In this document: piece after piece, positions 1-20,000 of the stretch
How the letters are laid out: the number at the start of each line of letters is the position of its first letter
Position numbering within the stretch: position 1 is the stretch's first letter
NCBI GenBank assembly: GCA_964385185.1
Contig: CAYLOA010000003.1
Location: 56,736-76,735, forward strand
Direction of reading: 5' to 3'
Origin: an uncultured Methanosarcinales archaeon
GTDB lineage: Archaea; Nanobdellota; Nanobdellia; Woesearchaeales; CALCXY01
DNA: 20,000 bases
Translations under genes and position numbers: made by a program
The notes under the pieces: generated by a model
What the model was told of the DNA's origin: nothing
Seen by the model: the letters and a program-made list of their open reading frames with translations, nothing else
Database searches by the model: none

Positions 1-564
1 GATATTATCAGTGATTATGCTGGAAACTTAGCTGCTACAAATGGACGACATGATATTGCGGACGGAATCGTACAGTTTACTGCTAATCAGCTGAAATATT
101 TCAGCGTACCATTCTGTGTTGATCAGGATGATATTAGCAACCAAACAGGTACTGCAACAGGATCCATTAAGTCCTTTAGTCAAAGTGGATTCACCACAAT
201 AACTTCAGGTCAGGTTAACCCGTTACTTGGTTATGAGGCAAATATCACACGAGACTTTAACTTGTTTGTACACACCAAGTCAAAGGCTAACTGTGCTATT
301 GTAGCTCATTCAACATCTATTAACCAAAACTTTACATTACTTGGTGTTGATAACAGTAACAGAACCAATGCTACAAACTTGTTTGCAAGTCTTGGAGATG
401 GAGCTCAAGTAAATAACTTGTATCCAACTCCAAACACAATTGCTACAATTGAAACCAGTGTTGCTCAGTATAATGCAAGAACATTCGATCCGTTCACTGC
501 TTACTGGGTATTCCCAGATTTCGATACAAGCAGCAAGAACTTCAACGGTTTGGGTATCAATTAA
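1..564 (+). CDS. 3' part of a secreted/cell-surface glycoprotein (S-layer-like), 5'-truncated by the window edge
   Basis: Frame 1 is open from base 1 (DIISDYAGNLAATNG...) to TAA at 562-564, so the gene is longer than the track ORF 262-564. It is Asn/Thr/Ser-rich with several N-x-S/T sequons (NQT, NIT, NFT, NRT, NAT) and two related P-x-x-[GA]-Y motifs (VNPLLGYE, FDPFTAYW). A T-tract follows. Confidence 0.75.
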   Translation, partial: DIISDYAGNLAATNGRHDIADGIVQFTANQLKYFSVPFCVDQDDISNQTGTATGSIKSFSQSGFTTITSGQVNPLLGYEANITRDFNLFVHTKSKANCAIVAHSTSINQNFTLLGVDNSNRTNATNLFASLGDGAQVNNLYPTPNTIATIETSVAQYNARTFDPFTAYWVFPDFDTSSKNFNGLGIN

Positions 565-568
565 TTAA

Positions 569-587
569 TTTTTTTATTTTATTTTTT
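569..587 (+). terminator. Archaeal oligo-T terminator
   Basis: Long interrupted T-run immediately after the stop of the upstream CDS. Confidence 0.55.
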
Positions 588-617
588 AACTTACATTTCA
601 AAACATAATTAGGGGGT

Positions 618-1541
618 ATGAAAACACAAATGCTTAGAAAACACTTTGTTTTATTATTGATGTTCTTACTGGCCATTGGTATGGTATATGGAGCAGATGA
701 ATCTGCAGTGAATTCTCACTCATTTTATGGATCAGTTACAGCAGGTGGTGTTAGTGCAGTATCTGGCGCAACTGTTTGTGTCTCTGGTGCTGGTGATGAC
801 TGTATTAGTGTCAGTCCAGTAGGTTTGTATGGAGCTGCTGAAGCTAATGCAGATAAATTAGTGGCCGTTTGTACAACAGGAGATACAATTTCATTTACTA
901 TTGCCGGTTCTGGTTGTACTGGGACAAGTACACTTACTACAACCTGTGATCCTATCTCTATTACAGATTTGACGCTTGCTTTTAGTGGTACCTGTGGTAC
1001 TGCTGCAGCTTCCACTAGTGGAGGCGGCGGAGGCGGCGGAGGCGGTTCTGGTGGTGGATTTACTGGGTCTAGTATAGCATCCACAACAGATATTTCTGGA
1101 GAGGCAGGATTTTCTTCAGGTGATGCTGTAACTGCCGCTTTGAGTCAAGGAGATGTTGCAACTATTACTATTGGTGACACTACCTACGAGATTACATTAA
1201 GCACACTTACAGACGACTTTGTTGTTATAGAGTATGATGAAGACTTTATTACTTTACAACCTGGAGAGGCTACCAGAATTGATCTCAATGGTGATGGTAA
1301 AGCAGATGTGAGTGTTCAATTAAACTCAATCGTAGGTGGAGAAGCAACTTTGAAATTTGTTAAATTACAAGACATTTCTCCTAGAGCTGGTGATGATACA
1401 GGAACTGGTGCAGCAGATGGATCTCAAGATTCAGCTAAAGCATCTGGTGATCGAGCACCACTAAAAGGTGTTATTGTTGTAATTGCAATTGTCTTACTAG
1501 GACTTGTTGGATACTTTATCTACCTCAGAAGACCACGATAA
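618..1541 (+). CDS. Membrane-anchored surface protein: signal peptide, Cys-rich domain, poly-Gly linker, acidic beta domain with Ca-binding loop, C-terminal TM
   Basis: Hydrophobic N-terminus; six Cys in the first domain; long Gly/Ser linker; DLNGDGKAD (DxDxDG-type loop); TM VIVVIAIVLLGLVGYFIYL followed by RRPR; AGGGGG upstream of the ATG. Confidence 0.85.
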   Translation: MKTQMLRKHFVLLLMFLLAIGMVYGADESAVNSHSFYGSVTAGGVSAVSGATVCVSGAGDDCISVSPVGLYGAAEANADKLVAVCTTGDTISFTIAGSGCTGTSTLTTTCDPISITDLTLAFSGTCGTAAASTSGGGGGGGGGSGGGFTGSSIASTTDISGEAGFSSGDAVTAALSQGDVATITIGDTTYEITLSTLTDDFVVIEYDEDFITLQPGEATRIDLNGDGKADVSVQLNSIVGGEATLKFVKLQDISPRAGDDTGTGAADGSQDSAKASGDRAPLKGVIVVIAIVLLGLVGYFIYLRRPR

Positions 1542-1545
1542 ATTC

Positions 1546-1582
1546 TTTTTTTACTTTTATTTTTACTTTATTTCTAGTTTTT
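1546..1582 (+). terminator. Oligo-T terminator region
   Basis: Several T-runs directly after the TAA at 1539-1541. Confidence 0.45.
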
Positions 1583-1641
1583 AATATCATTATTGCACAA
1601 ACATAACACTTATATAGGAGTATGGCCGATATTTAAATACT

Positions 1642-2376
1642 ATGGCGGCTAAAGATTTTAATCGAGAGCTCAATTCTTACTTGAATACTCGTCGACAAGG
1701 GACGAGCCTTAAAGATCAATTTCTCTCTACGTTTAAACAAGATAAACCTAAAGAACCTGAGCCTGAGGTGTTCTCTGGATCTACTATTGAAGTTGTAGAG
1801 CATGAGACTGAAAGTTTTTTTGAGCGTTTGGGAAAAATGTTAGGGATGGGTAAATCTAAGAAAGTCGAGGAAATTTCTGATGATATTGATGTTGATGTGC
1901 AAGAAGTTACTGTTACAAGCAGTCCTGAGTTTGAAAAGGAAGAGAAGGAATTTGAAGGGGAAGCAAAACAAGCTAGTTTCATTGATAAAATGGTGGGATG
2001 GTTTTTCACTAAGAAGGATACTGAAGAACACACAGAGGTAGAATCTGTTGAAGTTTCTCCTGAGCAAAATTTTAGAGATGAGATTGAAGCTTTAGAACAG
2101 GATGAGGAACGATTGGAGATTCAAGAGCAAGATATTAAACGAAAGAAAGGAGAGGTCGTTAAGCAAATTCTTGATAAGTTTGTCTCTCAGGTTGAATTTA
2201 AGGAAGGGAGTTCTAAGGAAGAAGTGAAAGAAGTTGCTAAGATTACGTTAAGTGTTATCAAAAAACTTCCTAAGGATGCATTGGTAGAGTTTAAAGATTC
2301 ATATGAATTTTCACGATTTAAAGAAATTCTTAAAGATAATAATCTCGTTAAGCAGGCTGATAAAGAGGAATCCTAA
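1642..2376 (+). CDS. Acidic, coiled-coil-rich hypothetical cytoplasmic protein
   Basis: 244-aa E/K-rich ORF. TATA-like TTATATA at ~1610-1616 suits a leaderless start. It ends 3 nt before the next gene. Confidence 0.85.
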   Translation: MAAKDFNRELNSYLNTRRQGTSLKDQFLSTFKQDKPKEPEPEVFSGSTIEVVEHETESFFERLGKMLGMGKSKKVEEISDDIDVDVQEVTVTSSPEFEKEEKEFEGEAKQASFIDKMVGWFFTKKDTEEHTEVESVEVSPEQNFRDEIEALEQDEERLEIQEQDIKRKKGEVVKQILDKFVSQVEFKEGSSKEEVKEVAKITLSVIKKLPKDALVEFKDSYEFSRFKEILKDNNLVKQADKEES

Positions 2377-2379
2377 TAC

Positions 2380-3972
2380 ATGTTTAGAAAGCAATTTTTG
2401 GTGTTGTTTCTTGCATTACTTTTATCTCTAAGTGTTCATGCTATTACTGTTTCTGATATTCCTACTAAGGCCAACCTTGGTGATTTGGTTTCTATTGACG
2501 TTACAGTTGAGCAACCTGAAGATATGCAAGCATTGCTTAGTGTTATTTTGCAATGTCCTAATGTAAATTTGCCATTTTATACTAATTTTATTGAGCTCAG
2601 TGCAAACCAATCAAAAACTTCTACTGTTCCAGGGATAACGTTTATTTCTATTATGGAAGGACAATGTTCATTTCTTGGGCAGTTAAAACGGCTAGATAAT
2701 AGTGTTATTGAGGAACGAGCTACCAATAGTATGGAAGTGACGAGTACTTTACCCTTTACTGCCAGTTTTGAAGAGAAAACGTATGATCCTGGAGATAACA
2801 TTAAAATTACAGGAGATTTTAGTGTGACTTACGATAATTTTGATTATGCAGAATTACAATTAAAGCTAGGTGGAACTACTGCCAAAAATATTACAAAGAC
2901 TAGTTTTTCTAAGACACTACGTGTACCAGATGATGCACCAGCAGGTAGTCAGACTGCGAAATTGTCCGTTAGTGATGCGTTTGGTAACAAAGGTGTAGTT
3001 TCTCTACCTATTCAAATAACCCAGATTCCTTCGGCTGTTTTGGTGGATTTGAATAGATACTTGTATACTCCAAATGAGACTATGCAGGCTGTTGTAAATT
3101 ATGTTGATCAAGCAAATACCACAATTCCTGATCCTATTAGTGTAAAGTTGGAAGGTCCTAAACAATTGCTGTTACGAGATGTTTTGGACGAGAAAACAGT
3201 TACAGATAACGTGTATACGTATAGATTTGGTTTACATGCAGAGCCTGGAGATTATCGTCTAACTACAACAGCTGGAGAGATGACCACGGTAACTTATTTT
3301 AATGTGAGCGTCGTTAAGGATTTATCAGTTACTTTTGATGATTCTCGAGTTATTATTTTTAATTCAGGGAATGTTAAGTATGATGATGATATTACCATAA
3401 ATATTCCTAATTCAGAGGAAGCTGTTACGAATGCTATATCATTGACACCTGGAATTCAGACGGTTATTGACCTTTCTAAGTATGCCGTTGAATCGGGCGA
3501 ACAACCGGTTAAAGTTACTTTTAGTAGAGGTGGTAGTAGTCGGAGAAGCTTAGGTGCAGGTAGTGCCACAGAAGAACAACAGAGTGAGCAAGGGGTTGGT
3601 ACTACTGCAGGATCTGCTTCTGAGTCTAATTCCCAAGAATCTACCGTGTCAGATACTGTTCATATTGAGAAGAAAGGAATATTTAGAGCCACGGGTGCTG
3701 CTGTTGCAGGTGTAGTAACAAGTCCATCTCTTTGGGCATTTTTTCTTGTAGTGGGTGCGATTGTAGGTTCATTTATTTTTATTAAGAAAAAGGGATTTGG
3801 AGGGGGTGAACCTTCTGAAGATATTGATCTTAGCAAGGTGCAACAAGCCATGGATGATCATGAGATTACTCCTGAAGCTCGAACTGAAATTAAACGGGTT
3901 GCTGAACCTGTCATGCAGGCTGCTCCTGAACCTAAAGATGAAGATATTGTTGTAGAATTGGATGATGATTAG
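2380..3972 (+). CDS. Secreted multi-Ig-like-domain membrane protein with C-terminal TM and acidic cytoplasmic tail
   Basis: Signal peptide (MFRKQFLVLFLALLLSLSVHA), beta-rich domains (YDPGDNIKITG, YTPNETM), Ser/Gly/Glu linker, TM LWAFFLVVGAIVGSFIFI then KKK, acidic tail. Confidence 0.85.
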   Translation: MFRKQFLVLFLALLLSLSVHAITVSDIPTKANLGDLVSIDVTVEQPEDMQALLSVILQCPNVNLPFYTNFIELSANQSKTSTVPGITFISIMEGQCSFLGQLKRLDNSVIEERATNSMEVTSTLPFTASFEEKTYDPGDNIKITGDFSVTYDNFDYAELQLKLGGTTAKNITKTSFSKTLRVPDDAPAGSQTAKLSVSDAFGNKGVVSLPIQITQIPSAVLVDLNRYLYTPNETMQAVVNYVDQANTTIPDPISVKLEGPKQLLLRDVLDEKTVTDNVYTYRFGLHAEPGDYRLTTTAGEMTTVTYFNVSVVKDLSVTFDDSRVIIFNSGNVKYDDDITINIPNSEEAVTNAISLTPGIQTVIDLSKYAVESGEQPVKVTFSRGGSSRRSLGAGSATEEQQSEQGVGTTAGSASESNSQESTVSDTVHIEKKGIFRATGAAVAGVVTSPSLWAFFLVVGAIVGSFIFIKKKGFGGGEPSEDIDLSKVQQAMDDHEITPEARTEIKRVAEPVMQAAPEPKDEDIVVELDDD

Positions 3973-3979
3973 AATATAG

Positions 3980-4003
3980 AAATAAAAAAATAAAATAAAA
4001 AAA
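3980..4003 (-). terminator. Oligo-T terminator for ahcY
   Basis: A-runs on the plus strand (T-runs on minus) immediately past the ahcY stop. Confidence 0.5.
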
Positions 4004-4004
4004 T

Positions 4005-5267
4005 TTAAGTCCCTTCTTGCCAACTGTTCAAGTATTTCTCCTGTTCAGGTGTTAAGGTATCAATTTTAATTCCCATGGACTCTAATTGTAGCCTGGAGAT
4101 TTCTTGATCCTTTTCTGGATCTAATTGATATACTTTGTTTGAGAGTTTTCCTTTATTTTGTGCTAGGAATTCACAAGCAAAGGCTTGGTTACAAAACGAC
4201 ATAGCCATGATGGTAGATGGATGTCCTTCTGCAGCTGCAAGATTGATTAATCTTGCTTCTCCTAATACAAAGACTTTTTTGTTGCCCAGCATGTATTCAT
4301 CCATATACTCTCTGATTTTTCTATGGTTTGTAGCTAGTTTTCCTAATTCTGCTACATTGATTTCAGAATCGAAGTGACCAGAGTTAGCTACCATTGCACC
4401 ATCTTTCATTGTTTTCATATGGTGAATATCGATCACGTGCTTGTTACCTGTTACCGTCACAAAGATATCTCCTAGTGGGGCTGCTTCTGCCATAGGCATA
4501 ACTCTAAACCCATCCATGGCAGCTTGTAGTGCTCTGAATGGGTTTACTTCAGTCACTATGACGTTTGCATCTTGACCTTGTGCTCTTCTTGCTAGGCCTT
4601 TTCCACATTCTCCATATCCTACAACAACAAATGTTTTACCTGCAATGATTACATTGGTTGCTCTTAGGATTCCGTCGATTGTGGACTGTCCTGTTCCTTT
4701 CAGATTATCCATTAGATGTTTTGTGTCTGCATCATTTACAGCTACCATAGGATATTTGAGTGCGTTGTCCTTGACCATGGAATTTAATCGAATAATTCCA
4801 GTAGTGGTTTCTTCAGCCCCTCCAATAATTTCTGGAAGAAGTTCTGGATGTTTAGTGTGAATTTCCGTTACTAAATCACAACCATCATCAATGGTGATGT
4901 GTGGTTTAAACTTGATGACGTTTGTTAGATATCGGTAGTAATCTTCGTTTGATTCTCCTTTGTATGCCCAGATATTTACACCTTCTTCTGCTAATGCTGC
5001 TGCAACATCATCTTGAGTTGAGAGAGGATTACAACCCGTGATTGCCACTTCTGCTCCTCCAGCCCTTAATGTTCGTACTAGAATTCCCGTTTCTTTAGTT
5101 ACGTGGAGAGCTAGACCCACCTTTAGTCCTTTTAGTGGTTGTTCCGTTTTGAATCTTTCTCTTACTTGTAAGAGGGCTCCCATTTGCATTTCTGCCCATT
5201 CAAGGTTCTTTTTACCTTGCTCTGCTAATTTCATATCCTTTACTTCATAATTTTCTCCTGTATCCAT
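4005..5267 (-). CDS. ahcY: S-adenosyl-L-homocysteine hydrolase (adenosylhomocysteinase)
   Basis: Signature motifs GCNPLSTQDDVAAAL, IDDGCDL, EETTTG, GYGECGKG (NAD binding), NSGHFD, NLAAAEGHP. The likely start is ATG 5267 with SD AAGGTGA upstream; the track's GTG at 5276 lies inside the SD. Confidence 0.97.
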   Translation of the reverse strand: MDTGENYEVKDMKLAEQGKKNLEWAEMQMGALLQVRERFKTEQPLKGLKVGLALHVTKETGILVRTLRAGGAEVAITGCNPLSTQDDVAAALAEEGVNIWAYKGESNEDYYRYLTNVIKFKPHITIDDGCDLVTEIHTKHPELLPEIIGGAEETTTGIIRLNSMVKDNALKYPMVAVNDADTKHLMDNLKGTGQSTIDGILRATNVIIAGKTFVVVGYGECGKGLARRAQGQDANVIVTEVNPFRALQAAMDGFRVMPMAEAAPLGDIFVTVTGNKHVIDIHHMKTMKDGAMVANSGHFDSEINVAELGKLATNHRKIREYMDEYMLGNKKVFVLGEARLINLAAAEGHPSTIMAMSFCNQAFACEFLAQNKGKLSNKVYQLDPEKDQEISRLQLESMGIKIDTLTPEQEKYLNSWQEGT

Positions 5268-5311
5268 ATAGATCACCTTGTTAGTTTATGAGATAGGGAA
5301 GTAGTGGATGA

Positions 5312-5329
5312 TTTATATATATTTGTCTC
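5312..5329 (-). promoter_or_regulatory. BRE/TATA promoter of ahcY
   Basis: The minus strand reads GAGACAAA-TATATATAAA, about 45 nt upstream of ATG 5267. Confidence 0.6.
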
Positions 5330-5340
5330 TATTATGTTTA

Positions 5341-5375
5341 ATTTGTCCAAGAATAGTGGATATTTATGGACAAAT
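5341..5375. promoter_or_regulatory. Inverted-repeat operator candidate between divergent promoters
   Basis: ATTTGTCCA (5341-5349) N17 TGGACAAAT (5367-5375) is a perfect 9-bp inverted repeat. Related half-sites occur at 5321, 5357 and 5398. Confidence 0.55.
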
Positions 5376-5417
5376 ATAGTAAGTTTTATATAGTAGTTGG
5401 ACAGTATACAGTATATT

Positions 5418-5500
5418 AGGAGTTTGGTGAGGCTCTCTGGAGATTTTCAACCCCAACGTTGATACCCTTCCTTCTACCGGGGAGTCTTACTATTTTTTTT
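5418..5500 (+). ncRNA. Candidate structured small RNA or leader RNA upstream of the Lrp gene
   Basis: TATA box TTTTATATA at 5384-5392; 16-bp helix 5425-5440/5477-5492 with 5 G-U pairs; inner hairpin TCAAC/GTTGA; T8 at 5493-5500. Confidence 0.6.
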
Positions 5501-5536
5501 ATAATAAAAAGAGTTAGATTGAGTGCTAAAGAACTG

Positions 5537-5959
5537 ATGGAATTACAAGAGAAAGATCGGAAAATTATTGATTTGCTTAGAGAGGATGCTCGAGCTACTA
5601 TTCGAGACATTGCTAAACGAACTTCTTTACGACCGAGTACGGTCCATCAACGAATGCAGAAGATGGATAAAGAAGGAGTGATTGAGAAATATACTGTCAA
5701 GTTGAATAATGATAAAGTGGGTGAGAATTTTATTGTGTTTATTATGGTTAAGAGTTCTAAAGATATTGAGAAAAGTGCTTTGAAGGATGATCGGATAAGA
5801 GAAGTGTTTGGAGTTACCGGTGGTTTTGATTTAATGATTAAATGTAAGTTTAAAGATATCGTTGACTTTAATGATTTTATTATTGCTTTCCGTAAGAAGG
5901 ATGGTATTGAAGCTACTGAAACAGTAGTGAGTACGGTTACAATTAAAGAAGAGCTTTGA
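5537..5959 (+). CDS. Lrp/AsnC family transcriptional regulator
   Basis: N-terminal HTH (KDRKIIDLLREDARATIRDIAKRTSLRPSTVHQRMQKM..EGVI) and C-terminal RAM domain (VTGGFDL). The start is most likely ATG 5537; the track's upstream extension runs through the RNA hairpin. Confidence 0.93.
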   Translation: MELQEKDRKIIDLLREDARATIRDIAKRTSLRPSTVHQRMQKMDKEGVIEKYTVKLNNDKVGENFIVFIMVKSSKDIEKSALKDDRIREVFGVTGGFDLMIKCKFKDIVDFNDFIIAFRKKDGIEATETVVSTVTIKEEL

Positions 5960-6000
5960 TTCACCCTAAGTTTTATAAATAAAATCAAATTTACTACATC

Positions 6001-6341
6001 ATGGATTCAATAATGCCTGAAGAATATATACCTTGGGACTTATTCATTCTTTATCAGACATCGATTTGGAAACTTGAAGATTTAATTATTAATGGTACAA
6101 CAGATGAAAATTTTCGAGATCATAACATGGCTGGCAGAGATTTACTGATAACTCTTGGAACTATTAAATTAAGACAATGGGACAAGCCAACTTTTTTTTG
6201 GAGGCAAGAGAGTTATTACGTAGAAGTTATGAAGCACTGGACGCTTATTTTGATGAAACTTCTAATATGGAATGTCTTGCTTATCGAGGATTTCAACAGG
6301 AAAGAAGAGACGATTTAGAGAATTTTATCACAGCAGATTAA
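6001..6341 (+). pseudogene. Hypothetical gene with an apparent frameshift at a T8 tract
   Basis: TATA TTTTATAAA at 5971-5979 suits a leaderless ATG at 6001. After T8 (6192-6199) the -1 frame reads LEARELLRRSYEALDAYFDETSNMECLAYRGFQQERRDDLENFITAD* and ends at 6341, 2 nt from the convergent gene. Confidence 0.5.
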
Positions 6342-6343
6342 TA

Positions 6344-7327
6344 TTATTGGATCGAACTAATATCTACTTTCTCATTTAATCTTGCAGGCATTTGTGCAAC
6401 TACCTTAGCTGCTGCATAGGATGCAATTTTTCCTGCTTCTGGTAACGGTAAGGCATGAGTGATTCCGTAGAGGATGCCAGCTGCATACATATCTCCCGCT
6501 CCAGTTGAGGAAATGGGATTCGTTGAAAAAGGTTCTATTTTAAAAAAATCAATGTCTGTTTTAATGAACGAACCTTGGTCTCCCAGTTTTACACAGGCAA
6601 TGTGACACATCTCTGCAATTTCATGGAGTGCACCTTCTGGATCATCTAGTTCTGTGAAAGCTTCTGCTTCAGAGTCATTTGCAAATACAATATCTACGTG
6701 ATCTTGGACAAATGTTTTGAAAGCTTCGAGGTTTCGTTTAATTAATCCTGCATCGTTTAGATCTATTGAAACTTGGACGTTATTTTCCTTTGCAATTTCT
6801 ACTGCATGCAGAATAAGTTCCTTAATTTCAGGAGCTTCTAGTTGGTATGCTTCAAGGTGTAGGATTTTGCTTCTTTTCAGATCTTCGTCGATAAAATCCG
6901 GTTTTTTTAGGTTTACTGCAGCACCTAGGTGCGTTGCAAATGATCTTTCTTTGTCAGGTGTGATAAATGTTATGGCATGACCGGTTTGAAATGAATCCGA
7001 TTTTACCATATTTCCTTTGATTCCTTCTTTTTCTAGAATAGTTTCGTATAAATCTCCGTGTTTGTCATCACCAATCTTTCCAAAAAAAGCTCCTATTCCT
7101 CCTAGATTTGCTATGCCTGCAATAGTGTTTGATACAGATCCTCCTGGGAAGTTTTGCATGGGAAGATGGCTAATTTTGTCTAGCATTTCTTTCGCTTGAT
7201 CTTGTTCTATGAGAATCATCTCTCCTTTATTGAGTTTAAAGTCCATTAATGTTCGGTCATCTACTTCAATTATGATGTCCATTAGAGCTGAACCGATACC
7301 AAAGACGTCTATGGTTTTTTCTTCCAT
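6344..7327 (-). CDS. PfkB/ribokinase-family kinase, adenosine-kinase-like
   Basis: GIGSALMDI N-terminus with the adenosine-kinase-type lid (FKLNKGEMIL), PGGSVSNT, ERSFATHLGA, NxxE (ANDSEA), TGAGD anion hole. Confidence 0.88.
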   Translation of the reverse strand: MEEKTIDVFGIGSALMDIIIEVDDRTLMDFKLNKGEMILIEQDQAKEMLDKISHLPMQNFPGGSVSNTIAGIANLGGIGAFFGKIGDDKHGDLYETILEKEGIKGNMVKSDSFQTGHAITFITPDKERSFATHLGAAVNLKKPDFIDEDLKRSKILHLEAYQLEAPEIKELILHAVEIAKENNVQVSIDLNDAGLIKRNLEAFKTFVQDHVDIVFANDSEAEAFTELDDPEGALHEIAEMCHIACVKLGDQGSFIKTDIDFFKIEPFSTNPISSTGAGDMYAAGILYGITHALPLPEAGKIASYAAAKVVAQMPARLNEKVDISSIQ

Positions 7328-7437
7328 AAGACAAGATATGTTTGGAGGGGTTTATAATCATTATGTTGGTGAAGAAGATAGTACTGTAATATTTTTCTTC
7401 GTAAACTTAATATATTCATAATTCTTTTTTTATTTAG

Positions 7438-7839
7438 ATGAATAAGAAAGCACAATGGGTGGGGATGATTCATAGAGCGTATCAGAGTGAAGAGTCACGA
7501 AAAAGAAAGAGCAAAGCATATCTTTTGAAGCATCAAGGATGGAGCGTAGAAGATATAGCTGTTAACCTTAAAGTATCTCCATCCACAGTGAGGAAATACT
7601 TACGGGAGAAACCTTCCTCTGAAAAAGTAACCTTTACTGTAATGAAGAAGGATAAACCTCAATCTCCACAGGACCGGAAAGAAATAGTAGTGATGTATCT
7701 GATGCCATTTGTATGGATCCCACTTATGGGTGTAATGTTATTTTTGTGGGATAGTTTGTGGTCAGTCCTCCTATCTATCGTTTTCATTGTGTTTATCTAT
7801 AAGGGAATAGTGAATCATATGAGGGGTAAAAGGAAGTAG
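7438..7839 (+). CDS. Helix-turn-helix protein with two C-terminal TM helices
   Basis: HTH GWSVEDIAVNLKVSPSTVRKYL and two hydrophobic segments at the C-terminus; TATA-like TTAATATA at ~7408-7415. Confidence 0.8.
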   Translation: MNKKAQWVGMIHRAYQSEESRKRKSKAYLLKHQGWSVEDIAVNLKVSPSTVRKYLREKPSSEKVTFTVMKKDKPQSPQDRKEIVVMYLMPFVWIPLMGVMLFLWDSLWSVLLSIVFIVFIYKGIVNHMRGKRK

Positions 7840-7920
7840 GTAGTTTTTACAAGCAACTTTCGCTACCTTTATTAACTACCAAAATCACCATATAATTATA
7901 ATTGTGCGAGGCGAATAAAC

Positions 7921-8241
7921 ATGACAATATCAAATAAATTAAAAAGAGAAATTAATGGTGTTACAACACTTTTGAGTTATTTTCATAATAACACAGATAT
8001 CATAGTTCCAGATTTAAGTCTAGAATTCATAGAGTTTGTTGATACTGACAGATATAATTGGAACCTAGACACTAGAGATTGTGTGAGACTTATTGAGAAA
8101 GTTGAACTTAATGTTAATGAGATGTCTACTAAAGATCAAGGATGGCAACAAGATATACATACATTGAAAAATCAAATCAGAATGATCTTGAATGTAATGC
8201 ATGCAAACCCTCCAGCCCAAGATCGAGCTATTTTTCAGTAA
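7921..8241 (+). CDS. Hypothetical protein
   Basis: 106-aa ORF with SD-like GAGGCGA at 7908-7914 and TATA-like TTTATTAA at 7868-7875. No family recognised. Confidence 0.7.
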   Translation: MTISNKLKREINGVTTLLSYFHNNTDIIVPDLSLEFIEFVDTDRYNWNLDTRDCVRLIEKVELNVNEMSTKDQGWQQDIHTLKNQIRMILNVMHANPPAQDRAIFQ

Positions 8242-8246
8242 CGTGG

Positions 8247-8279
8247 GTAATTATATAATTACGCCTAAAATTTTATAAA
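8247..8279 (+). promoter_or_regulatory. 16-bp palindrome followed by a TATA box
   Basis: GTAATTATATAATTAC (8247-8262) is a perfect palindrome; TTTTATAAA lies at 8271-8279. Confidence 0.55.
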
Positions 8280-8317
8280 CCCTCTATTAGAAGTAGATTC
8301 TCAGGAGGTGAAACTAA

Positions 8318-8416
8318 ATGGATAAAAAAGAAGATATTATGACTGCCAGTGGTGTATGGATAGCATCTACCACAGGATCAGAATATGTGCCAAATGTTTG
8401 GTATGTACCAAGATAA
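8318..8416 (+). CDS. 32-aa small protein (MDKKEDIMTASGVWIASTTGSEYVPNVWYVPR)
   Basis: Perfect SD AGGAGGTGA (8303-8311) 6 nt before the ATG, its own TATA box, and it fills the gap between two genes. It is below the ORF-track size cut-off. Confidence 0.7.
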   Translation: MDKKEDIMTASGVWIASTTGSEYVPNVWYVPR

Positions 8417-8461
8417 AGGATTTATCGAAACCTTTACAAACTTCTGGGACAATCATACGTT

Positions 8462-8821
8462 ATGGTTGTTCAAGTTGTTTTATTCATTGCTTTTGGAGTC
8501 CTCATATGGTACATTTTCACTCTTCATAGAAAAATCACAAATCAAAATGTGGCATATGGTCAATTGAAAAGTGAGCTTCATTCTAGATCTGTTAAGCATG
8601 GATTTGCTTGGGAGCAATTTGTTCCGTTCATTAAACATTTTCCTTACAACAAGAATAACTTCAAATTCCTAGGAATACCGGTTGATGGAATTGCCTTTGA
8701 GGATGGTAAAATAGTACTATGTGAATTTAAAACAGGGAATTCTCAACTAAACAATTCTCAGAAAAAAGTTAAAAAATTAGTAGAAGAAGGAAAGGTCACT
8801 TTCGAAGAATTCAGATACTAG
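8462..8821 (+). CDS. Membrane-anchored Holliday-junction-resolvase-like PD-(D/E)xK endonuclease (Endonuc_Holl/COG4741-like)
   Basis: N-terminal TM, then SRSVKHG..WEQFVPF, FLGIPVDGIAF and EFKTGNSQL (D..ExK catalytic motif). Confidence 0.85.
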   Translation: MVVQVVLFIAFGVLIWYIFTLHRKITNQNVAYGQLKSELHSRSVKHGFAWEQFVPFIKHFPYNKNNFKFLGIPVDGIAFEDGKIVLCEFKTGNSQLNNSQKKVKKLVEEGKVTFEEFRY

Positions 8822-8872
8822 TAGTTTAAATTCCGAAACCTTTACAAGTTATGACCATTCTCCTACCATAGT

Positions 8873-9526
8873 ATGAGAAGTAAAGAATATTTTATAATAA
8901 AAAATAAGTTTGATGATGAGCTTAAGAAGTTCATATGAAATAGGGATGGGAATAAGTGTAAGAATTGTAATAAAAATTTTTTTACTGAGGTAGACTATGT
9001 TAAAAAATATTGTAAAGAATTATCAAAAATTGAAGAGTTTGAAGTTTTTAAATGGACACAAACTTGTAACAATTGTTTAAAAGATACACCTAGAGTTAGT
9101 TATTATGTTGAACTTGATTATCCTTATTGTATAGGACAGCAAGAAAAGCTTGATAAACTTTTATTGGACAAGTATGAATTTGTTAAAGATGGTTTTAGTT
9201 GTACCATGGATTCTAAATGTATTGCTAACCATTATATTCATTGTGAAATGATTCAAGGAAATTACTATATTAGGGGTGAAATAAATGATCTCCGTTTGGA
9301 AGAAGGAATGCCTAAAGAATTAATGGATGGTACTATTCCCAATGTTTTGAAAAAAGAGGATTTACATATTATGGAAGAAAATGTTCAGCCAAGAATGGAA
9401 AAAGAACCCCATGAAGGTCATGTCCACCATATTGATGAAAATAGAATGAATAACCACCCTGACAATTTAATGCTCCTTTGTATCAATTGTCATACTAAGA
9501 TGCACTGCGAAGAGAAAAATGATTGA
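8873..9526 (+). pseudogene. HNH endonuclease with inserted zinc ribbon, interrupted by an in-frame TGA
   Basis: ATG 8873 is in frame with track ORF 9164-9526. A single TGA at 8936-8938 precedes NRDGNKCKNC. C-terminal HVHHIDENRMNN..NL..LCINCH is an HNH motif. Confidence 0.75.
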
Positions 9527-9895
9527 TTTTATAGAAGAGTTCTGGGATGCTATGCCGAGCTGGGTAAAAGCTACATTGATTAGTATGGCTTTTGGTTTTA
9601 CGCTTATTTTGGCAATTAATTTATTTGTTGGTGAAGAGGAGCGAAACATGTAGAAGAAGCCCTAGGAGCAGAGGAAACCGTTAATACAATGGTTCAGGAA
9701 AGTGTTGCGGAAGGAACATCACTCGTCGCAGTCGAGCTAACTACAGAAATGATAGAAGTAGGAGAACATTTGGCACAAGATTTTAAGAATCCTCGAGATA
9801 GAGCCACATTTCAATTTTTCTGGAACATACTTATTGTGTTGCTTGGCATAGCAATTTTACTCACAGGTTATCAAGCTATTAGGAAAGTAATATAG
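9519..9895 (+). pseudogene. Two-TM membrane protein, apparently split by a 1-nt frameshift
   Basis: ATG 9519 overlaps the HNH gene end and encodes a TM segment, stopping at 9653. The -1 frame is open from 9635 (GAKHVEEALGAEETVNT) into track ORF 9689-9895, which carries a second TM. Confidence 0.55.
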
Positions 9896-9902
9896 ATTAT
9901 TT

Positions 9903-10886
9903 CTACCCTACATGGACAAGTCTTTCTAAATCATTCCATAATCTATCAAACTCTTTGAGATATTGATTGGCAATTTCTTTATTGTGGATGATTAATACAT
10001 TTTCATCATTGGCTGTGTTTCCATTGCTTGTTGGGTTGTATGAACCTGTAATTACTATTTTATTGTCGAGAATAAACACTTTATGGTGGAATGTGGCAGA
10101 GGTGTTGTCACCTTTAATGTTCATGCCTAGTTTTTGCATGTTTTGATACTGTTCATATTTCATATTCGTTCTTGAAGATTCATGGATACCTTTAATGTTG
10201 GCTGTGTGTCGTTTTCTGATTAAAAGATTTGCAATATCTTTGTCTGTGAATGAGAATGTCATAAAACGGATAGATGTGGCGTTGTTAATTAAGGGTAAGA
10301 TATGTGTTTTACAGTTATCTTCAGGACAGAAATAGTTCTCAATCTTGTTATTGTTGATTATTATTTTTGGATAAGGAACAGGAGGGCCACCACTATATTG
10401 TCCTTCCCACATTTCATCAAATTCAGCTTGGTAGTTTATGGCTAAAGCAGGGGAGGCAATGAATAAAAGATTGTTATTGTTTTTTGTATTTCCCCTTACT
10501 GTGGGGTTCATTGACCCTGTAATGACTACTGTGTTATCTAAGATACAGAATTTGTTATGCATGAGTTTTTTCCCTTTAGAGAGTTTGTAGTTGAGGTTTT
10601 TAATGTTATTTTTTGGGAGATGTTTCTCATAGGTATTATGGATGATTATTTTATGTTCCTTTTTTGCTATGCTGTTAGTAAGATCTGCTAATTGTAAATC
10701 AAAAAATGCACATTCGACGATCTTTGCTTGATTGATATATGCAATCATTTCTCGTTCACAGTTATCTTGTGGACAGAAGAGTATTTTGAAGAGGGAAGTT
10801 TGCTCAGTTGGATGTTGTTGTGTTGAAGGTGCTTCGGAACATGCAATTAAGAGTATAATTATGAAGATTAGGGTTATTTTTTTCAT
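9903..10886 (-). CDS. Phospholipase D superfamily lipoprotein with two HKD motifs (Nuc-like nuclease/phosphodiesterase)
   Basis: Lipobox-like LLIAC; HNKFCILD...TGSMN and HHKVFILD...TGSYN; duplicated FCPxDNC domain starts. Confidence 0.9.
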   Translation of the reverse strand: MKKITLIFIIILLIACSEAPSTQQHPTEQTSLFKILFCPQDNCEREMIAYINQAKIVECAFFDLQLADLTNSIAKKEHKIIIHNTYEKHLPKNNIKNLNYKLSKGKKLMHNKFCILDNTVVITGSMNPTVRGNTKNNNNLLFIASPALAINYQAEFDEMWEGQYSGGPPVPYPKIIINNNKIENYFCPEDNCKTHILPLINNATSIRFMTFSFTDKDIANLLIRKRHTANIKGIHESSRTNMKYEQYQNMQKLGMNIKGDNTSATFHHKVFILDNKIVITGSYNPTSNGNTANDENVLIIHNKEIANQYLKEFDRLWNDLERLVHVG

Positions 10887-10967
10887 AATTAATTATAGAA
10901 CTCGTGTTTAATATGTCCTTGTACTCTATTTTGTAAATATTTCTGGAGAACCTGAATCTATTCGGAG

Positions 10968-11423
10968 TTACTTTGCTAATTTTTTTATTTTTTCAATACT
11001 TTTTCGTAATGTTTGTGGAATGTCCGGAAAGGATTTTTTCATGGCATCAGTTATTTTTTCTACTGAAGTATCTTTAGTCATTGGTTCAAATTTTAGGTTG
11101 TGTTTTTTAGCTAAGATAACAGTTTCTTTATCTGTTAAGGGCAGGAATAATTTTACTAACTTCTTGTCTTCTACTATTTTTTTCTTGTTAAAAACTGTAT
11201 GAAGAAATGTGTTATTCTCATCATCTGTCGTCCAAGGGAGCACAATCTTGGTTGCTTTTTCCTCTTCAGATGTGAATGTAATGGGTAGGTCTCCTACAAT
11301 ATCTTTTACCATATGCTTGACAAATGGATCTTTAGCCAGAATGATGTCATTCTTTTGGAATATTCTCTCTAATCGAGCATACTTTCTGAGCTTTTTCTCC
11401 AATTTTTCAATTTCTTTATCCAT
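10968..11423 (-). CDS. Hypothetical protein resembling a degenerate TtuA/TtcA (PP-loop tRNA thiolase) fold
   Basis: 151-aa ORF with TATA TTTAAAAA about 25 nt upstream. Segments match TtuA/TtcA motifs by eye only. Confidence 0.7.
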   Translation of the reverse strand: MDKEIEKLEKKLRKYARLERIFQKNDIILAKDPFVKHMVKDIVGDLPITFTSEEEKATKIVLPWTTDDENNTFLHTVFNKKKIVEDKKLVKLFLPLTDKETVILAKKHNLKFEPMTKDTSVEKITDAMKKSFPDIPQTLRKSIEKIKKLAK

Positions 11424-11554
11424 TTATAGAAGTAGGTCTCTTTCTCTTTTTAAATTGTATTATGGAGTGTAGATTTCTTTGGTGTTCACTTGTTACCACT
11501 CACAGATGAACCATTAAGCGAAACATTTATATACCTGCTATACTACTCTATAGT

Positions 11555-11648
11555 AGTGTGGGGGATTGGTTTTATGACTAACCCTTATTTTCACAATCAC
11601 CTCTTTTTCCCTTCGGCGGGTTGCTTCGGTAACCCGTTGTTGGGTTTT
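11555..11648 (+). ncRNA. Candidate two-hairpin small RNA
   Basis: CGAAA BRE (11519-11523) and TTTATATA (11526-11533) with no credible downstream CDS; hairpin 1 at 11558-11588; hairpin 2 at 11609-11644 with a C(UUCG)G tetraloop and G-U pairs; T4 after it. Confidence 0.65.
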
Positions 11649-11652
11649 ATTA

Positions 11653-13515
11653 TCATTTATCTTTTACTTGTTTTCTATTTACTTTTTTGTATTTCTTTTT
11701 CTTCTTTTTCGATGTATTGATGAGTTTGAAATTTACTATTCCAGCAGCAAGGAATAATCCAGCGGCTAGTCCTGCAGTGAAGAGCACAATATTATTTTGA
11801 TATTTGACCAGGAACGATCCAATATAGCTATTTTTAAGATTCTTCAGTTCATTTCTTGTCATAAATCTTCCCGTTAAGGAGTTCTTGGTGTTGAAATACA
11901 TGTTAAAATTGCTGAGTTCTGCAGCATATTCTATGTAGATGAGTGATGAATACGGATCCTGAGTAGATAAGGAGTTAGCGTATTCATAATAACTGTATCC
12001 TAAGATTGGAAATATTCCTTTTTGTATTTCTCTGTGTAGACTTTTTTGAACAATAGCTAATTTATCTTTAATTACGGTTTGTAGTTGATCTTCTTGTACT
12101 CCTAGATTGTTTAAAACTACATTGGCTCCTGCTTTTGCTTTTGATGCTGTAAAGAGACAGAGGGCAAATGATCCATTTCTTTGATAGTATTTTGCTTCTT
12201 TTATTTCATCAGCTGCATCTTGGGCAGAATTGGGAAGATAGATTCTTGCATATTGTAATCGTTCTTCAGCTTCACTAATCTTTTTTACACACGATATTTC
12301 TACTACTTCTGGATCTAGTTTTGCTCTTGTAGATCCCGTATCAAAAAAGGTTGCCCATGATAGAGCCGAGTATCCTCTTTCCATAGCATATGCCAGTTGA
12401 TCTGTACTAGAGGAGTTTTGTTCTAAAATTTCTTCTAATTCAGTTATGGCTTCATCAACTCTTAATTTTACTATCAAATAACTTTGGACATCGGTTAATG
12501 TGGTGAGTGGTTTGTAATCAATTTCCCTACTTAAATCTGTAAATGTGAAATGTAATTCTTGTGCTCTCTCTTGAATTTGTTCTGATGTGAGGTTTTGTAA
12601 TTCAAGAATTAATCTTCTGTATTGATAATTTGCACCGAAGCAATACGATGCTGCAGAGTAATAGCTTCCTTCTCCCTGAGCTTTATCAGCTCGAGTGGTG
12701 AGGTTGATAATTTGTAATTCTCTTTCTGTCATATCTGGGCTGATTTCTACTTTCGTATGGGACTCCAGGAATTTATTTTGTAATCCTTGCGCTCTTGAGC
12801 AGAGTTTATCTGCTAAGTTTTCCATTACTTTGCTATACTGATCGTCAAGGATAATTTCATAATTTCCATTTGAATTGTTGATAGGCGTGTAATGTGCCAA
12901 GGCATCTACAATATCTCCTACTTCTATTACCTCAATTCCTATTTCATTTCCAAAGGCTACTAAGTCTAATGATTGGGATGTTATGTTTTCTTTATGATAT
13001 CTTGTACCCGATGGAATAAGAACTTTCTCTAGATGGTTGTCATTTGCAGCTTGTATTTTGGCTTTTATTCCCGATACAGGTCCTATAAAACCTCCTGAGT
13101 TGATTGTTCCGGTCATGGCAACCTTTGCATCTGGCTGTTCTCCTTCGAGTAACGCCATGGTAAGGATGGTGATGGCAGCACCGGCTGAAGGACCACCGAT
13201 AATATATGAATCAGAGTTTATGGTATAGATAAAGTCATATTTTGAACAGTCTTTTTCTAGAATGGAGCAAGCTACATCCTTTGCAAATCTTGTTGAGATT
13301 TGAGTATCTACTTTCGTTAATGGGAACGTTTCAATAAATACTCTCCCTTTACCTGATTGAAGTTCTAGGGTGAGGTCTGCTACCGATCCTTGATTTGTTT
13401 CTTCTTGGACTGCTAGTAGGGCTATATTTCCTGTCATAGGTCGGGCAGCAGCTGTTGTGCAGAGTATCAAAAGAAGTCCTATGAGTAATAGTGTTGATTT
13501 TGACAGGTTGTTCAT
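11653..13515 (-). CDS. Secreted, membrane-anchored Lon-type (peptidase S16) serine protease without AAA+ domain (COG1750-like)
   Basis: Signal peptide; IGGPSAGAA (catalytic Ser); MTGTINSGGFIGPVSGIKAK (catalytic Lys); helical region with YYSAASYCFGA; C-terminal TM and Lys-rich tail. Confidence 0.9.
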   Translation of the reverse strand: MNNLSKSTLLLIGLLLILCTTAAARPMTGNIALLAVQEETNQGSVADLTLELQSGKGRVFIETFPLTKVDTQISTRFAKDVACSILEKDCSKYDFIYTINSDSYIIGGPSAGAAITILTMALLEGEQPDAKVAMTGTINSGGFIGPVSGIKAKIQAANDNHLEKVLIPSGTRYHKENITSQSLDLVAFGNEIGIEVIEVGDIVDALAHYTPINNSNGNYEIILDDQYSKVMENLADKLCSRAQGLQNKFLESHTKVEISPDMTERELQIINLTTRADKAQGEGSYYSAASYCFGANYQYRRLILELQNLTSEQIQERAQELHFTFTDLSREIDYKPLTTLTDVQSYLIVKLRVDEAITELEEILEQNSSSTDQLAYAMERGYSALSWATFFDTGSTRAKLDPEVVEISCVKKISEAEERLQYARIYLPNSAQDAADEIKEAKYYQRNGSFALCLFTASKAKAGANVVLNNLGVQEDQLQTVIKDKLAIVQKSLHREIQKGIFPILGYSYYEYANSLSTQDPYSSLIYIEYAAELSNFNMYFNTKNSLTGRFMTRNELKNLKNSYIGSFLVKYQNNIVLFTAGLAAGLFLAAGIVNFKLINTSKKKKKKYKKVNRKQVKDK

Positions 13516-13567
13516 TTTTAGATGGAAGATATCATACTATAAAAAAGTATATGAGCTGGGGGATGTA

Positions 13568-16500
13568 CTATTTATTCGCCCACTCATTGTAGATATCATG
13601 TGCCTCCTGTATTTTTTTGTAGAGTTTGTTTTTCATTGGTTTTGATACGTACTTTGAGGAGGCTAATATGGTGTACTCAGCTAATGCTTCTTTGTACCAT
13701 TTTCTAGCCATTCTGAATTCTTTTTTCTTCGCAAGTTTTTCCATAATATCTACTGTTTTCAGTACATTATTAGCTCTGCTCTTGATGTGGGCAGGATTAT
13801 CTTCTACCTTAGGGTGTTTATGGATTATTTTATTCATTCCCCATGGTTTCCACCAAGATATGTTATTTGTGTTCTTTGATTTTGGTTTTGATTTTCGGAC
13901 TATTGGTTTTTGTTGAACTTGTGGAGTTGGTTTTTCTTTGAATTGGAGATTCTTAATTGCTTTTGAGACGGTTCCCATATGACTCTTTATGCTGTGTTTG
14001 AGGGTGTGAATCGTGTAGGCAATTTTTGCTTTTTGTTCATCTGATAAGAAATTACTTTCCATGTATCTGTTTGCATCTTCCTCTAGTGATTTTTCTACAG
14101 AAGATGCGTCAATAGTATCTCCTGCTTCAAGGTAGTGTTCAATCTGAGTTTTCTTTTGATTGAATTTTGCAAGTAATGAAGATGATTCTATTCTCTGAAT
14201 ATTTCTATATGCTGTTGTTAACATTGCGTGGATTTGTTTCTTGATTATAGTTGGGAGTTGTCTGCCCTCAGGAGCGTTGTATTTTTTATGCATTTTTATG
14301 TATATGGCAATAGCTTTTTGAGGATTGTTTTCGTCTAGTAGTTGTAAGAGTTTCTTTGTGTTATCTTCAAACCATTGTTTTTTATCTTGGTGTGGTTCAT
14401 CATCTGTGGATTCTTTTTTGGCTGTAGTTTTATGTTTTCTTCTCCAGACCCAGATGAGTCCTATAAGTAAGGTGAAGAATATGATTCCACCAACTGAAGA
14501 TGAAGCATCTCCTCCAAATCCGAAAGCTCTTCCGATCAATCCAGATCTTCTACTTTGGCTGTTTTCAATAAATGTAAGTAGAGAGTCATCTTGACAACTA
14601 TCTAGTGTGAGTGGAGGTGTGCTTATCTCACATTCTCTAATGTCTAAGCATGATCTTTCTCTGAGTCCTTCATTTTCTTCTCCACAGGCTGACCATGGGG
14701 TGCAACTCCAATCCGGTACACAGTCTAATTGTGTTGGGGCTCCAGAGAGTGCGAATAAGGAGAAACTCTTTGGTCTTCCTACAAAGAATACAAAGCCATC
14801 TTTTTCATCTACTCTTTCAGTTGGTTGTGCAATCCATTTTGATCCCACCTGTTTGTATAGGCCAATACTAGGATCTTCTTCTAGAAGCTCAACAGGGATT
14901 CTGTAGACTATTTCTGCAAAGGCAAAGTCGTCCTTTTGTAGATTGTTTTCAATTTCGTAGTAGTTTAAGACGTTGGCATCGAATACTTGTTCTTCAGCTG
15001 GAGTTATTATTTTTATGACGTTGATGTTGACTCCTGTTCGCAGCTGTTTGAGGATAAATCGTATTCCTAACATATATTCATCTTTCACTGGGAGGTTGTA
15101 GGACTCTCCATCTCTTATTACAGCAAAGAATTTTCTATTTAGATTCTTGGATGCAATTGGTTTAGGAACTTGGATAGGTGCAATTGTTGAACTTCCTCCT
15201 CCTGCTCCTCCACCGCCACCGCCTCCTCCTGAGTCTCCGCTGGATGGAGTAGCTGTAGTACATCCTTCATCGATGGATCCATCACAATCATTATCAATAC
15301 TATCTGAACATACTTCTGCAACTCCTGGATTGACGTTTGCGTCATTATCATTACAATCCAATCCTGATCTTTGATCTGAATCATATCCATCACTGTCAAT
15401 GTCATTTGTTACAATCAGGGTAATGTTATTGCTGGCAATACTTGTTGACTGGTTAGTAGCGTTGATGATAATGTTAGTTGTAGTTGTGTTGTTCGGGAAT
15501 GGAATTAAGGTTAAGTTTTCTCCTGTAATGTTTACTGTGATATTTTCAGGGAAGGATGCTGTGAAATTAAATAAGTCATTATCATCATCCGAAAAGTAGA
15601 GTGAGAGGTTTAATGAAATATTAGTATCTGAAATCCAGGTTTGATTTGGAATAACTGATGCAGTTTGTGGTGTATCTCGTATGGTAATTGTAGTATTTGT
15701 AGCTGTGCCATTAGTAGTTCCATCTCCAAAGGTTACTTGGGCCGTCCAGTTTTGTGGATGGGAGGTATTTCCAGCCAAAATTGTGGAAATGTAGGTGAGA
15801 TTGTTGTCATTTATTCTAATACTGAACTGAGTAAGGTCTTCCCATTCTACCGTGTTGTTAAACCATCTAATGTGAGCTGTAATGTTATCATTATCTGTAT
15901 CTGTAGTGTTCACCCAAAGAGTTAGGTTTTCTAAGGTTCTATTTGCTGCTGATGTATTGGATGTGTTTAGAACTATTGAATTTGTAGTTGGGGCAGAGTT
16001 TGCAGGGAGGATGATTAGGGAGTGATTTTCAGGTGATGTGTTGAGCGTTCCGTCTCCTACCACTATTTGTGCCGTCCAATTATCATGTACCGTTGTGTTT
16101 GAGGATATAATTGTTGAAATAAGTTGGAGAATATTGTCTGTATTAGAGAAAGTAGTGTTAAGAGTTTTGTTTTCTGTGGAGTTGGTGAACCATCTTACAT
16201 ACGTTGTTAAAGTATCTGTGTCATTATCTGTTGAGTTTATCCACAGGGTTAGATTTTGTGTAGATAGATTGGAGTTTCCAGCTGATGTATTGAACACAAC
16301 TTGCGATATCGCTGGAGGGGTGTTGTTTATGAGTATTGAGAGGTTGAGGATTGAAGAGTTTAAGGTATTGTCTCCTACGATAATAGATGCTGTCCAATTT
16401 TCTCCTTTTGTTGTATTTGGACTGTAAATAGTCGAAACTAAGGTGAAACTATCAGCCGTTACATCGGTGGTAGCGAATGAGGTATCTCCATTGAGTGTAA

Positions 16501-19500
16501 CTGATTCATTAAACCACCTTACGCTTGCTGTGATGGTATCATCATCGATATCAGTAGCGTTAATCCACAAGGTGAGGTTTTCTGTGGTGTAATTGGTCGT
16601 TCCTGATGAGGTATTGATGACAAATGAAGTTATGGTTGGGACTGTTGTGTTAATTATCATTGAGAAGTTTTGTGGTGTAGAATTGAGAGTTCCATCATCT
16701 ATCGTGACCATAACCGTCCAATTTTGTCCTTTTGAAGTATTTGTTGAGGTAATAGTATCTCCAAAGGTAAGCACATTATCTGTCATGGTTGCAGTGATAC
16801 TTGTGTGTGGAGTCACTTCAGCTGAATTATTGAACCATCTGAGATGAGCTTTGATTGTATCACTGTTTTGATCAGTAGCATTAATGTAAATTGTTAAGTC
16901 TTCATCTGTTCTGTTTGTTTGATCTGTATCTGAGGTGTTTAATCTAGCTGAATTTAAGACTGGTCGAGTTGTGTTGATAATTAATGAGTAGTTTTGGATG
17001 GTAGTGTTGATTGTTCCATCTCCTATGATTACGGAGGCTGTCCAATTTTCATCTACCCTTGTGTCTGAGCTGTTTATTGTGAAGATAAGTGCTTGAGCAT
17101 TGTCTGTTAATCCTTTTACTTGGAAGGATTGATCAGGCCAGAATTTAGATGAGTTATGCCAATCGAAGTATGCAGTTAAAGTATCTGAATCCAAGTCTGT
17201 TGCGTTAATCCACAAGGTGAGATTCTGGAACGTTTCGTTATTTGCTGTTGGGCTGGAGTTTATGACGATTTCATTTACTGTTGGGATGGTATCGTTTATT
17301 ATCAATGAGAAATTTTGAGGGGTTGTGTTGAGACTTCCATCACTAATGATAATTTCTGCTGTCCAATTTTCATCTCTTGTAGTATTAGGATAGAAAATGG
17401 TATCTCTTAAGTTTAAGGTGTTCAATGTTATCGATTGAGCTGTGTAATTTGAAGTATTCTGCATTCGTATGGAATTATTGAACCATTTAATGTGTGCAAT
17501 CAAAGAATCTACATCTTCATCTGAGGCGTTGACCCATAATGTAAGATTATCTGATGTAAGATTGGTTGATCCTGCAGAGGTATTGATGAATGCCAACTCT
17601 AAGATAGGTCTTGTGCTGTTGATAATTAATGAATAGTTTATGAATGAGGTGTTACTTTCTCCATCTGAATATCTTGCCATAACAGTCCAATTTTGTCCTT
17701 TGGTTGTATTACCAGATGTTATGTTGCTGATTCTTGTTGGGAGGTCTAGGCTAATATTTTGAGATCCAGTTAAACCTGGGAGTTCAGTTGTTCCATTAAA
17801 CCATCTAAAGTAGACGGTAAACTGAGTCTCATTATCAAGATCTTGGATTTGGTGCCAAAGGGTTAGATTTTCATCTGTTTCATTTAATCTGTCTATGGAT
17901 GTATTTATTTCTGTGAGACTAGTATTTGGAGGGGAGTTTCGGATGATTATGGAAGCGTTGATGAATCCTGAAGCGTTATCTTCTCCATCATCAATTTGGA
18001 CCATAGCTGTCCAGTTTTCGTTTTTTACTATGGTAGAGGCATTTATGGTATCCAGAATCGTGAAGACATTATCCCCTAGTGATGCAATTCTGTTATCTGT
18101 TGAATCTGGCCATTCAATACTGTTATTGAACCATCTTATGTATGCATTGAGAGTATCCCCATTAGCATCGGTTGCGTTTATCCACACCGTTATATTCTCA
18201 TTTGTGTAATTTTCTACTGAACCTGATGAATTCAAGAGGATTTGATTGATTACAGGTATGGTATTTGCTGCTGCACCAATTTCTACTGAAACATTAGTTG
18301 CAGAAAGGTTGTCAATGCCATCTGTGATGGTTACTTGTGCTGTCCAATTTTCTCCATCACTCGTATTTCCAGAAGTTATGTTTCCAGCTAGGGTTAAGAC
18401 ATTGTCTGTAATGAGTGTGGTTTCGTTCAGAGTATTATTGATGAATAATACAGGTGTCCCAGTTACGTTTCTATACCAGAGGATGTATGCAGTAATGGTA
18501 TGACTATCTGCATCTGTTACATTCACGTACAGGGTAATATTATTATTCGTATCTTGATTACTTGAGGAAGTGTTAATACTGATACTGTTTAAGACAGGGG
18601 CAGTGTTGTTGATAATCAATGAGTAATTGATGAACGAAGAGTTATCATTTCCATCATAGTGAAGAGCCATGACTGTCCATTTTTCTCCTTGCGTAGTATT
18701 TCCAAAGGTAATATTGCTTATTATTCCTGGGGTGTTGAGACTTACATTGCTTTGTCCATTCAATCCTGGAACTTCTACCGTATCATTGAACCACCTATAG
18801 TGGACAGTAAACTGAGTTTCATTGTCTAGATCTGATATTTGATACCATAAAGTGAGATTTTCATCTGTTAAATTCGACCTTGTTGTGGATGAGTTTATTT
18901 CTGCTAATGTGACGTTGGCAGGAGAGTTTCTGATAATGAGTGAGTGATTCACAAATAAGGATGCATTTGATGCTCCATCATCTATTTGAATCATTGCTGT
19001 CCAATTTTGTATTTTTGTAGTGCTTGAAGCGTTGATATAGTCGAGTAGTGTGAAGGATCCATCATTTACTCCTGCAATTCTATTATCTGTTGAGTCAGGC
19101 CATTCAATACTGTTGTTGAACCATCTTACATACGCATTTATCGTATCATCATCTTCATCAGTGGCGTCTACCCATATTGTGAGATTTTCAAAGGTGTAAT
19201 TATCTGGAGTTGGGGATGCATTCAGGAGAACTGTTGTAATAGTAGGGGCAGTATTGTTGATAGTCAATGAGTAATTCGTAAATGAGGTGTTTATTTCACC
19301 ATCTCCGAATTTAGCCATAACTGTCCATGTGTCCCCTTTAGTAGTGTTTCCAAAGGTAAGATTTGAAATTCTTGATGCAACATCTAATCCTATACTTTGT
19401 GAGCCATTGAGTAACGGTAGTTCACTTGTGCCATTGAACCATCTATAGAATACTGTGAAAGAGGTTTCGTTGTCCAGATCTTGGATCGTATACCAGAGCG

Positions 19501-20000
19501 TTAGGTTTTCATCCGTTTCATTTAATCTGTCTATGGAAGCATTTATTTCTGCAACTGAGGCATTTGGTGGTGAGTTTCTTACAACGAATGATGTATTGAT
19601 AAATGCAGTTGCATTGGCAGCTCCATCATCTATTTGGATCATGGCAGTCCAGTTTTCATTCTTAATTATTGTTGAAGCATTTATGGTGTCTACCAATTTG
19701 AAAATATTATCAGCGAAACCTGTAATTCTATTATCTGTTGAATCTGGCCATTCTTTTGATTGGTTAAACCATCTCACATATGTATTAAGGGCATCATCAT
19801 CTGCATCTGAAGCGTTGATCCATACTGTAATGTTTTCATTCGTGTAGTTTTCTGAAGATCCTGATGAGTTTATGATTACTTCGTTAATTACAGGAGCTGT
19901 GTTTGTAATTTGGTTTACAAAGACCGAATAGTTTACAGGTGAAAGATTGGTATGGCCATCACTTATGGTTACTTGAGCTGTCCAGTTTTCATTTCCAGTT
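13568..20000 (-). CDS. Giant cell-surface adhesin-like glycoprotein (>2100 aa, 5'-truncated by the window edge)
   Basis: The frame stays open from 19999 (TGNENWTAQVTISDG...). It has tandem ~110-aa Ig/cadherin-like repeats, a DCND...DNDCDG motif, a Gly linker, a PGF-pre-PGF-like domain (SFSLFALSG), a WSC..WSAC Cys module, a TM and a basic helical tail. Confidence 0.92.
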   Translation of the reverse strand, partial: TGNENWTAQVTISDGHTNLSPVNYSVFVNQITNTAPVINEVIINSSGSSENYTNENITVWINASDADDDALNTYVRWFNQSKEWPDSTDNRITGFADNIFKLVDTINASTIIKNENWTAMIQIDDGAANATAFINTSFVVRNSPPNASVAEINASIDRLNETDENLTLWYTIQDLDNETSFTVFYRWFNGTSELPLLNGSQSIGLDVASRISNLTFGNTTKGDTWTVMAKFGDGEINTSFTNYSLTINNTAPTITTVLLNASPTPDNYTFENLTIWVDATDEDDDTINAYVRWFNNSIEWPDSTDNRIAGVNDGSFTLLDYINASSTTKIQNWTAMIQIDDGASNASLFVNHSLIIRNSPANVTLAEINSSTTRSNLTDENLTLWYQISDLDNETQFTVHYRWFNDTVEVPGLNGQSNVSLNTPGIISNITFGNTTQGEKWTVMALHYDGNDNSSFINYSLIINNTAPVLNSISINTSSSNQDTNNNITLYVNVTDADSHTITAYILWYRNVTGTPVLFINNTLNETTLITDNVLTLAGNITSGNTSDGENWTAQVTITDGIDNLSATNVSVEIGAAANTIPVINQILLNSSGSVENYTNENITVWINATDANGDTLNAYIRWFNNSIEWPDSTDNRIASLGDNVFTILDTINASTIVKNENWTAMVQIDDGEDNASGFINASIIIRNSPPNTSLTEINTSIDRLNETDENLTLWHQIQDLDNETQFTVYFRWFNGTTELPGLTGSQNISLDLPTRISNITSGNTTKGQNWTVMARYSDGESNTSFINYSLIINSTRPILELAFINTSAGSTNLTSDNLTLWVNASDEDVDSLIAHIKWFNNSIRMQNTSNYTAQSITLNTLNLRDTIFYPNTTRDENWTAEIIISDGSLNTTPQNFSLIINDTIPTVNEIVINSSPTANNETFQNLTLWINATDLDSDTLTAYFDWHNSSKFWPDQSFQVKGLTDNAQALIFTINSSDTRVDENWTASVIIGDGTINTTIQNYSLIINTTRPVLNSARLNTSDTDQTNRTDEDLTIYINATDQNSDTIKAHLRWFNNSAEVTPHTSITATMTDNVLTFGDTITSTNTSKGQNWTVMVTIDDGTLNSTPQNFSMIINTTVPTITSFVINTSSGTTNYTTENLTLWINATDIDDDTITASVRWFNESVTLNGDTSFATTDVTADSFTLVSTIYSPNTTKGENWTASIIVGDNTLNSSILNLSILINNTPPAISQVVFNTSAGNSNLSTQNLTLWINSTDNDTDTLTTYVRWFTNSTENKTLNTTFSNTDNILQLISTIISSNTTVHDNWTAQIVVGDGTLNTSPENHSLIILPANSAPTTNSIVLNTSNTSAANRTLENLTLWVNTTDTDNDNITAHIRWFNNTVEWEDLTQFSIRINDNNLTYISTILAGNTSHPQNWTAQVTFGDGTTNGTATNTTITIRDTPQTASVIPNQTWISDTNISLNLSLYFSDDDNDLFNFTASFPENITVNITGENLTLIPFPNNTTTTNIIINATNQSTSIASNNITLIVTNDIDSDGYDSDQRSGLDCNDNDANVNPGVAEVCSDSIDNDCDGSIDEGCTTATPSSGDSGGGGGGGGAGGGSSTIAPIQVPKPIASKNLNRKFFAVIRDGESYNLPVKDEYMLGIRFILKQLRTGVNINVIKIITPAEEQVFDANVLNYYEIENNLQKDDFAFAEIVYRIPVELLEEDPSIGLYKQVGSKWIAQPTERVDEKDGFVFFVGRPKSFSLFALSGAPTQLDCVPDWSCTPWSACGEENEGLRERSCLDIRECEISTPPLTLDSCQDDSLLTFIENSQSRRSGLIGRAFGFGGDASSSVGGIIFFTLLIGLIWVWRRKHKTTAKKESTDDEPHQDKKQWFEDNTKKLLQLLDENNPQKAIAIYIKMHKKYNAPEGRQLPTIIKKQIHAMLTTAYRNIQRIESSSLLAKFNQKKTQIEHYLEAGDTIDASSVEKSLEEDANRYMESNFLSDEQKAKIAYTIHTLKHSIKSHMGTVSKAIKNLQFKEKPTPQVQQKPIVRKSKPKSKNTNNISWWKPWGMNKIIHKHPKVEDNPAHIKSRANNVLKTVDIMEKLAKKKEFRMARKWYKEALAEYTILASSKYVSKPMKNKLYKKIQEAHDIYNEWANK
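15675..20000 (-). repeat. Tandem array of 13 complete plus 1 partial ~330-nt coding repeats
   Basis: Recurring N..P, N[LI]T[LIV]W, DxD, [RK]WFN, NWT and DG motifs. Near-identical DNA segments are offset by 1638 nt (18093/19731; 17881/19519). Confidence 0.9.

Follow-up and report, generated by a model that had tools for sequence, protein, structure and literature searches.

The DNA between ahcY and lrp in this uncultured archaeon encodes a structured RNA that is a member of an undescribed RNA family of Woesearchaeota-type DPANN archaea. The family is new and well supported, being conserved in structure and sequence, with a covarying closing helix, and lying on the lrp strand in 75 of 110 loci of Lrp/AsnC orthologs. 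As to function, we tentatively prefer, at slightly less than an even chance, the interpretation that the RNA is a cis-acting control module of the lrp transcript, in which two conserved loop boxes would bind a trans-acting factor and the closing helix P1 would be the effector. Such a module would probably help to set the amount of Lrp regulator made. On the same interpretation, the RNA in the window (the whole 20,000-nt stretch of DNA that was analyzed) would make up the first ~83 nt (~5415-5497) of the lrp transcription unit, with both transcript ends inferred. Its parts and the neighboring genes are listed in Table 1.

Table 1. Parts of the RNA element (5418-5500) and flanking features; positions are those of the window
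Feature	Position	Strand	Basis or remark
ahcY, S-adenosyl-L-homocysteine hydrolase	4005-5276	-	Pfam AdoHcyase 1.3e-64, AdoHcyase_NAD 2.2e-51
Inverted repeat TTTGTCC - 19 nt - GGACAAA	5342-5348/5368-5374	.	Invariant between G000 (this genome) and G001
TATA box TTTTATATA	5384-5392	+	Sequence; promoter of the RNA
Conserved GTTGGACA after TATA box	5396-5403	+	Promoter part; same in relatives without the RNA
P0 5' strand AGGAG	5418-5422	+	Sequence; pairing partner 5468-5472
P1 5' strand UGGUGAGGCUCUCUGG	5425-5440	+	Sequence, fold, covariation
P2 hairpin UCAAC/GUUGA, 5 bp, loop CCCAAC	5447-5451/5458-5462	+	Sequence, fold
C box ACCCCAA in P2 loop	5450-5456	+	Sequence
Unpaired pyrimidine tract CCCUUCCU	5465-5472	+	Sequence
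P0 3' strand UUCCU	5468-5472	+	Overlaps U box
U box UUCU	5472-5475	+	Sequence
P1 3' strand CCGGGGAGUCUUACUA, purine-rich (GGGGAG)	5477-5492	+	Sequence, fold, covariation
U8 run, likely archaeal terminator	5493-5500	+	Sequence
TATA-like TTTATAAT merging with U8	5498-5505	+	Sequence; 39 nt 5' of lrp ATG
lrp, Lrp/AsnC-family regulator	5537-5959	+	Pfam HTH_24 1.6e-14, HTH_AsnC-type 9.5e-13, AsnC_trans_reg 3.6e-10

The plus strand of the element folds with a minimum free energy of -30 kcal/mol (z -3.80), which none of 200 shuffled sequences equaled, while the minus strand reaches -12.7 kcal/mol (z +1.22), equaled by 180 of 200 shuffles. Since the plus-strand fold beats chance and the minus-strand fold does not, the signal is that of an RNA of the lrp strand. 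P1 is an uninterrupted helix of 16 bp that includes five G-U pairs (5426/5491, 5429/5488, 5432/5485, 5436/5481 and 5438/5479). The first-pass annotation, made from the letters alone, had described the TATA box, this helix with its G-U pairs, the inner hairpin with its CCCAAC loop, the unpaired CCCUUCCU tract and the terminal U8; all of these are present in the sequence, and its view that the helix works as plus-strand RNA agrees with the strand-specific z scores. It had also offered two roles for the AGGAG at the 5' end. Pairing with UUCCU is possible in the sequence, and the site coincides with a covarying helix of the relatives (P0, below). The other role, as a Shine-Dalgarno sequence for an 11-codon GTG frame at 5427-5462, did not hold up: the frame exists, but a same-genus relative has CUGUAAGG there, and the leader-peptide idea was dropped because the frame is not conserved.

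A mobile repeat of the MITE type or a chance palindrome was considered as an alternative. The element is single-copy in its 1.3-Mb, 85-contig genome, with one match by BLAST and one by covariance model, and it has neither terminal repeats nor target duplications. Its position relative to lrp is fixed in syntenic loci across many families, and both the G-U pairs and the strand-specific scores point to RNA rather than DNA. These observations make a mobile or accidental origin extremely improbable.

Sequence similarity alone reaches only a short distance. BLASTN of the 86-nt segment against 61 related genomes found the same-genus genome only (E 0.005), the other matches being chance matches of 14-19 nt. 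In that genome the RNA occupies the equivalent site between ahcY and lrp and contains an extra inner hairpin, and its helix is kept by two-sided changes (U-A to C-G, G-U to U-A and G-C to A-U). A covariance model built from these two sequences (R1) matched in four of 151 genomes and added two genera of another family, also with the order ahcY-RNA-lrp; it was superseded by a 13-sequence model (R2). When the DNA around the orthologous Lrp gene was compared in 30 genomes of the order, 14 showed the ahcY-RNA-lrp architecture, and R2 at E<=0.1 had matches within the order in 37 of the 151 genomes searched. A further 80 loci came from metagenomes, which were scanned with an alignment of 12 Lrp orthologs. 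R2 made 72 matches over 98 loci, a number that includes weaker reverse-strand echoes of the same helices.

The family appears to be confined to one order, in that strong R2 matches in a phylum-wide draw of 151 genomes all fell within it. Weak matches outside the order or in coding sequence (L093, L095-L097, L099, L186-L190) looked like noise on inspection and were dismissed. An exact core pattern was found in eight stretches of genome contigs, five of them already known archaeal loci and three of them bacterial chance matches.

Across the family P1 is 9-17 bp long, and covariation in it is abundant. For 43 distinct 5'-type sequences the covariation score of P1 was 0.536 against 0.257 in shuffled alignments, none of 500 of which scored as high, and slid registers scored 0.09-0.18. 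Standard pairs filled 86.1% of P1 cells in the same sequences compared with 70.8% in shuffles, and two-sided changes were seen in 15 of 17 pairs; this alignment was fitted to the model, which favors structure somewhat. Among 17 distinct sequences of a second form of the module, found 3' of lrp, compensatory changes occur in 9 of 11 P1 pairs. A search for homologs with a test for covariation, named beforehand as a check of the first-pass proposal of a new RNA class, thus gave both relatives and a covarying helix.

While the helix drifts, the loop boxes do not. The C box lies inside the loop, 2-12 nt past the 5' strand of P1, and is often displayed as (A)CCCCCAA in the loop of the small P2 hairpin. 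It reads CCCCCAA in 38 of the 43 distinct 5'-type sequences, the lineage of the window having CCCCAA, and is invariant in all 17 distinct 3'-type sequences. All 43 distinct sequences have the U box UUCU 7-36 nt 3' of the C box, mostly just before the 3' strand of P1; it is also kept in the 3' form, and variable hairpins are found between the two boxes. The two forms differ in the polarity of P1. Members of the 5' form always have the G-rich, Shine-Dalgarno-like strand on the 3' side (consensus YCAG-GGAG-YC), whereas in the 3' form the P1 sequence is different and the G-rich strand is the 5' one, which suggests that only a module in front of the gene is under an additional constraint related to translation. 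The minimal 3' form is a hairpin loop of ~25-30 nt without a G-rich partner for the C box. Two members are permuted (L069 1416-1483 and L092, G123:C3:69117-69188, minus strand): the U box with a hairpin precedes the C box inside P1.

In many members the nucleotides just 5' of P1 can pair with the segment between the two boxes. These P0 duplexes have a mean energy of -6.97 kcal/mol when cognate strands are combined and -4.72 kcal/mol when non-cognate strands are, and none of 5000 permutations was as low. Examples are CGCCA/UGGCG, AACGCCG/CGGCGUU, UUGCCAAA/UUUGGCAA and UAAACGC/GCGUUUA, with GUAUC/GAUAC in the same-genus relative. P0 crosses P1 and would therefore form either a pseudoknot or an alternative fold. 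In the window it is doubtful that P0 and P1 form together, given the 4 nt between UUCCU and the 3' strand of P1.

No known RNA family accounts for the element. Rfam 15 matched nothing in the 20-kb window at gathering scores, and a relaxed search of 5280-5560 at E<=10 returned five unrelated matches with E>5. Covariance models of SAH and SAM-SAH riboswitches in Rfam were not matched, and ARAGORN found no tRNA or tmRNA genes in the window. C/D box sRNAs have boxes C (RUGAUGA) and D (CUGA) near their ends and a K-turn; no RUGAUGA occurs in the element, no Rfam snoRNA model matched, and the CUGA of relatives forms Watson-Crick pairs with UCAG in P1, the window having CUGG in its place. H/ACA sRNAs carry an ACA box 3' of a hairpin with a pseudouridylation pocket and a K-turn; here the 3' flank is ACUAUUUU in the window, with ACA in G001 only, and Rfam again gave no match. 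The first-pass annotation had recognized no known pattern and proposed a new class of RNA, and the Rfam search, which had been named beforehand, leads to the same view.

The RNA shares its promoter region with ahcY, which is divergent from the RNA/lrp unit; a divergent ahcY lies 5' of lrp in 84 of 91 related loci with at least 700 nt of upstream sequence. The TTTGTCC/GGACAAA inverted repeat recurs 5' of the TATA box in most related loci inspected. It is likely the operator of a shared ahcY/lrp control region, and Lrp itself is the likely protein to bind it, which would mean autoregulation together with control of ahcY. A third copy of GGACA is located just past the TATA box, and most related ahcY/lrp intergenic regions keep it.

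Where relatives lack the RNA, the same TATA box and GTTGGACA stand ~25-38 nt 5' of the lrp ATG. In this genome TTTATA peaks at exactly -30 from start codons (68 of 1001 upstream regions), so most of its mRNAs look leaderless, and a leader of ~100 nt would be exceptional. The same -30 spacing would place the start of the RNA near 5415. ATTCT is enriched ~13 nt before ATG in this genome and TTCT immediately precedes the ATG in 23 of 1001 upstream regions, which may reflect a promoter-proximal or initiator element specific to the lineage. The U box was considered as a DNA promoter element of this kind and rejected, since it is not ~13 nt from any start and no TATA box precedes it. Between the RNA and the lrp start, AGAGTTAGA (5510-5518) and TGCTAA (5523-5528) are kept in the same-genus genome, unlike the T-run and the TATA-like box nearby, which are absent there.

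Linkage of the module to lrp is seen in three arrangements. Fifty-three of the 110 loci have it 5' of lrp (50 recognized by R2, two by eye and one cut by a contig end), and in two others it is the leader of an MFS-lrp operon, standing ahead of the MFS transporter gene that precedes lrp. In 20 loci the module lies 10-134 nt past the lrp stop codon and is followed by a U-run (six found by R2 and 14 by a scan for C box plus helix; the genome of one 3' locus, L055, is flagged as unpublished). No module was detected in the other 35 loci, some of which have short flanks and some a different leader. A quick Lrp tree of low resolution requires at least 3-4 changes for the 3' placement and at least four for the 5' placement, so the module appears to have been moved or replaced repeatedly while being kept in the lrp unit. 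Behind the single lrp gene of L143 there are two tandem 3'-type modules. Five loci (L118, L154, L163, L179 and also L062) have a different structured lrp leader without a C box. Its 5' strand is G-rich (GGGAAAAGGGGG...), its 3' strand is C/U-rich to match, and it includes a conserved UUGUUGGCGCAACAAUUGG; in one Lrp clade it seems to take the place of the module.

Among 40 non-redundant 5' members, the first start codon of an open reading frame with 125 aa or more lies a median of 19.5 nt past the model match, and 27 of the 40 have it within 25 nt; the start was called as the first in frame, so that some calls may lie upstream of the true start. One 5' match directly abuts the start codon. With the start codon this close to P1, the 5' form is physically a 5' UTR. 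A run of at least five T follows P1 in 15 of the 40 non-redundant 5'-type members, and a U-run follows it in all 17 distinct 3'-type copies. From a reading of the aligned sequences, many 5' members have a GGAG tract 10-24 nt from the start codon. This spacing is long for a Shine-Dalgarno site and counts against the cis-acting interpretation.

The cis-acting interpretation could combine these arrangements as follows. The boxes stay fixed while stems and inserts drift, across the order and in three contexts, which suggests that they are read by a factor in trans, and the copies 3' of lrp and 3' of ftsZ (described below) lead us to prefer a protein over a metabolite as that factor. The boxes would then be its docking site, and P1 would work as a terminator where a U-run follows and as a block to ribosome loading where it lies near a start codon. 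In the window, most transcripts may stop at P1 and U8 without reaching lrp, whose expression would then depend on read-through or on the TATA-like box, which is 39 nt from the ATG compared with the usual 30; the Lrp-type operator would in that case directly control a short RNA. The first-pass annotation had likewise taken the T-tract for a terminator merging into a second TATA-like box for lrp, which is a reasonable reading of U8 running into TTTATAAT. For most relatives, in which P1 ends 2-25 nt before the start codon, the predicted output is a block to ribosome loading, and in the 3' copies P1 with its U-run may serve as the lrp terminator. The very high stability of the fold as a whole makes switching of P1 hard to picture without help. 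The small share of 5'-type members with a T-run and the 35 loci without a module count against cis control, and so do copies with the look of separate small RNA genes (below). In favor of it are, besides structure and boxes, the linkage to lrp with its repeated relocation, the closeness of the 5' form to the start codon, the exceptional leader, the promoter shared with relatives that lack the RNA, and the strand polarity of P1.

The termination signals could also be all there is to the element. An ordinary hairpin for termination or stability, without any sensing role and with the boxes as a by-product of shared ancestry, fits the U-runs of the 3'-type copies and of the 15 5'-type members, and the extreme 5' end of the transcript is paired in P0, as expected of a protective helix. 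Archaeal termination, however, needs a U-tract alone. Moreover, a drifting helix around loop boxes that are invariant across the order and the three contexts is the reverse of the pattern expected from a hairpin with a structural role alone, and the genome has only two or three such hairpins. We consider this explanation very unlikely. Archaeal U-tract terminators reportedly act with aCPSF1/FttA and share with the lrp module the U-run at the 3' end; they differ in needing no hairpin and in having no conserved loop boxes, and the lrp-type element occurs at no more than two or three loci in each genome.

A metabolite riboswitch is another possibility, with the loop boxes forming the pocket and P1 being the terminator or the start-masking helix. 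In the family, covarying helices with variable inserts do surround conserved unpaired nucleotides, a general trait of riboswitches, and one core would serve two outputs, a U-run or a P1 beside the start codon, with P0 across P1 as a pseudoknot or alternative fold. Divergent ahcY is the conserved neighbor, a pfkB-family kinase is nearby, and natural guesses for a ligand would be SAH, SAM, homocysteine or adenosine from the methionine cycle. The position of the modules fits less well, as 20 of 75 lie past the lrp stop codon with a U-run and a related hairpin lies 3' of ftsZ, neither of which is a classical riboswitch position. No Rfam riboswitch matched, the SAH and SAM classes included, and in the minimal 3' form, little more than a short loop, the C box has no G-rich strand to pair with. 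The RNA and ahcY are on opposite strands, with the RNA pointing away from the gene, which is not the placement of SAH riboswitches. The link to SAH or adenosine metabolism in the first-pass annotation is not supported, its sole tie being the neighboring ahcY on the other strand, and we regard a metabolite riboswitch as decidedly unlikely.

A simpler hairpin that shares the C box, with the loop CCACCCCCAA, UUCU before it and a U-run after it, was detected 3' of ftsZ in six genomes: G135 and G024 (both in tandem), G028, G010, G067 and the genome studied here (G000:C24:1316-1359). FtsZ was confirmed by Pfam in this genome and recognized by eye in the other five. The RNA downstream of ftsZ here (G000:C24:~1270-1370, with L105 1316-1359 as the hairpin) has a hairpin CACC-CCUUnAGUCUUUGU-GGUG followed by AAUUCU, then a 10-bp hairpin with loop CCACCCCCAAC, then U8; it is kept in the five other genomes and is tandem in L091 and L101. 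Searches of the ftsZ-downstream loci against Rfam gave unrelated low-score matches only. The hairpin of this genome sits past the T-runs of ftsZ itself, and L092, which adjoins neither lrp nor ftsZ, has its own TATA box ~60 nt upstream. Together with the tandem copies (L091, L101 and L143), these features make some copies look like independent small RNA genes.

Such copies bring up a further explanation, a trans-acting sRNA that would be derived from the UTR, freed by termination at the U-run or by processing, and would pair with targets through the C box (complement UUGGGGGU) and the U box. Being transcribed together with lrp, it could be the RNA arm of the Lrp regulon. A stable closing helix with a U-run is the usual shape of small RNAs, the invariant unpaired box of 7-8 nt resembles a seed, and in the window a promoter precedes the RNA while U8 and the TATA-like box part it from lrp. 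Most relatives, on the other hand, have no room for a separate lrp promoter, and in 5'-type members with a start codon within 25 nt (27 of 40) and no run of at least five T (25 of 40) no separate transcript could arise without processing. UUGGGGG shows no enrichment in the genome, whose two strands together have 49 sites against ~48 expected from base composition, and we found no conserved target, the few UUGGGGG sites at gene starts being those of a TBP-like gene and two small ORFs. A trans-acting sRNA thus seems rather unlikely. Two other pairing partners were tried and rejected. The anticodon loop of the tRNA-Pro(UGG) of the genome, UUUGGGA, does not fit the C box, and mimicry of the anti-Shine-Dalgarno sequence is speculation only, the 3' end of the 16S rRNA being canonical GGAUCACCUCCU and the C box differing from it at U. 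Small RNAs of Firmicutes with C-rich loops, such as RsaE/RoxS, are likewise short, end in a terminator and have unpaired C-runs in their loops, and they pair with G-rich ribosome-binding sites. There is no homology, most copies here are part of lrp mRNA, and with most mRNAs of this genome apparently leaderless, there would be few ribosome-binding sites for targeting of this kind.

A broader form of the cis-acting interpretation would take in ftsZ as well. The two-box hairpin may be the RNA half of an archaeal post-transcriptional switch on lrp and ftsZ that works from either end of the message; we place this somewhat on the unlikely side. Its reader could possibly be Lrp itself or a KH-domain protein, and metabolite sensing from the 3' UTR is a less likely variant.

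The nearest analogy, a functional one only, is the animal iron-responsive element, which also presents a conserved loop motif on a variable stem in either a 5' or a 3' UTR, where the protein IRP reads it and thereby controls translation or stability. The two are unrelated in sequence and phylogeny, and the reader protein is hypothetical here. The lrp module further differs in its two boxes, its much longer stem, its usual U-run and its attachment to the same gene in either position. Bacterial riboswitch or attenuator leaders, such as the SAH riboswitch RF01057 upstream of ahcY, are similar in their conserved unpaired nucleotides within covarying helices, in the pairing of hairpin and U-run or masking of a start region as outputs, and in the ahcY neighborhood. 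Differences from the SAH riboswitch are that its model is not matched, that the lrp RNA runs opposite to ahcY and precedes a regulator gene, that a quarter of the copies are 3', and that the host is an archaeon. By these analogies, the element would function most like a protein-binding hairpin of the IRE type or a riboswitch/attenuator leader, being a member of neither.

To our knowledge, very few cis-regulatory RNAs have been described in archaea, and RNA elements that occur at either end of a gene are rare among those we know from prokaryotes. We found no report combining Woesearchaeota and riboswitches in the full-text literature, a source that does not extend to subscription journals; judged by title or abstract, nothing relevant turned up among the papers listed for DPANN and riboswitches, nor among those listed for sRNA or ncRNA in DPANN or Woesearchaeota. 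A cis-regulatory RNA in DPANN archaea was likewise not found reported in the full-text literature. The covariation is enough to justify bench work on the motif, which sits on a regulator of the feast/famine type whose partner in nearly all relatives is the methyl-cycle gene ahcY. Since the mRNAs of its hosts look mostly leaderless, the motif offers a tangible way into post-transcriptional control in archaea that are uncultured and host-dependent. If the two-ended switch were true, it would give archaea their first described IRE-like regulon, or their first 3'-UTR riboswitch, and it would control lrp and, through the sister hairpin, the cell-division gene ftsZ in DPANN archaea with leaderless mRNAs.

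Several observations were made on the neighboring genes. A 105-aa ORF directly 3' of lrp (6001-6318, plus strand) had no Pfam match, and a 530-aa ORF (2380-3972, plus strand) had a sub-threshold match to MG2 only. In G009, ahcY is present as two overlapping ORFs in different frames, of 189 aa and at least 304 aa (L033 1625-2194 and 2175-3086), which suggests a frameshift or an assembly error.

Follow-up and report, generated by a model that had tools for sequence, protein, structure and literature searches.

A small RNA gene family of DPANN archaea predicted to expose a copy of the 16S rRNA 3′ tail

Introduction

Does a short intergenic stretch in the genome of a DPANN archaeon encode an RNA of its own, and what could such an RNA do with a segment that reads like the mRNA-docking tail of the ribosome? 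This question is raised by one locus in a window of 20,000 nt (the whole stretch of DNA analysed here; the genome that holds it is called G000, its same-genus relative G001, and the order of G000 the own order). A first-pass annotation had read the locus as a stand-alone RNA with two hairpins and, between them, an unpaired mimic of the anti-Shine-Dalgarno (anti-SD) sequence, and had proposed that it could mask SD-led mRNAs in trans. Almost nothing is known about the RNA regulators of DPANN archaea, which have not yet been grown alone, and translation initiation in these archaea is mixed, with both leaderless and SD-led mRNAs. An RNA family with a recognisable functional part, which here points to translation initiation, offers a concrete and abundant handle on RNA regulation in this group.

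The locus has the features of a plus-strand RNA gene

The intergenic region 11424–11652 is bounded by two open reading frames (ORFs) on the minus strand (Table 1). All parts of the element that the first-pass annotation had placed on the plus strand between 11519 and 11648 were found in their places, namely the BRE/TATA box, a 5′ hairpin, the linker AUCACCUC (11596–11603), which is open in the predicted fold, a second hairpin with the expected cUUCGg loop and G-U pairs, and a U tail directly 3′ of it. The CCC at 11609–11611 ends the core and is already part of hairpin 2. Folding agreed with the plus strand as the RNA strand: on this strand, 11555–11648 reached −37.3 kcal/mol (z = −5.17), and none of 200 shuffled sequences folded as well, versus −19 kcal/mol on the minus strand (z = −0.73), where 49 of 200 shuffles did. 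The TATA spacing alone places the predicted transcription start at about 11555/11556, and the U tail is likely an archaeal termination signal at which the transcript would end. G000 holds a single copy of the RNA gene, and the window locus was identical in several metagenomes (four DNA runs mapped). On sequence grounds, the locus is a real gene of a non-coding RNA of about 90 nt with its own promoter.

Table 1. Coordinates of the features of the RNA locus in the window, and of example copies on virus contigs
Feature	Position	Strand	Basis or remark
Upstream half-site GTTACCACTC	11492..11501	+	about 25 nt 5′ of BRE; TATA-anchored promoter alignment
BRE/TATA box CGAAACATTTATATA	11519..11533	+	sequence read; recurs upstream of family members
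Promoter-proximal palindrome TACTACTCTATAGTAGT	11541..11557	+	overlaps predicted start; kept in G001
Variable 5′ part: G-run GUGUGGGGG and hairpin 1	11556..11594	+	fold; lineage-specific
Invariant core AAUCACCUCUUUUUCCC	11595..11611	+	AUCACCUC equals the 16S 3′ tail, then U5
Hairpin 2, CCC-UU-11 bp-UUCG loop-UU-GGG	11609..11644	+	covariation; three G-U pairs
U tail, T4	11645..11648	+	T2–T8 after hairpin in family members
Convergent 620-aa gene, partial Lon_C (S16 protease) domain	11653..13515	-	Pfam
Divergent 151-aa gene	10968..11423	-	no Pfam family
Full virus copies (L304–L315), examples	L307:7298–7351; L308:6718–6767; L314:10000–10077; L315:168–224	-	

A module of core, hairpin and U tail is conserved across orders

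The family was traced with two words and one gapped pattern. The exact 15-mer TCACCTCTTTTTCCC occurs in 190/401 genomes of the class, or 176 of the 282 high-quality ones, and its reversed control in 3 genomes; a hand count of the rows of the class table gave 64/87 same-order genomes. With up to two mismatches, the 20-mer CACAATCACCTCTTTTTCCC was found in 140/401 genomes of the own order, and its reversed control matched three or four genomes (read from the table). This tally of 140 includes unpublished genomes (G273, G209, G182, G244, G207, G132, G303, G370 and G112); a locus of one of them (L027, from G273) forms one row in the alignments and synteny counts, and the conclusions are independent of the unpublished genomes. 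Four of five complete ‘negative’ genomes of the own order carry core variants with U4, U6 or U5-G at 30–39 bits, and the match in the fifth, at 17 bits, was not convincing. In other orders of the class, one genome was taken from each of five negative families, and these yielded nothing convincing (one match, 19 bits), so the RNA does not seem to be essential.

The gapped pattern TCACCTCTTTTTCCCN{26,56}GGGTT, scanned against one genome per GTDB species, matched at least 120 stretches, with an estimated number of about 1100 across the GTDB species genomes. The family would thus span roughly a thousand species-level genomes, with one to three copies apiece. Among the 80 titles listed for this pattern, 78 are archaeal (Woesearchaeota, Pacearchaeota, Nanoarchaeota, Nanoarchaeia, Nanobdellota, ‘archaeon’ and uncultured Methanosarcinales; mostly Woese-, Pace- and Nanoarchaeota) and 2 bacterial, the latter of which may be chance matches or mis-binned contigs. 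About twenty of the RNA-carrying records among the titles listed are third-party assemblies titled ‘uncultured Methanosarcinales archaeon’; these titles may be loose labels, as the RNA loci resemble those of Woese- and Pacearchaeota.

To derive the anatomy of the family, 31 loci of the own order were compared with 30 from other orders. Left out were duplicates of the window, L002 and L008 (L001, L031, L030, L016), BLAST matches to the promoter only (L003, L004, L006), two rows with the word but no promoter or hairpin, probably due to chance (L023, L072), a variant that the regular expression did not parse (L037) and a locus at a contig end (L038). The automatic consensus model R1 kept only 8 pairs, and model R2 was used instead; this covariance model can be applied directly to annotate metagenomes and metatranscriptomes. 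The shared unit reads [A]UCACCUCUUUU(U)CCC, followed by a hairpin closed by CCC/GGG and by U2–U8.

In the own order, 34 modules were aligned blind to structure with MAFFT (alignment A5). Here, 88.9% of the hairpin cells were paired compared with 64.6% after shuffling, both sides had changed in 12/14 pairs, and the covariation score was 0.670 versus 0.231 for shuffled alignments, with none of 500 shuffles scoring as high and slid controls at or below 0.25. The hairpin was also more stable on the plus strand in 33/34 modules (means of −24.2 versus −16.8 kcal/mol). The hairpin of the other orders is longer, and the 29 sequences aligned to R2 gave 86.6% paired cells versus 69.5%, changes on both sides in 15/19 pairs and, in an alignment whose fit to the R2 structure favours the score, a covariation of 0.461 versus 0.180 (slid controls at or below 0.18). 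The homolog search and covariation analysis that the first-pass annotation had proposed thus spoke for it, as the hairpin covaries strongly in two independent sets. Distant own-order genomes share the plan of the RNA with hairpin sequences that are wholly different.

The part 5′ of the core behaves differently. Hairpin 1, which had been described as an integral part of the RNA, is real in the sequence of the window but is no conserved feature of the family. G001 keeps the promoter, the palindrome close to the transcription start, the linker TTTCAtAATCACCTCTTTTTCCC and hairpin 2, where the changes relative to the window are G-U to A-U and G-C to G-U; its hairpin-1 segment has been replaced by a longer one, and this insertion holds a degenerate second module that R2 matches at 23.5 bits (L002:1566–1608, minus strand). 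The same segment is also replaced in a co-occurring relative known from metagenome contigs. By these comparisons, the conserved unit of the predicted RNA is AUCACCUCUUUU with the hairpin and the U tail, and hairpin 1 is lineage-specific.

How open the core lies was estimated from partition functions. In the predicted transcript of the window (row L031), the core UCACCUCU is unpaired with a probability of 0.98. Across the own order, 17/37 modules have a core that is unpaired at 0.7 or more and 9/37 one at 0.3 or less, and by eye about half of the own-order RNAs pair a 5′ G-run (GGGGGUG-like) with the core in their minimum free energy fold. Five loci (L007, L009, L014, L017 and L032) carry tandem modules in one predicted transcript; for such tandem RNAs the prediction is that a 5′ G-run sequesters the first core and leaves the second free. 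For the other orders, 27/30 modules reached 0.7 or more, the three low values stemming from faulty end parsing. The linker is the most conserved part of the RNA and is identical across orders; the objection that the first-pass annotation had foreseen, a linker that is not conserved, therefore fell away. From these sequences, the RNA family is judged to be deeply conserved in DPANN archaea, in at least two orders. The alignments show a plus-strand, structure-constrained RNA gene with a promoter, whose predicted open segment is invariant and equals the 3′ tail of 16S rRNA.

A conserved repeat flanks the promoter

Promoters of family members repeatedly carry the motif CGAAAnnTTTAWATA. The spacing from the 8-bp TATA box to CACCTC in the other orders is 23 nt at 27/29 loci and 22 nt at the remaining 2, and because of it the core is predicted to form the very 5′ end of the RNA there; the variable 5′ part, comprising the G-run and hairpin 1, is absent. 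In the own order, the distance between TATA box and core is 30–110 nt. On either side of the TATA box, the own-order and other-order groups alike show a repeat, TTACYACTC(T) with its complement (A)GAGTAGTAA, which could be an operator; in the window, the half-site at 11492–11501 is one of its arms. The occurrence of the repeat as TTACTACTC/GAGTAGTAA across orders suggests a dedicated conserved regulator, and the repeat likewise suggests that the RNA may be made only under certain conditions. No second convincing copy of the repeat together with a TATA box was found in G000, where no regulon was seen.

Copies of the RNA occur on contigs of tailed viruses

The gapped pattern also matched 14 contigs of IMG/VR. 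Nine of the matches score 29–50 bits with R2, which is the range of the own-order host copies, and at least 8 copies have a TATA box at 22–35 nt and a stable hairpin (examples in Table 1); one of them reads GAAACATTTATATA, then 22 nt, then TCACC. Four matches are doubtful (L291/L292 and L302/L303), and L298/L312 looks like a chance match in coding sequence. The six annotated contigs with the RNA encode a terminase large subunit, portal, major head, tape-measure or tail proteins, besides DNA polymerases and primase-helicases, and their structural and terminase genes identify them as tailed viruses. Three contigs have the RNA immediately 3′ of terL, in the same orientation. The presence of the RNA on such contigs suggests that it matters in infection. 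SD sites of the virus genes are mostly of the GGAGG type, with 24 versus 6 for GGTGA/AGGTG among 124 ORFs, as against 48 versus 80 among 1139 ORFs of G000, a comparison between unrelated genomes that is a hint at most.

Relation to known RNA families

A search of the window with Rfam 15 gave no match at the gathering threshold, and between 11500 and 11670 the best match at E values of up to 10 had an E of 0.97, i.e. noise. In 8 related loci, no Rfam family matched at the RNA, the only match being an unrelated tRNA. The Rfam check that the first-pass annotation had called for thus turned up no family at the locus. ARAGORN predicted no genes in the window, neither a tRNA nor half of a split tRNA being found. 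A C/D box sRNA was rejected, as neither TGATGA nor CTGA occurs in 11555–11648, and so was an H/ACA sRNA: hairpin 2 forms an almost unbroken helix with U4, and not ACA, after it, and the hairpins of the family are without a conserved pocket. Among the papers searched, none contained the motif strings and none was found to describe such an RNA in these lineages. The suggestion that the locus represents an undescribed class of DPANN sRNAs agrees with the lack of an Rfam match and with the absence of the motif from the papers searched.

The RNA nevertheless has sequence features expected of an anti-SD-seed sRNA, namely promoter and terminator signals of its own and a conserved, SD-complementary seed that is predicted to be accessible. 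As expected of an RNA of the Sm/Hfq type, its sequence has a U tract, a terminal hairpin and a U tail, and its genome encodes an LSM gene; as expected of a mimic of pre-16S rRNA, it combines identity with the 16S tail and a U run. As outlined in PMC5867862, sRNA41 of M. mazei is proposed to mask ribosome-binding sites and thereby to repress translation, and the RNA described here resembles it as an independent archaeal sRNA for which the same masking is proposed. No relation in sequence or structure to sRNA41 was found (no Rfam match). To our knowledge sRNA41 is restricted to Methanosarcina, whereas the DPANN family spans at least two orders, has an invariant copy of the 16S tail plus U run of 12–15 nt and occurs in viruses.

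In bacteria, C-rich or anti-SD-seed sRNAs include RoxS/RsaE, 6C and the CcsR/alpha-r14 ‘cuckoo’ RNAs, whose hairpin loops carry, often more than once, the word CCUCC or CCCC. The DPANN RNA is like these in that an exposed C-rich word faces G-rich ribosome-binding sites and in its unusually deep conservation. It differs in showing a linear, 5′-proximal AUCACCUC without the second C of CCUCC, and the bacterial RNAs, from another domain of life, are not homologous to it. A further likeness is to the module of enterobacterial Hfq-binding sRNAs, which consists of a U-rich tract, a terminator hairpin and a 3′ U tail: seed, U tract, GC-rich hairpin and U tail follow each other in the same order here, but an Sm-protein partner is only putative, and LSM genes also occur in lineages without the RNA. 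With the 3′ end of 16S or pre-16S rRNA, finally, the RNA shares an identical AUCACCUC with a U run after it, yet it lies outside any rRNA gene, has one C fewer and lacks helix 45. The exact and extended copy of the tail, the class-wide spread and the virus copies set the family apart from the known anti-SD-seed sRNAs; by analogy, the RNA would work like these and yet belongs to none of them.

The core in relation to the 16S rRNA tail and to SD regions

The 16S genes of three relatives end in GGATCACCTCCT, followed by T runs. When AUCACCUC was compared with this tail, all 8 of 8 positions matched, and a U run comes next in both (three relatives). Every family member is without one C of CCUCC, and none has a counterpart of helix 45. 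The only 16S gene of G000 is cut at a contig end (C20:1–1004, model positions 4–982), where its own tail is not readable. Two of the three relatives, G010 and G029, have both the sRNA and a normal 16S end, which argues that the RNA is no replacement for a missing tail. Duplexes of the core with 16S rRNA ± 1.5 kb of three relatives were no better than those of shuffled cores.

Counted over 1139 crude ORFs of G000, words of the SD type are enriched ahead of starts: at −18 to −4 we found GAGGT 56, AGGTG 54, GGTGA 53, GGAGG 46 and GTGAT 41 times, versus 7, 7, 6, 4 and 3 times at −40 to −26. The core is therefore complementary to a real class of start regions. One such site named in the first-pass annotation, AGGTGAT ahead of the AdoHcyase gene, was confirmed at 5272–5278 on the minus strand. 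Four lineages that have the RNA and four that lack it were sampled for SD use, which was alike in the former and in three of the latter, whereas the remaining RNA-less genome (24% GC) showed almost none; this comparison covers 8 sampled genomes and G000, with crude ORF calls on 63–100 kb each. As SD use is similar with and without the RNA, it does not predict where the RNA is present.

A single longer complement stood out in the ftsZ 5′ leader, which in G000 and G001 contains a perfect 14-nt complement of the core (GGGAAAAAGAGGTG). It lies on the minus strand of contig C22 in G000, about 40 nt upstream of the FtsZ gene (C22:10591–11607), and in G001 (L079) it serves as the ribosome-binding site. 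As a general target ftsZ was rejected, the complement being confined to one genus and absent from 28 other own-order orthologue loci and from 11 loci of other orders. An LSM (Sm-like) gene is present in G000 (C10:20661–20852), and the LSM domain occurs in 375/401 genomes, including lineages without the RNA; being near-universal, it neither supports nor discriminates between the readings discussed below.

Proposed mode of action and competing readings

The exposed copy of the 16S tail means that the RNA probably acts on the start of translation. Our main reading, to which we give a probability of roughly 45%, is that it acts in trans by pairing with GAGGUGAU-type SD regions and competes with the 30S subunit. 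The gene is laid out as a promoter with an operator-like inverted repeat, an optional and fast-evolving 5′ part, an invariant AUCACCUCUUUU(U)CCC that is predicted to be single-stranded, a GC-rich hairpin that varies freely in sequence but keeps its pairing, and the U tail. The core, as a copy of the 16S rRNA 3′ tail, would pair with (A/G)GAGGUGAU-type SD regions, and the RNA would then compete with the 30S subunit for the regions so paired; the U tract, hairpin and U tail would provide termination and stability, and perhaps a platform for an Sm-like protein. SD pairing appears the most likely mode because the core is accessible or 5′-terminal, because its complements lie at real starts, and because there are archaeal and bacterial precedents. 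If this is true, no archaeal regulatory sRNA described to date would be more widely conserved, and the RNA would be a natural imitation of the tail by which the ribosome docks on mRNA. Against SD masking we count the invariant UUUU(U)CCC, which SD pairing does not explain, the presence of the RNA irrespective of SD use, the restriction of the ftsZ complement to one genus, and the 9/37 own-order cores that are predicted to be mostly paired with a 5′ G-run. Moreover, contigs of the RNA-carrying viruses are strongly SD-led, which fits poorly with a simple global masking of SD sites.

In a less likely but serious rival reading, the RNA is a decoy of the 16S or pre-16S 3′ end and AUCACCUC with its U run binds or titrates a protein that handles the tail. 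Proteins that could be involved are the endonuclease Nob1, the KH protein Pno1/Dim2, an initiation factor or a nuclease. As the 16S genes of the three relatives run from GGATCACCTCCT directly into T runs, AUCACCUC plus U4–6 resembles the precursor, beyond the mature tail. The U run shows the same invariance as CACCUC and is unexplained by SD pairing, the RNA occurs independently of SD use, and SD-rich viruses carry it, for which freed ribosomal tails would be of help and an SD mask a harm; it is this invariance, this independence and these viruses that give the decoy its weight. Against a decoy stand the C of CCUCC that every member lacks and the want of a counterpart of helix 45; the predicted RNA of the other orders even begins with the core itself. 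In addition, no tail-binding protein was found linked to the locus, and the neighbouring genes differ between orders.

We consider it similarly improbable that the RNA is a housekeeping or RNP RNA of another kind, made for a protein partner or a virus–host factor, with an incidental likeness to 16S rRNA. Class-wide conservation, unusually deep for base-pairing sRNAs, would suit such an RNA, as would a module whose make-up of core, hairpin and U tail is fixed and which can occur as tandem duplicates, and the carriage of the RNA by tailed viruses, just downstream of terL in three contigs. An 8/8 match to the 16S tail is nonetheless unlikely to be incidental where the remaining sequence varies freely, no protein neighbour is conserved across orders, and no copy turned up in five genomes that represent five other families of the class.

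A more far-reaching proposal, which we hold to be doubtful, combines several of these elements: the RNA would be a class-wide, virus-carried mimic of the (pre-)16S 3′ end that switches the mRNA choice of ribosomes, and with which tailed viruses tilt translation towards their own messages. It might do so by soaking up a factor that occupies the ribosomal tail. Alternatively, it might mask SDs of the GGUGAU type alone and spare those of the GGAGG type, because the core is without the second C of CCUCC. Carrying the RNA would then let tailed viruses, with their mostly GGAGG-led genes, favour their own messages.

Gene neighbourhood argues against a role tied to the adjacent genes

The neighbours of the RNA are conserved within the own order and replaced outside it. 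A homologue of the 620-aa Lon_C protein lies convergent beside the RNA in 25/31 own-order loci, a PLD-like gene is nearby in 16/31, and a homologue of the 151-aa protein adjoins the RNA in 6/31, versus 0/30 for all three in the other orders. There, the divergent neighbour is ScpA, as seen by Pfam in 4/4 cases and by its N-terminal motif in 12/12 translations (by eye). Since the neighbours differ between orders, their synteny reflects inheritance within each order and is not what defines the function of the RNA.

These counts also bear on the idea that the locus is only a cis element of the convergent Lon-like protease gene, be it a terminator, a 3′ UTR or a cis-antisense RNA acting on that mRNA alone, which we regard as very improbable. 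It is true that the stop codon of the protease gene lies 5 nt past the U tail, that the homologue holds the same convergent position in most own-order loci, and that the minus strand has no T run, so that transcripts of the protease gene may continue through the locus as antisense of the RNA; yet the G-U pairs and T runs are confined to the plus strand, which has a dedicated promoter, the protease homologue is missing from all other-order loci with ScpA in its place, and the virus copies sit among structural genes. Because the family occurs without the protease gene, a terminator or 3′ UTR is largely refuted, and it was rejected in view of the minus-strand z of −0.73 and the plus-only T runs as well. 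That the RNA gene stands alone, as first proposed, is thus borne out by its own BRE/TATA box and by family members that lack the protease gene in other orders and in viruses.

A coding role, with the minus-strand GAGGTGAT as SD plus RTG start of a tiny ORF or with the 76-aa plus-strand ORF (11490–11720) that does exist here, is almost certainly wrong: the minus-strand sequence is GAGGTGATTGTG in the window and GAGGTGATTATG in G001, an SD and a start at plausible spacing, but the ORF that follows has 18 aa here, 2 aa in G001 and unrelated peptides in other members, several common variants have no start codon at this place, indels between G000 and G001 break any plus-strand frame, and the pattern of substitutions is that of RNA pairing.

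Other features of the window

The first-pass annotation had paired the locus with a second element, the ‘5418 RNA’, as a sibling of the same class. This did not hold, as that element is without the core, is not matched by R2 and has no homologue in 20 relatives. At 5405–5500, the plus strand has a TATA box that looks like a promoter, then a long imperfect hairpin (z = −3.18) and T9, and the whole lies upstream of a gene for an Lrp/AsnC-type regulator; BLAST detected no homologue of this element in the 20 relatives, the same genus included. On the minus strand, a giant ORF of at least 2069 aa (13568–19777) runs to the end of the window, and its sole Pfam match is a short MopE-type metal-binding motif. 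On the plus strand, 7438–9526 holds small genes with HTH/terminase-small-like, Holliday-junction-resolvase-like and HNH endonuclease domains, and this run of genes may be the remnant of a mobile element.
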